Shown here piece after piece: positions 1-64,000 of a DNA stretch of 64,000 bases; positions within the stretch are counted from its first letter, which is position 1, and each line of letters begins with the position of its first letter. This DNA is from a virus (taxonomy: Duplodnaviria > Heunggongvirae > Uroviricota > Caudoviricetes). The stretch covers positions 67,101 to 131,100 of the IMG/VR virus record IMGVR_UViG_3300047320_000132. One strand, 5' to 3'. Both the position numbers and the translations under genes were made by a program. Under the pieces are notes generated by a model that had not been told where the DNA came from, made no database searches, and worked only from the letters and a program-made list of their open reading frames with translations.

Positions 1-147
1 ACAGATGGACTGTTTGAACATCGTGTTGGAAATCACTGCAAGTACTGTGAATTCGCACCTTGGTGCAAGGCCAAGAAAGCTGACGGTAACCTGAAGGATC
101 TGGAAGCTGGCACCAAGAAGTTCTTTAAAATCGAAAAAGTGGTATAA
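1..147 (+). CDS. 3' end of an upstream gene (partial). C-terminus resembles PD-(D/E)XK / Cas4-like nucleases with a C-x2-C-x5-C Fe-S cysteine cluster.
   Basis: Frame 1 reads ...NHCKYCEFAPWCKAKK...KIEKVV and ends at TAA 145-147. The cysteine spacing is typical of Cas4/AddB-like C-terminal Fe-S modules. Truncated by the window edge. Confidence 0.3.
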   Translation, partial: TDGLFEHRVGNHCKYCEFAPWCKAKKADGNLKDLEAGTKKFFKIEKVV

Positions 148-251
148 GATCAACGGCTTACAGAGCTATGATCAAAGAAGCGGACTTAGGTTCGCTTTTT
201 TTATTTGGAAGTGTGGTATCCTAGTTGACTTGATTAAAGCGACGGTGAAAG

Positions 252-3227
252 ATGTTTGAAATAATTAAAAGTAGCGTTAACCTGCTTGAGCAAATAGCAA
301 ATGATACTCAACAGGCCATTGTGGAATGTGGTACGGATACATACAAATTTGAAGAAGATGAAGAAGTAGGTTGTTTCTTTTGTGGTCACAAGGGATGCCT
401 GAAGCTCTTCTATAAAGAAGACGAGCCAGAAAAAGCAGGCTACCATTGCTTCTCCTGTGAAGCTCATGGAGATGTGATCGGTTGGACGATTGAATTTGCA
501 AAGTCGAAGAATGAAGAGTTGAATGCTCGTGACGCATGTCTAAAACTTGCGAAAGAGCACGATATCAAACTCCCGTCTGGGTACAATCCGGTAGCGGAGA
601 TTTTCCAGTTGGCAGCAAACTATTACCAGACCTGTTTCTGGGAAGAGTGTAACAAGCCGTACATGGAGTTGGCTAAGCTTACCCCGTTGGAATATCAGAA
701 GACTGTTCGGGGCCATAGCGAAGAAGTCTTGAAGGGTGAGTGTGTAGGCTGGTCGGATGGTGGTGTTGTAGCGTATCTTGAAGCATTGGGTTTCGATGAA
801 GAAATCCTGGATGCGTCAGGATTGAGAAGTCAAAAGACTGGCCGAGATTTTCTCCCGTCCAGAGTGTTTATCTACCCTCACTATGTGAAAGGTAAGGTAT
901 CCCACTTTACATTTAAAGATCCTTTGAAGAAGCTTGCGTATCAGCTTCCTAACAAGTATTCGATGAATGGACATGAGTTCTGGGGTCAGGATACCGTCAA
1001 CAAGAGCGACACGGTTTATATCGTAGAAGGTGAAAACGATAGACTGAGTCTGCTTGATGTTGGTAAAACTGCAGTACTGGCGACCATCGGTCAAATCTCA
1101 GGCAGTCAAGCAGATTGGCTTCGTGAAAACCTGTCTGATAAACATATCGTCACATTCTTCGATAACGATAAAGCAGGCGGCAAGTATCGTGAGAAACTTG
1201 AGAAGATCCGTAAGTTCTTCAAGAGCCTGACTCAGGTTGTGCCTGGCGTTGAAGATGATGATATTGACAAGCTTATTCATGAAGGAGCAAACGTAGATGA
1301 AATTGTTGCGGCATGTAAAGCGGCAGACTCACAGAACGTTTCTATCGAGTCCGGGACTACGAAAGTACCATTCGATGTGGACGAAGCTCTTGAGAGAATG
1401 CGAACTGCAGACGGTGAAGCAGATTCAGGAAATCGAGGATCAGAGGTTTCTGGAAGAGATTCAGGTGATTCTGAACAAGATGTCGATATTGAAATCTTAC
1501 CGCCGGGAAAAGACCTCTCTCAAAATTCCGTCGTACAGAAGAAAGGTGCGTATTGGCGGGTAACGTTCAAGGATGGTGAACCTCAGTACAACAAGATCAG
1601 TGACTTTGTAATTGTCCTGAAGAACATCTACATTACAGAAGATGGAGATCGTCATCGTGAAGTTGTCATTATTCGAGAAGATGGGCAAAAGTCAAATCCA
1701 ATGCTCATCGATTCCGAAACGAAAGTTTCCCTTAAACCCTTTAGAACGCTCCTTGCACGAGCAGTGGATGCAGATTTCAAAGGGAACGAACGTGATATGT
1801 CAGGCGTATGGGACCTCGTTTACTCTCAGTCTGCGGAGACCCAAGTCCGTGTTACAAGAACTGTTGGTCGACATGAAGGCATGCGAGGCTGGATTTTTCG
1901 GAACAAGTTCATCTCCGACACAGGTGCCGTCATCGATCCTGATAAAGACGGAGTCTTTTGGTTGGCGGGAAAAACGGTTGGTATCAGACCAGAGTCCCTT
2001 AACGTTGCCTCGAATCAGCCTAGTACAAATGGGGACAACACCGGGAAAGTCGACATCCCTTTTATTGACCCAGATGTTTCAAGAGATGACGCAGATGAAC
2101 TGATGAAGGGTATTGTTGCTAATCTCAGTAAGAATCTGAATAGTCCAGGTCAAGCTTTGACGATTCTCGGGTGGATGTATGCGTGTATCTATTCAAATAC
2201 AATCTTCTCCTTGAACAAGAGTTTCCCATTCTTGTTTCTATGGGGGACCAAAGGTAAAGGTAAGACTTCGATTGCAAAGTGGGTTCAAGACTTTTATGAT
2301 ATGCGTGATTGTGGATACACCTCGGTTTCGCAGCTTCGATCAGCCGTCGGTTGGGGTCGTAAGGTCGAATACTATTCTTCGCTTCCAGTTTTCATTGACG
2401 AGATCCGAGCGGATAAAGAGACTGGTGAATATCTGAGTTTGTTCCGTAGTTATTTCGATCGGGCTCCGAGAACTATGGGTGTGAAAGACGGTTTCGGGGT
2501 TAAGACTCAAGAAGTCCGTTCGTGCTTTATCTTTGTTGGTGAAGACTTGTTTGATGATCCAGCAGCAAGAGAACGTTGTATCCCGGTTCGTATTCCGGTT
2601 AATAATCGAGAATTGACTGACTCGTATCGTTGGCTTGAAGACCATCGGCATCTGTTTAGCGGAATGACTTATCGCTGGATCCTGGAAGCAGCAGATGATG
2701 ATCGTGAAAAGCTTAAAGAGGAGATTCGTGAACTCGACAAAGAGCTTGTTCGAGAAGCAAAATGTTCTCAACGAGTCTCAAAGAACTGGGCAGCAATCGG
2801 AGTGTTCGCACAACGGCTTGCAGAGAAGTATCTTCCGGAGTTTGATTTCAAGAAGTATCTGTTCGAAGCATCGACTGAAGAAGCAAGCAATCAGAAGTCG
2901 GACACGACGGTCATGCAGTTTTTCGAACATGTAGAAGCAATGCAGGCAGGAGAGTTTCCGAAAATTACGCATCAACACATTATGGCGGATAGCAATCTTG
3001 TACATATCTGGTTTCCAGCCGTGTATAAAGCTGTGATTGATGATAGTCGTGGAAAGTTTCCATTCTCGAAAAATGCAGTTATCTCAGCGATCAGAGAAGA
3101 GCCTTACTTTGTCGCCGACGATAGAAAGGTGAAGATGGGATTGAACGGTGCTCGGAGAATCGTATTGACGTTGGATATGGATAAGGCTCCGGACGCAATT
3201 AAGAATATTGGGAATTACAATGATTAA
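252..3227 (+). CDS. DNA primase-helicase: zinc-binding primase, TOPRIM domain, C-terminal SF3/D5-like helicase
   Basis: 991 aa. Cys-rich zinc motif CFFCGHKGC...CFSCEAHG. TOPRIM motifs VYIVEGENDRLSL and FFDNDKAGGKYRE. Walker A LWGTKGKGKTS with downstream helicase motifs. Confidence 0.8.
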   Translation: MFEIIKSSVNLLEQIANDTQQAIVECGTDTYKFEEDEEVGCFFCGHKGCLKLFYKEDEPEKAGYHCFSCEAHGDVIGWTIEFAKSKNEELNARDACLKLAKEHDIKLPSGYNPVAEIFQLAANYYQTCFWEECNKPYMELAKLTPLEYQKTVRGHSEEVLKGECVGWSDGGVVAYLEALGFDEEILDASGLRSQKTGRDFLPSRVFIYPHYVKGKVSHFTFKDPLKKLAYQLPNKYSMNGHEFWGQDTVNKSDTVYIVEGENDRLSLLDVGKTAVLATIGQISGSQADWLRENLSDKHIVTFFDNDKAGGKYREKLEKIRKFFKSLTQVVPGVEDDDIDKLIHEGANVDEIVAACKAADSQNVSIESGTTKVPFDVDEALERMRTADGEADSGNRGSEVSGRDSGDSEQDVDIEILPPGKDLSQNSVVQKKGAYWRVTFKDGEPQYNKISDFVIVLKNIYITEDGDRHREVVIIREDGQKSNPMLIDSETKVSLKPFRTLLARAVDADFKGNERDMSGVWDLVYSQSAETQVRVTRTVGRHEGMRGWIFRNKFISDTGAVIDPDKDGVFWLAGKTVGIRPESLNVASNQPSTNGDNTGKVDIPFIDPDVSRDDADELMKGIVANLSKNLNSPGQALTILGWMYACIYSNTIFSLNKSFPFLFLWGTKGKGKTSIAKWVQDFYDMRDCGYTSVSQLRSAVGWGRKVEYYSSLPVFIDEIRADKETGEYLSLFRSYFDRAPRTMGVKDGFGVKTQEVRSCFIFVGEDLFDDPAARERCIPVRIPVNNRELTDSYRWLEDHRHLFSGMTYRWILEAADDDREKLKEEIRELDKELVREAKCSQRVSKNWAAIGVFAQRLAEKYLPEFDFKKYLFEASTEEASNQKSDTTVMQFFEHVEAMQAGEFPKITHQHIMADSNLVHIWFPAVYKAVIDDSRGKFPFSKNAVISAIREEPYFVADDRKVKMGLNGARRIVLTLDMDKAPDAIKNIGNYND

Positions 3228-3411
3228 TGAATCTCTGACTATCGCATTGTCTTTGTTGTTTATTGGAATGCCTGTTTTGATTTCAGTTGCGTACTTCAAA
3301 ATAGAAAAGAAGCCACATTCTAAAACGACAAGAAAGATGTGAAATAGTTGTTGACAGAAGGCTTTACTGATATTAAAGTAGAGTCTTCTAAACAACTTCT
3401 GTCAATCTAAA

Positions 3412-3660
3412 ATGATTAAGACACACAACGCGGAACGTCCGTTTCGCAAGCCGCATCGTAGTTTTTATGGTTCTGGTAAATTCAAGTGGGCAATCTACCC
3501 GGACTATTGGAAGGACACCTGGGGTCAAAAACCACTCCTGGGTTACGTTTGGGCGGATGATGAATTCTACGCCGTACGGGAAGCTTATTCGAAGAATCTG
3601 CTTACCATGAATTACACTTTTAGGCCGAAGGCTGTAAAGATTCACGCAGCTTCAGCCTAA
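3412..3660 (+). CDS. hypothetical protein
   Basis: 82-aa ORF in a compact + strand gene series after the primase gene. Confidence 0.35.
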   Translation: MIKTHNAERPFRKPHRSFYGSGKFKWAIYPDYWKDTWGQKPLLGYVWADDEFYAVREAYSKNLLTMNYTFRPKAVKIHAASA

Positions 3661-3686
3661 CCACTTTAGAATATATTGGAAACTAA

Positions 3687-3965
3687 ATGACAACCAAAGC
3701 ACATCTCATCAACTCGATCAGCGCCGATCTCGGTATTACCAAGAAGGCAGCAGCTGGTTTTATCAACTCCTTTGCCAAGTCGGTACAAGCCGACCTGACA
3801 GCAGCTGGCGAAGCTCTTATCCCGGGCGTCGGTAAGCTGAAGACTCGTGAGCGTTCTGCTCGCTCGGGCCGTAACCCTCGCACGGGTGAAGCTCTGCAAA
3901 TCTCGGCACGTAAGACTATCCGTCTCGCTTCGTCGAAGGGTCTCAAGGCGCTGGTTAACGCCTAA
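3687..3965 (+). CDS. HU/IHF-family histone-like DNA-binding protein
   Basis: 92 aa. MTTKAHLINSISADLGITKKAAAGFINSF...GKLKTRERSARSGRNPRTGEALQISARKTIRL is a full-length match to the bacterial HU fold, including the beta-arm RNPRTGE. An intrinsic terminator follows. Confidence 0.85.
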   Translation: MTTKAHLINSISADLGITKKAAAGFINSFAKSVQADLTAAGEALIPGVGKLKTRERSARSGRNPRTGEALQISARKTIRLASSKGLKALVNA

Positions 3966-3980
3966 AGAAAGTACCAGTTA

Positions 3981-3990
3981 TTGGTATAAG
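3981..3990 (+). promoter_or_regulatory. TTGGTATAAG extended -10 promoter motif
   Basis: One of about 18 near-identical occurrences of TTGGTATAAG (TG-n-TATAAG) in intergenic positions on the + strand. Confidence 0.45.
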
Positions 3991-4000
3991 AGTGATGTAA

Positions 4001-4032
4001 AGCCAGGCAATTTTGTCTGGCTTTTTTTATTG
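4001..4032 (+). terminator. intrinsic terminator after the HU-like gene
   Basis: AGCCAGGCAATTTTGTCTGGCT hairpin followed by TTTTTTTATT. Confidence 0.6.
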
Positions 4033-4405
4033 GTATTTACGTATGAAAGAAGTTAACGAAGTTGTACTTATTTATGCAGAACTCGAATCAAGTGAAAGCT
4101 TCGAGAATGTAGATGGAACGACAGGAGGTGGTTGTGGAGAACATAATCGTATCCTCCGAGGTGTAGCCGATAGTATTGCAGCAGCAACAGGTTTGATCTA
4201 CAAAGATTACCTGCAGACTTTGCTTGATGCTGGACTCGATCAGACAGAGTTTTCGCTGCTGTTCAAGGACTACGATACTACCGAGTATTTTGAAGTAACC
4301 CTTACTGGTACTAGCGAAGGCGAAGACGGATCCAAAAACTGGACCAATATCGTTCGTTGGTACGTAGAGCCCGCAATTCTTAACGAACTCATAGAAGAAG
4401 AGTAA
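4013..4405 (+). CDS. hypothetical acidic protein
   Basis: 130-aa ORF. The start may be the internal Met at 4043. The stop lies 3 nt before the next ATG. Confidence 0.4.
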   Translation: MSGFFYWYLRMKEVNEVVLIYAELESSESFENVDGTTGGGCGEHNRILRGVADSIAAATGLIYKDYLQTLLDAGLDQTEFSLLFKDYDTTEYFEVTLTGTSEGEDGSKNWTNIVRWYVEPAILNELIEEE

Positions 4406-4407
4406 CC

Positions 4408-5304
4408 ATGAAACTGAATCAGCCTTTTACCCGTCGCATCATTTCCCCTAACGAAGAACGTGTTGCATTCAATACACCGGAGCCGGTAAAGGCTGAGGTT
4501 TCTGAGGTTCCCCCTCTTACTCCGAAAGAAGACGATGTTCCTTCGTTAGTTTCGAATAAGCCTGAAGTGCCTAGACTTGAACGGGCTTCGTCGTCTAAGA
4601 AACAAGTTGAACTCAAGGTTCCGGGAGAGGAAGAAGTTGAAGCTTCAATAGCTATGACCGATGGCGAGGTGCTTTCGCCTGAACTTCGTCAAGCGGCAGA
4701 GCCGGAAGTTCCTGAGCTTCAGCCCAAGAAGTCTGTTGAAGATGTCCTTGCAATCCCTAAGCTTGTCGTTACTAAACGTGAGCCGGTAGCTGTAGATCCG
4801 ATTGACATTCCGAAACTCGATGCGTATAACACGATGGAGGTAGTTCATCTGTTGATCGGTCGTTCACCGGAAGACGAAGAGATCATTTTGCTTCAGTCGT
4901 TTCCTGAGCGCTTCGTTCGCACCAAGAAGACGGAGGAATTTCACGCTTCTCTGCTAGCCAGGGTAAGCAGTCACTACTCAAGTATGGTGGATGCCCGGAA
5001 GTATGATTTTGAGGAGCGTCAACATCACCATGTTCTTGCCCCTAAGCCTATTTCTGCTCTCCACGCTAATAAGGGCGTGGAATGGATGGCGTACGTGCTT
5101 GATGATGGTAAAGCTGCTGAAGCGGATATCATTGGCTATGCATTACAACATAGCGTAGCTGATACAGTAGCTATACGGGAAATCAATGAGGCAAAACTGT
5201 ATCAGAGGGATCCTTCTTACGTTTTCACCTGGGCATTGGTGAAAGTGAAGATCGGCCACGACTTCGGTTCCTACAAGTTGTCTGAACTGATGCCTTCGCT
5301 GTAA
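4408..5304 (+). CDS. hypothetical protein with Pro/Glu-rich N-terminal region
   Basis: 298 aa. Low-complexity PE-rich N-terminus and a globular C-terminus. Followed by a terminator hairpin at about 5305-5340. Confidence 0.5.
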   Translation: MKLNQPFTRRIISPNEERVAFNTPEPVKAEVSEVPPLTPKEDDVPSLVSNKPEVPRLERASSSKKQVELKVPGEEEVEASIAMTDGEVLSPELRQAAEPEVPELQPKKSVEDVLAIPKLVVTKREPVAVDPIDIPKLDAYNTMEVVHLLIGRSPEDEEIILLQSFPERFVRTKKTEEFHASLLARVSSHYSSMVDARKYDFEERQHHHVLAPKPISALHANKGVEWMAYVLDDGKAAEADIIGYALQHSVADTVAIREINEAKLYQRDPSYVFTWALVKVKIGHDFGSYKLSELMPSL

Positions 5305-5340
5305 CCTTGAAGGGGCCGAATCTGGTCCCTTATTTTTTAG
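5305..5340 (+). terminator. intrinsic terminator
   Basis: GGGGCCGAATCTGGTCCC hairpin followed by TTATTTTTT. Confidence 0.5.
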
Positions 5341-5540
5341 CCGCTTGGAGCCTCTCTTGAAGGCAGGACTAGGTTTGGTATCGACCAGGCAAGCCAGCCC
5401 GTCAGAGAGGCTGTATTGAAGTCTAAGAGGTATTCCAGTCCGAAGTTTGTGGTAGTTTTTCAGACAGAACTAGAGTCCTGAGAAAAACTGGACAGACGAT
5501 TAAAAAATTTCTTATTTAAAATCAAAGACTTAAACTAGAG

Positions 5541-5940
5541 TGTCCAATTTGTCCAATTTCACTTTGCGCTCTTGGACAGCCTCAAACGTATGCTGGCTAA
5601 GGCTTTCAGAGGATTTGTCCAATTGTCCAGTTTTTTTTCTCAACCATACCTCACTTCCTTTTTCACAATAAATTTACTAGAAAATAAAAACATAGGGTTT
5701 ACACCTAGAGTCTAAGAATCCGGGGGTCTTATATATATATAATATTTGAACTTTTTAAAAAATATATTTATATATAAGAGAGGTATTGTGGGTTTTGTAA
5801 AAAGATGTGTTACTCAATTAGAAAGTGAGGTATGGTTGAAAATTTTTTCTGGACAATTGGACAAATCCTCTGAAACCCAAGCTGGATAAGGCTTTGCGGC
5901 TGTCCAGTTTCATTTTATTTTTTGGACAAATTGGACACGA
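5541..5940. repeat. about 110-bp imperfect inverted repeat flanking an AT-rich core, built from TTGTCCAAT iterons
   Basis: The left arm (5541-5655) is the reverse complement of the right arm (5821-5940), sharing GGTTTCAGAGGATTTGTCCAATTGTCCAG and TTGTCCAATTTGTCCAA. A partial copy sits at 5941-6000. A further copy runs from 63874 to 64000 and is cut off by the window end. Confidence 0.7.
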
Positions 5941-6179
5941 AGCTCTGAAAGCCAAGCTGGGTAAGGCTTTGCGGGTTTTTGGGTTTGTCCAGTTTTTTTA
6001 AAGTCATCATTCAGGTCCTCTTTTGGTATAAGTAAAGTATGGAGAGAACTGTTGATTTCGCCTTCAGCAGAGTTCCCCTTACCTTGAATTGGGCTTACGA
6101 TTTCGTAGGGCCTTGACAAGTTGGTCTTTTACCGGAAGCTGATCCCCAATCTTCATCCGGTTTTTTTTGGTCAATTGAA

Positions 6180-7019
6180 ATGAACGACAACGTACAAACT
6201 ATCGAACAAATCCGTCACCTAGACTTCAAGGCGCTAGGTGACATGCATAAGAAATATGAGAAGAACTACTTCAGTGAAAAACTGATGCCTGGTCTTCCCA
6301 CGGTCATCCGTTTCGACGGCAACGCTTTTCACACGTTCACAAAGAACCTTAGCAAGCCTTACGACAAGGATCTGGCACAGACATTCCAATGCACGGTCGA
6401 CGATCTGATTCGAGATTTGAATCCTGATCTCGCATATCATCAAAGCGATGAGATCAGCCTCTTCTGGTTCAATCTCGATACTGAGAAACCTCTTGAGTTT
6501 GATGGTAGCGTTCAGAAGTGGTTGAGTGTGTATGCAGCAAAGTGTTCGGTTATTTTTAACTCGTACCTGCAGGGCTTTCTACCAAACAAGTTTGCTGAAC
6601 GCCCAGTCTTCGATGCTCGGGTATATCAGTATCCTCGTTGGGACCTGGCATACGATTATTTTATCTGGAGGCAGTGGGACGCCAGAAAGAATAGCGTAAG
6701 CATGGCTGCACACAGTGTCTTTTTTCATGGTGAACTTCACAAGAAGAACACTGCTGAGAAAATTGAAATGTTACGTGAGAAAGGCATCAACTTTGCAGAG
6801 TACCCAGAGTCGTTCCGTCAAGGCACGTTCACCCGTAAAGTTAAGAAGATCATGCTGATCGATGACGGAACCTGGAATCGTATCCCGGAGAAGCATCGCG
6901 GTAGCAGGGAAGTAGAACGTAGTGCGATCGTGAGGCTCACGAACATTCCGAAGCTTACGTCGTTGACGGTAAGCGATGGTAGTTTCAGGCTCTTCCACGA
7001 TCAAGCCAACGTTGCCTAA
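6180..7019 (+). CDS. Thg1-like protein (tRNA-His guanylyltransferase family 3'-5' nucleotidyltransferase)
   Basis: 279 aa. VIRFDGNAFHTFTK and AYHQSDEISLFW align to the Thg1/TLP catalytic motifs (VVRxDGRGFHKFTK, GQSDEISFVF). Confidence 0.65.
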   Translation: MNDNVQTIEQIRHLDFKALGDMHKKYEKNYFSEKLMPGLPTVIRFDGNAFHTFTKNLSKPYDKDLAQTFQCTVDDLIRDLNPDLAYHQSDEISLFWFNLDTEKPLEFDGSVQKWLSVYAAKCSVIFNSYLQGFLPNKFAERPVFDARVYQYPRWDLAYDYFIWRQWDARKNSVSMAAHSVFFHGELHKKNTAEKIEMLREKGINFAEYPESFRQGTFTRKVKKIMLIDDGTWNRIPEKHRGSREVERSAIVRLTNIPKLTSLTVSDGSFRLFHDQANVA

Positions 7020-7101
7020 ATTAGTAGCAACAATTGCGGTATAAGCGTACTGCCGGGCAAATAGCTTGGTGGTACAATATTGTTTTTAGTGAGGTAACAC
7101 A

Positions 7102-8361
7102 GTGGTAAAACTCGCCGACATGGCGCTAAACGACTTGTATGCAAAACCAAAGATTACAAGTACAGTAGAGGCAGTTATTCATGTTAAAGAGGATTTCAGT
7201 AAGATCAGCCCGACGTATTGTGAGAAGGTCTGTAAGCTGAAGTGCAAGCAATACGAATCTGTCTTTTTAGCCAAGAAAGAAGTAGACATTCTTATCATCC
7301 AGGATCATGCAGCACCGGACGGTAAGTGGGATAAGTTTGAAGGTCAGCAAGAAAAGCTGATGCAGGACATCATTTTCCATCTGTGTAAGGCAGCTGGGTT
7401 CGGGAACCTGACGTATCGTATGGTCGATCTGTTGAAGTGTTCTCCGACAGAAGCAGACTTTCCGAATGGGAAAGCTCCGACAGCAACAACGCTGATGAAG
7501 TGCAGACCCTATCTCTGGCAGGAGATTGAATCCTGTAAACCTAAGGTGATCATTAGTCTGGCAACTGCAGTGACTAAAGCGTTGGGTTACAAGAAACACA
7601 GTAATACAGGTAATCGTGGTGAGTACGTAGATAACGTCGTGATTACGATTCATCCAAGAGCACTGACGATGATTCGTCAAAACGCTTCAGGAGCCTTCTG
7701 GGGACAGGAATTGTATGGAGTGATCCTCCGTGACTTCAAGAAGGCAGCAGCGATGGTTAGAGGTGAGTTGAAGCCTCCGAAGTTGGAAGATGCTGTAAAG
7801 TTTTATCGTGAGAATAGAATTCGAGTAGCAGAGTCGATTGAAGATGTGAAGAAATACGTCGATACGGTCCAGAGTCTTCCTCCTAATTCGATCATAAGTT
7901 TTGATACGGAAACCACTTCGCTCGACGGTCTTTCTGAAGATGCTCGACTTTTAACTATCCAGTTCGGGTTTAGAGATCCCGTAGACAAAGAGGTAAAGGC
8001 AGTGGTTATTCCGTTATGGCACAGATGTAACACTGCTTATGATGCCGGTGAAGCCTGGGAACTTGTAAAACCGATTCTAGAAAGTGACCGCGCAAAATGT
8101 GGCCACAATTCGAAGTTCGATATTCTTTACATTTGGTTTACAACCGGGGTACGGGTTAAGAACGTAGCTTTTGACACCCTTCTCGTCCTTCATAGTCTTG
8201 ATAGTGGGGCGCAAGGAACCTTTGGTCTTAAAGCTGCAACGTGGGATATTGTGCCTTGGACAGGACTTGGTGGATACGAAAACAGTTTGCCCGCTCTAAC
8301 CAAGGCTAAGAATCTACCTAGCGAAGAAGAAGAGTCAGAAGAGGTTGAAAGTGAAGAATAG
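7102..8361 (+). CDS. DNA polymerase I-like (family A), N-terminal part: 3'-5' exonuclease domain
   Basis: 419 aa. Exo I motif FDTETTSLD. GTG start (ATG alternative at 7120). Acidic C-tail SEEEESEEVESEE, then a TAG stop. The polymerase domain is the separate gene at 8976. Confidence 0.8.
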   Translation: MVKLADMALNDLYAKPKITSTVEAVIHVKEDFSKISPTYCEKVCKLKCKQYESVFLAKKEVDILIIQDHAAPDGKWDKFEGQQEKLMQDIIFHLCKAAGFGNLTYRMVDLLKCSPTEADFPNGKAPTATTLMKCRPYLWQEIESCKPKVIISLATAVTKALGYKKHSNTGNRGEYVDNVVITIHPRALTMIRQNASGAFWGQELYGVILRDFKKAAAMVRGELKPPKLEDAVKFYRENRIRVAESIEDVKKYVDTVQSLPPNSIISFDTETTSLDGLSEDARLLTIQFGFRDPVDKEVKAVVIPLWHRCNTAYDAGEAWELVKPILESDRAKCGHNSKFDILYIWFTTGVRVKNVAFDTLLVLHSLDSGAQGTFGLKAATWDIVPWTGLGGYENSLPALTKAKNLPSEEEESEEVESEE

Positions 8362-8983
8362 ATACATCGACCTGACGGGGAAAGTCTTCGGAAGGCTAAC
8401 GGTAAAAGGTGTCGATACATCTAGGGTTTCGAAGCGTCCTTTTTGGATTTGTGAATGCAGTTGCGGAAATACTAAGTCGATTGCCGGGGCATCGCTAAGA
8501 GGTGGCGATAGCAATTCCTGCGGATGTTTTGCTAAAGAGTTGACTGTAGAGAGAAGTAAGACGCATGGCTTGAGTAAAAGTAAAACATACAAAACTTGGT
8601 CTGGCATGTGGCACAGATGTACTAACCCTAAAAGTACCCAGTACTCAGTATATGGTGGAAGAGGTATATCTGTAGACGACAGTTGGAAGAGTTTCGAAAC
8701 TTTCCTAGCCGATATGGGTGAAAGACCGGAAGGGATGACTATAGATCGGAAAGATGTAAATGGTAATTATTGTAAGGATAACTGCAGATGGGCCACCGAC
8801 AAAGATCAAAGTAATAATCGACGCTCTTCAAAAGTAATCACTTTTAGAGGCGAATCCCTTACCCAAGTACAGTGGGCGGAAAGACTTGGCATTTCAGTTA
8901 CTACTTTGTATACCCGCCTGTTGAATAACTGGCCGTTGGACAAAGCGTTATCTGCAGTTAATTACAGGAAGAAACATGGTTAA
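8345..8983 (+). CDS. HNH homing endonuclease inserted between the polymerase exo and pol genes
   Basis: 212 aa. Phage HNH-type pattern: FGRLTV, WICECSCGN, HRCTNPK, YGGRGI, RKDVNGNYCKDNCRWAT. Overlaps both neighbours by a few nt. Confidence 0.8.
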   Translation: MKVKNRYIDLTGKVFGRLTVKGVDTSRVSKRPFWICECSCGNTKSIAGASLRGGDSNSCGCFAKELTVERSKTHGLSKSKTYKTWSGMWHRCTNPKSTQYSVYGGRGISVDDSWKSFETFLADMGERPEGMTIDRKDVNGNYCKDNCRWATDKDQSNNRRSSKVITFRGESLTQVQWAERLGISVTTLYTRLLNNWPLDKALSAVNYRKKHG

Positions 8984-10679
8984 ACGTATCGCACAGAAAG
9001 CTAAAAAACCTATAGCAGAATTATTGGAAGACAAGATTGTAGAAAAAGCTGTAGAGGCTCCTGCTGAAAAGAAGAGCAGGAAAAAGAAAGAGCAGACAGT
9101 AGTTGAAATTCCTGAAGAGAAAAAAATCTACCGTACATATGAAGACTTCGATTTCTCCGATTTGAATACATATGCGGGTATTGACTGTATTGTCACTTCT
9201 GAGATTTTGACAGCGCTTTGGCCTGATCTTGTGAAACCACAAGAGTTACTAATGCCCAATAGATCAGGCCAACCTACGAAGATAAAAGCTCCGGGTATTA
9301 TCAAGTCTGTAGTTGAAACGGAAATGATGTGCCATGAGTTCATTATAAATCTTGAAATTAATGGCATGCTTTATGATATAGAGCGTAATAGGGCTATTTC
9401 AAAGCAGATGATTGAAGAGGTCGCTGAGTTTGATGAACGTATTTTTACTGCACTTGGTAAGAGAATAAATCTGGATTCAGGCGTTGAAGTTTCGAAACTT
9501 CTTTATGATGAACTTGGATTTGAATCACCTTTCAAAACCAAATCAGGAGATGATGCAACGGATGGGGCCGCACTTTTGACGTTGGCTGGATTAAATCCCC
9601 TGGCCAATATCTACGTAACTCCAGATCCTAAGCTTCAGTTCCTGGCGGATATGGCTAAGCGGAAGGATATTAATAGCGTCCATAATACGTTCATTAAGAC
9701 CTATGTAGAAGACTTCGTTAAGAGAGATGGGCGGATTCATCCTAGTTACAACTTGTTTGGAACAAGTAGTTTTAGGATCACATCGGATAATCCTAACTTA
9801 ACTCAGCTGCCACGCCCAAAGCACGGCTATAATGTGCGGGAGTGTTACACCATACCGAATGGATATGTCTTTATCGCCTTTGACTTCTCCTCCGCTGAGG
9901 TGAAGATTCTAGGGGCGATTTGCAAAGACAAGAATATGCTTAAGGCAATTGCCGAAGGGTTGGATTTCCACTCGTATTCGGCAAGTGCAATGATGGGCGT
10001 ACCTTACGACGAATTTATTCATATTCTTGAAGATGATTCACATCCGTTGAAGAAAGAATATAAACGGATGCGTCAAGTTGCAAAAGTTTTAACCTTCAGT
10101 TTGCTTTACGGCTCTTCTGTTAATGGTATTGCAATGCAGCTAGCTCTTACTAAAGAGAAAGCACAAGAGTTGATGGATATGTATTTCAAGGCGTATCCGG
10201 GTGTCAAGGACTACATTGAGGAGTCGCATCAGATGGCTCTGTTGAATCAGAAGGTTTGGACTCCGTTTGGTCAGTACAAGCATGAGTATGTTGCCCAACC
10301 TGCATTCAAGCGTACTGCAGCATATAATGCATCTCTGCGGAATGCCCAGAATGTTCGTATTCAGAGTGCAACGTCTACGCTTGGTCTGGTAACGTTTGCA
10401 CACCTGGATCAGGCTATTCAAAAGATTGATCCTCGTTGTAAGAGTATTTGTACCGTATATGATTCGGTAGAATTTGAAGTACCGATTGAACGTGCAGCAG
10501 AAGTGATCGAAACAGCGTTCTATTACATGAACGAATGGCCCGTAGAGCATTTCGATTGGCTGGACCTTCCGATTGGCGTGGAAGGTGAAATTGGTTTTAA
10601 CTGGGGTCAGGTAAAAGAAGTGAAGCCTGGCATTACGCAGCAAGGTGTGAATGATATGTTGATGAAGATGAGAGCGTAA
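8976..10679 (+). CDS. DNA polymerase I-like (family A), polymerase domain
   Basis: 567 aa. Motif A DFSSAEVKILG, motif B RQVAKVLTFSLLYGSS, motif C VYDSVEFEV. Confidence 0.85.
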   Translation: MVKRIAQKAKKPIAELLEDKIVEKAVEAPAEKKSRKKKEQTVVEIPEEKKIYRTYEDFDFSDLNTYAGIDCIVTSEILTALWPDLVKPQELLMPNRSGQPTKIKAPGIIKSVVETEMMCHEFIINLEINGMLYDIERNRAISKQMIEEVAEFDERIFTALGKRINLDSGVEVSKLLYDELGFESPFKTKSGDDATDGAALLTLAGLNPLANIYVTPDPKLQFLADMAKRKDINSVHNTFIKTYVEDFVKRDGRIHPSYNLFGTSSFRITSDNPNLTQLPRPKHGYNVRECYTIPNGYVFIAFDFSSAEVKILGAICKDKNMLKAIAEGLDFHSYSASAMMGVPYDEFIHILEDDSHPLKKEYKRMRQVAKVLTFSLLYGSSVNGIAMQLALTKEKAQELMDMYFKAYPGVKDYIEESHQMALLNQKVWTPFGQYKHEYVAQPAFKRTAAYNASLRNAQNVRIQSATSTLGLVTFAHLDQAIQKIDPRCKSICTVYDSVEFEVPIERAAEVIETAFYYMNEWPVEHFDWLDLPIGVEGEIGFNWGQVKEVKPGITQQGVNDMLMKMRA

Positions 10680-10680
10680 T

Positions 10681-11184
10681 ATGACTGAACAAGTAACTAT
10701 TTATACGGATGGGGCTTGTTCAGGTAATCCTGGACCTGGCGGGTGGGGTTGGATCAGAGTAGTTGAAGGTATTGCACCTGCTATTATGGATCCGTTAAAC
10801 CCTTCAAAGACTCTTAAGTTGTATTCAGAAACAGCACGTGGTAGTGGTGGAGAAGAAAATACTACTAATAATCGTATGGAGCTTATGGCAGTAATAAGCG
10901 GCCTATATAATCTAAATCATAAACCGGATTTAGACATCACAGTAGTAACTGATTCGAAATACGTTTTACAAGGCATTACTGAGTGGATCAAAGGTTGGAA
11001 AGCAAAAGGCTGGATTGGTTCAAATAAAAAGCCAGTTAAAAATAGAGACTTATGGGAACGACTTGACTCCACAGTTAATCAGTTTAGTAATTTGAAGTGG
11101 AAGTGGGTAAAGGGTCATTCAGGCAATACCTGGAACGAAGCGGTAGATCAGCTCGCAGTATCAGCAATCCCAGAAAAGGAATAA
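10681..11184 (+). CDS. rnhA: Ribonuclease HI
   Basis: 167 aa. IYTDGACSGNPGPGGWG...NRMEL...TDSKYV...GHSGN..NEAVDQLA covers the RNase H catalytic residues. Confidence 0.85.
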   Translation: MTEQVTIYTDGACSGNPGPGGWGWIRVVEGIAPAIMDPLNPSKTLKLYSETARGSGGEENTTNNRMELMAVISGLYNLNHKPDLDITVVTDSKYVLQGITEWIKGWKAKGWIGSNKKPVKNRDLWERLDSTVNQFSNLKWKWVKGHSGNTWNEAVDQLAVSAIPEKE

Positions 11185-11187
11185 GAA

Positions 11188-11931
11188 ATGATTGAGGTTG
11201 GCGTAACAATTACCGGTGCAGACGATGAAGTTAATCCCGAAATTCTCGATGAAATTGGTCGAGAATACTCTGATGTCCTATCTGTAGAATGGGGCATTCT
11301 GTTTTCAAAATCACGAGAAGGCCAACCGCGTTATCCGACTGCTCAATGGAGAGAGCAGTTTTATGGAGCAACGTATCACCGTGGTAATTTCTATTCGATT
11401 TCTGCACATCTGTGTGGTAAATCAGTAGACACATTTTTAGCTTCATACGATTACTTTGAAAATGAAGTAACAATGGGCTTTAATGCGATTCAGTTCAATA
11501 AGCTTACTGAAGAAAACAAGAGCCAGATTTTCACATTCGCTAAAGAGCGCGGTGAAAGCTGTGATGTAATTTTGCAGTACAACGCTAACACCGACGTACT
11601 TTTGAATGGGATGTTTGACGATGAAGTTCCTAACGATATCAAAATCTTGCTTGATGCTTCCGGTGGACGCGGTACTTCTTATATTGAAACTGGCGGTTGG
11701 CCAGACGCACCTGAACCGTTTGCGAGTAGGTTGGCGGTTGGCTACGCAGGCGGAATCAACCCGCAAAACGTAGAACAGACTTTGTTTGATCTGCTTCAGA
11801 TGCATCGTGACGAAACAGAAGGGTTCTTCTGGATTGACATGGAGTCTGGAATTAGAACGGAAGACAAGTTCGATATCGACAAAGTAATTGACGTGCTTGA
11901 AAAAGCCAGAAAAACTCTAGCGGAGAATTAA
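11188..11931 (+). CDS. TIM-barrel protein resembling phosphoribosylanthranilate isomerase (TrpF-like); function in the phage unknown
   Basis: 247 aa. LLDASGGRGTS, VGYAGGINPQNV and WIDMESGIRTEDKFD resemble the PRAI phosphate-binding motifs. Confidence 0.4.
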   Translation: MIEVGVTITGADDEVNPEILDEIGREYSDVLSVEWGILFSKSREGQPRYPTAQWREQFYGATYHRGNFYSISAHLCGKSVDTFLASYDYFENEVTMGFNAIQFNKLTEENKSQIFTFAKERGESCDVILQYNANTDVLLNGMFDDEVPNDIKILLDASGGRGTSYIETGGWPDAPEPFASRLAVGYAGGINPQNVEQTLFDLLQMHRDETEGFFWIDMESGIRTEDKFDIDKVIDVLEKARKTLAEN

Positions 11932-11932
11932 A

Positions 11933-12166
11933 GTGAATGAACCCTTATATTTCACAATAGCTTTTTTAATTTGGCTAGGATTGACTGCGGGAATTGTAAA
12001 GATTCACAAGTTGAAATGGCGTATGTTTGAAGATAGAGAAGCTCTGATTTTCCCAATCGCAATTGCATTGATAATTTCAGTAGCATGGGTGGTAGCTTTG
12101 CCTATTATCGCAGGTATCGCCGTTATGTACGGAATCGTATTGTTACTTTTAAAAGTTATCAAGTGA
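11933..12166 (+). CDS. small membrane protein
   Basis: 77 aa with two predicted TM helices. Confidence 0.35.
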   Translation: MNEPLYFTIAFLIWLGLTAGIVKIHKLKWRMFEDREALIFPIAIALIISVAWVVALPIIAGIAVMYGIVLLLLKVIK

Positions 12167-12173
12167 GGTAGTC

Positions 12174-13181
12174 ATGGGCGGTAATGCACTCAAACTTCAA
12201 ACAGTCAGATTAGAAAAAAAGTACTATGAACACGTAGCTGCTGGGACTTCTGATGTTTTGAAACAGGCTTTTCCCGATGCTAAGGTTGCAGTTATTCCTG
12301 CGTATGAAGAAAAGGAAAGCTTTGGAGATTTGGACATTCTGATTTCAGGCATCCCGATGGATAAGCTTCAGGAGTTTGTGGAGAAGGCTTTAGTTTCTCC
12401 TGAATATCATCAAAACGGTAACGTCCTGTCGTTCGGTTTAGAAATCACAGCTCTGTTGATGAAACGGGCTATTTTTCAAATCGACTTCATCACCGTGCCT
12501 GACGAAGATTTCGACTTCGCTTTGAAGTACTTTGCCTATAACGATTTAGGCAATCTTATCGGCCAGACTGCTCATGGCGTTGGACTTAAGTTCGGCCACG
12601 ATGGTCTGTGGTATAAATACATTGTAGATACTCAACTTGTCAAAGAAATTTGCATCACGAAAGACTTCGCTGTGGCCCTTCATCTTCTGGGCTACAGCAT
12701 GTTTGAGTACAACGCTGGTTTTCGAAATCTGGAAGACATTTTCGTTTTCACTTGTAAAAGCAAATTCTTCACTACGTGGAATTATCAACTAGAGAATCGA
12801 AACGCTGTTGGCCGTGTACGGGATAAGAAACGCAAGACGTACATGGATTTTCTGGAATGGATGAAAGACAAGGATCTTCCGTCCGAACGTATGCCGAGGG
12901 ATCATGGATTTCTTATCGCCGCAAAAGAACGTCCAGACGTCGCAATGGAATTTATCCACGCCACGTTTGACTACTTCAGAGTCGAAAGAGTCAAGAAGAA
13001 GTTCAACGGTGAATTCGTTGGGCTCTGGACGGGGTTACAAGGCAAAGAGCTTGGCGGATTTATGGCGGACTACCGAGGAAACGACCGTGAAGCGTTTCTG
13101 AAGAGAATTGAGTCTATGACTTCAGAACAAGTTGAAGTCCATGTTAAACACGTATTCGAAGAATGGAGAAAGCAGCTATGA
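12174..13181 (+). CDS. putative Pol-beta-superfamily nucleotidyltransferase
   Basis: 335 aa. ESFGDLDILISG fits the minimal NTase G[SG]...DxD motif. Sits between the RNase H gene and the Hen1/Pnkp genes. Confidence 0.4.
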   Translation: MGGNALKLQTVRLEKKYYEHVAAGTSDVLKQAFPDAKVAVIPAYEEKESFGDLDILISGIPMDKLQEFVEKALVSPEYHQNGNVLSFGLEITALLMKRAIFQIDFITVPDEDFDFALKYFAYNDLGNLIGQTAHGVGLKFGHDGLWYKYIVDTQLVKEICITKDFAVALHLLGYSMFEYNAGFRNLEDIFVFTCKSKFFTTWNYQLENRNAVGRVRDKKRKTYMDFLEWMKDKDLPSERMPRDHGFLIAAKERPDVAMEFIHATFDYFRVERVKKKFNGEFVGLWTGLQGKELGGFMADYRGNDREAFLKRIESMTSEQVEVHVKHVFEEWRKQL

Positions 13182-13369
13182 CAATCACTATTCACTTTCA
13201 ATGGTGGATGATACCTACGCTGATAACTGTACTCAGTTTCAGCTGGGCTTTATTCTGGCCATTCGAGGATGGTGCTGGGTTTCTTTCTGGACTTGCTAAT
13301 CTATTTGCATTCGTACCCGCTTCCGTTCTGTCCATGATTTCCTGGATTATCGCAGGAGTTTTGAAATGA
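13163..13369 (+). CDS. small membrane protein
   Basis: 68 aa, hydrophobic. Overlaps its neighbours by a few nt. Confidence 0.3.
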   Translation: MEKAAMTITIHFQWWMIPTLITVLSFSWALFWPFEDGAGFLSGLANLFAFVPASVLSMISWIIAGVLK

Positions 13370-13599
13370 CTTGCGATCACACAATCAGGTTACCGGATCG
13401 GTATGTAACTTGGGAAGATGATTGGACCGGGGAAGAGCACGGAGAGTGGGAATACAACCGCACAGAAAGTGCTCTTAATGACATTGATTTACACCGTATG
13501 AAATGTTCTCTATGCGGAAAGATTGAGTACTACTCAGGCGCAGCGCGTGACTACTATGAGAAGGGTATTCCTTCGCCTTACATAACGGGGTTTAAATGA
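13366..13599 (+). CDS. small Cys-containing protein
   Basis: 77 aa. CDH...CSLCGK, possibly a zinc ribbon. Confidence 0.35.
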   Translation: MTCDHTIRLPDRYVTWEDDWTGEEHGEWEYNRTESALNDIDLHRMKCSLCGKIEYYSGAARDYYEKGIPSPYITGFK

Positions 13600-13775
13600 C
13601 TGAAGCTCTTGAACATTGCCCTGAATGCGGCGAGGACAAAAAGTCCAAGATTGTAAACACGCCTATCTGGTTTGAATGCAAAACTTGTGGCTATGTGGAA
13701 GATTCATTCAAAGGACCTTCGGCAACGTTTACCCGTATGCGTGACCCAGCTGGTCCGCTTAATCAATATCTCTGA
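13596..13775 (+). CDS. small zinc-ribbon protein
   Basis: 59 aa, not in the ORF track. HCPECGED...ECKTCGY. ATGA overlap with the previous gene. Confidence 0.3.
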   Translation: MTEALEHCPECGEDKKSKIVNTPIWFECKTCGYVEDSFKGPSATFTRMRDPAGPLNQYL

Positions 13776-13778
13776 ATC

Positions 13779-13788
13779 TTGGTATAAG
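13779..13788 (+). promoter_or_regulatory. TTGGTATAAG promoter motif upstream of hen1
   Basis: TCTTGGTATAAGAAAAGTATTGTGG, 70 nt before the hen1 start. Confidence 0.45.
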
Positions 13789-13856
13789 AAAAGTATTGTG
13801 GTAGGAACGCTATCCTATCTTTATCTCTTTTAGCTCCTCAACCAGAAGGTGAAATA

Positions 13857-15158
13857 ATGGCCGTACTTACTATCGGGTCTTCGAACCCCAAGTTTTCCTG
13901 GATCATTTCCAAGAACCCTGCAACGATTCGTGAAAGCGCAGAGCCCTACAAGAAATCGATCCGTCAAGGTATGGCGTATGGATGGTTCGGAGCCGATAAT
14001 CAGAGCTTTCGACTTTGGTTTAAAGACAGTCCTCAGAACTGTTCTTTTGCGGAGGGCATTGGCCAAGAGTTTGAATATCTTGACCGTACCCGTTACGCAT
14101 CTCCCTACTTGCCGATTTCGCTGATTACGAACTGTCTTGCTACAGCGTTCAAAACTGTTCAGGAAGAAGACGTTACTGAGCCGTGGAGCGCATATCTGGA
14201 AACTACGGTCGAAATTCGCAGCGCCAGCATGTTGAATCATCTGAATCAACACTTCAATGGTTCCTTCGGGTTGGACAATGGGTACAGCTTCGTAGCCGAG
14301 CATATTGCAGGCTGTGCGTACAAGGTCACTATCTCGGGACCTACCGTTCACGAAATGCTCAATGCGGCAATGGTAATTTTCCTGATGTTCTGCGTTTCGA
14401 CAAAGAGCATCTATGTCAACCTCAAGGGCGATATCGTTGAGAAGTACATTGCTGCGATCAATCGTATCAATGCACCGTACTTCATTCGTTACCTCTTCAA
14501 ACGGAATGTATTTTCAAATCGTGACACATTTCTTAAGAACAAATCGCTGCTTGATACGGACACGATCAACCTCTGGCACGGTGACACCCTTGCTCAGCGT
14601 AAAGAAGCTATCTTCCCCCACCTGGGAGGAGGAGCGACACTCGTTGACATTGGGTGCGGTGAACTCAATTACACGCTCCCACTCAGTTCGAAATATGAAC
14701 AGGTCCTTGCGTTTGAAGCGGATGACGAACTCCGCGAGAACATGCTTGAAAAACTCAAGGGACGAGAAGTCGAAAACGTTATTCTCCGAGATGCTGCAAC
14801 TCCCGAATCGATTGATGAGTGTTCCTTGCTCTTTAGCGGAGCAGACGTGCTCATCACAGAAGTTCTGGAGCACATTCCTCTTAAAGATGCAAAACAGCTT
14901 GTTGATGCCGTTCTGAAGACTGACTTTAACAAGTTGGTTATCACGGTTCCGAACAAGGCTTTCAATGTGAATTATCTGATGACAGAAGATCAGTTCCGTC
15001 ACGATGATCACAAGTGGGAAATGAATGAACAGGACTTCTACGATTGGTTCTGGAAAATCTCTAAGTCCCATGCAGTTTCAACTATCGGCCAAGGTATCGG
15101 CGATGCGGTAAATGGCGTTCACACTTCGACGATGCTTGTCGTAACGAAAAACAAGTAA
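13857..15158 (+). CDS. hen1: Hen1-like RNA 3'-terminal 2'-O-methyltransferase (partner of Pnkp)
   Basis: 433 aa. The C-terminal SAM methyltransferase motif I LVDIGCGELNY matches bacterial Hen1. The gene sits immediately upstream of the Pnkp-like gene. Confidence 0.7.
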   Translation: MAVLTIGSSNPKFSWIISKNPATIRESAEPYKKSIRQGMAYGWFGADNQSFRLWFKDSPQNCSFAEGIGQEFEYLDRTRYASPYLPISLITNCLATAFKTVQEEDVTEPWSAYLETTVEIRSASMLNHLNQHFNGSFGLDNGYSFVAEHIAGCAYKVTISGPTVHEMLNAAMVIFLMFCVSTKSIYVNLKGDIVEKYIAAINRINAPYFIRYLFKRNVFSNRDTFLKNKSLLDTDTINLWHGDTLAQRKEAIFPHLGGGATLVDIGCGELNYTLPLSSKYEQVLAFEADDELRENMLEKLKGREVENVILRDAATPESIDECSLLFSGADVLITEVLEHIPLKDAKQLVDAVLKTDFNKLVITVPNKAFNVNYLMTEDQFRHDDHKWEMNEQDFYDWFWKISKSHAVSTIGQGIGDAVNGVHTSTMLVVTKNK

Positions 15159-15167
15159 GGATCAACA

Positions 15168-17591
15168 ATGAAAATTCAAACTAAACTCCACACAGTCTTC
15201 ATTTTGGTTGGCCCTTCGATGTGCGGTAAAACCACATTCTCGAAACAGTTCGAACTTGTGTTGAACTTTCAGTTGATGAAAGCAGGACTTGCTGCAGGTT
15301 CGAAGGTTGTAAACTTGAATTCTGATGCTGAACGAATGAACGTCTTGGATGATTTGAGTCTCCATCGTTACGCTCCGGTCATGATGGAAGCTTCGGAAGC
15401 AGCTTTCAACGTGATGATGGCGAAGTTTAAAGCGGCAATTGCGTTCCCGATCAACAGTGAATTCGTAATCGTTGATACTACTGGTATGAACGATACGTTC
15501 CGAAAGGAAATTCGTAAACTCGCTGAAGAAAACGAATATCGTACTGAATTGATTACGTTTGAATATCCGAACTATCAGTACTGGTCGGAATCGAATGAGG
15601 AAGAAAAACGGGTTGTAGAATCGAGCGCCAAGCGATTCAAACAAAGCGTCCTTCCAAATCTCGGTCGTAAAGATCATGATGATTGTATTCGTATCCGTGA
15701 ACGAGACGCCAAAAAGTGGACAGATCTGGAAGTTGAAATCGAAGATTTGGGCAAGTACGCAGCTACTCAGCTCTATCTCGGTCGAGACATGCAGGTGAAT
15801 ATCATCGGAGATGTACATGAACACACGGAAGCTGCTGAACAGCTTGTAGCTAAGGTCGGTGCAAATAGCATCAATGTTCTTGTCGGTGATTACATTGACA
15901 AGGGTAATGACACTGCCAAAGCAATTGCCTTCGCCAGGAAGTTTCACACCGACGGCGGCATTATTGTCCACGGTAATCACGAATCGTATGCTGTGAAGCG
16001 TATCAAGGGTGAAATCAAAAACCCTGATCTGGAGATGGAATCGAAGTATATGAGTTCGCTTGACGTTCTGTTGAAAGACGAAACGTTGGCAGCAGAGCTT
16101 GTGGACTTGTTCGATCGCTGTTCTGTTCCGTTCTTGAAGATTCACGGCAACCAAGTCCGTACAGTTTACGTAACCCATGCTCCGTGCGAGCAGAAGTATT
16201 TGGGTAAGATGAGTTCTGCAGCACTTAAGGCTCAGCGCAATCTGTACGGTGATCGAAAAGAAGACTACCGGAAGGCTTATGAGTTTATTTTCAAGGAAGC
16301 TGTTGGGAATTTTCCTTTGCATGTGTTTGGGCACGTTGCTCACAATGCAGCCAAATTGGAACATCGTAACAAGGTGTTTCTCGATACTGGGGCTGTTTAT
16401 GGCGGCAAGCTTACTGCTTTCTGTTACAAAGGAAATCGTTACTGGTTTGATTCGGTTCAGGCAGCTGAAAAGGTAACGGTTCACAAGGGTCTTCAGAACT
16501 TCTTGACGACTCCGATAGCACCTCCGCAGAAGCCGTTCAATATCTACGACTACAAACTGTCGCCGGAAGATATGAGATTTCTGAAGCGTACTATCGCAAA
16601 CCGAGTTCAGTACATTTCAGGAACTATGGCCCCTGCCCCGTCGACTAACACTGAAATCGAAAGTCTTGAAGCTGGACTTGAGTATTTCAAAAGTCGTGGA
16701 ACGAAGCGGGTCATGCTTCAACCGAAGTACATGGGTTCACGTTGTCAGGCGTATCTATATCGTGGTAAGCCGGAAGAGTGTTTCCTGGTTTCCCGCAATG
16801 GCTTCAAGATTCGCATGACAGAAGACCTTACTGTTATGATTCAGGAACTGCTTGCTAAGTACGAAGGAGAAAGTATCGACTTCTGGCAAGAAGAACTGAT
16901 TCTTGATGGTGAACTTCTGCCGTGGACGACCCTTGGTAAAAGTCTGGTTGACGAACAGTTCCGTGCGTATGAAGGTTTGGTACGTTACGAACTGGATGCA
17001 TTGGCTAACGATGAGGAATTTGCCAAGTTGGGATTCAAGACAAAGGTCGACGTCGAAGCTCGTCAGACTGACTTGAAAGTGTTCAGCGAAACACTAGACA
17101 TCTATGCTCAGGAAGGCCGTCCAGAATACAGTGCATTCTCTATTCTGAAGGTTGACGGTAAGGTGTTTGGTGACAAATTCCAGATTGCAGATTCCTTTGA
17201 CTTGGTTAACCAGGACGACATCGTAATCATCGACCTTGAAAACGATAAAGAGGCTTTGGAAAATGCAAAGACTTTCTTCAACTGTAAAACCGTTGATGAA
17301 AAGATGGAAGGCCTTGTAATCAAGCCTCTTGACGGTACGGCAGATGTTGCACCGTATATGAAGGTTCGGAATGAAAATTACCTGACTCTTGTGTATGGCT
17401 ATGATTACAAGAACCGTTATGAAGCCCTGTGTCGTCAAAAACGTGTCGGCGGTAAGCTGAAGGTTTCTATCAAGGAACACGATCTTGCACTGGCAATGCT
17501 GACAGCAGACAATGGCCCTGCTCTGACTGAACTGGTTGTGAAAATGATCTCGCAACTGAATGAAGAAAAGACGCTGGATCCGCGTTTGTAA
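15168..17591 (+). CDS. pnkp: Polynucleotide kinase-phosphatase with ligase-like adenylyltransferase domain (bacterial Pnkp-type RNA repair enzyme)
   Basis: 807 aa. P-loop kinase ILVGPSMCGKTT. Metallophosphatase motifs GDVHE, GDYIDKGND, VHGNHES. C-terminal nucleotidyltransferase/ligase-like domain around QPKYMGSRC. Domain order matches Pnkp of the Pnkp-Hen1 RNA repair system. Confidence 0.8.
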   Translation: MKIQTKLHTVFILVGPSMCGKTTFSKQFELVLNFQLMKAGLAAGSKVVNLNSDAERMNVLDDLSLHRYAPVMMEASEAAFNVMMAKFKAAIAFPINSEFVIVDTTGMNDTFRKEIRKLAEENEYRTELITFEYPNYQYWSESNEEEKRVVESSAKRFKQSVLPNLGRKDHDDCIRIRERDAKKWTDLEVEIEDLGKYAATQLYLGRDMQVNIIGDVHEHTEAAEQLVAKVGANSINVLVGDYIDKGNDTAKAIAFARKFHTDGGIIVHGNHESYAVKRIKGEIKNPDLEMESKYMSSLDVLLKDETLAAELVDLFDRCSVPFLKIHGNQVRTVYVTHAPCEQKYLGKMSSAALKAQRNLYGDRKEDYRKAYEFIFKEAVGNFPLHVFGHVAHNAAKLEHRNKVFLDTGAVYGGKLTAFCYKGNRYWFDSVQAAEKVTVHKGLQNFLTTPIAPPQKPFNIYDYKLSPEDMRFLKRTIANRVQYISGTMAPAPSTNTEIESLEAGLEYFKSRGTKRVMLQPKYMGSRCQAYLYRGKPEECFLVSRNGFKIRMTEDLTVMIQELLAKYEGESIDFWQEELILDGELLPWTTLGKSLVDEQFRAYEGLVRYELDALANDEEFAKLGFKTKVDVEARQTDLKVFSETLDIYAQEGRPEYSAFSILKVDGKVFGDKFQIADSFDLVNQDDIVIIDLENDKEALENAKTFFNCKTVDEKMEGLVIKPLDGTADVAPYMKVRNENYLTLVYGYDYKNRYEALCRQKRVGGKLKVSIKEHDLALAMLTADNGPALTELVVKMISQLNEEKTLDPRL

Positions 17592-17610
17592 TTAAAGAAA
17601 CAAGGCTTTA

Positions 17611-17620
17611 GTGGTATAAG
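17611..17620 (+). promoter_or_regulatory. GTGGTATAAG promoter motif after pnkp, heading a structured noncoding region
   Basis: GTGGTATAAGTGAATTGG. About 300 nt of noncoding sequence follows. Confidence 0.4.
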
Positions 17621-17933
17621 TGAATTGGAATAACGTATGCTTCATTTACGTCGTAAGTGAGAGGGTAGAGTAACTTTACCCATATACTCTCCCAGCTCCA
17701 AGTTCTGAAACAGAACTTTACGCTGGGTTCCGGGCCACGCCCAACGAGGTTATTCCGTAACCAGGCCGAGATGTTTTCGGCTAGCTTCGCAAGTATCTGT
17801 TCGTTTTAGATTGTTAAACCGAAAGCCAGGGAGCAACTCCCTGGTGTATAATTCGGGCTCTTGAAATAAAAGCTCGCCCGGAATACCCCTACGTGTTGCG
17901 AAGTGACCAACGTAACAAATCAAGGAGAAATTA

Positions 17934-18284
17934 GTGTCTGAACGTAATTTGGGAGAGATCCGTCAAACTGAACTGGATCTCATTGAACAACTCACTGCAG
18001 CTAACGCTGCTGGTGAAGCTATCGTTTATCCGGTAGCAATACGCACGAAGTATTGTGCATGTTCAAGTTATGGAGAGACTGACTGTCGGTTTCATTCCAG
18101 ACTTGAACCAGGTTGGGAAGTATGTCCGGAAATCACTGAGGCTTCGCAGATCGGAACCCTCAAGAATGGGCGTTGGCTGTACATCACAACCGGTGAACCT
18201 GTCAATCAGGATGATCCGACTGAAGCACAAGACAAGGCACTCGCAGATCGCCTGTCAAATGAGCTGATTAAGGCCGTACAGTAA
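17934..18284 (+). CDS. hypothetical protein
   Basis: 116 aa. GTG start with an RBS. Preceded by a 300-nt structured noncoding region. Confidence 0.4.
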   Translation: MSERNLGEIRQTELDLIEQLTAANAAGEAIVYPVAIRTKYCACSSYGETDCRFHSRLEPGWEVCPEITEASQIGTLKNGRWLYITTGEPVNQDDPTEAQDKALADRLSNELIKAVQ

Positions 18285-18285
18285 G

Positions 18286-18318
18286 AGAAGAGGGTGCCAA
18301 GCGCACCTTCTTTTTTTA
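18286..18318 (+). terminator. intrinsic terminator upstream of nrdA
   Basis: GGGTGCCAAGCGCACC hairpin followed by TTCTTTTTTT. Confidence 0.55.
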
Positions 18319-18476
18319 GTCGGATAAAGAAAGCATATATAGCAGCGACGCTTTCTGCTAACGTAAAAAATACCGACGATATCATTGCTAACAGTTTCCC
18401 AGAAACCGTTATACTAAGAATTCCCTCCAAGAATTCAGGGTCTGAAATTACGGCCCGCTCCAGCAATGATACAATA

Positions 18477-20774
18477 ATGAACCTAGATAACATCGAAATT
18501 GAAGTAAAGCATATGAAGTTTGTAACCAAGAATGATGGCAGTAAAGAAGCCCAGAACCTCGACAAGCTGCACAAGTTTGCAGAGTTTGCATGTGAAGGCG
18601 TAGAGGGCGTATCTCCCTCAGAGTTGGAAATGGAAATTTCTCAGCATCTATATGACGGAATTCCTACCAAAGAGATTAATGAACAATTTGTTTCAGCCTG
18701 TAAAAGCCTTATGTCAGCAGGTAAGTATCACTATGACAAGGTTGGCGGTAAAGCTCTTTCTTACATCGTACGGAAGGAAGCCTACGGAGAATTCAAGTCT
18801 CCGAAACTGTTTGACATCGTGAGCAGGAACGTAGCCATTGGACGCTATGATCCCGACATTCCTACAATGTATACGGCAGAAGAATGGGAACAGCTTGATG
18901 CAATGATTGACCACAGTCGGGATGAATTGTTCCGTTTGGCTGGTGCAGAGCAGATGCGTATCAAGTATCTGAGTAAGAATCGTGTAACGAAGCAGATTTA
19001 CGAAAGTTTTCAGATTCCGTTTATCCTTGTCCCTGTAGTTCTATTTCGCAACGAAAAGAACCGCATGGTAGAAATCAAGAAAGCGTATGATAATCTAAGT
19101 CTGTTTGATATCAGTCAGCCTAGTCCGATTATGTCAGGCGTTCGCACGATTCTGAAGCAGTTCTCGTCGTGTGTTCTGATTGACGTTGATGATACAATTG
19201 ATAGTATCGGTGCTTCGCATCACGCAATTCTGAAGTATGTTTCGAACAAGGCAGGACTTGGTGTAAACGTTGGCCGTAATCGTGGACTTGGCGCACCGAT
19301 TAAAGGCGGAGAAGCGATTCACACCGGTGTGATTGGATTTATCAAGGATCTAACTGCGGGTACGAAAAGCTGTTCGCAAGGTGGTATGCGAGATGGTGCA
19401 GTAACGTTCAACTTTCCGATCTGGCACTACGAAGCTCCGGAACTGATTTTGCTTAAAGACTCGACCCTTCCGGTAGAGCAGACGAATCGTCAAGCAGATT
19501 ACTGTGTTCAGTTCAACAGGTTTATTTATAAACGTGTTAAAGACAATAAGGATATCTCGCTGTTCAGTCCCTATGAAACACCTGGCCTCTATGAAGCTTT
19601 CTTCAGCGATCAGGCGAAGTTTGAATATCTGTATGAGAAGTATGAGGCTGACCTTAGTATCCGTCGTCGTACGATGTCAGCACAAAAGCTATTCAACGAC
19701 TTTGTTACACAACGTAGTAACACAGGTCGTATGTATTTCAGTAACGTAGACACGGTCAATGAACGTTCGTCGTTCAAGGTACCCATCTACATGACGAATT
19801 TGTGCGTAGAGATCACTCTGCCTACGACTCCGCTTGACGATATTAAAGCAGGATTCCCGTCAGAAATTAGTATCTGTACCCTTGGTGCTATTAACTGGGG
19901 CAAGATTAACAAGCCTTCGGATTTTGAAGAACCGTGCCGTATGGCCGTCCGAATTGCAGATGCAGTACTCGACTACCAGGACTATCCAGTAGAGGCAGCA
20001 AGACAGTCTACAATGGCTCGTAGACCTATCGGTATCGGTATCATCGGCTTCGCTCACTTCCTGGCCAAGAAAGGTCTGCCGTATGACCGTATCTCGCTTG
20101 GTCTTATCGACGAGTTTGCTGAAGCCTGGTCGTATTACCTGATCAAAGCTTCTGTTGATTTGGCAAAGGAAAAGGGTCCTTGCCCGTTGTGGAAAGAAAC
20201 GAAGTATTCGGATGGTTGGTTCCCGCATATGACTCGTGCAGCTGGGCTGGATAAAATCCTGCCGCACAAGACCAGAATGCCGTGGAACGAGCTTAGAGCA
20301 GACCTGTTGAAGTATGGTATTCGTAACAGCACGCTGATGGCAGGGATGCCTAGCGAAACGAGTTCGCAGCTGTCAAACGAAACCAATGGCTTTGAAAAAG
20401 CTATGGGTCCGGTGATTGTCAAGCCGTCGAAAGATGCAGCGCCTCCGATTGCAGTACCCGAAGTTGATGAATTGATGTATGCTTATGATTGGCTGTGGGA
20501 ATCTAAAAGTCCCCGTGGTTATCTGGAAGTGACAGCAGTATTTCAAAAGCACATGGACCAAGGTATGTCCATTAATTTCTCGTATAATCCGAAGTTCTTT
20601 AAAGATGAAAAGCTTGATACAGAAACTCTTGGTAAAGACATTATGTACGCTTACAGCCTGGGCCATAAAAACGGTTATTACCAGAATACTAAAAAACCAG
20701 GCGAATCGGACATTCTGGGCTTCGTAGAAGATACAAGCGCAGCAGGTTGTGAAGGTGGCGCTTGCCACATTTGA
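18477..20774 (+). CDS. nrdA: Ribonucleotide reductase class I large subunit
   Basis: ATP-cone KFVTKNDGSKEAQNLDKLHKF. Active-site TNLCVEITLP. C-terminal Cys pair CEGGAC. The track start at 18294 overlaps a terminator hairpin, so the start at 18477 (or 18513) is preferred. Confidence 0.85.
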   Translation: MNLDNIEIEVKHMKFVTKNDGSKEAQNLDKLHKFAEFACEGVEGVSPSELEMEISQHLYDGIPTKEINEQFVSACKSLMSAGKYHYDKVGGKALSYIVRKEAYGEFKSPKLFDIVSRNVAIGRYDPDIPTMYTAEEWEQLDAMIDHSRDELFRLAGAEQMRIKYLSKNRVTKQIYESFQIPFILVPVVLFRNEKNRMVEIKKAYDNLSLFDISQPSPIMSGVRTILKQFSSCVLIDVDDTIDSIGASHHAILKYVSNKAGLGVNVGRNRGLGAPIKGGEAIHTGVIGFIKDLTAGTKSCSQGGMRDGAVTFNFPIWHYEAPELILLKDSTLPVEQTNRQADYCVQFNRFIYKRVKDNKDISLFSPYETPGLYEAFFSDQAKFEYLYEKYEADLSIRRRTMSAQKLFNDFVTQRSNTGRMYFSNVDTVNERSSFKVPIYMTNLCVEITLPTTPLDDIKAGFPSEISICTLGAINWGKINKPSDFEEPCRMAVRIADAVLDYQDYPVEAARQSTMARRPIGIGIIGFAHFLAKKGLPYDRISLGLIDEFAEAWSYYLIKASVDLAKEKGPCPLWKETKYSDGWFPHMTRAAGLDKILPHKTRMPWNELRADLLKYGIRNSTLMAGMPSETSSQLSNETNGFEKAMGPVIVKPSKDAAPPIAVPEVDELMYAYDWLWESKSPRGYLEVTAVFQKHMDQGMSINFSYNPKFFKDEKLDTETLGKDIMYAYSLGHKNGYYQNTKKPGESDILGFVEDTSAAGCEGGACHI

Positions 20775-20782
20775 GGTGAAAG

Positions 20783-20998
20783 ATGTACAATCTAGTTCTG
20801 GTTAGACACTTCGATAAGGAGTGCAGCGACATGTACACGAAAGTGACTGTCGAAATGGATGGTGAAGTTCTTCATGAATTCGGAGACTATTACCACGACA
20901 AGGGATATGAGAAGGCGTCGGCGTATACGTTGGCGTTCTTTGATCTCTTCGGAACTGACGAAGTTAAAGTCACAGACGAAGACCGAGTAGAAGATTAA
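20783..20998 (+). CDS. hypothetical small protein between nrdA and nrdB
   Basis: 71 aa. Followed by a terminator at about 21000-21030. Confidence 0.35.
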   Translation: MYNLVLVRHFDKECSDMYTKVTVEMDGEVLHEFGDYYHDKGYEKASAYTLAFFDLFGTDEVKVTDEDRVED

Positions 20999-21030
20999 CG
21001 AGAGCCGGGGAAACCCGGCTTTTTTACCAC
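20998..21030 (+). terminator. intrinsic terminator between nrdA and nrdB
   Basis: AGCCGGGGAAACCCGGCT hairpin followed by TTTTT. Confidence 0.6.
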
Positions 21031-21043
21031 TAGAAGTTGAGCA

Positions 21044-22153
21044 ATGACCCAAGCAACACCGCTACATGTATTTAAGATTCGAGATAAATCTCCGCTCGAC
21101 ACGAAGCTGTTTCTCGATGAATCAGGAACGGTGGACATTTCCCGTTCCGATATTGTGAAGTATCCGATCTTTGAAAAACAGGCTCAGAAGATGGATGAGT
21201 CCAAATGGGAACGAACAGAAGTCATTCTGACCCGAGACAAGATCGATTTTTATGATGTTCTCAGCACTAACGATCAATTCATCTTTACGTCTAATCTTAA
21301 ACGTCAGATGATGCTGGACACGATTCAAAGTCTAGGCCTTGCAGAAGCTTTGCTACCTCTGGCTTCGGATCCGATGATTAAACGTTGTATCAACATCATC
21401 ACGTATTTCGAAGAAGTTCATAATATGACGTATGAACATATTCTTAAGAACGTGTATAATGATCCGACGGAAGTAACGGAAAGCATTAAGCATATGGATC
21501 TTATCGTAAAGGCTGGCGAAAGCATCAGTCGTTACTACGATGATCTCCTTATGGAAACTGCAAAGTATCGTCTTAATATGACGACGCTTCACCAGTTGAA
21601 GAAGAAGCTCTGGTTGGCACTGCAGTCGATCAATGCTTTGGAAGGCATTCGATTCTTTGTTTCATTTGCGTGTAGTTTCTCGTTTGGTCAAACTGGTCGT
21701 ATGATTGGTAACTCCAGTCTTATCAAGTTGATTGCAAACGATGAACTATTGCATGTAGCGTTTACTACGGCTTTGCTTAGAACGTTGCCAGAAGACGACG
21801 AAGAGTTCTTTGTAATTCGTAAAGAATGCCTGGAAGAGTCCATGCATATCTTTATGGAAGTAGTGTCTGAAGAGAAGACTTTTAACAAGTTCCTTTTCCA
21901 GGAAGGTTCACTGATCGGATTGAACCAACACATGTTGGACCTGGAAATCGATCACCTGGCCGATAAGCGTATGCGTGCTGTTCATATGCAGTATCCGAAT
22001 CCCGCGCCGAAGACCCGTCCGCTTCCGTGGATGAGCAAATGGCTGAACGAAGGTGAAATGCAACCTGCACCGCAAGAGACTGAAAAGACTTCTTACGTTA
22101 AAGGCATTGTTAACACGTTGAATGAGAATTCGTTCGACGATATCGAACTATAA
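21044..22153 (+). CDS. nrdB: Ribonucleotide reductase class I small subunit
   Basis: 369 aa. Ferritin-like di-iron motifs (ELLH...E..H) and FFVSFACSFSF, as in R2 proteins. Confidence 0.85.
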   Translation: MTQATPLHVFKIRDKSPLDTKLFLDESGTVDISRSDIVKYPIFEKQAQKMDESKWERTEVILTRDKIDFYDVLSTNDQFIFTSNLKRQMMLDTIQSLGLAEALLPLASDPMIKRCINIITYFEEVHNMTYEHILKNVYNDPTEVTESIKHMDLIVKAGESISRYYDDLLMETAKYRLNMTTLHQLKKKLWLALQSINALEGIRFFVSFACSFSFGQTGRMIGNSSLIKLIANDELLHVAFTTALLRTLPEDDEEFFVIRKECLEESMHIFMEVVSEEKTFNKFLFQEGSLIGLNQHMLDLEIDHLADKRMRAVHMQYPNPAPKTRPLPWMSKWLNEGEMQPAPQETEKTSYVKGIVNTLNENSFDDIEL

Positions 22154-22396
22154 ATGAAAACTCCGGAACAGATTGAAAATCCGGATCTAACAGAACTTAG
22201 AATCATGGCTCGGGAGTATATGAGCCTTGTTTCTGGGGAAACGGCTTTTACAAAAGCCACTGCAAAGGATCTGGAAAACGCGCAGGCAGCCCTTGTCTGT
22301 TATGCGATTGAAGCGTTGTACGGTAAAGGTATTATTGAGAAGATTGCTTCCGAGGCAATCAGAGTCATGAATGAGATTATGAAAGATGAAGGCTGA
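22154..22396 (+). CDS. hypothetical protein
   Basis: 80 aa. Starts 1 nt after the nrdB stop. Confidence 0.35.
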   Translation: MKTPEQIENPDLTELRIMAREYMSLVSGETAFTKATAKDLENAQAALVCYAIEALYGKGIIEKIASEAIRVMNEIMKDEG

Positions 22397-22673
22397 GAAT
22401 ACAAACGTTGAAGTAGAAGGTCCGATGCTGGTTCAACTGGCAGATCCCGATTGGACATTGGTTAAAGGTCTTGCGGCACAAGCAGCTGAGCTGACTGCTG
22501 AAGGTAAAATGACTCAGGCTAATGACATTTACCAGAGCTTGGCTATCGAAGCAATGCACACGCTGTATGGTCCTAACGCCATTGTTAATTTCATTCAGTA
22601 TGCAATGGAACAAGAAGCGAAGAAGCAGGTCAGTCGTATTCAGACTCTTGGCGAGTATCGCTTCAAGGCATAA
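22386..22673 (+). CDS. hypothetical protein
   Basis: 95 aa, overlapping the previous ORF. Confidence 0.35.
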   Translation: MKAENTNVEVEGPMLVQLADPDWTLVKGLAAQAAELTAEGKMTQANDIYQSLAIEAMHTLYGPNAIVNFIQYAMEQEAKKQVSRIQTLGEYRFKA

Positions 22674-22675
22674 GT

Positions 22676-23455
22676 TTGGCATACGTTTATAAATGGGTAC
22701 ATACGCCTACTTTACAATGGTACGTGGGAGTGCGATATGCAACGGGATGTCACGTAGATGACGGATACATTTGCAGTTCAGAAAGTGTAAAACCAAGAAT
22801 TCTTCGCAATCCGAGTGAATGGAAAAGAGAGATAGTAGACGTTGGCGACGCTACCGAAATGCAGACTTTAGAGTTAGAGATACTACAGCTTTCCTATAAC
22901 TCTAAAGACACTAGATGCTTAAATAGAAATGCGACAAACGCCCCTCCTAGGTATCAAGGTCAAGATCACCCCTCGTTCGGAAAAGAAGCTTCAGAAGAGA
23001 CTCGTGCAAAGCAGAGCAAAACTCGGAAACGTCTTTACGAAGATTTGGAATTCTACGAAAAAAACGCAGAGAGAGCTAGGCAGGAGGGGTTTAAGAGACG
23101 AGGTATACCTACCGGACCCCATCCTGTAGACGTACGTAATAAAATAAGCGATACTTTAAAAGCCAATCCTCAAGTTATAGCTGCTTGTAAAGCACGAGCA
23201 GAATTACAGAAAGGAAAACCGAATATTAAATTAGGCAGACCTGTAGTAGGGATCTCTATTTCGAAAGATGAATCTGCTAAATATTTCATATCTGCTGGTG
23301 AAGCGGGGCGAAATGGATTTACCCAAAGTCAAATAAATAACTGTTGTAGTGGCAAGAGAAAATCTCATAAAGGCTATACCTGGAGATACGCTACGAAAGA
23401 AGAGATACTTGAACAATTTAATGAACACGCAGAAATATTACTCAGTAGGAATTGA
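22676..23455 (+). CDS. GIY-YIG homing endonuclease
   Basis: 259 aa. N-terminal VYKWVHTPTLQWYVGV is the GIY..YIG motif. C-terminal NUMOD-like DNA-binding repeats. Confidence 0.75.
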   Translation: MAYVYKWVHTPTLQWYVGVRYATGCHVDDGYICSSESVKPRILRNPSEWKREIVDVGDATEMQTLELEILQLSYNSKDTRCLNRNATNAPPRYQGQDHPSFGKEASEETRAKQSKTRKRLYEDLEFYEKNAERARQEGFKRRGIPTGPHPVDVRNKISDTLKANPQVIAACKARAELQKGKPNIKLGRPVVGISISKDESAKYFISAGEAGRNGFTQSQINNCCSGKRKSHKGYTWRYATKEEILEQFNEHAEILLSRN

Positions 23456-23960
23456 CCCAGGTTTCAAATCGTTAGGATTAGCAATTCTCAGCAAAGAAAT
23501 CAATTCAGAAAAAATCATTCTCGTCCATTCATGTACCTTGAATCCTTTCGAACTTGGTGGTATAATTCCTGCGCTTAAAGAAGTCTGTAGAATTGTAGAA
23601 AGTAAAATTCCCGACCACGAACAGGCGATGATTTACACTGGGATGGAACGCTACGTTTCGTACCAGAATGTGAACACCGCTGAGGCTGAGAACATCCTTA
23701 TGATGATCGGGGCCTTGATGGTTGGATTGAACTACTACAATAGTGCTGGAACAAAGATGGTTCGTGCTATTGAGTGGAAAACAGGCCTTGTTAAAGCTTT
23801 GTTCAAGTGGAAGAAGTTTACGAATCCAAGTGACAAGCTAGACAAGAAATTCAGCGTGGCTGCTGCTAACTGCTTAACTGATAACGCAAAGCATGAAACT
23901 AATCACGAATCTGATGCGATTTGTATCGCAGCTCTTCCGTTCGTCCCAGGCTTCAAATAA
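23421..23960 (+). CDS. RuvC-like Holliday junction resolvase
   Basis: YYSVGIDPGFKSLGLAILS is the RuvC/YqgF family N-terminal catalytic Asp motif. Start moved to Met 25 of the track ORF to avoid overlapping the upstream endonuclease. Confidence 0.6.
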   Translation: MNTQKYYSVGIDPGFKSLGLAILSKEINSEKIILVHSCTLNPFELGGIIPALKEVCRIVESKIPDHEQAMIYTGMERYVSYQNVNTAEAENILMMIGALMVGLNYYNSAGTKMVRAIEWKTGLVKALFKWKKFTNPSDKLDKKFSVAAANCLTDNAKHETNHESDAICIAALPFVPGFK

Positions 23961-23982
23961 AGACACCGAAGCACTTTGGGCT

Positions 23983-24294
23983 ATGCAACAGATCATCGTT
24001 GATCATGAGATGGACCGATTCAATCGTCCTCTTGAGCAGATTATCAACGAGGGTAGTCTTGGTAAGATCGAGGAAGAGAAACCCAAAAAGACTCAGGCTG
24101 AACTGGATTACGAACTGATGACTACAAAGTTCAATCCGGGCAGGGATTTGATCGTAATGAGTCCAGAGAGACTCGCAGCCATTCTTGAGCTTGGACGCCC
24201 CTATCCCCTGATGGCTGGGGTAACGATCGAAATGTTGTTTAAACATATTCTGGTGTTTGACGGCGTTCGAAATATCGGAATCGTAAAAAGCTGA
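23983..24294 (+). CDS. hypothetical protein
   Basis: About 100 aa once the start is trimmed to the Met after the RuvC-like gene. Confidence 0.3.
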   Translation: MQQIIVDHEMDRFNRPLEQIINEGSLGKIEEEKPKKTQAELDYELMTTKFNPGRDLIVMSPERLAAILELGRPYPLMAGVTIEMLFKHILVFDGVRNIGIVKS

Positions 24295-24297
24295 TTC

Positions 24298-24307
24298 TTT
24301 GGTATAA
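24298..24307 (+). promoter_or_regulatory. TTGGTATAAG promoter motif upstream of tRNA-Leu(TAA)
   Basis: TTTGGTATAAGAGAAGTACGG. Confidence 0.45.
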
Positions 24308-24350
24308 GAGAAGTACGGAGAAAAATTTCTCCTTGCTCTTTAACCCATAC

Positions 24351-24435
24351 CCGACTGTGGCGTAATCGGTAGCCGCAACGGACTTAAAATCCGTCGCCTT
24401 TTGGCGTACCAGTTCGAGTCTGGTCAGTCGGACCA
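24351..24435 (+). tRNA. tRNA-Leu (anticodon TAA)
   Basis: Acceptor CCGACTG/CAGTCGG. Anticodon stem ACGGA/TCCGT with loop CTTAAAA. Long variable arm. T-arm CCAG-TTCGAGT-CTGG. CCA encoded. Starts about 45 nt after a TTGGTATAAG promoter. Confidence 0.7.
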
Positions 24436-24461
24436 TTTCCATTTCTTCTTTAGGTTGCAAA

Positions 24462-24869
24462 ATGGCACTTAGCAAACAAGACGTGTTTAACAAGGTTTCG
24501 TTGCATCTGTTGAAGCAGTATGAGAAAAGCGTTGCCCCTGACGGAGAAAATCCGCATACGGGTAAGCAGATGACGAAGTGCATGTATCGTGGTAATAACG
24601 GCCTTATGTGCGCAGTTGGCTGTTTGATCCCTGACGAGTTGTACGATCCGTCAATCGAAGAACAAACCTCAAGCAGTGTAATTGCATGTGACGCACGGCT
24701 ACAGGAATTGTTTGAAGAAAATGTAATCGACGATGAAGTGTTTTTCTTGGACAGTCTTCAAATGATCCACGATAATACCCCAGTAGATGAGTGGTATCAT
24801 GAGCTGATTTACTTTGCAAAACTGAGTCTCCTCAATACCGACGTACTTTTTAACAAGGATGCAGTATGA
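24462..24869 (+). CDS. hypothetical protein
   Basis: 135 aa. Confidence 0.4.
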   Translation: MALSKQDVFNKVSLHLLKQYEKSVAPDGENPHTGKQMTKCMYRGNNGLMCAVGCLIPDELYDPSIEEQTSSSVIACDARLQELFEENVIDDEVFFLDSLQMIHDNTPVDEWYHELIYFAKLSLLNTDVLFNKDAV

Positions 24870-25120
24870 AAATCGTAATTGCAGACGGTGCCTTTGACGG
24901 CATTTCTGAAGAAGAGAAAGAAGAGATCATTGCAGAGATTAAAGCTGCGATTGCTGATGGCTCTTTCTTTAGTGAAGCAGAACCTGTTGATCTGGACCAA
25001 CTTGCAGCAGAAGATCCGGAGGCTTATGAGAAGCTTCTGAATAACATTGATAACCAGAAGGTCGAAGGTGAAGGTCAGACTTTCGAGGTTGACACTTCGT
25101 TTGGCAAGACGGTGCATTGA
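24866..25120 (+). CDS. hypothetical acidic protein
   Basis: 84 aa. ATGA overlap with the previous gene. Confidence 0.4.
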   Translation: MKIVIADGAFDGISEEEKEEIIAEIKAAIADGSFFSEAEPVDLDQLAAEDPEAYEKLLNNIDNQKVEGEGQTFEVDTSFGKTVH

Positions 25121-25485
25121 TGTTCCTCTACAAACGAAGATCAAGTTACGCCAACGGGCAAAAATACGCTTGCTTCGATTGTAGGGTTTGTTTTGCCAGT
25201 ACTCATTTCTGTCCGCATTGCAGAAAAGCTACAGTCAATGTAGGGCAGAGATTTAAAGCTCCTAAAAGAACGAACGTCAAAGAGTGGGATATCCTCGCTC
25301 TTTGGCACTACCGTTCAGACAGGAAAATTAGTATTGGTGGACGCAAACCGGCTACTCTTAAAGAGGCTAGAGAACGGTATAGTGAAACGCTCAAAGACAG
25401 GTTCGATCACAAGATCACTAAAAATGGACTTACACATAACGGGAAGTACGCTTCGTATAGCCCACCCTATGTGACTTTCAAATGA
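25117..25485 (+). CDS. hypothetical Cys-rich protein
   Basis: 122 aa with a CFDCRVC...CPHC zinc-ribbon-like motif. Confidence 0.4.
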   Translation: MMFLYKRRSSYANGQKYACFDCRVCFASTHFCPHCRKATVNVGQRFKAPKRTNVKEWDILALWHYRSDRKISIGGRKPATLKEARERYSETLKDRFDHKITKNGLTHNGKYASYSPPYVTFK

Positions 25486-25497
25486 TTCGGGGTTAAA

Positions 25498-25758
25498 ATG
25501 TCAGATACCATGAAATACATTATTATTAATGAACACTCTGCTGTAGTATTTCCCGCGAGTATCTACCATAGCGATGCAGCTGATATGGTGGGCGGCGAAC
25601 TTGGAAGTAGACATGTTACTGGAGCAGGGTATCTCGGTGCTGACGAACACGGAAAACTCTATGTGTATGGCCGCTCTGAGGGCTTTAATCTAGACTCCCG
25701 GCCTGAAGATTTGGAAGTCATTATGGGAGCGTTGCATAGGCCTTGTAAGCCGATGTGA
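25498..25758 (+). CDS. hypothetical protein
   Basis: 86 aa. Confidence 0.35.
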   Translation: MSDTMKYIIINEHSAVVFPASIYHSDAADMVGGELGSRHVTGAGYLGADEHGKLYVYGRSEGFNLDSRPEDLEVIMGALHRPCKPM

Positions 25759-25774
25759 TAAAATTGTTGACACA

Positions 25775-25806
25775 TATAGTGTTTCCGTATTAAAATCATT
25801 TTTACC
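25775..25806 (+). promoter_or_regulatory. sigma70-type promoter (TTGACA-N17-TATTAA) in front of the tRNA cluster
   Basis: TTGACACATATAGTGTTTCCGTATTAAAAT lies directly upstream of the first tRNA. Confidence 0.45.
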
Positions 25807-25820
25807 TGTCGGTGCTTTGT

Positions 25821-25893
25821 TCCGGAATAGCTCAGTTGGTAGAGCAACGCACTGTTAATGCGTGGGTCCCTGGTTCAAGTCCAGGTTTCGGAG
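25821..25893 (+). tRNA. tRNA-Asn (GTT)
   Basis: Acceptor TCCGGAA/TTTCGGA. Anticodon stem ACGCA/TGCGT, loop CTGTTAA. T-loop TTCAAGT. Confidence 0.75.
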
Positions 25894-25926
25894 CATAGCA
25901 TCGATAGGTTTAAGGGAAATTCTGGA

Positions 25927-25999
25927 GGGGATGTAGCTCCAATTGGTAGAGCAACTGCTTTGCAAGCAGAGGGTTATCGGTTCAAATCCGATCTTCTCC
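25927..25999 (+). tRNA. tRNA-Ala (TGC)
   Basis: Anticodon loop TTTGCAA. A G3-U70 wobble is present, which is the Ala identity element. T-arm ATCGG-TTCAAAT-CCGAT. Confidence 0.7.
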
Positions 26000-26004
26000 A
26001 GAAT

Positions 26005-26098
26005 TTTCTTTATGGGCCTATGGCGAAATTGATAGACGCGCTGGATTTAGGTTCCAGTGTCTTCGGACGTGTCAGTTTGAATCTGACTAGGCCTACCA
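26005..26098 (+). tRNA. tRNA-Leu (TAG)
   Basis: Acceptor GGGCCTA/TAGGCCT. Anticodon loop TTTAGGT. Long variable arm. T-arm GTCAG-TTTGAAT-CTGAC. CCA encoded. Confidence 0.75.
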
Positions 26099-26106
26099 TT
26101 ATTTGT

Positions 26107-26182
26107 TGCGGTGTAGTTCAATTGGTAGAACACCGGATTTTGATTCCGCATGTTACAGGTTCGAGTCCTGTCGCCGTTACCA
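26107..26182 (+). tRNA. tRNA-Gln (TTG)
   Basis: D-arm GTTC/GAAC. Anticodon loop TTTTGAT. T-arm ACAGG-TTCGAGT-CCTGT. The 1-72 pair is U-U, so the first pair is weak as in other Gln tRNAs. CCA encoded. Confidence 0.65.
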
Positions 26183-26193
26183 GTGTATTTTAC

Positions 26194-26284
26194 GGAAGAT
26201 TGGCAGAGTCCGGCTTATTGCACTAGTCTTGAAAACTAGCAACCACTTGACGGTGGTTCATCCGTCCAAATCGGATATCTTCCT
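26194..26284 (+). tRNA. tRNA-Ser (TGA)
   Basis: Perfect 7-bp acceptor GGAAGAT/ATCTTCC. Anticodon stem CTAGT/ACTAG, loop CTTGAAA. Long variable arm. T-loop TCCAAAT, with C rather than U at position 55. Confidence 0.7.
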
Positions 26285-26294
26285 AAAGTACATT

Positions 26295-26369
26295 GTCACA
26301 TTCGACTATCGACTAGGTCAACACCCTTTCACGGTGTAGAGATGGGTTTGATTCCCATATGTGACTCCA
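26295..26369 (+). tRNA. tRNA-Glu (TTC), non-canonical D- and T-loops
   Basis: Acceptor GTCACAT/ATGTGAC. Anticodon stem ACACC/GGTGT, loop CTTTCAC. The D-loop has no GG and the T-loop is TTTGATT with no C56. The same paired deviation appears in the Asp and Pro tRNAs. Confidence 0.55.
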
Positions 26370-26373
26370 GAAT

Positions 26374-26460
26374 AGAAACTTGGGGGAGTGGATTAACCCA
26401 GCACCCTGCTAAGGTGCCAGCTCTTATTAGGGCTCATCCGTCCGAATCGGATAGTTTCTG
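26374..26460 (+). tRNA. tRNA-Ser (GCT)
   Basis: Perfect acceptor AGAAACT/AGTTTCT. Anticodon stem GCACC/GGTGC, loop CTGCTAA. Long variable arm. T-loop TCCGAAT. Confidence 0.7.
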
Positions 26461-26462
26461 AG

Positions 26463-27017
26463 TTAATCGATTTTTAATTTGAAGTGTTTGACGACCTCTA
26501 CACATAGTTGTTGAAATTCTTCTAATGACAAATCGCCTTTAGCAACGTTGGCTGCTTTGCAAGCAAAATTGCAGTTTTCTAAAGTCCCCGGTCCACCTTT
26601 AGATCTAGGGACAATATGATCTAGATGATATTCTGACGTTTTGTGTAGATCTATATCTCTTCCCGTAAGGTAACACTTACCAGTAAATTTGGAGAGAAGG
26701 TCTTCCCAATTAAAAGAATCCGGAGTAAGCCTGGTTACTTGTCTACCTTTAGAGTCTTTAGTTTGAAAATCTCTAATTTTATCGTGGACTGGTTTTTTAA
26801 CTTGACCGCTTGCAGCGATAAATCGTTCCTTCTTTTGAAGAAGAGGATTATTCTTACGGAGTTCTTTGGTGCGATCTCTTACTTTTTGTTTTTGCCCATC
26901 ACCCAAGTGATAGGATATGGTAGCCTTAGAGCAATTAAGCTGTTTTTTAATTTCTGAGTATGAAGCGCCCTGCTCTCTCAGTGATTTGATTTGTTGTTCA
27001 AGAGTTGTATTTAACAT
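26463..27017 (-). CDS. HNH homing endonuclease with N-terminal HTH, inside the tRNA cluster
   Basis: 184 aa. HLDHIVPRSKGG...NCNFACKAAN is an HNH motif. The N-terminal helix-turn-helix resembles sigma region 4. It is the only credible - strand gene in the window. Confidence 0.75.
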   Translation of the reverse strand: MLNTTLEQQIKSLREQGASYSEIKKQLNCSKATISYHLGDGQKQKVRDRTKELRKNNPLLQKKERFIAASGQVKKPVHDKIRDFQTKDSKGRQVTRLTPDSFNWEDLLSKFTGKCYLTGRDIDLHKTSEYHLDHIVPRSKGGPGTLENCNFACKAANVAKGDLSLEEFQQLCVEVVKHFKLKID

Positions 27018-27080
27018 AGTTCGAATCCTTAATATGAATTATAAAAGATTCGAACCTTAAATGCAAATAGTTATTAATAC

Positions 27081-27165
27081 CGGTGTGTGGGTGAGTGGTT
27101 AAAACCAGCAGACTGTAAATCTGCCGCCTCTGGCTTCGATAGTTCGAATCTATCCGCACCGACCA
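27081..27165 (+). tRNA. tRNA-Tyr (GTA)
   Basis: Acceptor CGGTGTG/CGCACCG. Anticodon stem GCAGA/TCTGC, loop CTGTAAA. Long variable arm, as in bacterial Tyr tRNAs. T-arm GATAG-TTCGAAT-CTATC. CCA encoded. Confidence 0.75.
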
Positions 27166-27179
27166 AACAGAGAAGAATT

Positions 27180-27362
27180 ATGTCTTCTAAAACAACGCAG
27201 TACAAGGACATGGTCCTGTCTACCAACACAGATCTTTTCAAAGCAGTTCAGGACGGTGAAACTGAAAAAGCTGCGCAGATGTACAAAGATCTGAACGACG
27301 CCTTCTATAAAGCTAACCCTGGGTGGAAGCCCTATCCTTCGAAGGTGAAACATGTCGCATAA
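27180..27362 (+). CDS. hypothetical small protein
   Basis: 61 aa from the internal Met. The upstream part of the track ORF overlaps tRNA-Tyr. Confidence 0.3.
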   Translation: MSSKTTQYKDMVLSTNTDLFKAVQDGETEKAAQMYKDLNDAFYKANPGWKPYPSKVKHVA

Positions 27363-27735
27363 ACAAGTTATCGTAATGCGCAAAGACCTTGGAATGCGCA
27401 AAGGGAAAATGATTGCTCAAGGTGCGCATGCAAGTCTTGCGGCGATTCTGAGTCAGATGCGAGAATACATCCACGACACTCTTGAGTTGCAGATGGATGA
27501 AAGAACCAAGCCTTGGCTCACAGGCAACTTCAAAAAAGTGTGTGTATATGTAAATTCCGAAGAGGAACTACTCGCACTCTATGCAAAGGCAAAAGCTTCT
27601 GGCATAATCACTGCATTGATTACAGACTCAGGTCTGACAGAATTTCACGGTGTCCCGACCAATACCTGCATCGCAGTTGGTCCGGATTTTGAAGATAAGA
27701 TAGATACGGTGACCGGTGGGTTGCCACTTCTATAG
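27352..27735 (+). CDS. pth2: Peptidyl-tRNA hydrolase, PTH2 family
   Basis: 127 aa. VIVMRKDLGMRKGKMIAQGAHAS...FKKVCVYVNSEEEL...ITDSGLTEFHGVPTNTCIAVGP matches the PTH2 signature along its whole length. Confidence 0.8.
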   Translation: MSHKQVIVMRKDLGMRKGKMIAQGAHASLAAILSQMREYIHDTLELQMDERTKPWLTGNFKKVCVYVNSEEELLALYAKAKASGIITALITDSGLTEFHGVPTNTCIAVGPDFEDKIDTVTGGLPLL

Positions 27736-27747
27736 AGGAAATGTATA

Positions 27748-28020
27748 ATGAGTTTTATCCAAACAGTTGAAGACGACGTTAAAGCAGTAGTCGCAAAGAT
27801 TGAAGGTCTGTTCCACAGCAAGACTGCTGAAGAGATCAAGACCGAGCTTGAAGCAGAGGTCAAGAAGATTCAAGACGCTGCTGAAGCAAAGATCGAAGCG
27901 CTTCGTGCAAAGATTCAGCCGAAGATTGACGCAAAGCTTGCCGAAATTAAAACGGATGTTGCAGCAGCAGTTTCGACAGCAGTTGCAGATGGCGTAAAGA
28001 GCGCAATCGAAAAGGCTTAA
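27748..28020 (+). CDS. hypothetical coiled-coil protein rich in Ala, Lys and Glu
   Basis: 90 aa of amphipathic helix repeats. Confidence 0.45.
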   Translation: MSFIQTVEDDVKAVVAKIEGLFHSKTAEEIKTELEAEVKKIQDAAEAKIEALRAKIQPKIDAKLAEIKTDVAAAVSTAVADGVKSAIEKA

Positions 28021-28029
28021 AGTTTCAAT

Positions 28030-28106
28030 GTCGGGATAGCCAAATTGGTTAAGGCCTTCGCCTGCAAAGCGAAAGATTGAGAGTTCGAGTCCCTCTCCCG
28101 ACTCCA
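28030..28106 (+). tRNA. tRNA-Cys (GCA)
   Basis: Acceptor GTCGGGA/TCCCGAC. Anticodon stem TTCGC/GCGAA, loop CTGCAAA. T-loop TTCGAGT. CCA encoded. Confidence 0.7.
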
Positions 28107-28155
28107 GTTATAACAGGTCCCGCTGCTACCTGATAAAGAAAGCAGCCCAAACACT

Positions 28156-28230
28156 GGCTCCATCGTATAGTGATTATTACACTCCCCTGTCCAGGGAGAT
28201 ATCGGAGTTTGATTCTCCGTGGGGTCGCCA
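28156..28230 (+). tRNA. tRNA-Asp (GTC), non-canonical D- and T-loops
   Basis: Anticodon stem CTCCC/GGGAG, loop CTGTCCA. T-arm CGGAG-TTTGATT-CTCCG. The D-loop lacks GG. CCA encoded. Confidence 0.6.
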
Positions 28231-28702
28231 ATACAGTAGAAGCACCATGTCTGAACTGAGTTTGAAGGATCACGTTAAAGGATCCGTAGTTTTGAAAAGT
28301 ATCACAAAGGTAATCTTTGGTATACTACTTCGTCTGGACTTGAGTTTCCGGTTCCGATTTCAGATACTGGTGATGCTGAGTTTCATATCTCTGATAAAGC
28401 GCTGTTATTCATGCGCTGGATTAGAAAGCACCTAGATGAAATTGCAAAAGCAAAGCAAGAGCAAGAAGTAAGCATTGGTTAAAAGAACCTCCTCCGTTAG
28501 GTTGCGCAGTGCCCCATATGGATCGCTCCCTCGTAAATGGGAAACGTCAGGCCCGAGTGACGTAAATTCTCGGCATCCCAATTCTAGACGCTGAGCGTTA
28601 AAGCTCACTGCCAGAAGTTAAACAGACATCCCGTGTGGGGATTAGATCTGCGGGGGTATGGCCGTTACGACCTGGACAATGTCGCTAAACTTTTGTCCAC
28701 AC

Positions 28703-28780
28703 GCCCGTATAGCTCAGTTGGTAGTAGCACTCGCCTTGTAAGCGAGAGGTCACTGGTTCGAATCCTAGTTACGGGCACCA
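28703..28780 (+). tRNA. tRNA-Thr (TGT)
   Basis: Perfect acceptor GCCCGTA/TACGGGC. Anticodon stem CTCGC/GCGAG, loop CTTGTAA. The T-arm register is ambiguous (one extra nt or one mismatch). Confidence 0.6.
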
Positions 28781-28787
28781 GTATTTC

Positions 28788-28863
28788 CCCCAGGTAGCTC
28801 AGTTGGTAGAGCGGCATGTTGAAGCCTTGCGCGTCGGAGGTTCGAGTCCTTCTCTGGGGACCA
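28788..28863 (+). tRNA. tRNA-Phe (GAA)
   Basis: 76 nt with standard numbering. Anticodon loop TTGAAGC. T-arm GGAGG-TTCGAGT-CCTTC. CCA encoded. Confidence 0.65.
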
Positions 28864-28873
28864 GTTTAACAAT

Positions 28874-28951
28874 CGCGGAGTAGAGCAGCCCGGTAGCTCA
28901 GCAGGCTCATAACCTGAAGGTCGGTGGGTTCAAATCCCCCCTCCGCAACCA
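28874..28951 (+). tRNA. initiator-like tRNA-fMet (CAT) with C1-A72 mismatch
   Basis: CGCGGAGTAGAGCAGCCCGGTAGCTC...GGCTCATAACC...TTCAAATCC...CTCCGCAACCA is very close to E. coli tRNA-fMet and includes the unpaired C1-A72 end that marks initiator tRNAs. Confidence 0.7.
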
Positions 28952-28956
28952 AACAA

Positions 28957-29032
28957 CGGAACTTAGCTCAGTTGGTAGAGCCTCGGATTTACATTCCGAA
29001 TGTCACAGGTTCGACCCCTGTAGTTCCGACCA
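28957..29032 (+). tRNA. tRNA-Val (TAC)
   Basis: Perfect acceptor CGGAACT/AGTTCCG. Canonical D-arm. Anticodon stem TCGGA/TCCGA, loop TTTACAT. CCA encoded. Confidence 0.75.
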
Positions 29033-29049
29033 TTAATAACGAGGTAGAC

Positions 29050-29256
29050 ATGGCAACCGATAGTAAAGAAATCGTTCGTGTATTCCGCAGTTACAAAAAA
29101 GAGAATGGTTGGCCGATGGCTCACGAAGCTGCTAACCTAATCGAGAAGTTAGAGAAAGAAGTAGCAGATTTGAAGATTGGTATTGAAGTTCTCTGCAAAC
29201 AACTAGGTGAAGCTAATCATAATCACCTTGCATATCTAGTCGATCAACTTAAATAG
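29050..29256 (+). CDS. hypothetical protein
   Basis: 69 aa from the Met after tRNA-Val. The longer track ORF overlaps three tRNAs. Ends with TAG. Confidence 0.4.
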   Translation: MATDSKEIVRVFRSYKKENGWPMAHEAANLIEKLEKEVADLKIGIEVLCKQLGEANHNHLAYLVDQLK

Positions 29257-29261
29257 ATTTA

Positions 29262-29339
29262 CCCTGCTTAGCTCATGTCTGGTAGAGCACTCGACCGATA
29301 ATCGAGAGGTGCCTGGATCGTCGCCAGGAGCAGGGACCA
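29262..29339 (+). tRNA. tRNA-Ile (GAT)
   Basis: Perfect acceptor CCCTGCT/AGCAGGG. Anticodon stem CTCGA/TCGAG, loop CCGATAA, with C at position 33. T-loop ATCGTCG is unusual. CCA encoded. Confidence 0.65.
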
Positions 29340-29475
29340 AACAAAGCAATATGAACCACCTAGAAGAAGAAGCAGCCTGGTGTAGAGCGCAGCTTAAAGA
29401 AATGGTTGGAGACAGGTTGTACAAGTGTAGTTGCTGGATTTTGCATACAGACGAATGTGAAAGAAGGAACAAAGA

Positions 29476-29718
29476 ATGTTTGATCGATCAGAACGCAGAC
29501 ACCACGTCGAAAGGTTAAAAGAAACACGCAAAGCATACGGTTGGCGTAAAGAACCGTTGACACCCAGGCAACTCGGTGCAGTAGTACAACATCCGCAGAT
29601 GTGTTCCTGCTCTGGGTGTGGAAATCCTCGTAGACACAAGTGGTTTAAGAGCGAGTGTTTAACTCTTCAGGAACGTTCACAATTAGAAGCTCTTAAAACT
29701 TACGAGTTTGAAGGGTAA
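29476..29718 (+). CDS. hypothetical basic Cys-containing protein
   Basis: 80 aa with a CSCSGC motif. Confidence 0.35.
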   Translation: MFDRSERRHHVERLKETRKAYGWRKEPLTPRQLGAVVQHPQMCSCSGCGNPRRHKWFKSECLTLQERSQLEALKTYEFEG

Positions 29719-29728
29719 TTTCAACAGT

Positions 29729-29806
29729 CCGAGTGTAGGCTAGCCAGATTAAGTCGTCTGCTTTGGGAGCAGAAAATCGCAGGTTTGAATCCTGCCACTC
29801 GGACCA
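29729..29806 (+). tRNA. tRNA-Pro (TGG), non-canonical D- and T-loops
   Basis: Acceptor CCGAGTG/CACTCGG. Anticodon stem TCTGC/GCAGA, loop TTTGGGA. T-arm GCAGG-TTTGAAT-CCTGC. The D-loop lacks GG. CCA encoded. Confidence 0.6.
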
Positions 29807-29817
29807 CTCTTTTCACT

Positions 29818-30033
29818 ATGACAACCCTATATCAAATCAAGCTTGTTGTGGATCGTGTTTATCCTGAATACAAAGCCAATAGTGGTTTCATCGATAGTCT
29901 TGACGTCGTAGAAATCGTAATGGCTGTAGAAGATCAACTCAACGTTCAATTCGACGATTACAAACTTGAGAAGTTTCAGGCCGATACTCCGCTGGCGGAT
30001 ATTCCTGAAATTCTTTACGGAGCATTGGTTTAA
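29818..30033 (+). CDS. acpP: Acyl carrier protein
   Basis: 72 aa. SGFIDSLDVVEIVMAVEDQLNVQFDD carries the DSL phosphopantetheine-attachment serine in the usual helix-II context. Start moved to the Met after tRNA-Pro. Confidence 0.6.
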   Translation: MTTLYQIKLVVDRVYPEYKANSGFIDSLDVVEIVMAVEDQLNVQFDDYKLEKFQADTPLADIPEILYGALV

Positions 30034-30090
30034 TGTTTAACGACGCATACTTTCACAATTGGCATAGTAGACCATATAGAGGAAACTACT

Positions 30091-30492
30091 ATGTCACGCA
30101 CTTATCGCCGTCAAAAGGGTTACGTTCCTAAATACGTTATCGATGCGACTGAGCCTCTCAAAGGCCCGGATGCAGAAGACGCTGAACGTCTGACCGATCC
30201 CAAGAACTTCTACCGTGGAAAAATCCCCGGTTGGTACAAGGGTTACGCAAAGGTTAACGGGCAGTGGTTCCGCTACGGAACTAACAAAGCTTTCGGTCAG
30301 CAAATGGCTTTCTGGTTCGGGGATCACGGCTACGCCTGGCGTCGTCTCTACGGAAAGGACACTTGCAAATTTGTCCGAGGGCACACCCAGGTCCAGTACC
30401 GTATGGATGCCAAGTTGGAACTCGACAAGTACCGCAAGAACCCTGATTACGAAGTACAAATTCCCCGCAAGAATCTCTTGCCGTGGGACTGA
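30091..30492 (+). CDS. hypothetical protein
   Basis: 133 aa rich in aromatic and basic residues. Confidence 0.45.
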   Translation: MSRTYRRQKGYVPKYVIDATEPLKGPDAEDAERLTDPKNFYRGKIPGWYKGYAKVNGQWFRYGTNKAFGQQMAFWFGDHGYAWRRLYGKDTCKFVRGHTQVQYRMDAKLELDKYRKNPDYEVQIPRKNLLPWD

Positions 30493-30494
30493 AC

Positions 30495-30525
30495 AACGCC
30501 CAGCTTAGGCTGGGCTTTTTATTTG
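30495..30525 (+). terminator. intrinsic terminator
   Basis: GCCCAGCTTAGGCTGGGC hairpin followed by TTTTTATTT. Confidence 0.6.
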
Positions 30526-30533
30526 GAGAAATC

Positions 30534-31148
30534 ATGAGCTGGAGCATCGCCCTGCTTGAGAATACTGTCGAAGTTTCTGCAAAGATTGCGGAAGAGTTAG
30601 TTAAGGCCCAAAGCTATAAGGGAGAATTCTGGAGCAACGGATTTGAAGTAACTTACAAGGGTAAGCTTTACTTCAACCCCGATCACTCCGAACACATGGA
30701 CTTTTTAACAGACGAAAAGTTACTGGAAGTACTGACGAAGAACAAGGTTGAAGGCAGGATCTGTTTCGCTTCGCTTGAAGGCGACAACAGAGGTGAATTT
30801 TGGGGCTATGAATTTGATGGCAAAGGCGCAGTGCATGCGCTTGTAGGCTCCCTTGTATTTCAGCGTAAAATTGTCGAGCCGGAAATCCAATTTCCAAAAG
30901 AATACGTCCTGGTTAAAACCTCACGAGTATACTACGGTGGTCCAGTCCGAGAACCACACCTACCGGTTACCTCTTTGGACGTGGCTATAGCCCTTGCACG
31001 GGGCTCGGTTAATCCAGTTGGGTACGATGTATATGAACTGGTTCCCCGAGGCACTGAAGCCCTGCATCCAGTTTGGAGATATGCCGATCGTGCTTCATAT
31101 AAACAGGCAGTAGATCAGATTGACCCCCTTCATGACGGAGTTGAGTAA
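30534..31148 (+). CDS. hypothetical protein
   Basis: About 204 aa. Start moved to the Met with the GGAGAA RBS, because the track start overlaps a terminator hairpin at 30495-30522. Confidence 0.5.
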   Translation: MSWSIALLENTVEVSAKIAEELVKAQSYKGEFWSNGFEVTYKGKLYFNPDHSEHMDFLTDEKLLEVLTKNKVEGRICFASLEGDNRGEFWGYEFDGKGAVHALVGSLVFQRKIVEPEIQFPKEYVLVKTSRVYYGGPVREPHLPVTSLDVAIALARGSVNPVGYDVYELVPRGTEALHPVWRYADRASYKQAVDQIDPLHDGVE

Positions 31149-31324
31149 TGGAAGTCAAAGTTCAACTTACAACAGAAGAAGTAAAACAGGCTATTAAGAA
31201 TTACGTGAATACACAAGGAATGAGCCTCTCTGTTAAAGAAATACAATTCGGGGACAGAGGTGAAGCTACTGTTACTTGTGAAAAGGCGAAGCACCCAACT
31301 GGTTTTGGAGCATACGATCGATGA
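31148..31324 (+). CDS. hypothetical small protein
   Basis: About 58 aa (MEVKVQLTTEEVKQAIKNYV...). ATGA overlap with the previous gene. Below the ORF-track length cut-off. Confidence 0.3.
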   Translation: MEVKVQLTTEEVKQAIKNYVNTQGMSLSVKEIQFGDRGEATVTCEKAKHPTGFGAYDR

Positions 31325-31424
31325 GCTGGCCTGAAGCTTTCGCAACAGTAGGATGCGCATTTGCGTTCGTAGCGTTTATCTGGATCTTGACACGCTAACT
31401 GTGTTTTATTAAACTAGCAGTATT

Positions 31425-31500
31425 GGGAATATAGCTCAGTTGGCAGAGCAGCGGATTCTAAATCTGAAGGTCTCGGGTTCGAGCCCCGATGTTCCTACCA
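31425..31500 (+). tRNA. tRNA with CUA anticodon (amber suppressor-type). Amino acid identity unresolved.
   Basis: A 76-nt canonical cloverleaf. Acceptor GGGAATA/TGTTCCT. D-arm GCTC-AGTTGGCA-GAGC. Anticodon stem GCGGA/TCTGA, loop TTCTAAA, so positions 34-36 are CTA. Short variable arm. T-arm TCGGG-TTCGAGC-CCCGA. A73. CCA encoded. Confidence 0.55.
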
Positions 31501-31614
31501 AACATTTAAAGGAATTACCATGAAGCTCGATAAGCTCTAGGTTACGAAGCCTCCGTAAGACAACCTTACCTAAAAGCACCGTAGTACCTACACTTTTACT
31601 TAAGGAAATTAATC

Positions 31615-31938
31615 ATGTCTTACATTTATTCAATCATTCGCAAAGATATTCCCCTCGCAGATCAGATCGTTCAGACTGCGCATTCCGCATTTCACGCTGG
31701 CCAAGCCGATCCGAAAAACGGTGCGGCATTAGATTGTGAAATCCCTTCGCTGGTCCTCTTGCAGGTGCCAAACGAAGAAGCCTTGCTTGAGCTTCACAAA
31801 AAACTTAAGGCTGCAGGCATCGTTCACAGCACGTTCCACGAGCCTGACGATGACATGGGTTGGACGTCGATCACGACCGTGTCTATTAATCAGGAAGATC
31901 GTAAGCTCTTTAGTAATTTGCCTTTGTGGAGACCCTAA
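31615..31938 (+). CDS. divergent PTH2-like peptidyl-tRNA hydrolase candidate
   Basis: 107 aa. The N-terminus IYSIIRKDIPLADQIVQTAHSAFHAG parallels the PTH2 motif (vvRxDLxMxxGKxaAQxxHA). The rest of the protein is divergent. Confidence 0.4.
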   Translation: MSYIYSIIRKDIPLADQIVQTAHSAFHAGQADPKNGAALDCEIPSLVLLQVPNEEALLELHKKLKAAGIVHSTFHEPDDDMGWTSITTVSINQEDRKLFSNLPLWRP

Positions 31939-32166
31939 ATGAACGATAGGATTCTTATCTTCTACAATAAGGCGCATAACACTGATACCTCAATACCGCC
32001 GTGGGTCTGCCAATCTAAAGGTCAGACATACAATGTTAATCATATTACAATCGGAAGTGGCATTGGCTTCTCGACCAAGGAGAGGCCCGACCACTCTAGT
32101 ACCAAGGCGTGTCTCGTTGTTAAAGGTACGTTGACGATCAAGGATGGTGAGGCGTTGATAAATTAA
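31939..32166 (+). CDS. hypothetical protein
   Basis: 75 aa. Confidence 0.3.
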   Translation: MNDRILIFYNKAHNTDTSIPPWVCQSKGQTYNVNHITIGSGIGFSTKERPDHSSTKACLVVKGTLTIKDGEALIN

Positions 32167-32212
32167 TCTTTACAACTTTTCTTTAGATGTATGTTTAGAG
32201 TAAAATAGAAAT

Positions 32213-32758
32213 ATGAACTCTGACATACTTCAACCCTTGATAGATATGGGATTGACAGCCAAAGAAATGAGTGAACATCTTGGCTGTTCAATTCATAAAG
32301 TAAAGTACTACATGAAAAAACTGGGTATTAAAACCCAGCTTGCCCAAAAGTACGATTCATACGTTTCGTATGAACAATTAAAAACTAAAATTTGCCGCTC
32401 TTGCAAATTAGAAAAATCTGTTTTTGAATTTAGAAAAGTTGTTATATCTGGTAAAGAAAAACCCGGCTCTTATTGCAAAGCGTGTGTAAAGCAACAAAAC
32501 TATGCAGCTAAAAATAGTATTAAAAAACAGGCCTTAGATTATAAAGGTAATAAATGCCAGTGTTGCGGATACGACAAATATGAAGGCGCTTTAGAATTTC
32601 ATCATTTAGATCCTAAAGAAAAAGACTTTCTTATTTCTAGATACGGACGAGACGCTACTTTAAATGACAAAGATTTATTTACAGAATTAGATAAATGTGC
32701 TTTACTGTGTTCCAATTGTCACCGTGAGGTTCATGCAGGACTCATTAAACTAGATTGA
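32213..32758 (+). CDS. HNH homing endonuclease with N-terminal HTH, paralog of the gene at 41978
   Basis: 181 aa. GNKCQCCGYDKYEGALEFHHLDPKEKDF...LLCSNCHREVH is near-identical in its C-terminal half to the 41978 protein. Confidence 0.75.
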   Translation: MNSDILQPLIDMGLTAKEMSEHLGCSIHKVKYYMKKLGIKTQLAQKYDSYVSYEQLKTKICRSCKLEKSVFEFRKVVISGKEKPGSYCKACVKQQNYAAKNSIKKQALDYKGNKCQCCGYDKYEGALEFHHLDPKEKDFLISRYGRDATLNDKDLFTELDKCALLCSNCHREVHAGLIKLD

Positions 32759-32760
32759 GT

Positions 32761-32770
32761 TTGGTATAAG
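32761..32770 (+). promoter_or_regulatory. TTGGTATAAG promoter motif upstream of the tRNA-like elements and the AAA+ gene
   Basis: TTGGTATAAGAGAATTGTG. Confidence 0.45.
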
Positions 32771-32798
32771 AGAATTGTGAAAGAACATTTCTTTTATA

Positions 32799-32868
32799 AA
32801 CAAAATAGCTCAATTGGTAGAGCGCACATACTCTTGTGAGGCTGGGGGCTCGTATCCCCCTTTTGTTA
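32799..32868 (+). ncRNA. tRNA-like element (pseudo-tRNA?) with canonical acceptor and D-arm but a defective anticodon arm
   Basis: Acceptor AACAAAA/TTTTGTT. D-arm TA-GCTC-AATTGGTA-GAGC. T-arm GGGGG-CTCGTAT-CCCCC. The anticodon region does not form a standard 5-bp, 7-nt stem-loop. Lies 28 nt downstream of a TTGGTATAAG promoter. Confidence 0.35.
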
Positions 32869-32884
32869 GCTTAGTAAACTTCTT

Positions 32885-32968
32885 GGGCGTGACACCGTGC
32901 GCTGGCAGGTAACGGCCTCATAAGCCGTCGGAGAAATCCCATCGTGGGTTGGAATCCCACCGCGCCCA
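32885..32968 (+). ncRNA. tRNA-like element with CAT anticodon loop, long variable arm and an over-extended terminal stem
   Basis: Acceptor GGGCGTG/CGCGCCC. Anticodon stem ACGGC/GCCGT, loop CTCATAA. 15-nt variable arm. T-arm GTGGG-TTGGAAT-CCCAC. The terminal helix extends to 13 bp (AACTTCTTGGGCG/CGCCCAAGAAGTT), which is not tRNA-like. Confidence 0.35.
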
Positions 32969-33052
32969 AGAAGTTTATTGAGAAGCTTTATAACCACCCC
33001 TCTGAAGTCTAGAGGGGTTTTTCTTTGCAGCACTTTTTGTAGCCTAATCGAT

Positions 33053-35116
33053 ATGGAAACGAAGGAAATCAACGTGAGTGACATTCAAGAACAAATCGCG
33101 GAATCGAATGCAGGCGCTGCTATTGGCGAAGTTGCCAAGGCTGATGTACCCGCTGTCGCTCCGGAAGTCGCTGCGGCGGCTGCACAAGCTGCAATGATCG
33201 CAGAAGTGGTCAAGGCTGCTCTCGAAAACGCCGGTCTTGGCAAGACGGATCCGATCGCAGAAATCGCGGCGATCTCGATCAGCAGCGACGAAATGCCTGT
33301 CGCTTCCCGTCCGATTGCAGAAGTGATTCCGGGCCGTACTGGACAGATCAAGGTTTATGTTCCGTATGACATTCGTGCGGACATGAACAACTATGGTCGT
33401 GTCATCGGCAGCCGTATGAACACGTCCACGAACGAGTTCAACTACATCAACAACCCGGCACAGTTCAACGTTGCTCGTGGCGCGGGTATGGTTGGCGGTC
33501 TGGAAATCTTCAAGAACCGTTCGAACATCGAATCGTACCTGAACAACCTGGACGACTACAACGACGATCAGGACTTCATCGAACGTGTTCGTTCGCAGAT
33601 GACCCGTATCCTCGAAGAAGTGAATGCGTTCTACGCAAACACTCTCGGCAATATCAGCAATCTGTCGGTCAACAACGAGTTCACGTATGACGAACTCGCC
33701 GTTCTCCTGGCTCAGCCTGGCATCAAGCTGGTTGTCGAAGACGACTTCGCCCTGGTTTGTGTTACGACTCACGCTGCAAGTCAGCAGATGAGCATGAGCG
33801 GCCCGTACATCGCTGCAGCTGGGCATATGTACGCACGTAACGGTCAGGAAATTCAGCAATTCACGCATCAGTACTACTTCGGTGGTTACGACGGCAAGAA
33901 GAGCCTGAAGGAACTGGGCATCACGCCGTTGGAATCGGATGCTGAACTCAAAGCCCGTCTCCTCGCTCGTGGCAAGCGCGGTGTCGAAGTTACGGCTTCG
34001 TCGTCGTACATGCAGTACAAGGGCGATCTGGTTCGTCGCGGCTACTGGAGCAACACGGCTTTCCGTTCGACGGGTCGTGTCATGATCGACTTCCAGGCAA
34101 TGCGTATCATGGATCCGAACTACCGCAAGTTCTTTGGCGGAACTCAGGATCGTGACTCGTACGGCTACACGGCCAAGGCTGAAACGGTGAAGCTGAGCGA
34201 TGACGTGTATCTGACGTTCTCGCCGTATGTTTATGGCTTCTCGTTCCTGTCGAAGGTCTGGGGTGAAATGCTGGTCGACAACATCACTCCGATTCAGTTC
34301 CGTACGGATGCTTACGGCAAGCTGGTGATGGACGAAGATCAGAAGGAAATGATCGTGTCGCTGGTGGAAACCCAGCTGGAAGGCAAGAAGGTCGACATCA
34401 TCGATGGCAAGGGTGGTGGCACGATTTTCCTGCTGGCCGGTGAACCGGGTACTGGCAAGACGCTTACTGCTGAAGTTACGGCAGAGCATCTGAAGCGTCC
34501 GCTGTACATGGTTGGCGTTGGCGAACTCGGGACGAGTGCCAGCGAGCTGGAAGACAATCTGCGTCAGGTTCTGGATATCGCCGCGACGTGGAATGCAGTG
34601 CTCCTGCTTGACGAATGCGACATCTTCATGGAAGCCCGTACGGATAGCAATATCCAACGGAATGCTATGGTCGGTGTTTTCCTGCGTCTGCTGGAATACT
34701 ATCAAGGCGTTCTGTTCCTGACGTCGAACCGTGCAAGCAACATCGACAAGGCGTTCTACTCCCGTATCAGCATGGCGATTAACTTCCCTGCGCTGACTAC
34801 TGGTGACCGTGTTCAAATTTGGGAGAACAACCTCAATATGAATTCGGTGCAACTCACCGCGACGGAAATTCTTTACCTTGCCGAAACCTACGAGATCAAT
34901 GGTCGTCAGATCAAGACGGCTACTCGCAACGCTTCGGCTCTGGCACTGAAAGGCAAGCGTCCGACGGACATCAAGGACTTCCAACTGATCCTCAACAAGG
35001 GTCTGGAATTCCAGAAGGCGGTGTTCGAACGTGGTGGCAAAAACGACATGACGTTGCTGGGCATGCACAAGGATGCTCACGTCGTTGCTGACGTCGAGTT
35101 CAAAGACGTTAAGTAA
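33053..35116 (+). CDS. Large AAA+ ATPase with an approximately 450-aa N-terminal domain of unknown function
   Basis: Walker A GEPGTGKTLTA. Walker B VLLLDECDIF. Sensor-1 LFLTSNRASNID. Arg finger region FYSRIS. Codons are visibly GC-rich compared with the flanking genes. Start moved to METKEIN. Confidence 0.75.
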   Translation: METKEINVSDIQEQIAESNAGAAIGEVAKADVPAVAPEVAAAAAQAAMIAEVVKAALENAGLGKTDPIAEIAAISISSDEMPVASRPIAEVIPGRTGQIKVYVPYDIRADMNNYGRVIGSRMNTSTNEFNYINNPAQFNVARGAGMVGGLEIFKNRSNIESYLNNLDDYNDDQDFIERVRSQMTRILEEVNAFYANTLGNISNLSVNNEFTYDELAVLLAQPGIKLVVEDDFALVCVTTHAASQQMSMSGPYIAAAGHMYARNGQEIQQFTHQYYFGGYDGKKSLKELGITPLESDAELKARLLARGKRGVEVTASSSYMQYKGDLVRRGYWSNTAFRSTGRVMIDFQAMRIMDPNYRKFFGGTQDRDSYGYTAKAETVKLSDDVYLTFSPYVYGFSFLSKVWGEMLVDNITPIQFRTDAYGKLVMDEDQKEMIVSLVETQLEGKKVDIIDGKGGGTIFLLAGEPGTGKTLTAEVTAEHLKRPLYMVGVGELGTSASELEDNLRQVLDIAATWNAVLLLDECDIFMEARTDSNIQRNAMVGVFLRLLEYYQGVLFLTSNRASNIDKAFYSRISMAINFPALTTGDRVQIWENNLNMNSVQLTATEILYLAETYEINGRQIKTATRNASALALKGKRPTDIKDFQLILNKGLEFQKAVFERGGKNDMTLLGMHKDAHVVADVEFKDVK

Positions 35117-35150
35117 TCTGTAACGAAGGCCGGGCTTAGTCCCGGCTTTC
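35117..35150 (+). terminator. terminator-like hairpin after the AAA+ gene
   Basis: GCCGGGCTTAGTCCCGGC followed by TTTCTCT, a weak T-run. Confidence 0.4.
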
Positions 35151-35165
35151 TCTCGGGAGAATACA

Positions 35166-35546
35166 ATGAGTAAAGTACTGAAAAAGTTGAAGGCTATTCG
35201 CCGTCTGGTCAAGAACATTCCGGGCAAGAACATCGACTTGGACAAGTTTGTTACGACGAATGGGGCTACATACACAGACTCTGTGATGTGCCCTGCGGCC
35301 TGGATCACAACCGACGTGTTCGTTGGTAAAGGCCTGTATCTCGTCGAAGACGAGCACGGACTGTGGAAAATTACCTATAGGTCCAAAGACAACTTCGAAG
35401 CCCTGGCTGAATTTCTGGGTGTTTCAGAAAACGAAGCTGGTGATCTGTTCGGCCCGGTTTTCCACAATGAAGCGTGGGGAGGGTATCTCTCTCACAAAAA
35501 GCTCTTCCTTCAACGTATCGATAACCTGATCGAGGCGTACAAATAA
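35166..35546 (+). CDS. hypothetical protein
   Basis: 126 aa. Starts after a terminator-like hairpin at 35117-35150. Confidence 0.45.
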   Translation: MSKVLKKLKAIRRLVKNIPGKNIDLDKFVTTNGATYTDSVMCPAAWITTDVFVGKGLYLVEDEHGLWKITYRSKDNFEALAEFLGVSENEAGDLFGPVFHNEAWGGYLSHKKLFLQRIDNLIEAYK

Positions 35547-36028
35547 TGGATCCGATTGAAAGACTAAAGCAACTGGAAGCTGAACTCGCTGCTGTGAAAC
35601 TGCAGATCGCCGCTGAAGCTCGGGCTCCTGGCTTTAAGAAGGCAGCGGCGGGGGATACGTATCATCGGATCTATCAAGACTTCGACGGTTCGTTCAAAAC
35701 CTCCGCAAACACTGGCGCTCCTGCGTTTTCGCGTCGTCCTCTGTTTGGTAACAAAACCCAGGCAATGGACTTTGCGAATGCAATCCAGACCATTCTGGAA
35801 ATGCGTATACAGCCTGGCATGATGGTTCCGGAACCTCATGAAACTTCGGTGGTTGTAATTCCGCAGCGCAATGGTACAATCAAGTACCAGTCCAGCAAAT
35901 GTACGGACGCAATTCCGTCGACTATCTACGCTCGTTTCAAGACAGTCGAAGCTGCAAAGGCAGCAGTCGCTGCAGTTGGCGAAACGCGTGTCATTGCAGC
36001 AGCAAAGACGCTGGCATTTTTCAAATAA
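35546..36028 (+). CDS. hypothetical protein (N-terminal coiled coil, Ala-rich)
   Basis: 160 aa. ATGG overlap with the previous gene. Confidence 0.45.
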   Translation: MDPIERLKQLEAELAAVKLQIAAEARAPGFKKAAAGDTYHRIYQDFDGSFKTSANTGAPAFSRRPLFGNKTQAMDFANAIQTILEMRIQPGMMVPEPHETSVVVIPQRNGTIKYQSSKCTDAIPSTIYARFKTVEAAKAAVAAVGETRVIAAAKTLAFFK

Positions 36029-36034
36029 CAAACC

Positions 36035-36235
36035 ATGAAGAAAATCGCAGCAGTTGCCTACGGGATTTTGGCAACGCTCTATCTGTTGTTCCTGCTGTTG
36101 CCCGTAACACAGCAGTTGGTTAATAATGGAGGCGACCTGATTTACTTCGTGCCGCTGCTGTGGTTGACCATCCCGCTAATCGCCTTTGGCGGTTGGTATT
36201 TCTTCCTCAAACCAAAGAAACAAAAAACACAATGA
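36035..36235 (+). CDS. small membrane protein
   Basis: 66 aa with two TM helices. ATGA overlap with the SPFH gene. Confidence 0.4.
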   Translation: MKKIAAVAYGILATLYLLFLLLPVTQQLVNNGGDLIYFVPLLWLTIPLIAFGGWYFFLKPKKQKTQ

Positions 36236-37077
36236 AGAAACTTCTTCTTATCGTCGTTGTATTCATGCTCGGTGCCTGTACCAAGGTTGGCGCAGGCTTC
36301 GTCGGTGTTCAGGTGGATAACTACGGCAGTGACCGTGGCGTCCAGAACAAGGTTCTCGGCCCGGGTTCGTACTTCACCGGCTGGAACACGACTGTGTACG
36401 AGTATCCGACGTTCACGGAAAACTACGTGTACAGCAAGGCTCCGGAAGAAGGTCATCCGGCCGACGAGTCGATCACGTTCCAGGCAAAGGGTGGCGTTGC
36501 CATCAATGCTGACTTCGGTGTTGCGTATCACATCGCTGCAGACAGTGCTCCGCTTGTGTTCCAGAAGTACCACAAGGATCTGAACGGTATTACCGACGGT
36601 CCTTTGCGTAACCTTATCCGTGACAGTCTTAACGAAATCGCGGGTAAGCTTACCTTCGAGCAGATCAGCAATGACATTCCGGCCTTCATGGTTGCTGTTA
36701 ACGCTGAACTCGCCAAGCGTGCAGCACCTAGCGGGTTGTCGGTTGAACTGCTCTCGAACGTAGGCGCATTCCGTTGGCCTCCTGCGATTCAGGATTCCAT
36801 CAATGCTCAGCAACAGGCAAAGATGGACGCTATCACGTCGCAGAACCAGCTGCAGAAAACCCAGGCAGATGCTGCAAAGCGTATTGCCAATTCGGATGCC
36901 GACCTGAAGATCGCTGCAAACGAAGCACAAGCTACGGCTATTCGTGGTCAGGCACTGGCCAAGAACCCGGAGATTCTGCAACAAATGTGGATCGAAAAGT
37001 GGAACGGTCAACTTCCGACGTATCAACTCGGCAGTGGCAGTTCGGCTCTTATCCAGCTTCCGAAAATGGGTAACTGA
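36232..37077 (+). CDS. SPFH/band-7 (prohibitin/HflKC-like) lipoprotein
   Basis: Lipoprotein signal MKKLLLIVVVFMLGAC. SPFH core around ITFQAKGGVAINADFGVAYHI. A C-terminal coiled-coil Q/A-rich region is typical of flotillin/HflK-like proteins. Confidence 0.7.
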   Translation: MKKLLLIVVVFMLGACTKVGAGFVGVQVDNYGSDRGVQNKVLGPGSYFTGWNTTVYEYPTFTENYVYSKAPEEGHPADESITFQAKGGVAINADFGVAYHIAADSAPLVFQKYHKDLNGITDGPLRNLIRDSLNEIAGKLTFEQISNDIPAFMVAVNAELAKRAAPSGLSVELLSNVGAFRWPPAIQDSINAQQQAKMDAITSQNQLQKTQADAAKRIANSDADLKIAANEAQATAIRGQALAKNPEILQQMWIEKWNGQLPTYQLGSGSSALIQLPKMGN

Positions 37078-37079
37078 TC

Positions 37080-37256
37080 ATGTTAGGCTTACTTGCTTTC
37101 GTAGCTGCAAAATGTGTTGAACGATACATTGGTCTCGATGATGCGGGCAGAGAAGACGTAAATGAAGGTCTTAAGGAACTCAAGGATATGGTCGTGGGTT
37201 CTGACGAAAGTAAGAAGCCTGATCCTGAACCGTGGCCGTTTCCTCGCAGTAAGTAG
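37080..37256 (+). CDS. hypothetical small membrane-anchored protein
   Basis: 58 aa, directly after the SPFH gene. Below the track cut-off. Confidence 0.3.
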   Translation: MLGLLAFVAAKCVERYIGLDDAGREDVNEGLKELKDMVVGSDESKKPDPEPWPFPRSK

Positions 37257-37590
37257 TTTCAAGTTTCTCTTAACGACTTGGTATAAGTACATTACGGAAC
37301 ACCTATAATTTAGTTGTTCCGTTCTTCTTCAGGTGAAACCGTGTTTCTTCCTAAAGTCATCCGTGACCTTTTCCGCATTGATACGAATCCAGTCGTTTCG
37401 ATCGATGAGGAACAAATTCCGAAAACCTGTGCAGAACATCGCAGCAGAGTGATTCTGGACAATCAGTCAGCAGCACCAGTACTGGTACACTACCGAAAGC
37501 AACGTCGAGTAGTGTCGCAGCAATTGTAGTACTTTGTTTTTCCCTTCCCAAACTCGCTGAAGTTTTCGCATATAAATGGAGAGTATTCAA

Positions 37591-37998
37591 ATGGCAGACA
37601 ATCGCCAAACCAAGACCAACACCCAAGGCAAGAAGCCTTTCAACAAGGCCGGTGCGAACAAAGCTGAGATCCAGACGTTCATCGATGGTCACAAGCGCAC
37701 CGAAGTTAACCCGAAGACCGGCGAAACGAAGATTTTCTGGAAGGAAATGCTCGTCACTCCGGAAACGCACAGCCGTCCCCGTGTCGGCAAGACTGCTCGT
37801 GACGCAGCTAACGGCGCGGCTCGCCGTAACTACGAGAACAAGCAAAGCCGTGCAAGCTGGATGAACGACAGCAAGCGTACGGCGGCAAACTTCCCGTACA
37901 ATTCGTGCAACGGCAAGCGTAACCGCACTGTCGTCACCGGCAAGGGCAACGAACGTATTACCCTGACGTACAAGATGGCTGGCGGTCGGGGTAAGTAA
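37591..37998 (+). CDS. hypothetical highly basic protein (nucleic-acid binding?)
   Basis: 135 aa, very rich in Lys, Arg and Asn. Confidence 0.45.
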   Translation: MADNRQTKTNTQGKKPFNKAGANKAEIQTFIDGHKRTEVNPKTGETKIFWKEMLVTPETHSRPRVGKTARDAANGAARRNYENKQSRASWMNDSKRTAANFPYNSCNGKRNRTVVTGKGNERITLTYKMAGGRGK

Positions 37999-38124
37999 CA
38001 TGAAACCCATGCACGGTATTGCTCTAATCCTGGCATTCGCCATCGGCGGTACCGTGCTTGGATGGAGTCTGGGCGAAGGCGCTTCGTGGCTCATCGTTAA
38101 ACAAATATCAAACCGGAGTTGTAA

Positions 38125-38331
38125 ATGAAGAAAGTTTGGATCATCCGTGGCACGAACGGCGAACACTCGCATGAAGTCAAAGAAGAACTGAAGAAGGTTC
38201 GTGATCAGTTGAACAAGGAAGCAGGCTTCGATCTGAACAAGGCAATCGCCGATAACGATGGAAACATCGGCAAAGCAACGGCACTGATGCCCTTCAAGAT
38301 CAGGAAGGGTCCGGATCATCCCCGTCTGTAA
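38125..38331 (+). CDS. hypothetical protein
   Basis: 68 aa. Confidence 0.4.
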   Translation: MKKVWIIRGTNGEHSHEVKEELKKVRDQLNKEAGFDLNKAIADNDGNIGKATALMPFKIRKGPDHPRL

Positions 38332-38402
38332 CAACTGAAGTAAACGTACTGGAACTGGCTTAGGCTGGTTCCAGTTCCTTAACTCTAAACCTTTCTTTTT
38401 GT

Positions 38403-38606
38403 ATGAGCATGAATCAATGTGATGGTTGCAGGGCAAAGATCCCCCTTAAGAAAACAGCCTTAGGAGGAGAACTTCACAAAGGTGACGACTACAACAGCAC
38501 ATTCGGTTGCGATGCGTATCGTTATACAGAAGCTTTTAACGAGGAGTTTCAAAATGGATTTGAGCGAAGCCTTGAAATTTGCAGAAGAATGCAAGAAGAA
38601 CGGTAA
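38403..38606 (+). CDS. hypothetical small Cys-rich protein
   Basis: 67 aa. CDGCRAK...FGCDAY. Confidence 0.3.
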   Translation: MSMNQCDGCRAKIPLKKTALGGELHKGDDYNSTFGCDAYRYTEAFNEEFQNGFERSLEICRRMQEER

Positions 38607-38674
38607 CATCAGCACGTCAGCTAAGGCAGCCATTGCTTTGGCTGATGAAGTTAAACGGCTAAGAGAAGAAGAGA

Positions 38675-39205
38675 ATGAAAGAAGAGCGTCAGACACCTTT
38701 GGTTTCGATTAACCCTAAAGACCTACGCATCGACTGTTATGGCGGTGCCGTAGGTGGTCAAAGAGTAGGAATGGCTAATGGTGTGAGAATCACGCACATC
38801 CCTAGCGGTATTGTGACCGAATGCATTACAGAACGCAGTCAACACAAGAACAGAAACGCGGCCTTGAAAGAACTCGAAGAGCTAGTCTATGTGTGGGAAG
38901 GTTCCAAAGTATCGGAGCCTCATCCTGACGATTTCGCAGTAGACAAGTTCGCAGCCATGATGAAAGCGAAGCTTGCAAAGTCTCGTGAGAAGGGTAGAAG
39001 CGGTTGGGATGATCCAGAACAATGCAGTACAAAACGATTAGCGAATCTTCTTGTCAGCCATGTCCCCAAAGGGGATCCCGTAGACATTGCAAATCTGGCA
39101 ATGATGCTGGCGCTAAGAGAAGCCGACCCGGCATTGCTAAAAGACGCCTTTGAAGGCGAAGCTATGGCCATGATGGAACGGGAAGGCTGGTCTTCTGGAG
39201 GCTAA
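38675..39205 (+). CDS. GGQ-motif peptidyl-tRNA hydrolase domain protein (class I release factor-like; ArfB/PrfH-like)
   Basis: 176 aa. [48 protein letters not shown] is the RF-1 catalytic domain signature (GGQ plus the ERSQ..N block). The C-terminal half is unrelated. Confidence 0.65.
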
Positions 39206-39219
39206 TTTAAACCTTCATT

Positions 39220-39229
39220 TTTGGTATAA
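39220..39229 (+). promoter_or_regulatory. TTGGTATAAG promoter motif upstream of the tandem paralog array
   Basis: TTTTGGTATAAGAGAGTTGTATAAG. Confidence 0.45.
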
Positions 39230-39384
39230 GAGAGTTGTATAAGAAGTAGCCTTTAATTCTGCATCTCTCTTTTTTGGTTGGTCAAAATGCGTCGCCGTAA
39301 TACCCTTAAATTCGCAGGCTACGTCATGTGTGTCGTAGTTGGATTCACCTGCGTTCTACTAACAGCAAAACTCGGAGTAACGAA

Positions 39385-39801
39385 ATGAACAACGAAATCA
39401 AACAGGAATGGATCTCTGCTCTGCGTAGCGGCGAATACAAACAAGCCAAACATGTCTTGAACGGTGACGGCGGCATGTGTTGTCTTGGCGTTCTCTGTGA
39501 TCTTTACATGAAGAAAACTGGAGAAGGTGAATGGGTGCCGAGAACCGCTAAGGAGGAAGATAGCAGGGTTTTGCAAAAGTATACTTCCATTGGTACATTT
39601 GAAGGGTCAGAAGTTGTACCTCCTGCTAGTGTTATGAAATGGGCCGATCTCGACAAGGAAAATCCCAATACTGGAATTTACCAGGGATTTACAAAGTCCT
39701 TTGAAGATACCCCTGGCTACTTGGGGTATTCTTTGGCCGAACTCAACGACGGTGGGCTTACCTTCAACCAGATTGCTGACGTTATTCAATTCACGCTATG
39801 A
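39385..39801 (+). CDS. tandem paralog 1 of a five-gene family of short acidic proteins
   Basis: Conserved N-terminus MNNEIKQEWISALRSGEYKQ...GMCCLGVLCDLY and conserved C-terminus LNDGGLTFNQIADVIQ, with a variable middle. Preceded by a 33-aa membrane mini-ORF with an ATGA overlap. Confidence 0.6.
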   Translation: MNNEIKQEWISALRSGEYKQAKHVLNGDGGMCCLGVLCDLYMKKTGEGEWVPRTAKEEDSRVLQKYTSIGTFEGSEVVPPASVMKWADLDKENPNTGIYQGFTKSFEDTPGYLGYSLAELNDGGLTFNQIADVIQFTL

Positions 39802-40151
39802 ACCAAGAAATCAAAGCAAAGTGGGTAGCTGCGCTTCGCAGCGGTGAGTACAAACAGAGCGTCGGCTACTTGAAAAGAGACGATGGGTTCTGTTGCCTCG
39901 GAGTCCTTTCCGATGTTCACGCAAAGGAAGGAGGTCCGCAATGGGAACATGCTGGCTCTGGGATTCAAGAGGTTGAACGCTGTGGGGGGTATCCCCCTCA
40001 AGTAACTCTTAATTGGGCTGAATTCGCAGAAACTTCTCTCGTTCCTGGTTTGCTTACCAGAGAAGGGGATGGGGAAGGCTTGGTAAGCCTGAACGACTCC
40101 GGTGAATTCACCTTTTCTCAAATCGCTGACGTTATCGAGTACTTCTTCTAA
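39798..40151 (+). CDS. tandem paralog 2
   Basis: MNQEIKAKWVAALRSGEYKQ...GFCCLGVLSDVH...LNDSGEFTFSQIADVIEYFF. ATGA overlap. Confidence 0.6.
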   Translation: MNQEIKAKWVAALRSGEYKQSVGYLKRDDGFCCLGVLSDVHAKEGGPQWEHAGSGIQEVERCGGYPPQVTLNWAEFAETSLVPGLLTREGDGEGLVSLNDSGEFTFSQIADVIEYFF

Positions 40152-40501
40152 TGAACCAAGAAATCAAAGCCAAGTGGGTAGCTGCGCTTCGCAGCGGAGA
40201 ATATGTCCAAGGTCAACGATACCTGAATGGTCCCGATGGATTTTGTTGTCTGGGTGTTTTATGTGATCTATACGGTAAAGAAACTGGAGAAAAATGGTTC
40301 GATGAAGGAGGTGACGGAAAACGCATGCTGGACGGCTGGACTGTTCCTCCGCTACAAGTCCAGAAGTGGGCGGATCTTGGTAGTGATCTCGGATACACCG
40401 GCGTAGAAACTCCGGCTACTGACTCTGTTTCGCTTGTCGATCTAAATGACTCTGGTCTGCCTTTCTCTCAAATCGCTGACATCATCCAATACGCACTGTG
40501 A
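40151..40501 (+). CDS. tandem paralog 3
   Basis: MNQEIKAKWVAALRSGEYVQ...GFCCLGVLCDLY...LNDSGLPFSQIADIIQYAL. ATGA overlap. Confidence 0.6.
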   Translation: MNQEIKAKWVAALRSGEYVQGQRYLNGPDGFCCLGVLCDLYGKETGEKWFDEGGDGKRMLDGWTVPPLQVQKWADLGSDLGYTGVETPATDSVSLVDLNDSGLPFSQIADIIQYAL

Positions 40502-40854
40502 ACAACGAAGTTAAAGCCAAATGGGTAGCCGCTCTTCGGAGCGGTGAATACAAACAGGGAACAACTAGACTCAAGACTGTTTGGGATGAAGAAAATCCGA
40601 AGTTTTGCTGTCTTGGAGTTCTCTGTGATTTGCATGACAAGGAACTCAACTGCGAACAATCGTTTGAAAGCATCGCAGGAGAATTACCTGATCATGTAAA
40701 AAAGTGGGCGGGTTTGGAAGAAAACAACCCGTACATGCGTCAACCAGCTTCGCTTGCTTATCCGAAAGAATGGAGAACTCATATTTCTGTTCTTAACGAC
40801 ATCAAGCAATTTTCTTTCAACCAACTAGCTGATCTCATCGAAGCACAACTATGA
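40498..40854 (+). CDS. tandem paralog 4
   Basis: MNNEVKAKWVAALRSGEYKQ...KFCCLGVLCDLH...LNDIKQFSFNQLADLIEAQL. ATGA overlap. Confidence 0.6.
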   Translation: MNNEVKAKWVAALRSGEYKQGTTRLKTVWDEENPKFCCLGVLCDLHDKELNCEQSFESIAGELPDHVKKWAGLEENNPYMRQPASLAYPKEWRTHISVLNDIKQFSFNQLADLIEAQL

Positions 40855-41219
40855 AAAAGCGTATCAAGAACAAATGGATCAAGGCACTGCGCGGCGGTGA
40901 TTACAAACAGACTACGGGTGCGTTGCGTGACGACGAAGGTTTCTGTTGCCTCGGCGTTCTATGCAACATCCATGCTCAGGAACATCCTGAAGTTGCGGCG
41001 AAAGAACCCTGGCCAGACGAATATATGGGCGCTAGTGGCTTGCTTCCCCTGGCGGTAGCTGAATGGGCTGGACTCAATCCTTCTGTTTTGGACTCGGCTG
41101 ATGTACCGACCGATGTCAAAGTCACGTATCGTGGGAAAGAAACTAAGCTTTCTACGTTGAACGACACTGACCAACTCAGCTTCAAGAAGATCGCCCGAGT
41201 CATTGACCGCTGTTTGTAA
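40851..41219 (+). CDS. tandem paralog 5 (most divergent)
   Basis: MKKRIKNKWIKALRGGDYKQ...GFCCLGVLCNIH...LNDTDQLSFKKIARVIDRCL. Confidence 0.55.
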   Translation: MKKRIKNKWIKALRGGDYKQTTGALRDDEGFCCLGVLCNIHAQEHPEVAAKEPWPDEYMGASGLLPLAVAEWAGLNPSVLDSADVPTDVKVTYRGKETKLSTLNDTDQLSFKKIARVIDRCL

Positions 41220-41247
41220 GCCTGTAATTCAATTACGTACGTACGAC

Positions 41248-41257
41248 TTGGTATAAG
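41248..41257 (+). promoter_or_regulatory. TTGGTATAAG promoter motif upstream of the His/Ala-rich secreted protein gene
   Basis: CTTGGTATAAGTTAATTAGG. Confidence 0.45.
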
Positions 41258-41331
41258 TTAATTAGGAAGCACTATAGTTTATTATGGTTTTTCCTTTTTT
41301 CCCTTTTCAAATTTAACAAGAAGAAGTAAGA

Positions 41332-41610
41332 ATGAAAAACTTGATGCTCGCTGCTGCTGCAATGGTTATCGCAACGTCCGCTATGGCTTATGGCGTTTCC
41401 GGTGGCCACGCTTCTGCTGGTCATGTTTCCGTTTCGGCTCACTCGGCACCTTCGGTTCACACCGCAGTTGTTGAAGCCCACACTGCTCCGGTTGCTCACG
41501 AGGCACCCGTCGCAAAGGCTCCCATAGCCAAGACCCCGGTTATCGTGCCGGTCGGTCATGTTTCCGCAGCAAAGCCTGTAAGCGGCGCTTCTGCCGTGAA
41601 GGGTAAGTAA
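41332..41610 (+). CDS. secreted His/Ala/Val-rich repetitive small protein
   Basis: 92 aa. Signal peptide MKNLMLAAAAMVIATSAMA, then low-complexity repeats (HASAGHVSVSAHSAPSVHTAVVEAHTAPVAHEAPVAKAP). Confidence 0.5.
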   Translation: MKNLMLAAAAMVIATSAMAYGVSGGHASAGHVSVSAHSAPSVHTAVVEAHTAPVAHEAPVAKAPIAKTPVIVPVGHVSAAKPVSGASAVKGK

Positions 41611-41977
41611 CACCTCAACCGTCTGCGTTGAGTTCACACTTTGCGAGAAGGTGTGTTTTACAGTAGCCTACTCTGATACGAAGGCATCCTCTGATCCTGC
41701 ACGTCGTGCCGGGATTTAGGATATCGCGTCGGAACGTTACCCGACTAGGTGTTTGGACCACCGAAAATAAAACGCAGAACCCCCGTAGTCCAGTACGGGT
41801 TTCCTATTGAAGGGCTACTGTGGACCTTCCATTCTGGATAACGGAATGAAATGTGAGTACTTGATCGAAAGGTCGAGAGACAGGTGAATTAACACTAGCG
41901 AAGCATTTAGAGGAACTCAACGCTTGAAATGTCTAACTCAGTAAGCTAAAATAATTAAAAAGCTTAATGAGTTAATA

Positions 41978-42502
41978 ATGACAAAACAAGAACTTGAACA
42001 GATGACTAAAGAAGGATGGTCAACTAGAAAAATCGCGGCCCATTTTGGAGTTAGCCAATCTAGTATCAGATACCATCTTTATAAACACGATCTTAAAACA
42101 TCGACTTTTTCATATTTAAAAGTTGAAGGGAAACCTGATTGGAGAAGATGCTCTACTTGCAAACTTGAATTTCCTATTACGGAATTTCAAAAAATAAAAA
42201 ATACAGAACGATATAGAACTTCGTGTAAAAGTTGTATTTCAAATCACTTAAAGGAAATAAGAGTAAATACTAAAAGTTCGGCAGTTGAATATAAAGGCGG
42301 TAAATGCCAACTGTGTGGATACAATAAATCTCATGCTGCCTTAGAGTTTCACCACAGAGATCCTAAAGAGAAAGATTTTGGAATTGCCAAACAATGGTAT
42401 AGAAAATTAGATGATATTTTGAAGAGAGAATTAGATAAATGTGATTTGCTTTGTTCAAATTGTCATCGAGAAGTGCATGAGCAGTTAAACACAACCAAGT
42501 AG
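41978..42502 (+). CDS. HNH homing endonuclease with N-terminal HTH, paralog of the gene at 32213
   Basis: 174 aa. GGKCQLCGYNKSHAALEFHHRDPKEKDF...LLCSNCHREVH. Confidence 0.75.
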   Translation: MTKQELEQMTKEGWSTRKIAAHFGVSQSSIRYHLYKHDLKTSTFSYLKVEGKPDWRRCSTCKLEFPITEFQKIKNTERYRTSCKSCISNHLKEIRVNTKSSAVEYKGGKCQLCGYNKSHAALEFHHRDPKEKDFGIAKQWYRKLDDILKRELDKCDLLCSNCHREVHEQLNTTK

Positions 42503-42524
42503 TCAAAAAAAGGAAACCAGCAAC

Positions 42525-42938
42525 ATGAGCAACGCTATCATTCGTTTGGCGGATTCGCAATTCAGCAAGGAAGTCGAAGACTTCGGCGGTCTGAGCATCG
42601 ACCTGAAAGACGCTCTCGAAGAGCTGCAAACGAAGCAGAAGAAGGAAGCTGCACAATCGGCTGCACAGGAAGTGATGAAGCTTCTGAACGGCGCAAGCAC
42701 CAGCATCGAAAACCACGTGCATGCCATTCAGTCGGCGCGTCGTCTCGAAGCTTCGTCGAAGGTGAAGATCCACGAAATCAACAAAGCCAAAGCTTACGGC
42801 CTGGCTACGAACAACTTCGTGCCGCTGGGCATTCTGACTGGTGCAATCTTCGCCCATCACGTCGAGAACAAGGAATTGCTGAAGATCGACGAGTCCAAGC
42901 TGCCGGAAGGCTGGGACAAGAAGCCGGAATCGAAGTAA
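42525..42938 (+). CDS. hypothetical protein
   Basis: 137 aa. GC-rich codons. Good RBS GGAAACCAGCAACATG. Confidence 0.5.
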   Translation: MSNAIIRLADSQFSKEVEDFGGLSIDLKDALEELQTKQKKEAAQSAAQEVMKLLNGASTSIENHVHAIQSARRLEASSKVKIHEINKAKAYGLATNNFVPLGILTGAIFAHHVENKELLKIDESKLPEGWDKKPESK

Positions 42939-43297
42939 GCCGCTAGGTAGAACCCTGCGCAACTCAGGGTCGGGGAGCTTCGGCTCCTCGCTACGCTTAT
43001 GGTACTCTTGGGAACGACGCCCATCTCATACTACTATTATCCCGAAAGGGCCTAGTTTGAGATTCTAACTTATTAGGCATTCACTGCCGAGACGAAAGAC
43101 TCTTCTGCACACTACTTTAGCGGAAGAGGGATAGCTCTAAAGTGTGGAACTCAACCTGAGACCGCTAGACGGCAATGTTTGAGGAGGGATCCTAATTGTA
43201 AGGGCTAGACCCAAGAGGGTCCCTCACCTGTTTTACCGTTGTTCACTTTTCCCTTTTCGAAGAATCAAAACCAACCTGTTTCAAGGATAAAAGCAAC

Positions 43298-43975
43298 ATG
43301 ATGAACCTGTTCAATTCGCAATCGAAGTTCCTGAATCGCCTGTTCCGCAAGGTCGACGGTCTCGTGTGGGATGTCACGACCGGTAAGCTCGGCATTCAAG
43401 GAAACGACGGCGTGATTACGCTCGAAGTCGCTGAAGGCGAAGGCAACCGCCCCGCAACGTTCTCGATCTCCGTCAATCCGTTCGACGGTTTCGGTCTGCC
43501 GATCCCGGCATTCGCTTCGAACACTCCGCACGAACAAATCGAAATCGGCGATCTGATCGTCGGTTCGAGCAAGGTCCTGGGCTGGGTTATCGAAAAGAAA
43601 CCGGCTTCGCTGGTTCTGCTCGGCCAGGACGGCATGCAGAAGCAATACAACCCGCCGAAAGTCGCAGTCATCGGCCAAGACGGTTGCCTGGTCGTGAAGA
43701 GCCTGACGGGTCTGCTCGGCGGCTCGGGTGCTCAGAGCCTGCAAAGCTCGCTGCTGCCGCTGCTGATGATGGGCGAAGGCACGAACCTCGATCTGGACAA
43801 GCTGCTCCCAATCATGCTGTTCACGCAACAGGGTCAAGGCGCTGCTGGCGGTAACGCGCTGGCACAGATGCTGCCCATGATGATGATGATGGGTGCTCTG
43901 AACGGCAACAATGCTCAAGCGGTTCCGGGCCTGCAAGCGAAGTCGTCGGTTCCCCCGCTGCAAGTTCGTCGTTAA
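43298..43975 (+). CDS. hypothetical protein with Gly/Met/Leu-rich C-terminal region
   Basis: 225 aa. GC-rich. The - strand ORF 43265-43963 is the antisense artefact. Confidence 0.5.
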   Translation: MMNLFNSQSKFLNRLFRKVDGLVWDVTTGKLGIQGNDGVITLEVAEGEGNRPATFSISVNPFDGFGLPIPAFASNTPHEQIEIGDLIVGSSKVLGWVIEKKPASLVLLGQDGMQKQYNPPKVAVIGQDGCLVVKSLTGLLGGSGAQSLQSSLLPLLMMGEGTNLDLDKLLPIMLFTQQGQGAAGGNALAQMLPMMMMMGALNGNNAQAVPGLQAKSSVPPLQVRR

Positions 43976-44068
43976 GCAGTAAATAAACGGCTGGGCTCCT
44001 ATAAGGGGCCTAGTCTGTTTTGGAAAGACTTGAAGGTCTTTCTAAAGCAATGTATAATCGTTATCTTT

Positions 44069-44148
44069 GGGATCGTAGCTCAGCCTGGTTCAAGAGCATT
44101 CGACTTTTAATCGAATGGTCGTTGGTTCAAATCCAACCGGTCCTACCA
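44069..44148 (+). tRNA. tRNA-Lys (TTT)
   Basis: Anticodon stem TTCGA/TCGAA, loop CTTTTAA. T-arm GTTGG-TTCAAAT-CCAAC. CCA encoded. A TGTATAAT -10 lies upstream. Confidence 0.7.
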
Positions 44149-44150
44149 AC

Positions 44151-44229
44151 AGGTCAGTAGTGACAATTGGCTTAACACGCAGGACTCCAAATCCTTGAGA
44201 TTGCGGTTCGAATCCGTACTGACTTGCCA
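44151..44229 (+). tRNA. tRNA-Trp (CCA)
   Basis: Acceptor AGGTCAG/CTGACTT. Anticodon loop CTCCAAA. T-arm TGCGG-TTCGAAT-CCGTA. CCA encoded. Starts 2 nt after tRNA-Lys. Confidence 0.6.
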
Positions 44230-44249
44230 TATTAATAACAGGAGTAATC

Positions 44250-44462
44250 ATGGACGAACACGTTCTGCCAGTAGTGAAACATGAGTTTCCGCTGCAAGTC
44301 GTAATCGGTAGCGAAGTGGTGACTTTCAATTCGCCGGAAGAAATCCCTGCCGGTGCGCAGTTCAAGATTTACGTGAAACCCGAACCTGAGGTTGTGAAGG
44401 CAGTGCCGAAGATCATCAATACCGGCAAAGCTCGCACCTGGAACAACAACGCAGTGGATTAA
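44250..44462 (+). CDS. hypothetical protein
   Basis: 70 aa. Confidence 0.4.
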   Translation: MDEHVLPVVKHEFPLQVVIGSEVVTFNSPEEIPAGAQFKIYVKPEPEVVKAVPKIINTGKARTWNNNAVD

Positions 44463-44474
44463 GGAGTAGTTGAG

Positions 44475-44873
44475 ATGATGCACGGAAATGGACAACGTTC
44501 GGTTACGGTCGATCGCCTGAAGCTGATCGAAAAACTGAAGTCCAACCTTGAAATTCACATCAAGGACTACGAAGAAGCAAAGATCGGTTACAAGATCAAA
44601 CTGAAGCAGGATCTTGAAGATGCTCTGGAATTCTTCGACGAAAGGCCGTACGAACAGCTTCCCAAGCTCATCGTCCAGAACAATCCTCCGCGTAGCTACG
44701 AGAAGGAATACCTCGATGCTATCACGCTGCTCGAATGGCAAGTCGGCGATACGGTGGAACTGGACCAGACGACGTTCAAGCAATTCGTTCAGAACGAGTG
44801 GGCGTGGAGCGGCGGGTTCGAAGCGATGAACACGACCTATAAGAGCTTCGCAGCAAGCGCCGCTCGTCGTTAA
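44475..44873 (+). CDS. hypothetical protein
   Basis: 132 aa. Confidence 0.45.
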   Translation: MMHGNGQRSVTVDRLKLIEKLKSNLEIHIKDYEEAKIGYKIKLKQDLEDALEFFDERPYEQLPKLIVQNNPPRSYEKEYLDAITLLEWQVGDTVELDQTTFKQFVQNEWAWSGGFEAMNTTYKSFAASAARR

Positions 44874-44985
44874 CAAGTTTCAGTGCGGGTTTGGTATAGA
44901 TGAATGTGCAGCGGTTTTCCAAACCGACGAGACGAGTTTGATACTCGTAGCCCGCTCAAAGTATCTAAGGTAGAAAGTTCTTAGA

Positions 44986-45059
44986 GCCACTGTAGGATAA
45001 TGGATTAATCTCCGGAGCTTCTACCTCCGTTTATGCGAGTTCGACCCTCGCCGGTGGCT
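44986..45059 (+). tRNA. tRNA-Arg (TCT)
   Basis: Acceptor GCCACTG/CGGTGGC. D-arm GGAT-AATGGATTA-ATCT. Anticodon stem CGGAG/CTCCG, loop CTTCTAC. T-arm GCGAG-TTCGACC-CTCGC. No CCA encoded. Confidence 0.6.
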
Positions 45060-45356
45060 CTAAGTTCTTTCCCAGGAGTAACATTTTGGAAACCAATCAT
45101 GAAACTCAGAGCAATCTTCCTGTTTGTAGTAACGATGATGACGATGGCCTCGTGCGCAACACAGCCGAGCCCCGCGTATTACGCAAAGGATTCTTTCTTG
45201 CATGGCGTCTCAGCGACAACGAATTAGACCTCCCCGACGAGAAGGTTTGAACGAGGTTCTTGTCTCCAAAGCTAAGGGCGGCGGAGAGCATAAGAACCGT
45301 AAAGACAAACGAACGTATAAGCGTAAGCTTGACAAAGAGTCAAAGGAAGAGTTGGA

Positions 45357-45602
45357 ATGATCAAGCAAGTTAAAGACCTGAAATTCGCCGACATCGGCAT
45401 TGCTGGAAAGGAAGAAACTCCTATTCAAAAGGCTAACCGTCTGGGCGTTCCCCTGATCCCTAAGAAAGAACGTGTTCCGTTTCAGGAACCCAATCCGATT
45501 ATCGCTGTGTGCGGACAATGCGGACACGAAGTTCGCAGTATGGAATACAAATCATGCCCTAAGGGCGAATGCCCCTTCGGTAGCTCGGTTACGTTGAACT
45601 GA
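45357..45602 (+). CDS. hypothetical zinc-ribbon protein
   Basis: 81 aa. CGQCGHEVRSMEYKSCPKGECP. Preceded by a 52-aa basic mini-ORF (45203-45360) with an ATGA overlap. Confidence 0.4.
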   Translation: MIKQVKDLKFADIGIAGKEETPIQKANRLGVPLIPKKERVPFQEPNPIIAVCGQCGHEVRSMEYKSCPKGECPFGSSVTLN

Positions 45603-45638
45603 TTTTGGTGGCGTTGTAGCTGTTCGTGGTTCCCTCCT

Positions 45639-45672
45639 TTTGGTGCTCGATTTCTGAGCACCTTTTTTTTGA
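45639..45672 (+). terminator. intrinsic terminator
   Basis: GGTGCTCGATTTCTGAGCACC hairpin followed by TTTTTTTT. Confidence 0.6.
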
Positions 45673-45775
45673 TTGTCCAAGATGTTATTTGGTATAAGAA
45701 TAATGGAAATAAGTTGGAAACTATACTTATAACAGAGGCGACTCTCACTCCTACTTACAAGTCAAAGAGGTAACC

Positions 45776-46000
45776 ATGAGCTGCAAACTGAAGAAAGAGA
45801 CATCGATCGACGCAAAGAACAACGCTGTTAGACTGTCACGTTCACTAAGAAACAGTAAGCCTAAAGACGGGACTGAAAAGAGTCAGTTCAAAGCGTATTA
45901 TTGTGAAGAGTGCGATGCCTGGCATGTAACGAGTAGTCCAGTAGCACAATCCAAACCCCGGCACAAGCATACCAGTGCCTTAATACCAGCCATAACATAA
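45776..46000 (+). CDS. hypothetical zinc-finger protein
   Basis: 74 aa. YYCEECDAWH. Confidence 0.4.
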   Translation: MSCKLKKETSIDAKNNAVRLSRSLRNSKPKDGTEKSQFKAYYCEECDAWHVTSSPVAQSKPRHKHTSALIPAIT

Positions 46001-47397
46001 TGACCAAGATAATCCTTCATACCTGCGATAATGCGGAAGACAACGCAATGCTCCAGGCGTTGTACTCCCGCAGCGCAGAGAGTGTCACGACCCACCTTGA
46101 GAAAATCAAGGAGACTGGGTCGGGGAAGTTTATGTCCCAATACTACCTGGGCTATGGCCACGCGTCCATTGGGGACTGCGGCGGCGATACCCTTTACTTT
46201 GAGGGGATCTCGATGCTGGCCGCAAAGGCAATCGAGGACAACCCTCTTTTCGTCGGACAGGAGTGCAGCTCTCGATACATCGATTTCAGTACCGCCGATT
46301 TCTATAATAACGGACGTACGTTAGCAGAACTCAAAGCCATTGAGGATCTGTATGCTCGTTACCGAGCATTCTATACGTCTTCAATGGAGCCTTTGAAGAT
46401 TGCCCTGCGTGAACGATTCCCCATCCAGGAAGGAGACAAAGAGGCCGTTTACGAGAAAGCTATTGCTGCTCGTGCTTTTGATATTCTCCGTGGCTTTCTG
46501 CCTACAGGTGCTACTACCAATGTGGCTTGGACATTCCGATTTAGCAACGCTGGTGAGCACCTCACCTGGATGATGCACCATCCGCTGAAAGAAGTAAAAG
46601 AGCTTGCGGTGGAAGCGTATCGGATGTTGTGGACTAAGTACCCCAACTCGTTCAGGTTCGATCACGCTGGGTTTATCGACAGCATTAACGTCGACGGTGC
46701 TTTGCCGGAAATCGAAGGGGCCGAGAAGTATGCCTTCGAAAGCGAAATGGACAACTTCTATACACAGATCTGGGTTCCTGAAAAAGGTCGTAAGCTTTGT
46801 CGTACCGAGGATCTTCTGATCGAAGTGGAACTGGATGACGAAACTCCCAGTCTGGCCAAGTTGTCGAGCGGTTTCGTGAATCGGACGAAACGTAGCAAGC
46901 TGCATAAGCATTCCCTGTTCAGTAAACAGGACGTCTACGTTTCGGCGACTCTGGACTTCGGATCGTTCCGGGATATTCAACGTCATCGTAATGGCTATTG
47001 TAGCATGCCTATGGTGACGGATGAATTCGGCGTGCATCCCTGGTACTACGACAACCTCACGGAAGATCTACGTAAGGAAGCGTATATCCTTCTGAATGCG
47101 ATCGAAGCAACTTACGCTCTGCTTGTCCCAGATGGTACTGACGTTAATGCCCGGGCTCAAGCTCAGTACATTCTTCCGATGGGTAACGTGGTACCGGTCG
47201 TGTTGAAGTATGACATCAGGCAGTCTGTATACGTGGCTGAGTTGCGTTCCAGCAAAACGGTACATGCTACGCTTCGCCCGGTTGCCCAAGAAATGGCGAG
47301 AGTGCTGGGAGACTTCGGTATCCCTATGTACTACGACAGGGATGAAGATAACTGGACTGTACGTCGCGGTGAGCAAGATATCATCAAGAAGAGTTAA
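46000..47397 (+). CDS. thyX: ThyX-like protein (FAD-dependent thymidylate synthase family) with an apparent internal domain duplication
   Basis: 465 aa. The C-terminal half carries FRDIQRHRNGYCS, the ThyX RHR motif. The N-terminal half has a ThyX-like EGIS...SSRYI block but no RHR. Confidence 0.5.
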   Translation: MTKIILHTCDNAEDNAMLQALYSRSAESVTTHLEKIKETGSGKFMSQYYLGYGHASIGDCGGDTLYFEGISMLAAKAIEDNPLFVGQECSSRYIDFSTADFYNNGRTLAELKAIEDLYARYRAFYTSSMEPLKIALRERFPIQEGDKEAVYEKAIAARAFDILRGFLPTGATTNVAWTFRFSNAGEHLTWMMHHPLKEVKELAVEAYRMLWTKYPNSFRFDHAGFIDSINVDGALPEIEGAEKYAFESEMDNFYTQIWVPEKGRKLCRTEDLLIEVELDDETPSLAKLSSGFVNRTKRSKLHKHSLFSKQDVYVSATLDFGSFRDIQRHRNGYCSMPMVTDEFGVHPWYYDNLTEDLRKEAYILLNAIEATYALLVPDGTDVNARAQAQYILPMGNVVPVVLKYDIRQSVYVAELRSSKTVHATLRPVAQEMARVLGDFGIPMYYDRDEDNWTVRRGEQDIIKKS

Positions 47398-47478
47398 ACA
47401 AATTTAGGTATTATGGTATAAGCAAAGTGTCGGGGAAATTACTTCCTTGGCACTTTCTTTTTAGTCTAGGAGACTTAA

Positions 47479-47958
47479 ATGTATCAAGCAGATAACGGTC
47501 GTTACACCCTCATCCAGATCGAAGCTTTGGCATTGGTCCTGGAACGTACAGAAGATGGCAAGCTGGTTCACCTCGGCGCTCCCGCCCATCTCTCGCTCGA
47601 AGAGAGTCTCAATGATATCCGTGCTGGTATCAATGAAACGCTTGTCGACGTTAAGAGAACCAAGGAGATGGTCCTCAAACAGTGGAACCGTTTCCAGGCA
47701 ACCAAACCGTTCATGGAAGCTCGTGAACTGGAACTTAACGAAGTGATGTGGAAAGGCTTCGAACTGCAAAAGTACGAATCCAAAAAGACCAGCGCAATTG
47801 CCGCTCTGGAACAGGCACTGTACGAACTTACGGACATCATGCTTGAAAACGACGTAACGTTGAAGAGTCTCGAGGATTCTACAGGGACTGCTGAAGTCAA
47901 ACACGTAAGTCTGGATGACGTCAAAAATCTGTTTGACGGATTCGGAAAGAAAGAGTAA
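47479..47958 (+). CDS. hypothetical protein
   Basis: 159 aa, helical and acidic. Confidence 0.45.
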   Translation: MYQADNGRYTLIQIEALALVLERTEDGKLVHLGAPAHLSLEESLNDIRAGINETLVDVKRTKEMVLKQWNRFQATKPFMEARELELNEVMWKGFELQKYESKKTSAIAALEQALYELTDIMLENDVTLKSLEDSTGTAEVKHVSLDDVKNLFDGFGKKE

Positions 47959-48015
47959 CATAGGTTTGTGCGGTAACAGAGAGTTGCCGCTTTTCTTTAA
48001 CTTCGAGAGGCTCGA

Positions 48016-49164
48016 ATGTCAATTATATCCCTTAAGCACGAAATCGTGCAGCAGTATGAAATCGTTTCTACGGAACGCAAACCCAAAGAGTTTGATCTTG
48101 CAGTAGTAATGGGTCGTTTTGAACCCTATCACGTTGGTCACCAGATTCTCGTCAACAAAGCACTTCTGATCGCAGATCGTGTTCTTGTATTGATCGGGTC
48201 TGCAAACGCCCCCCGCACTATCAAGAATCCCTTCACGTACGATGAACGTGCGACGATGATCGCTATGTCTCTTACGCAAGAAGAGATGGGTACCTTGCAC
48301 GACAGCAGATTCTTGACGGAAGCTCTTGTAGACAACATGTACTCTGACGATGACTGGGCAAAACAAGTCCAGGAAAAAATCTCCTACTGGACTCCGAAAT
48401 ATGATGCTTCAACTCCAGTTGAAAAACGTAAACCAATAAAGATCGCAATCGTCGGCAATAAAAAAGACGAGAGTTCGTATTATCTCGATCTATTTCCGCA
48501 ATACGACTACGTCCCGGTAGATGAAGTAAAACTTGGATTTGACGCTACGTCTATTCGTGAAATCATCTTCGAAAAGCCGGGGTTCATCGATCTGCTGAAA
48601 AGCCTAGTTCCTTCGTACACTTTCGACTTTCTGAAAGACTTTATCAAGTCTCCGGAATACTACCGTCTGTCTCGTGAATACCAGATGGTTAAGAAGTATA
48701 AGGAAGCCTGGTCAGTGGCCCCGTATGCACCTACGTTTGTTACCGTGGATGCAGTGGTGAAGAAAGCTGGACACGTTCTTTTAGTCAAGCGGAAGGCGGC
48801 TCCTGGAGAAGGACTCTGGGCATTGCCGGGTGGATTTGTAGAACAGAATGAGAGGCTCAGAGATGCGGCACTTCGTGAACTCAAAGAAGAAACAAGCATT
48901 GATCTGCCTTCTGGTCTTCTGCTTGGTAGTATGGGCGAAGGCGTTGTTTTTGACCATCCTAATCGCAGCTTGCGTGGGCGCACTTTTACCCATGCTTTCC
49001 TCTTTGATCTTGACCGGGCGGATAAGAAAGCTGGAATCCCCAAGACCAAAGCAGGAGACGACGCAGCAGATGCCAAGTTCTTCACGTACGACGAAACCCT
49101 GAAGATGGCAGATAAGGTCTACGAAGATCATCTTCCCATTATTCGCAAGCTGGTCGGTATCTGA
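48016..49164 (+). CDS. nadM: Bifunctional NMN adenylyltransferase / Nudix hydrolase (NadM-Nudix type)
   Basis: The N-terminal cytidylyltransferase motif MGRFEPYHVGHQ is an HxGH box. The C-terminal Nudix box is GGFVEQNERLRDAALRELKEETSI. Confidence 0.75.
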   Translation: MSIISLKHEIVQQYEIVSTERKPKEFDLAVVMGRFEPYHVGHQILVNKALLIADRVLVLIGSANAPRTIKNPFTYDERATMIAMSLTQEEMGTLHDSRFLTEALVDNMYSDDDWAKQVQEKISYWTPKYDASTPVEKRKPIKIAIVGNKKDESSYYLDLFPQYDYVPVDEVKLGFDATSIREIIFEKPGFIDLLKSLVPSYTFDFLKDFIKSPEYYRLSREYQMVKKYKEAWSVAPYAPTFVTVDAVVKKAGHVLLVKRKAAPGEGLWALPGGFVEQNERLRDAALRELKEETSIDLPSGLLLGSMGEGVVFDHPNRSLRGRTFTHAFLFDLDRADKKAGIPKTKAGDDAADAKFFTYDETLKMADKVYEDHLPIIRKLVGI

Positions 49165-49868
49165 TGAGCAACACCATTTCCGAAGAAGATTTGACCATAA
49201 AGAATCTAACCGCTAAGTACTACGTTTATTCTTTAAGGGCTGAAAATGAACACATGCCGTTTTATATCGGTATAACTGCTGTTAATCGTAGACGTTTTAA
49301 CGAACATATGTGCAGAGCTAATAAGGGAGACAGTAAACTTGTCTATACCAAAATTAGAAAATGTATAAATGAAAACGTTAGAATAATTCACGAAGTATTA
49401 TTAACTTCAGAGTCTCAGAGCGTAGCCCTTGAAATGGAAAAGTTTTTAATTCAGTCGTATGGTAGGCAGGATATTAAAACAGGTATCCTTAAAAATCATA
49501 CGGCTGGGGGAGACGGTGTACATGAGTATCGTCATACTGAAAAAGCCCGTGAGAAAATGAAACTGGCTAAGCTTGGCAATAAGTTAAACGTTGGGCGTAA
49601 ACGACCTGATGTTGTTGAAAAATGGAGTAAGCCTATTTCTATGTTTAATCACAAAGGCGAATTGGTTAACACATTTAATTCTGCAAGAGAAGCTTGGAAA
49701 GAGACGGGTATTCATTTTGGCGGTATTTCAGCCGTATTAAGTGGTAAGAATAAACGAGTCAAACAAAAACCAACAGGTGATTATTTTGTATTCAGATTTC
49801 GAGAAGAATCTTGTACAAGTATTGAGCCTTTTAAAAATCAAAAATCTGGTCGTAGCCCTAAGCAATAG
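49164..49868 (+). CDS. GIY-YIG homing endonuclease between nadM and nadV
   Basis: 234 aa. KYYVYSL...PFYIGIT is the GIY-YIG motif. C-terminal NUMOD-like repeats. Ends with TAG. Confidence 0.75.
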   Translation: MSNTISEEDLTIKNLTAKYYVYSLRAENEHMPFYIGITAVNRRRFNEHMCRANKGDSKLVYTKIRKCINENVRIIHEVLLTSESQSVALEMEKFLIQSYGRQDIKTGILKNHTAGGDGVHEYRHTEKAREKMKLAKLGNKLNVGRKRPDVVEKWSKPISMFNHKGELVNTFNSAREAWKETGIHFGGISAVLSGKNKRVKQKPTGDYFVFRFREESCTSIEPFKNQKSGRSPKQ

Positions 49869-49900
49869 ATGCTTAGTATTTTATTTAGTGAGGAACTAAA

Positions 49901-51298
49901 ATGTCAAACTTCAAAATTAATCCGTTACTTAACGTCGATAGTTATAAAAATTCTCATTTCTTGCAATACCCACAAGGCACTTCTGCCCTGTACTCATACG
50001 TGGAAGCACGCAAGGACAACAGCGGGTTTGGGATCAAGAACTCAACGTTCTTCGGTCTCCAGGGTTTCATCAAAGACCACTTGCTCAACGCAATCACGGC
50101 TGAGCATGTCGAGTACGCAATGAAGGTCAATTCTATTCACGGTGAGCCCTTCGCTAAGAAGGAATTTGATCGCCTGGTGAAAGTGCATGGAGGTCATGCT
50201 CCGATGGTGATCCGTGCAGTCCCGGAAGGTCTGCAAGTTCCGATGTCGAATGTGCTGGTCGATGTAATGTCTACTGACGAAGAAATGCCTTGGATCGGTT
50301 CGTTCTTCGAAACCCAGATCCTTCGTGCAGCGTGGTTTGGTACTACGGTAGCTTCCATTTCGAGGCACTGTAAAGAGATCATCTTCAAGTACCTTGTCGA
50401 TACGTGCGATAGGCCGCTCGACGAAATGCCCTTCAAGCTTCATGACTTCGGTGCCCGTGGCGCAAGCTCTACGGAGACTTCTGCAATTGCTGGCGCAGCG
50501 CATCTGATCAATTTTATGGGTACAGACACCATGCTTGGCATGGAGTATGCACATCAATTCTACGGAGCTGACTACAATGGCCTGGGTTATTCTATTCCCG
50601 CTGCTGAGCATTCCACTATTACTAGTTGGGGGCGTACGCACGAAGCTGACGCTTATAGAAATATGTGCGAAAAATTCGGCCAAGGCCTATTCGCTGTTGT
50701 CAGTGATAGCTACGATATCTTTAACGCTGTTAAAAATATCTGGGGCGGAGAGCTTCGTGACTTTGTCCTGGCCCAACCTGGTACTCTTGTGGTTCGTCCA
50801 GATTCTGGTGAACCTGTATCTGTCGTTTCTACGGTGGTCGGGCTACTGGCCGATGCGTTCGGTTACAGTGTTAACTCGAAAGGCTTTAAGGTCCTGAACA
50901 AGGTCCGTGTCATTCAAGGTGATGGTGTAAACCCTGAAAGCATCGAGAAAATTCTTGCTGCTCTTAAGTTGGCTGGATTCAGCGCCGAGAACGTTGCATT
51001 CGGCATGGGCGGGGCGTTGCATCAGAAGTTGGATCGTGATACGCTTTCGTTTGCAATGAAGGCTTCGTCTGTCTGTGTTGATGGCAAGTGGCTTGACGTA
51101 TACAAGAATCCTATTGCTGGCGGTAAAACCAGCAAGCGCGGACATCTTGCACTAGTCGAAGATAATGACGGAGTGTTGACCACGATTCGTCGTGAAAATG
51201 CTATGGGTCGTGTAGATCTGTTGGAACCTGTATATGCGAATGGTGTTTTGATTCGTGACCAGTCTTTTAGCGATATTCGTCGCAACGCAGCAATCTAA
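49901..51298 (+). CDS. nadV: Nicotinamide phosphoribosyltransferase
   Basis: 465 aa. The N-terminal NPLLNVDSYKNSHF matches the conserved NadV/Nampt start. Length and overall pattern fit Nampt. Confidence 0.8.
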   Translation: MSNFKINPLLNVDSYKNSHFLQYPQGTSALYSYVEARKDNSGFGIKNSTFFGLQGFIKDHLLNAITAEHVEYAMKVNSIHGEPFAKKEFDRLVKVHGGHAPMVIRAVPEGLQVPMSNVLVDVMSTDEEMPWIGSFFETQILRAAWFGTTVASISRHCKEIIFKYLVDTCDRPLDEMPFKLHDFGARGASSTETSAIAGAAHLINFMGTDTMLGMEYAHQFYGADYNGLGYSIPAAEHSTITSWGRTHEADAYRNMCEKFGQGLFAVVSDSYDIFNAVKNIWGGELRDFVLAQPGTLVVRPDSGEPVSVVSTVVGLLADAFGYSVNSKGFKVLNKVRVIQGDGVNPESIEKILAALKLAGFSAENVAFGMGGALHQKLDRDTLSFAMKASSVCVDGKWLDVYKNPIAGGKTSKRGHLALVEDNDGVLTTIRRENAMGRVDLLEPVYANGVLIRDQSFSDIRRNAAI

Positions 51299-51346
51299 CC
51301 TCAAAGGGGAAACACTATGAAGTAATTCTATTTATGGAGGTTTCTC

Positions 51347-51541
51347 ATGAGTTTCGATAACAAGTTTTATCCGAACCGCAAAGACAATCGTCGACCTTAC
51401 CCAGATTGGGTAGGTTCAAAAGGGTTTGACAGATCCTGCCGCAATCACGGCGGTTGTAATTACTGCGTTTCGAATAGACGAATCCACTGGTTACGTGAAT
51501 TAGCCAAAGCAGACGACAAACTCAAAGAGTTTGGAATCTAG
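51347..51541 (+). CDS. hypothetical protein
   Basis: 64 aa. Ends with TAG. Confidence 0.35.
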   Translation: MSFDNKFYPNRKDNRRPYPDWVGSKGFDRSCRNHGGCNYCVSNRRIHWLRELAKADDKLKEFGI

Positions 51542-51819
51542 TGTACACGGGGCTACGGCCCCGTTTCTTATTGGAGAAAAAGATGACTACTGCTTGTGAT
51601 GGTACGTTTCCGCGCTTGGAGAACTGGGAAGTTTATCCGTATTTTCCAGGCTCACAATCTGAAGTGTTAGTTGCAGAGGGTGACATCTACAACGACAAGC
51701 GTTGGCCGGATGGTACGCATATTTACACGTCCGCTGTGAAGAACCTGGCTGATGACGAAACCTCGCTTCAGACTCGTAATACCCTTTACCAACTTGGCAA
51801 GAAACTGGAGACGGCATAA
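51541..51819 (+). CDS. hypothetical protein
   Basis: 92 aa (alternative start at 51583). Confidence 0.35.
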   Translation: MYTGLRPRFLLEKKMTTACDGTFPRLENWEVYPYFPGSQSEVLVAEGDIYNDKRWPDGTHIYTSAVKNLADDETSLQTRNTLYQLGKKLETA

Positions 51820-52313
51820 TGAATCACGCTATGTGGGAACTATATTGGTTGACCCGCTTCATCAATATCCATGATGGTGCTGGTACCGTTTGGGGTGTCC
51901 TTATGGGTGCTTTAGGTATAGGTACTTTCCTCTCTATCGTCACTTGTATTGACGTGAGGGATGGTGAGAAAAGTGCGCATGTTTATAAATGGCTTAAACG
52001 TACGTACCTAACCTTCGGCATTCCTTGGTTGATTGCAAGTTTGCTTTACACCTTCACCCCAACCAAGGAAGAAGCTGCGTTTATCGTAGCCGGTGGAGCG
52101 GTGGTAGCCGCAGCACAGAGCGATGCCGGTCAACGGATTGCTTCAAAGTCTGTAGCCGTGCTTGAGGGTAGTCTCGACACCATTCTCGGTAAGGAAGCTG
52201 TAGCCAAGGCTCAGTTGGATGTTGAGAAACGCGTTGTGGATGCTGTGAAAAACCAGATGGGGATTAAAGGTGAAAGTCAAGGATCTGAAAAAGATGCTGG
52301 AAACGGTAAGTGA
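51819..52313 (+). CDS. hypothetical membrane protein
   Basis: 164 aa with two or three TM helices. Confidence 0.45.
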   Translation: MNHAMWELYWLTRFINIHDGAGTVWGVLMGALGIGTFLSIVTCIDVRDGEKSAHVYKWLKRTYLTFGIPWLIASLLYTFTPTKEEAAFIVAGGAVVAAAQSDAGQRIASKSVAVLEGSLDTILGKEAVAKAQLDVEKRVVDAVKNQMGIKGESQGSEKDAGNGK

Positions 52314-52451
52314 TGACGCCGAAATCGTGATAGGTGGCAGTGACCATCAGTACCTGATTGCAGAGATGGAGATTAGAAAAGCGGAAAAGACCAACTATGG
52401 TCTATTCGAACCTGATGCGCTTTGTACGAATACGGTGGACGTTTTTCTAGT

Positions 52452-52492
52452 GTGGTAATTAGAAGCCGGGTTTTACGACTCGGCTTTTTTTA
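52452..52492 (+). terminator. intrinsic terminator, same family as the one at 63836
   Basis: AGCCGGGTTTTACGACTCGGCT hairpin followed by TTTTTTTA. Confidence 0.55.
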
Positions 52493-52508
52493 CTTTTCTG
52501 AAGTATTT

Positions 52509-52518
52509 TTGGTATAAG
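52509..52518 (+). promoter_or_regulatory. TTGGTATAAG promoter motif
   Basis: TTTTTGGTATAAGAGTTTTGG, directly after a terminator. Confidence 0.45.
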
Positions 52519-52576
52519 AGTTTTGGAGTAGAGTAGTTTACTTTTTCTATACTAACGTCAAGGACTTATAAGAATC

Positions 52577-52939
52577 ATGTTGACCATCGCTTTGTGGGTA
52601 ATTCTCTGGGTAGCAGTTGGCGTTGTAATCGCCGCTTTGTTTTCTATCTCGAAGGAAAAGGACCGGGTCTTCGTGTGGAAAGACGAAGTAGCAACTGAAC
52701 TTTACGAACAGTTCAACGTTGATTATCGTATTGCATTTCAGATAGTCGACGGTACATTCTCCACATGGAGTTTGATGTACAAAACTGGTATGGCGGGTAT
52801 TCCGAGGGCCGTTGCTTTGCGTCTCTTCTGGCGTAAGGCAGACGAATCGGGTTGGATGCCGCATCATTTCAACAAACGGATTATGCCTGACGAACTGTAT
52901 CATCATCATTCGTGGGGCGGCATTATCGTCGAGGCTTGA
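52577..52939 (+). CDS. hypothetical membrane protein
   Basis: 120 aa. N-terminal TM helix. Preceded by a terminator and a TTGGTATAAG promoter. Confidence 0.45.
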   Translation: MLTIALWVILWVAVGVVIAALFSISKEKDRVFVWKDEVATELYEQFNVDYRIAFQIVDGTFSTWSLMYKTGMAGIPRAVALRLFWRKADESGWMPHHFNKRIMPDELYHHHSWGGIIVEA

Positions 52940-53140
52940 ATGTCTGAAGTAAATTGGGACAAAATCAATGTTGCAATAGATTTGAAAGTACGCCCAAAAA
53001 TTTCACCCTTACCGTGTCCTCTCTGTAAGTCAGATCAAGTGCAAGTCTGCATGGACACTAACAACCCTATTAAAGACTTTGTCAAATGCAGGCACTGTCA
53101 CTGTCAAGCCCCTTTCAAAGCTTGGCAGGATAGGAAGTAA
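52940..53140 (+). CDS. hypothetical zinc-ribbon protein
   Basis: 66 aa. CPLC...CRHCHC. Confidence 0.4.
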   Translation: MSEVNWDKINVAIDLKVRPKISPLPCPLCKSDQVQVCMDTNNPIKDFVKCRHCHCQAPFKAWQDRK

Positions 53141-53172
53141 AAAGAGAGAAGCTTCGGCTTCTCTTTTAGTTT
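53141..53172 (+). terminator. intrinsic terminator
   Basis: GAGAGAAGCTTCGGCTTCTCTC hairpin followed by TTTTAG. Confidence 0.55.
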
Positions 53173-53181
53173 GGAGAAAAT

Positions 53182-53445
53182 TTGAATAGCGATATGATCA
53201 ATGGCTTGCTGGAATTCGCAGGCTCTTTCTTTATCCTCGGGCACTGCAAGGCGATGTATAATGCCAAGGACTCTCGTGCAGTAAGCCTTCTTGCTACACT
53301 GTTTTTCTTTACCTGGGGACTCTGGAACGTTTACTTCTTTCCAAGTCATGGATTGTACTGGAGCTTCCGAGGTGGACTTTTTATGGCCGCTGCCAACATT
53401 CTGTGGGCCTGGCTGATTATTTACTATAGATGGATTAAGAAATGA
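53182..53445 (+). CDS. hypothetical membrane protein
   Basis: 87 aa. Confidence 0.4.
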   Translation: MNSDMINGLLEFAGSFFILGHCKAMYNAKDSRAVSLLATLFFFTWGLWNVYFFPSHGLYWSFRGGLFMAAANILWAWLIIYYRWIKK

Positions 53446-53627
53446 AACAAAAACTAAAAGCCTTCTTCAGCAATCGCTTTATCTTCCTGGCAACGATGCT
53501 TATTTTTGCGATGCTTGTCGGCTACGACCTTTCGACACATAACTGGACCTGGTTTATTATCGATTGTATTTTCCTTACATCCGATGCTTTCATTTTCGCT
53601 GACCACACCAAAAACTGGAATTCGTAA
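53442..53627 (+). CDS. hypothetical membrane protein
   Basis: 61 aa. Confidence 0.35.
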   Translation: MKQKLKAFFSNRFIFLATMLIFAMLVGYDLSTHNWTWFIIDCIFLTSDAFIFADHTKNWNS

Positions 53628-54250
53628 TGGCTGACGCTCTCATTGAAAAATTTGACCTACTCATCGACATGGATGGGGTTGTAGCAAAGTGGTATCCGGG
53701 TCTTCTGACATTATATCAGGCGCAGTATCCAGATCGTCCATATGTCAAACCTGAAGATGTGACCAAGTTCTACGTCGAAGAACTGTATCCGGAAGAACAC
53801 CGTGATGACGTTGTGGCAATTGCCCGTCAGAAAGGTTTCTACACGTTCCTGCCGGTGATGGAGGGGGCGAAAGAAGCCCTGAAAGACATTGAGGAAAACT
53901 GCCTGGACTTCATCAATCCTTTCTTCTGTACTTCGCCAGAAGTCGAGTACGAAGACTTGATGTGCCATTCAGAAAAGGTCCAGTGGACCAATCTTCACTT
54001 CGGACCTTTCTGGGTCAAGAACACGATCATCACGAAGGACAAGACGATGGTTATCGGCGACCTTCTGATCGATGATAAACCGGCGATCAAAGGTTCACGT
54101 AAACCGGTATGGGATCACCTGCATTACGCACAGCCCTATAACAAGGGTGGGCAATTAAAGAAGCAAAACCCGGAATTGGGTTTTACGTGGAATGAATGGC
54201 CTAAACTGCGTGAGGCTATCCGCGTAGTTGTTTATGGAGAACAGGAATGA
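53627..54250 (+). CDS. HAD-superfamily 5'(3')-deoxyribonucleotidase-like protein
   Basis: 207 aa. The N-terminal LLIDMDGVVAKW is a DxDG(V/T) HAD motif I in the context typical of NT5C-type nucleotidases. Confidence 0.5.
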   Translation: MADALIEKFDLLIDMDGVVAKWYPGLLTLYQAQYPDRPYVKPEDVTKFYVEELYPEEHRDDVVAIARQKGFYTFLPVMEGAKEALKDIEENCLDFINPFFCTSPEVEYEDLMCHSEKVQWTNLHFGPFWVKNTIITKDKTMVIGDLLIDDKPAIKGSRKPVWDHLHYAQPYNKGGQLKKQNPELGFTWNEWPKLREAIRVVVYGEQE

Positions 54251-54410
54251 GTTTCGCTAACCGCCTATTTGTAGTATTGGCTGTGATTAACATAATCCTG
54301 TTTGTTATTGCAGTTCACAGCGAATATACCGGACTTGCGATTGCAGAAGCTTTTACGAGTCTTCTTTGCACCCTTGGCGCTGTATCGAAGTTCAAGTAAC
54401 GAAAGCTGTT

Positions 54411-54420
54411 TTGGTATAAG
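54411..54420 (+). promoter_or_regulatory. TTGGTATAAG promoter motif
   Basis: TTTTGGTATAAGAGTATTGG. Confidence 0.45.
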
Positions 54421-54465
54421 AGTATTGGTAGTAACAATACTTTTATGCCTACACAAGGAGAGACC

Positions 54466-55227
54466 ATGAATGACACTGATTTGAAACGCAAGAAGTTCGC
54501 TGGGATCATTAAGATCGCAATCGGAGCTATAGCGATTGCATTCCTCGCACCTGCTATCATGCTTTTAGTCAAAGGACTAATTGGCATCGCTATTGCTGGA
54601 CTCGTGAGTCTGGCGATTGTTAACGGTGCGCCCGTCATTTCGATGAAACTTGCGAACTGGAAGGTCAAAGAGATCGTCCAGGAAGCCAAGACGAACCCCA
54701 TCGAGACGATGGTCAATGTTGCAAATGACCGGGCTGACCGATTGAAGGAAGCCCTTCAGCGAATCGGCGATCTCTCTGCGAGTGTCAAAAACTTCGCAGA
54801 CAAGGTCGTTGGCTTCAAGAAGCAATGGCCCAACGATGCAGCAATGTTCGACCAGGCCGTTACCAACGCTCAAAAAGTGTTGGCCAAGTGGACCAGTGAC
54901 TACAAAGTCGCCAAGGGGGCGTTGGAAGCTTATCTGTTGGAAATCGAGAAGTGTCGTGCTGTGAATGAGATGGCCGTGGAAATGGCAGCTCTTAACAAGA
55001 TGGCGCAGATGGACTCCGACAAGTTGATGGAAGAGTTGAAGTCGAAGACTGCCATCGATGAAGTAAGCCGTCGCATGAATAGTGCAATGGCTCAACTGGA
55101 AACGTCACTGCTGGAAGAAGTCAACTTCTCGGTTACGCCGGGAACGGCAATTTCCAATAACCCTACTCCGGTCGCAAACTTCGATACTGTCGACGCACAT
55201 AGTCCGGTCGTCGCAAAGGTAGGTTGA
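54466..55227 (+). CDS. membrane-anchored coiled-coil protein
   Basis: N-terminal pair of TM helices, then a long helical region. Confidence 0.45.
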   Translation: MNDTDLKRKKFAGIIKIAIGAIAIAFLAPAIMLLVKGLIGIAIAGLVSLAIVNGAPVISMKLANWKVKEIVQEAKTNPIETMVNVANDRADRLKEALQRIGDLSASVKNFADKVVGFKKQWPNDAAMFDQAVTNAQKVLAKWTSDYKVAKGALEAYLLEIEKCRAVNEMAVEMAALNKMAQMDSDKLMEELKSKTAIDEVSRRMNSAMAQLETSLLEEVNFSVTPGTAISNNPTPVANFDTVDAHSPVVAKVG

Positions 55228-55228
55228 C

Positions 55229-55423
55229 ATGCCTAAAGTAGTTGGCCAAGACACTTCCGTAGCTAAGCGCGTTACGTGCTCTCACTGCGGAGCCATCAAC
55301 GAGTATCTACCCGACGAAGTCCGGGAGCTGTATCGTGGAAAAGATATGAGTGGCTGTAGTGAAGGCTACGATGGGTTCAACTGCGGTCAGTGCGGTAAAG
55401 AAATCCATACCTGGAGTTTTTAA
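55229..55423 (+). CDS. zinc-ribbon protein
   Basis: 64 aa. CSHCGA...CGQCGK. Confidence 0.4.
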   Translation: MPKVVGQDTSVAKRVTCSHCGAINEYLPDEVRELYRGKDMSGCSEGYDGFNCGQCGKEIHTWSF

Positions 55424-55550
55424 TGTACACGAAACAACCTGACGGCACTGGTACTTGGGATATTCTGGATCCTGACGGTGATTACCTCGTTACGATTCAG
55501 GATGAAACCTCAGCGGATATTCTACTGTCTCATCTCAACCGAGGGTAAAC

Positions 55551-55736
55551 GTGCCTGTTATCGATGTTTACTGTAGTCATTGTGGTCAAAGATTGGAACA
55601 TCAGTCAGGGCGTATCTGGCATGGTGAACACGATATTGCTCCGCAGTACTGCTGGATTGATCCGATGCACGGCTCTCGGCTTCACGAGCCTGTAATTAAA
55701 CTTGAACTTTCTTCGGAGTACACTAACTGTGTATAG
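55551..55736 (+). CDS. zinc-ribbon protein
   Basis: 61 aa. CSHCGQ. Confidence 0.35.
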   Translation: MPVIDVYCSHCGQRLEHQSGRIWHGEHDIAPQYCWIDPMHGSRLHEPVIKLELSSEYTNCV

Positions 55737-56030
55737 ACTGATTGCCAGCCTCTTGGTGGTCCTGGTGTGCGTGAGTGGCTACTTCGCCTTTGACCACACC
55801 ACGTCGACCGCTTCTGTGGGCTCTGATGACTCCACAGGCGTATCCCAGCCCTCGGCTCCGGCTGCGGCCCCGTCCTCGGACGATAACAATCTCAAAGACC
55901 TGAAGGTGAACTAAGTGGACATTACAAATCTGCTGCTTGACGCAGCGGCAATTCTGCTTGCCGTAGTTTGTGTGTTCGGCTACACCGAAGTTTTCTGCAT
56001 CCTCTTTCTTTCCAATACCCAGGAGAAGTC

Positions 56031-56960
56031 ATGATTTGGTCCCGCGTTCCCCGTATCCCTTTGATCATTCTCACAACGTTGCTCACATTTCTCGTGTGTC
56101 ACGCTGCTCACGCTCAATCTCTCGCCGTAGCAACTGGCGGGCCTGCAGGTACGTATCACGCGATGTTCAGGGAGTTGAATGCGCGTTGCGGTGTCGATAC
56201 CGGAAGCGGTATTGACATCAAGGAAGTACCGTCGTCGGGGTCGAACGAAAACGTCGACAAGATGGTGGCCAATCAGGTCAATGGCGCATTCGTTCAGACC
56301 GACGTGCTGATCCTGCGTAGCAAGACCGAAGATCTCAGCAAGGTCAAGACTCTGTTCTCGCTTCACTCGGAACAGGTTCACCTGATCGCTCGGGCTGAAG
56401 GTGTGAAAGAAGGTGGGGTTATGGGCTTCGGTGCCAAGACCATTCACTTCAACACGATTTCGGACCTGAATGGTCGTAGCGTCGGCGCTGCCGGTGGTTC
56501 GGTTCTTACTGCGAAGGTGATCAAGGCTCAAAGCGGGGTGAATTACAATGTTGCCGAATTTCCCACGAACAAAGCTGCACTCGATGCTCTTCAAGCAGGA
56601 CAGGTCGACGGTGTTGTCATTGTCGGCGGAGAGCCGATGGCTGAAGTTGCAGCGTTGCCTGCCACGTACAGGCTCCTGCCTATTCAACCTGCAATCCAGG
56701 ACAAGCTGAAGGCGGTATATCAACCTGCGCGTCTGTCGTATCGTAACCTGAACGCAGCGGGTGTGCCGACGGTTTCGATCCGGTCGTTGTTCGTGACTCG
56801 TGAATACAAGTCTGCACGCTTCGTGTCGGCTTTGACTTCGCTGCGTGCATGCTTCAACAAGAACATCGACGACTTGCAAGAAACCACAAATACGAGTCCC
56901 GCCTGGCAATCGGTTGACGCCAAGGATCAGGGTAAGTGGGCGTGGTATGACCTGAAATGA
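56031..56960 (+). CDS. periplasmic solute-binding protein, TAXI-family-like
   Basis: Signal peptide MIWSRVPRIPLIILTTLLTFLVCHAAHA. LAVATGGPAGTYHAMFRELN resembles the TAXI TGGTGGTYY motif. GC-rich. No permease gene is adjacent. Confidence 0.45.
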   Translation: MIWSRVPRIPLIILTTLLTFLVCHAAHAQSLAVATGGPAGTYHAMFRELNARCGVDTGSGIDIKEVPSSGSNENVDKMVANQVNGAFVQTDVLILRSKTEDLSKVKTLFSLHSEQVHLIARAEGVKEGGVMGFGAKTIHFNTISDLNGRSVGAAGGSVLTAKVIKAQSGVNYNVAEFPTNKAALDALQAGQVDGVVIVGGEPMAEVAALPATYRLLPIQPAIQDKLKAVYQPARLSYRNLNAAGVPTVSIRSLFVTREYKSARFVSALTSLRACFNKNIDDLQETTNTSPAWQSVDAKDQGKWAWYDLK

Positions 56961-57145
56961 ACTGGCTAACAGTTCTTTCCCATCTGTACGTTTTAGGATT
57001 CGGATTTCTCTTCGGAGCGTACCTGATGGATATTTTGAGTCATGCGCAAGGCGAAGCAAAAGATCTGCTTAAGGTATTTGTGGTTTGCCTGTTCTGGCCG
57101 ATTATTCTTCCGGGCTGGATATTCCTTGCATTACTGATGGGTTGA
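56957..57145 (+). CDS. small membrane protein
   Basis: 62 aa with two TM helices. Confidence 0.35.
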   Translation: MNWLTVLSHLYVLGFGFLFGAYLMDILSHAQGEAKDLLKVFVVCLFWPIILPGWIFLALLMG

Positions 57146-57190
57146 TTCAAAGGGCGCTTTTATAGGCCCTTTTTCTTTAGGCGAGATAAA

Positions 57191-57451
57191 ATGAACTTCT
57201 GGGTCATATACGCATCGATAGGTTTTGTATTTCTTATGTTCGGACTTGCGTTTATAAGTTACGAAGAGGACGGACACGTAGACGAAGGCGATATTGGGAT
57301 AGCCGCATTTTTCTCAGCAGTTTGGCCACTCGTGTTGACATACGGGATTTTTAGTTTTGTGTTACATATTCCGATTTGGATAGGCGGGCATTTAAAGGAA
57401 CGTAGGAATGAACAAGTTAGAGAGAAACAACGTCAACGAAGCGATAGCTAA
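57191..57451 (+). CDS. small membrane protein
   Basis: 86 aa with two TM helices. Confidence 0.35.
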   Translation: MNFWVIYASIGFVFLMFGLAFISYEEDGHVDEGDIGIAAFFSAVWPLVLTYGIFSFVLHIPIWIGGHLKERRNEQVREKQRQRSDS

Positions 57452-57576
57452 GACCTTGGCTCAAGTCCGTTCTGATTTTGAAAGTCTGGGCGGTATCAGC
57501 AAACGTTTGAAAAAAGAACAGCATAAGGCTAGAATGAAGGCCTTCGAGCAAAACGCATTTAATAAAGGAAAGAAAA

Positions 57577-57870
57577 ATGTCTGACGCAACATACGAAAAG
57601 ATTGAACCGACGTTGAACCTGGAAGAATTCAAGAATTCGACTTCTGACTACTGGGAATATTTCATTTATAGGCCTGATGTCGACCCGGCTAAGCTGGCGA
57701 TGGGCATCCATCCGGTCGGCGTACCCTTCCATTCAATAGAATTCGGAGGCAGTGTTTTTTACGTAATCGAAGGAAAACTCTGGGAAAAAGGTCACGTCGG
57801 GGTTGACGATAAAGGCGTCTTCGTCGAATTTCATAAACAGAAAGGCGAGTTCAAAGGGTACGGGATTTGA
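57577..57870 (+). CDS. hypothetical protein
   Basis: 97 aa. Confidence 0.4.
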   Translation: MSDATYEKIEPTLNLEEFKNSTSDYWEYFIYRPDVDPAKLAMGIHPVGVPFHSIEFGGSVFYVIEGKLWEKGHVGVDDKGVFVEFHKQKGEFKGYGI

Positions 57871-57871
57871 A

Positions 57872-58099
57872 ATGGGTTTTCTATATTACCTCATAGGTAC
57901 TGTGATTTCGTACTTTATTCTAGTTATGCTTCTAGGATGGTTTCTGGGTGGTGAACTAGACCTTAGTGATCCAGACGATGTTGTTGCTTCACTTGGATTT
58001 CCAGCAATAGCTGCGGTATTTTGGCCTATTACGCTCCCTCTTTCGCTAGCAGCAGTTGTAGCTTACAAAATCCTCCAGATTTTTGAAAAGAAGAAATGA
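57872..58099 (+). CDS. small membrane protein
   Basis: 75 aa from the internal ATG. Two TM helices. Confidence 0.4.
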   Translation: MGFLYYLIGTVISYFILVMLLGWFLGGELDLSDPDDVVASLGFPAIAAVFWPITLPLSLAAVVAYKILQIFEKKK

Positions 58100-58100
58100 A

Positions 58101-58553
58101 ATGACTACCTTGTATAAACATCTGCAAGAAGTACGCATCGAAGCAATGAAGGCTAAAGACACCTTCACTTCGACCAAGCTTGGCACCATTCTCGGTGAAG
58201 CGAAGCAGCTCGCTACGAAGAAAGAGAATCGAGATCCGACCGATGATGAAGTTCTGTCGGTGATCAAGAAAGGTCTTGAAGGGCTTGCAGAAATGCTTAA
58301 GCTGGAGACAGACGATTTCAAGAAAGCCAATCTCGTGCTTGAGCGTGACATGCTGCAGAAGTTCATGCCGACGCAGTTGTCTGAGTTGGAAATCAAGACG
58401 CTCATTGAAAACATGGCGTTTGACAAGCTCGGTACAATTATGGCCGTATTCAAACTTAACTTTGCAGGTAAGTACGATGGTAAAACGTTGAAGAGACTTG
58501 CGGACGAGTATCTTGCTAAATACGACCGAGTTGACTGCGATGTAGGGAGTTAA
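58101..58553 (+). CDS. GatB/YqeY-domain protein
   Basis: LSELEIKTLIENMAFDKLGTIMAVFKLNFAGKYDGKTLKRLADEYL follows the C-terminal YqeY pattern (LSeeEl..lv.eaia..g...mg.vMg.l......aDgk.v...v...L). Confidence 0.5.
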   Translation: MTTLYKHLQEVRIEAMKAKDTFTSTKLGTILGEAKQLATKKENRDPTDDEVLSVIKKGLEGLAEMLKLETDDFKKANLVLERDMLQKFMPTQLSELEIKTLIENMAFDKLGTIMAVFKLNFAGKYDGKTLKRLADEYLAKYDRVDCDVGS

Positions 58554-58554
58554 C

Positions 58555-58779
58555 ATGACTGGCCTTGAATACATTATGAATCTCAATGAGGTTTGTCAGT
58601 TTCGTAGCACTGAGCGTAAACCAGGGCCATGTTCAAATAGTGAACTCAGACGACTGCTTGACCAAGGCGCATTACGTGTCAATGGTCAAGTGGTGAAGTC
58701 TAGGGACGCTATTCCTTTTCCCGTGGCAAGCGCGGTGATGTTCCCTAAAGCAGTAAATGGAAGGATAACGTTGTTATGA
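58555..58779 (+). CDS. small S4-like RNA-binding domain protein (Hsp15/YbcJ-like)
   Basis: 74 aa. SELRRLLDQGALRVNGQVVKSRDAIPFPV resembles the S4 domain core. Confidence 0.35.
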   Translation: MTGLEYIMNLNEVCQFRSTERKPGPCSNSELRRLLDQGALRVNGQVVKSRDAIPFPVASAVMFPKAVNGRITLL

Positions 58780-59033
58780 GAATCAAAAGTGCTGCTACCT
58801 CAAAGCATTACGAGCCGGGCACGTTTACTTATGATCCGTTCTATCGGAGATTTTTCTATAGCCCAGATCTTAAGGCTTATGATGATGTTACTAAAAGCGG
58901 ATGGAAATTCTGGAAGAGAAGACGTGCTATCGAATGGACCATACATGAACGTGAACTGTTTCGCAAGGAACATGGAGTTTGGGTACCTTACAATGTAACC
59001 GGTTCGCTATTTGGTTTGTTCTTCGGTTATTGA
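58776..59033 (+). CDS. hypothetical protein
   Basis: 85 aa. Confidence 0.35.
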   Translation: MRIKSAATSKHYEPGTFTYDPFYRRFFYSPDLKAYDDVTKSGWKFWKRRRAIEWTIHERELFRKEHGVWVPYNVTGSLFGLFFGY

Positions 59034-59140
59034 TTTCAATTTTTACGTAGTTTGTGGTATAAGCAAATTGTGAGGGAAGTCATAGCCGCGTTGACTTCTC
59101 TCATTCTACTATTAGCGGCTTTTGTTTAGGTTCTACAAAG

Positions 59141-59404
59141 ATGTCTACTATTTCTCTTCAATCAGCAGCTCGTACTTTCGTTCGCAACGCAACCACTCTC
59201 CGTCAAGAAAGCAACATCAGTTTTGCTGACATGGCCGCAGCAACCAAGCTGTCGGTGTCGACGCTCAAGCGTATCGAACAATATGCTCGTCTCGGCGCTC
59301 TCGCTGGTAACTACCGTCCGAACATTGCTACAATCGTGAAGATTGCTAATGTGGCAAATGTCACGCCAGATGATCTTCTGCAACGTGAACTCGAAGTTGA
59401 GTAA
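59141..59404 (+). CDS. XRE-family helix-turn-helix transcriptional regulator
   Basis: 87 aa. NISFADMAAATKLSVSTLKRIEQ is a Cro/C1-type HTH. Confidence 0.5.
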   Translation: MSTISLQSAARTFVRNATTLRQESNISFADMAAATKLSVSTLKRIEQYARLGALAGNYRPNIATIVKIANVANVTPDDLLQRELEVE

Positions 59405-59486
59405 ATAATCGCTGTGTAGTATACTTGGGGCATAGCCTCTGAACGCTGTGTCCCTTCTGTTAAATCTCGGAACAACAGAGGCGATC

Positions 59487-59651
59487 ATGATGAATGAAGT
59501 TATTAGCGTTGCAGAGTACGAAGAAGGTTTTGCCTTGATCGAAGATTCTCAAGGCAAGTACATGGTTACAAAGGACAGCCCTGAGATCACTGAAATACAG
59601 TTTCCTCGGTGTTACCTCACAGATCGTGATCGTCAAGCCCTTCTGACGTAA
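59487..59651 (+). CDS. hypothetical small protein
   Basis: About 54 aa from the internal Met. Confidence 0.3.
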   Translation: MMNEVISVAEYEEGFALIEDSQGKYMVTKDSPEITEIQFPRCYLTDRDRQALLT

Positions 59652-60296
59652 CACAAGAACAAGTTGCATGCGGAAGTAAGGTCCGTTCTCCTGCCCGGAA
59701 TGAGCAACCTGGGTTACCTTGCAGAATTGCTTCCATGACTTAGTATTTTGTAACGACAACGTTACTAGAAGTTTGTAACAGGCTTCAAAGTTGTCTTCCG
59801 CCCAGCTTGCAGCTGGAGCGGAGACCCGAGATGTCTTCGCCGAGAAGAAGAACATCTTGTCCTTGGCCGCCGGCGCCGAAGGTTCCGGAGACGGGTATAG
59901 TAATACACATGAGTTAGTCGTGGTATAATCGTAGTAGAAGTAAAGCAGGGCTCTCGTAGCTCTGCTAAAGCAGAAGTTTGAAGTATCAAACTGTCATTGT
60001 GGAAGGCCATCTATTGGTTGAAAGCAACGGGACAGAGAGTATCTGTAACAGTGCTCTACGCTTCTCGCTACACAACGCGAAAAGCAAAATCTCTACCCAG
60101 CTGGTTGCTGGGTAAAGGCAAATTCTGGGACGTCGTCGAAGCAGGTCTTCTACCCTGGTAAAGGTACCTTTATCAGGCTGGAGCACGAGGCTTCGTAGCA
60201 GAATGAGTTCAAACTAAAAGAGCCGACGAATTTGGGTTACCGCCAAAATTGACTCCAAGTTCATAAACTTGCTCTTTCAATAAATTTCGTTTTAGT

Positions 60297-60306
60297 GGTA
60301 TAATGT
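60297..60306 (+). promoter_or_regulatory. GTGGTATAAT promoter motif inside the noncoding repeat region
   Basis: A consensus extended -10 with no ORF downstream for about 780 nt. Confidence 0.4.
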
Positions 60307-60420
60307 TTATGTAGAGCCGCATTTAACTAGGTTATCTATTGCTCAGAAACCTCCTAGTTATATTCTTTGTTCTACTTCCGCTTTAATCCTGAAGCAGTCG
60401 TCAATGACTGTTTTGGTATT

Positions 60421-61050
60421 AAAGTTCATGGGCCGTAGAAATGGATTATCTAATCCCAAATCGCAAGTCACAGGTTCGAGTCCTGTAACCCGCTGCAGTT
60501 GCGGGTTTAATTCAGTTGGCAGAATGGCGATTCCTGATTCTATTTCGATCTCTTGCCTATCTCAGTTTCACGAGCCGAATGTTCAAGGTTATCTACTAAG
60601 CCAAAGTTAGAATAAAGCGTATTACGCAGTTTCCGGAAACGGGATAGTACCTAGGTCTAACACCGTTGTACTCTGCTTGAGCTAAAGCTATCGCGGGTGA
60701 ATCCTGCATCTCCTTGACAATCCTTGCTCGTATCAAGTTTCACGACGAACCGAAAGCGTAGGGTTATCTACAAACTTCAATTGGTGAAAACTGTTAGGTC
60801 GAAAGACCATCTCCCTTGCACCACTTGTTCGTCTTCCGTTTATGCTGAACCGCTAGTATTGTGTTATCTCCATTATCAGGACGTATTTCAGGTTCGAATC
60901 CTGACGGCACAATTAAGAGCATTCTGTGTTCTTGGTTGTGCTGTAGTTAAACTGGTATAACGCGTAAAACGCGCAGTACACTCTTTGTTCAGCTTCAAGT
61001 TTGTGAGCCGTTCAGATTTGGATTATCCTTTTAAGATTTCCTCCAGATCA
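60421..61050 (+). repeat. five copies of an approximately 40-nt element AGTTTCAYGRGCCG...GGTTATCTAC carrying DnaA-box-like TTATCYACA cores. Two copies are followed by tRNA T-arm mimics.
   Basis: Copies begin near 60421, 60556, 60731, 60827 and 60981. GGTTCGAGTCC and GGTTCGAATCC stem-loops follow copies 1 and 4. Confidence 0.5.
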
Positions 61051-61079
61051 ATTTCATTTGCTCACTTCAGTTTTATACA

Positions 61080-61526
61080 TTGCTAGTATTTAGCATGTCA
61101 ACTAATTCAAATTCTAAAAAATCACAACAGTTAGGTATGCCGTTTGGTACCGCCACAAATAAGCTCAGAAAAAAAGTAATGTTTTCTCTATTAGTCAGAC
61201 ACCGAGAAAATATATGTTTTAAATGCTCAAAAGATATTGAAACAGAAAATGAACTTAGCATTGAGCATAAAAAAGATTGGTTAGATGTAGGTTCTGAATT
61301 ATTCTGGGATATAGACAACATTGCATTTTCACATCTCAAATGTAATAAACCTAGAAAAGAATTCTACGAGAGTACTCGAAAAAATATAGTAGATGGTAAA
61401 CAAGAATGTTTCTCGTGTAAAACGTTTAAACCAATTTCTGAATTTTGGAAAAACAGAACCCGACATAGTGGGATAGACAGTCAATGTAAAGATTGTGTAA
61501 AAAGATACAGACGCAGTAAAAAATGA
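61080..61526 (+). CDS. HNH homing endonuclease
   Basis: 148 aa. SIEHKKDW...NIAFSHLKCN is an HNH motif. Cys pairs CFKC and CFSC...CKDC. Confidence 0.7.
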   Translation: MLVFSMSTNSNSKKSQQLGMPFGTATNKLRKKVMFSLLVRHRENICFKCSKDIETENELSIEHKKDWLDVGSELFWDIDNIAFSHLKCNKPRKEFYESTRKNIVDGKQECFSCKTFKPISEFWKNRTRHSGIDSQCKDCVKRYRRSKK

Positions 61527-61544
61527 CCTTTCGTATGTAACCAA

Positions 61545-61925
61545 GTAGTATGTTGGTAGTCAGGGAGCAACTTCCTGGTTAAATCTGCCACCGGTCCGTT
61601 CCGCTACGTTCGTTACGTGCTTCGCACTACACGACCTACGCTGCACTACCCGGAGGCGATGAGGAGATCTGCCCCAGAACGGGCAATGAGGTTAGGTCAT
61701 AACCCCGCAACACCAAGACTTACGTATTTTGTTTCAATGAAACGATGATAGAGTAACTCTGTCAGATATCGGTTCAGCTTCGCTGACTGGGATGTGCTCC
61801 AGGAGCACGAGCTGGGGGTACCCGTCGTACCCCGGGGAAGAGCTGCAGCATGGTTCTTCTTAACACCACATGAGGTAAGTCCAAAGGTCTGTTAGCTTCG
61901 GCTTTCAGACCTTCTTTTTTTAGTC
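61545..61925 (+). ncRNA. candidate structured noncoding RNA (Y RNA / YrlA-like?) immediately upstream of the Ro60 homolog
   Basis: About 380 nt with no ORF. GC-rich with many local helices, for example CAGGGAGCAACTTCCTGG and CCCCGGGG palindromes. Ends in an intrinsic terminator GGTCTGTTAGCTTCGGCTTTCAGACC plus a T-run at about 61885-61921, directly before the RBS of the Rsr gene. Confidence 0.4.
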
Positions 61926-61956
61926 AGTTAAACTTTGTTCCTCAAGGAGCCTTAAC

Positions 61957-63579
61957 ATGTCTTTCAATTCCCTCTCTAACAATACCAACACCCGCACTCA
62001 AGCAAAGACTACGGTTCAGACCAAACCGGCTGGTAATGCTTCTGTCGCTCAAGTAAAGAACAACGCTGGCGGCTTTGTGTTTGAGGTAACGCCTCTGCAG
62101 AAGCTCGATCGTTTCCTGATCATCGGTACGAGCGGTGGTACGTTCTATCAGTCCGAGAAAGATATCACCAAGGCCAAGGTCGACGATATCGTCAAGTTGA
62201 TCCAAACGAATGGTAAGGTTGTGGTCGACCGTATCGTTGAGATCAGCCAGGCTGGTCGTGCCAAGAACAATGACTACGCGTTGCTTGCTATGGCGTTGGT
62301 CTTCACTCACGGTGACGTGGCTACGAAACTGTATGCCAAGGACAAAGTGAACCTCGTGGCTCGTACTGGCACACACTTTCTGCACTTCGTGAACTTCGCT
62401 TCCGGCCTTCGCGGATGGGGCCGTAGTCTTAAGAACGTTGCTCAAAAATGGTACTCGGATAAAACGGTAACAAATCTTGCGTATCAAGTCGTTAAGTACA
62501 AACAAAGAGACGGATGGTCGCACCGCGATGTTCTTAGACTCAGCCACGTAAAGCCTGGCGAAGACGTGGTTCGTCAAAACCTTTACAAGTACATCGTGAA
62601 GGGTCCGGAAGCGCTTGCTATAGGTGACCAGGTTCCTGAGCTTCTGATTGCAGTAGAAGAGGCTAAGACCTGCAACAAGAACAAGCTTGTACAGCTTATC
62701 GGCGAACACAGGCTTACGCATGAAATGGTCCCGAACGAAATGAAGTCGCATCCTGAAGTCTGGGAAGCACTCGTTCCGCATATGGGCCTGAATGCATTGG
62801 TTCGTAACCTGAACAAGCTGACGGCTGTTGGACTGATCAAGCCTTTCTCGGAAACGAGTAAGCTGGTCACGACCAAGCTTCTGGATGTGGAACAGCTTCG
62901 TAAGGAACGTCTGCATCCGATGTCGATTATCGTTGCTAAGAAGATCTACTCTCAAGGCAAGGGCGATAAGGGTTCGCTGGTTTGGACCCCGGACAATACC
63001 GTCAAGGATACGCTTGAAGCGGCGTTCTACCTTTCGTTCGACGCGGTGGAACCGTCTGGTAAGAATATTGTTCTGGCGCTTGACGTGTCAGGTTCAATGG
63101 GTTCGGCTATTCCGGGTGTTCCGCAGTTGACGTGTTGTGAAGGTGCTGCACTGATGGCTATGGTTTCGGCTCGTACGGAACCTTGGACTGAAGTGTTGGG
63201 CTTCGCTAAGACGTTCAAGCCGCTGAACATCACGAAGCACGATACGCTTGAATCGGCTACCACCAAGGCGCATGACTGGAACTTCGGTTCTACGAACTGT
63301 GCTTTGCCTGCTGAACATGCGCTTGCACACCGTTGGAACGTAGATGCGTTCTGTATCTATACGGACAACGAGACGTATGCTGGTAAACAGCACCCGTTTC
63401 AAGCAATGCAGAAGTATCGTCAGGGCATGAACAAGCCTGATGCAAAGCTGATCGTAGTCGGTATGGCAGTCAATGACTTCAGCATCGCAGATCCCAAGGA
63501 TCCGAACATGCTTGATGTTGTGGGCTTCGATACGCAGACGCCGCGTTTCATGTCTGAATTTATAGCTGGACGTATCTAA
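61957..63579 (+). CDS. rsr: Ro60/TROVE-domain protein (Rsr ortholog) with C-terminal vWA domain
   Basis: 540 aa. LQKLDRFLIIGTSGGTFYQSEKDI...IVKLIQTNGKVVVDRIVEISQAGRAKNNDYALLAMALVF aligns to the human Ro60 N-terminus (LHRFLCFGSEGGTYY...IRLIEDGRG...VIQEIKSFSQEGR...EPMLFALA). The C-terminal vWA MIDAS is VLALDVSGSMGS. Confidence 0.8.
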   Translation: MSFNSLSNNTNTRTQAKTTVQTKPAGNASVAQVKNNAGGFVFEVTPLQKLDRFLIIGTSGGTFYQSEKDITKAKVDDIVKLIQTNGKVVVDRIVEISQAGRAKNNDYALLAMALVFTHGDVATKLYAKDKVNLVARTGTHFLHFVNFASGLRGWGRSLKNVAQKWYSDKTVTNLAYQVVKYKQRDGWSHRDVLRLSHVKPGEDVVRQNLYKYIVKGPEALAIGDQVPELLIAVEEAKTCNKNKLVQLIGEHRLTHEMVPNEMKSHPEVWEALVPHMGLNALVRNLNKLTAVGLIKPFSETSKLVTTKLLDVEQLRKERLHPMSIIVAKKIYSQGKGDKGSLVWTPDNTVKDTLEAAFYLSFDAVEPSGKNIVLALDVSGSMGSAIPGVPQLTCCEGAALMAMVSARTEPWTEVLGFAKTFKPLNITKHDTLESATTKAHDWNFGSTNCALPAEHALAHRWNVDAFCIYTDNETYAGKQHPFQAMQKYRQGMNKPDAKLIVVGMAVNDFSIADPKDPNMLDVVGFDTQTPRFMSEFIAGRI

Positions 63580-63591
63580 CAAGGAGTCAAC

Positions 63592-63831
63592 GTGAGAGAA
63601 GAAGATTACGAATCGCTCAAGAAATTGAGCAGAGAAGAGTTTCAAGAGTATCTGAAGGCTCTTACGGTGACTCAGCAGTTAGAGCTGCTTGAGCTTGGCA
63701 TGAAAGACCTTGAGAAGTCTGTCGAGGCAGCATCTGAAAGTTTGCAAAAGAACTTCTCAAAGCAACTTGAACTTCAAGACTCTTCCCGGAAGGAAATGGA
63801 AGCGTTGCTCGTGAAGGTTATGGTTCGTTAA
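63592..63831 (+). CDS. hypothetical coiled-coil protein
   Basis: 79 aa. GTG start. Followed by a terminator. Confidence 0.35.
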   Translation: MREEDYESLKKLSREEFQEYLKALTVTQQLELLELGMKDLEKSVEAASESLQKNFSKQLELQDSSRKEMEALLVKVMVR

Positions 63832-63835
63832 ACAA

Positions 63836-63870
63836 AAAGGCCGGGGTTTCGACTCGGCTTTTTTTAGCCT
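63836..63870 (+). terminator. intrinsic terminator, same family as the one at 52452
   Basis: GGCCGGGGTTTCGACTCGGCT hairpin followed by TTTTTTTAG. Confidence 0.55.
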
Positions 63871-64000
63871 TGAAAAAAACTGGACAAATGAGGAATCACT
63901 GAAAGCCTTACTGGTATTGGGTTGCTGGTTACGTGTCCAATTTGTCCAATTTCACTTTGCACTATTGGACAGCCGCAAAGCCTTATCTGGCTTGAGTTCT

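What the first reader, a model, noticed from the sequence alone, without database searches (positions are those of the whole stretch)
61545..63579. Ro60 (Rsr) homolog with an adjacent terminator-capped structured RNA: candidate phage Y RNA module
The 540-aa protein aligns clearly to the Ro60 TROVE N-terminus (RFL..G.SGGT.Y...E ... GR ... LLAMALVF) and has the C-terminal vWA MIDAS motif DVSGSMGS. In bacteria Rsr acts together with Y RNAs (YrlA), which mimic tRNAs and are encoded next to rsr. The 380 nt upstream have no ORF, look highly structured, and end in an intrinsic terminator immediately before the rsr RBS. That arrangement only makes sense if a separate RNA is transcribed there. The region shares an 18-nt hairpin motif, CAGGGAGCAACTYCCTGG, with the noncoding region after pnkp (17600-17930).
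Basis: partly seen in the sequence, partly recalled or inferred. Interest (0 to 1): 0.7.

Follow-up and report, generated by a model that had tools for sequence, protein, structure and literature searches.

The report
Phage Ro60 gene with upstream RNA array
This phage has a genuine Ro60 RNA-quality-control gene, but its likely Y-RNA partners are seven tandem small-RNA genes about 1 kb further upstream, while the flagged RNA beside the gene belongs to a different structured-RNA family with no Rfam match that also occurs in related phages lacking Ro60.

Summary
ORF 61957-63579 is a full-length Ro60 (TROVE plus Ro60 vWA domain; D. radiodurans Rsr E 1.5e-110). The roughly 430 nt before it are non-coding and structured. 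They end in a hairpin plus U7 terminator (61884-21) that is kept in 15 of 15 relatives with unrelated stem sequences. The 18-nt hairpin shared with 17827 is real.

The flagged RNA is two tandem copies (M3 61526-61697, M4 61717-61881) of a repeated module. Each has a covarying closing helix, a GUAU / AYGWG junction, a G-NAA-C triloop hairpin and variable hairpins. Six copies lie in the window, including two after pnkp. They match no Rfam family and lack the Ro-binding helix. At least six related phages with no Ro60 at this locus still carry them.

The Y-RNA-like genes are seven tandem units at 60218-61065. Each has a GRNC-CG / UU-GNYC bulged outer helix, and two carry a permuted tRNA-like domain (sub-threshold Rfam YrlA). 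Such units occur only where Ro60 is present. An HNH endonuclease gene (61095-61526) replaced further units. This is a new variant of a known Ro60/Y-RNA system, joined to a structured RNA family absent from Rfam whose function is unknown.

The parts
61957..63579 (+). rsr: 540-aa Ro60 orthologue (TROVE ring plus vWA domain with DVSGS MIDAS motif)
   Evidence: 7603 homologues at E<=1e-20
61944..61949 (+). rsr ribosome-binding site AAGGAG; AAGGAGCC or a close variant (AGGAG) is kept in 12 of the 15 relatives, while L090 and L098 (GAAAGCC) and L091 (TAGGAGAC) differ
61884..61921 (+). intrinsic terminator: stem AAGGUCUG/CAGACCUU plus U7. It ends the non-coding transcript; rsr must be reached by read-through
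61717..61881 (+). M4 module: P1 GACUUAC/GUAAGUC, GUAU junction, Pa 61731-61743, Pb triloop hairpin 61747-61763, three further hairpins, CAUGAG junction
61526..61697 (+).
61095..61526 (+). HNH homing-endonuclease ORF (the ORF opens at TTG 61080). It occupies the place where relatives carry their best YrlA-like unit plus further units
61003..61065 (+). Y unit U7 (short; outer helix GUGAGC/GCUCAC)
60845..60992 (+). Y unit U6, YrlA-like: T-arm 60888-60904, closed acceptor-like hairpin 60905-60943, D-arm 60946-60961
   Evidence: Rfam YrlA 23.3 bits; R1 103 bits
60745..60832 (+). Y unit U5 (no tRNA-like domain)
60570..60731 (+). Y unit U4 (no tRNA-like domain)
60428..60560 (+). Y unit U3, YrlA-like: T-arm 60470-60486, acceptor-like hairpin 60487-60507, D-arm 60510-60525
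   Evidence: Rfam YrlA 28.1 bits, E 0.0015; R1 50 bits
60312..60374 (+). Y unit U2 (minimal: outer helix, inner helix, UUAUC loop)
60218..60276 (+). Y unit U1 (minimal)
60295..60304 (+). promoter-like extended -10 motif GTGGTATAAT; the last such motif before rsr
59976..60214 (+). M6 module (P1 GUUUGAA/UUCAAAC)
59920..59929 (+). promoter-like motif GTGGTATAAT, abutting the 3' end of M5
59736..59919 (+). M5 module (Pb hairpin 59768-59786)
17785..17903 (+). M2 module after pnkp (Pb hairpin 17826-17844, the second copy of the 18-nt motif)
17627..17756 (+). M1 module, starting about 7 nt after promoter-like GTGGTATAAG at 17611-17620
63592..63865 (+). 79-aa ORF co-oriented with rsr (63592-63831) and the terminator-like hairpin plus U-run that follows it (63835-63865)

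Best explanation
The interval holds a real phage rsr (Ro60) gene. It is preceded by the 3' end of a roughly 2.3-kb non-coding region (59652-61956) made of two kinds of RNA gene.

Kind 1 is seven tandem Y-RNA-like units (60218-61065). In each, the 5' and 3' ends pair into an outer helix of the form NNNRNC|CG ... UU|GNYNNN. This resembles the Ro-binding GGUC(C)GA/UUGACC bulged helix. An inner helix and a UUAUC loop follow. Two units carry a permuted tRNA-like domain in the order T-arm, closed acceptor, D-arm, as in YrlA. These are the probable Ro60 partners.

Kind 2 is the M modules (M5 and M6 before the array, M3 and M4 after it). The flagged RNA is M3 plus M4. These are autonomous multi-hairpin domains, each closed by a helix with a conserved GUAU/AYGWG junction and carrying a G-NAA-C triloop hairpin. 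They are not Y RNAs.

Inferred mechanism. Transcription from the promoter-like motif at 60295 runs through the Y array, the HNH gene and M3-M4. Most of it stops at the terminator at 61921. Read-through supplies rsr mRNA, so RNA outnumbers protein. The precursor is then cut into units, as reported for M. smegmatis YrlA/YrlB. Y units load Ro60. M modules act as separate protein-binding scaffold RNAs of an older phage ncRNA locus into which the Y array and rsr were inserted. The partner of the M modules is unknown.

Shown here: the sequences, the structures, the covariation and the co-occurrence pattern. Inferred: transcription, processing and every binding partner.
For: Ro60 identity.

Gene-free stretch: all relatives have a 1.7-2.7 kb gene-free stretch before rsr.

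Y units:
- Rfam YrlA sub-threshold matches cover the tRNA-like domain at 60462-60530 and 60886-60961. Relatives give full-length matches up to 44.9 bits, E 3e-8.
- Own model R1 finds 41 units at E<1e-5 in 13 Ro60 loci. These are 98.5% paired, with 19 of 20 pairs changing on both sides.
- The outer helix, which R1 did not model, pairs in 233 of 234 cells against 25-41% when slid.
- The unit descriptor gives 7 units on the + strand of the window, 0 on the - strand and 0-2 in shuffles.

M modules:
- There are six copies in the window.
- The descriptor gives 29 hits on the + strand, 0 on the - strand and 1 in a shuffle across 1.13 Mb.
- P1 and Pb are 94.8% paired against 32-43% when slid, with 13 of 14 pairs changing on both sides.
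- M1 and M2 are conserved after pnkp in a relative, with compensatory changes.

Co-occurrence: in loci anchored on a downstream gene, Ro60-positive loci have 5-7 Y units plus M modules. Seven to eight Ro60-negative phages have M modules and no Y array. In those phages a terminator and then a new promoter motif follow the M locus.

Flagged RNA: no Rfam hit and no R1 hit.

Terminator: conserved in 15 of 15 relatives.

Precedent: several Rsr-bound RNAs encoded upstream of rsr and cut from one precursor are reported in PMC4201824.
Against: There are no expression, end-mapping or binding data, so promoters, processing and Ro60 binding are all inferred.

M and Y copies were partly collected with pairing-based descriptors, so the percentages paired are partly circular. 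One search is not.

Ro60-negative loci were read only +/-8 kb around the anchor. Absence elsewhere on those contigs rests on their not appearing among the best 80 of 141 relatives kept in the Ro60 scan.

The Y units miss the Rfam YrlA gathering score, and they miss the literal GNCGAAN0-1G motif.

M3/M4 could still bind Ro60 in phages that have it. YrlB-type RNAs lie between YrlA and rsr and escaped bioinformatic detection before (PMC4201824).
Confidence: 0.75

Rival explanations
1. One reading: the flagged RNA (M3-M4) is itself a Y RNA, of a YrlB-like non-tRNA class, that binds this Ro60 through its closing helix and conserved junction.
For: It lies directly upstream of rsr on the same strand and has its own terminator. 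Its 5' and 3' ends pair into a closing helix next to the only invariant nucleotides, as in Y RNAs. In M. smegmatis an Rsr-bound YrlB lies between YrlA and rsr, and such RNAs were missed by searches (PMC4201824). An M3/M4-like pair is kept before rsr down to 64% Ro60 identity.
Against: It gives no YrlA or Y_RNA match at E<=10. It lacks the NNNRNC|CG...UU|G helix found in 39 of 39 units, having C|GUAU...GAG|G instead. The same module occurs after pnkp. It also occurs in at least 6 syntenic phages with no Ro60 and no Y units at the locus. In the more distant Ro60 phages L090, L091 and L098, the RNAs next to rsr are Y units, not M modules.
Confidence: 0.12
2. The flagged RNA is a cis-acting leader of rsr. 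M3-M4 plus the terminator would form an attenuator, or a put- or nut-like antitermination element, that sets how much transcription reads into rsr.
For: No promoter motif lies between the terminator and rsr, so rsr needs read-through. A structured RNA followed by a terminator and then an RBS is the classic attenuator layout. M1-M2 also lie between a promoter and the next ORF.
Against: Terminator stems differ completely between relatives while M4 P1 is invariant, so no conserved antiterminator pairing is visible. L004, L084 and L085 also insert an extra hairpin between M4 and the terminator. M1-M2 have no terminator after them. M5 and M6 precede RNA genes rather than an ORF. In Ro60-less phages the M locus is followed by a terminator and then a fresh promoter.
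Confidence: 0.1
3. The region is not a functional RNA, and the similarity is only drifting spacer sequence or leftover repeats.
For: Fold z-score is a modest -2.49. BLAST finds only patchy similarity to relatives across 61527-61880.
Against: Helices are kept while their sequences change, both between orthologues and between paralogues. Descriptor hits show complete strand bias, 29 to 0. The architecture persists in phages whose flanking proteins are only about 40% identical.
Confidence: 0.03

Closest known systems
YrlA / bacterial Y RNAs (Rfam RF02553; Chen et al. 2014, PMC4201824)
   Same: For units U3 and U6: same strand, within 1.5 kb of rsr. The 5' and 3' ends form a long interrupted stem. 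The distal domain runs T-arm, closed acceptor-like hairpin, D-arm. Relatives align to the whole Rfam model. YrlA RNAs were already reported next to Ro60 in 22 phages.
   Different: Scores (23-45 bits) are below the 69-bit gathering score. The literal GNCGAAN0-1G motif is replaced by GRNC-CG with a UUAUC loop. There are 7 units in tandem here and up to 10 in L087, most of them without a tRNA-like domain. The flagged RNA itself (M3-M4) shares none of these features.
Multi-RNA rsr loci of M. smegmatis (YrlA and YrlB from one precursor) and D. radiodurans (five small RNAs upstream of rsr)
   Same: Several small RNAs are encoded upstream of rsr on the same strand, and some lack the full tRNA-like module. 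In M. smegmatis both RNAs come from a single precursor (PMC4201824).
   Different: Here the array is larger and strictly head-to-tail with spacers of about 10-50 nt. It is flanked by an unrelated RNA family, interrupted by an HNH gene and separated from rsr by a conserved terminator.
Thermus phage phiLo Ro60 with Yrl1/Yrl2 (PMC12135203)
   Same: A phage Ro60 with Y-RNA-like genes in the upstream non-coding region, where binding was shown experimentally.
   Different: The proteins are only distantly related (E 8e-9). phiLo has two Yrls defined by a CGAA motif, with no array and no M-type modules described.
HK022 put RNAs and lambda nut sites (from general knowledge; not tested here)
   Same: They are structured phage RNA elements that lie upstream of terminators which must be read through. 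This is a conceivable analogue for the M3-M4 plus terminator plus rsr arrangement.
   Different: There is no sequence or structural similarity. M modules are 117-245 nt with 3-7 hairpins, occur six times in the window, and in relatives end a transcription unit rather than opening one.

Membership tests
Ro60 / Rsr protein | TROVE (HEAT-repeat ring) domain followed by a Ro60-type vWA domain | tested here: met
   Pfam TROVE 6.4e-36 and vWA_Ro60 8.3e-58, both above their cut-offs. Residues 30-539 align to Rsr 2nvo.
Ro60 / Rsr protein | MIDAS motif DxSxS in the vWA domain | tested here: met
   DVSGS is present in the translation. D376, S378 and S380 are invariant in 28 homologues.
Ro60 / Rsr protein | Binds Y RNA on the outer ring surface | not testable with these tools
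   Needs a binding assay.
YrlA (RF02553), applied to the flagged RNA 61526-61881 | Match to the covariance model; T-arm, D-arm and acceptor-like hairpin | tested here: not met
   No YrlA or Y_RNA hit at E<=10. No hit with the clade-specific model R1.
YrlA (RF02553), applied to the flagged RNA 61526-61881 | Co-occurrence with Ro60 | tested here: not met
   Modules of the same family lie after pnkp and in at least 6 Ro60-less syntenic phages.
YrlA (RF02553), applied to units U3 and U6 | Reaches Rfam's gathering score (69 bits) | tested here: not met
   28.1 and 23.3 bits as partial matches. The best relative reaches 44.9 bits over the full length.
YrlA (RF02553), applied to units U3 and U6 | Permuted tRNA-like domain: T-arm, closed acceptor-like stem-loop, D-arm | tested here: met
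   Alignment to Rfam model positions 23-86. In 41 units all three helices are at least 96% paired, with changes on both sides. ARAGORN calls no tRNA there.
YrlA (RF02553), applied to units U3 and U6 | Within 4 kb of rsr and on the same strand (criterion of Chen et al. 2014) | tested here: met
   They lie 0.96-1.5 kb upstream on the + strand.
YrlA (RF02553), applied to units U3 and U6 | GNCGAAN0-1G motif near the 5' end (the proposed Rsr contact) | tested here: not met
   The units carry GRNC-CG instead, for example GGACCGU or UGAACCGC. This resembles the vertebrate GGUCCGA quoted in PMC4201824, but it is not the bacterial motif.
Y RNA in the broad sense, applied to units U1-U7 | Long stem formed by the 5' and 3' ends, holding a conserved bulged helix | tested here: met
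   The outer helix pairs in 233 of 234 cells against 25-41% when slid, with invariant C|CG and UU|G flanks. The inner helix is 98% paired.
Y RNA in the broad sense, applied to units U1-U7 | Bound by Ro60 | not testable with these tools
   Only co-occurrence is available: arrays of 5-7 units occur only in Ro60-positive loci.
Intrinsic terminator (61884-61921) | GC-rich hairpin directly followed by a U-run, kept in position across relatives | tested here: met
   -16.8 kcal/mol, z -5.8, U7. Fifteen of 15 relatives have one, with different stems. The simple scan missed it because its loop limit is 8 nt.

The most novel reading that the evidence does not exclude
The M modules would be a new class of phage structured RNA, with at least six copies per genome and 117-245 nt each. 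Its conserved junction (GUA/GAG, possibly an S-turn) and G-NAA-C triloop would be the docking site for a phage or host protein in the RNA-damage response. They might serve as scaffolds for the Hen1-Pnkp repair enzymes or for the conserved 67-aa protein encoded just upstream, or as decoys for host ribotoxins. Separately, the 7-10-unit Y array would give one Ro60 ring a panel of interchangeable adaptor RNAs.
Probability: 0.15. Interest if true: 0.8.

Novelty: new variant of a known kind. Interest (0 to 1): 0.55.

Why it matters
Ro60 with a tRNA-like Y RNA is already an accepted RNA-repair and quality-control platform in bacteria and in some phages. Three things are new here.

1. There is a head-to-tail array of seven Y-like genes, and up to ten in relatives. 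Most are stripped down to the Ro-binding stem. This suggests that one Ro60 can be programmed by many adaptor RNAs, and it gives a compact natural set of minimal Ro-binding RNAs to test.

2. The outer helix looks more like the vertebrate Ro site than the bacterial GNCGAA motif.

3. A second, unrelated structured RNA family flanks the array. It recurs beside the Hen1-Pnkp repair genes and survives in relatives without Ro60. This is a well-supported candidate for a phage ncRNA class that is absent from Rfam.

The case also shows that the structured RNA lying next to rsr is not automatically the Y RNA.

Tried and rejected
- Rfam at gathering score over the whole window found only tRNAs.
- Rfam at E<=10 on 61400-62050 and 17560-17960 gave only chance-level snoRNA or miRNA hits.
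- blastn of 61400-63900 against 50,697 phage records gave no match.
- A single-protein scan of IMG/VR found nothing. The alignment-based scan did work.
- RNAalifold on MAFFT alignments of whole M3 and M4 orthologues recovered only P1, Pa and Pb, because the variable hairpins misalign.
- I first read GGUUAUC/UUGUCC as the outer Y helix, following the Rfam alignment. I rejected it after the flanks showed the real outer helix lies further out.
- My first anchor rule for that helix picked the wrong TTG in many units, giving 70% paired. I redid it with the first TG in the tail.
- The DNA pattern CGTAT-N-AGAGTAACTCT in IMG/VR returned mostly chance hits. Only L200, L201, L212, L265 and L279 held real modules.
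- By eye I considered and dropped a hammerhead (no CUGANGA or GAAA core), a k-turn or C/D box (wrong strand order), a group I intron around the HNH gene (no exons, no Rfam hit), a CsrB-like sponge (no GGA loops), and a coding role for the 43-aa ORF (not kept in relatives).
- 60952 CTGGTATAAC looked like a promoter but is the D-loop of U6.
Full report
**1. The observation**

ORF 61957-63579 (+) encodes 540 aa. It matches Pfam vWA_Ro60 (8.3e-58) and TROVE (6.4e-36) and PHROG 850 'RNA-binding protein' (2.5e-83). It aligns over nearly its whole length to solved Ro60 structures: D. radiodurans Rsr 2nvo (1.5e-110) and Xenopus Ro60 1yvp (9e-100).

The stretch between the preceding ORF (stop at 61526) and rsr has no meaningful ORF. 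It folds somewhat better than shuffles (z -2.49). It ends in a strong hairpin at 61884-61913 (-16.8 kcal/mol, z -5.8). U7 follows at 61915-61921, then the RBS at 61944 and the ATG at 61957. The motif CAGGGAGCAACTYCCTGG occurs exactly twice, at 17827 and 61561, with none expected by chance.

**2. Relatives**

The Ro60 has 7603 homologues at E<=1e-20. I fetched the loci of those at 52-96% identity: L001, L004-L006, L084-L091 and L092-L098. All lie on phage-sized metagenomic contigs of up to 181 kb.

These loci share an order: an HTH gene, a small ORF, 1.7-2.7 kb with no called gene, then rsr; most also carry YqeY and HAD_SAK_2 genes upstream of the HTH gene. No cultured phage is similar at the DNA level. 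Among cultured phages, 373 (mostly actinophages) encode a Ro60 at 43% identity or less. The DNA polymerase is closest to those of Salmonella phage Arash and some Vibrio phages, at 46-49%.

A hairpin plus U-run sits directly before the rsr RBS in all 15 relatives compared. Its stem sequence is unrelated from one lineage to the next.

**3. Where the Y-RNA-like genes are**

Rfam finds nothing in the flagged stretch even at E<=10. Further upstream it gives sub-threshold YrlA (RF02553) matches at 60462-60530 (28.1 bits, E 0.0015) and 60886-60961 (23.3 bits). These cover the T-arm, the closed acceptor-like hairpin and the D-arm. In relatives the whole YrlA model aligns, up to 44.9 bits and E 3e-8, still below the 69-bit gathering score.

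I built a model (R1) from nine such units. It finds 41 units at E<1e-5 in 13 Ro60 loci and none in 61527-61956. Its four helices are 98.5% paired, with changes on both sides in 19 of 20 pairs.

The flanks of these units, which R1 did not model, show a further outer helix: 5'-NNNRNC|CG ... YUU|GNYNNN-3'. I took 39 units without reference to that helix and anchored them only on the CG and on the first TG of the tail. In these, 233 of 234 cells pair, against 25-41% when the partner is slid.

The 5' strand reads, for example, GGACCGU. It resembles the GGUCCGA that Xenopus Ro60 contacts, as quoted by Chen et al. (PMC4201824). From my own memory, the 3' UUGUCC resembles the UUGAC(C/U) of animal Y RNAs. 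The bacterial GNCGAAN0-1G motif is not literally present.

A descriptor of this architecture finds seven head-to-tail units in the window:
- 60218-60276
- 60312-60374
- 60428-60560
- 60570-60731
- 60745-60832
- 60845-60992
- 61003-61065

It finds none on the other strand and 0-2 in shuffles. Relatives have 3-10 units. Two of the window's units (U3 and U6) carry the tRNA-like domain. The others are shorter, down to outer helix, inner helix and a UUAUC loop.

**4. What the flagged RNA is**

Against L084 and L085, the flagged stretch keeps its architecture while helices change sequence. For example, CAGGGAG-CAA-CUUCCUG becomes CAUAGAG-AAA-CUCUAUG.

It consists of two tandem modules, M3 (61526-61697) and M4 (61717-61881). 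Each has this layout:
- a 7-9 bp closing helix P1
- GUAU
- a small hairpin Pa
- a hairpin Pb with a G-NAA-C triloop
- one to five variable hairpins
- A-Y-G-W-G
- the P1 3' strand

Four more copies lie in the window. M5 (59736-59919) and M6 (59976-60214) sit at the start of the same non-coding region. M1 (17627-17756) and M2 (17785-17903) sit after pnkp. This accounts for the shared 18-nt motif: it is the Pb hairpin of M3 and of M2.

A strict descriptor gives 29 hits on the + strand, 0 on the - strand and 1 in a shuffle across 1.13 Mb of fetched loci. All but one fall in this phage clade. On 30 copies, P1 and Pb are 94.8% paired, against 32-43% when slid, and 13 of 14 pairs change on both sides. 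That percentage is partly circular, because the copies were collected with a pairing rule. M1 and M2 are kept after pnkp in a relative, with compensatory changes.

None of the six copies matches any Rfam family at E<=10.

**5. The discriminating test**

I anchored on a DHHA1-like gene that lies downstream of rsr and compared 64 loci.
- The six Ro60-positive loci have 5-7 Y units plus M modules.
- L299, L300, L302/303, L305, L307, L309 and L311/312 have no Ro60 within +/-8 kb and no Y array. They still have 1-3 M modules on the + strand and none on the - strand.

L265 belongs to the same phage type as L312. For it, tblastn finds the syntenic HTH gene and downstream genes but no Ro60. R1 with filters off finds no unit above 9.8 bits. 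Those contigs were also not among the best 80 of 141 Ro60 relatives kept from IMG/VR.

In these phages the M locus is followed by a terminator, and in several by a fresh promoter motif. In the more distant Ro60 phages L090, L091 and L098, the RNAs next to rsr are Y units rather than M modules.

So Y units track Ro60 and M modules do not.

**6. Transcription (inferred)**

An extended -10 motif, [T/G]TGGTATAA[G/T], occurs 18 times. All copies are on the + strand and almost all are intergenic. The last one before rsr is at 60295. Neither that motif nor a sigma-70-type site lies between it and rsr.

The simplest reading is a single transcript through U2-U7, the HNH gene and M3-M4. It mostly ends at 61921, and read-through supplies rsr and the 79-aa ORF up to the terminator at 63835-63865. 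Processing from one precursor has a precedent in M. smegmatis (PMC4201824).

**7. The HNH gene**

ORF 61095-61526 matches PHROG 23251, HNH endonuclease, at 4e-18. Relatives L084, L085, L088, L004 and L095 lack it. At that exact place they carry their best-scoring YrlA-like unit plus further units. This lineage, together with L001, therefore lost units to a mobile endonuclease gene.

**8. Comparison with what is known**

Phage Ro60 with nearby YrlA RNAs is established. Chen et al. reported them in 22 phages (PMC4201824). Binding was shown for Thermus phage phiLo (PMC12135203). A jumbo-phage survey notes TROVE proteins in the context of RNA repair (PMC7824862).

This locus is a new variant in three respects. 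The array is much larger and consists mostly of minimal units. The Ro-site variant is different. A second RNA family without an Rfam match accompanies the array.

The function of that second family is unknown. I favour a protein-binding scaffold role, because the only invariant bases sit at the junction and in the triloop. That is inference.

**9. Verdict**

Its interpretation is right for the protein and for the locus as a whole, but wrong for the RNA it pointed at.

Noticed in passing
window 31425-31500: A tRNA with a CUA anticodon sits inside the 22-tRNA region 24351-45060. ARAGORN labels it 'tRNA-Pyl'; it is amber-suppressor-like. It scores 60.3 bits as a tRNA in Rfam.
   Followed up: no
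window 13857-17591: Adjacent Hen1 (Hen1_N 2.6e-50) and Pnkp (kinase, phosphoesterase and ligase domains) genes form a bacterial-type RNA repair pair. In the same phage they accompany Ro60, the Y array and 22 tRNAs.
   Followed up: partly
window 61095-61526; L084 3188-3536; L086 2678-2824: An HNH homing-endonuclease gene has replaced about 330 nt of the Y array, including the unit that scores best in relatives. L086 holds a 75%-identical stretch with no intact ORF, which looks like a decayed copy.
   Followed up: partly
window 139, 3981, 6023, 12608, 13779, 17611, 23557, 24299, 32761, 37278, 39221, 41248, 45689, 52509, 54411, 59054, 59920, 60295: There are eighteen copies of [T/G]TGGTATAA[G/T], all on the + strand and nearly all intergenic. 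This is probably the phage's extended -10 promoter class, with no -35 element.
   Followed up: partly
window 59448-59651; L265 5596-5808: A small ORF of 54-70 aa lies between the HTH gene and the M-module locus in the window, in L265 and in each Ro60-carrying relative whose gene calls cover that region. The two copies whose sequences were compared, in the window and in the Ro60-less relative L265, share an EDSxGK[YF] motif. It is a candidate partner for the M RNAs. It has no Pfam or PHROG match.
   Followed up: no
window 61838-61850; L307 about 6120-6140; L299 about 4930-4950; L305: A GAAGAGCUGCAG-like sequence, containing the palindrome CUGCAG, recurs in distal hairpins of M modules from distant phages.
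   Followed up: no
L299, L300, L302/L303, L305, L307, L309, L311/L312 (also L200, L265): These related phages keep the M-module locus at the syntenic site but have neither rsr nor Y units there. This suggests the Y array and rsr were inserted into, or lost from, an older ncRNA locus.
   Followed up: yes
window 17663-17681 and 17700-17716: M1 carries two triloop hairpins, G-UAA-C and G-AAA-C. Both are kept in L172 with compensatory changes.
   Followed up: partly
L087 2262-3632: One relative has ten Y-type units in tandem, the largest array seen. Four of them gave Rfam YrlA matches.
   Followed up: partly
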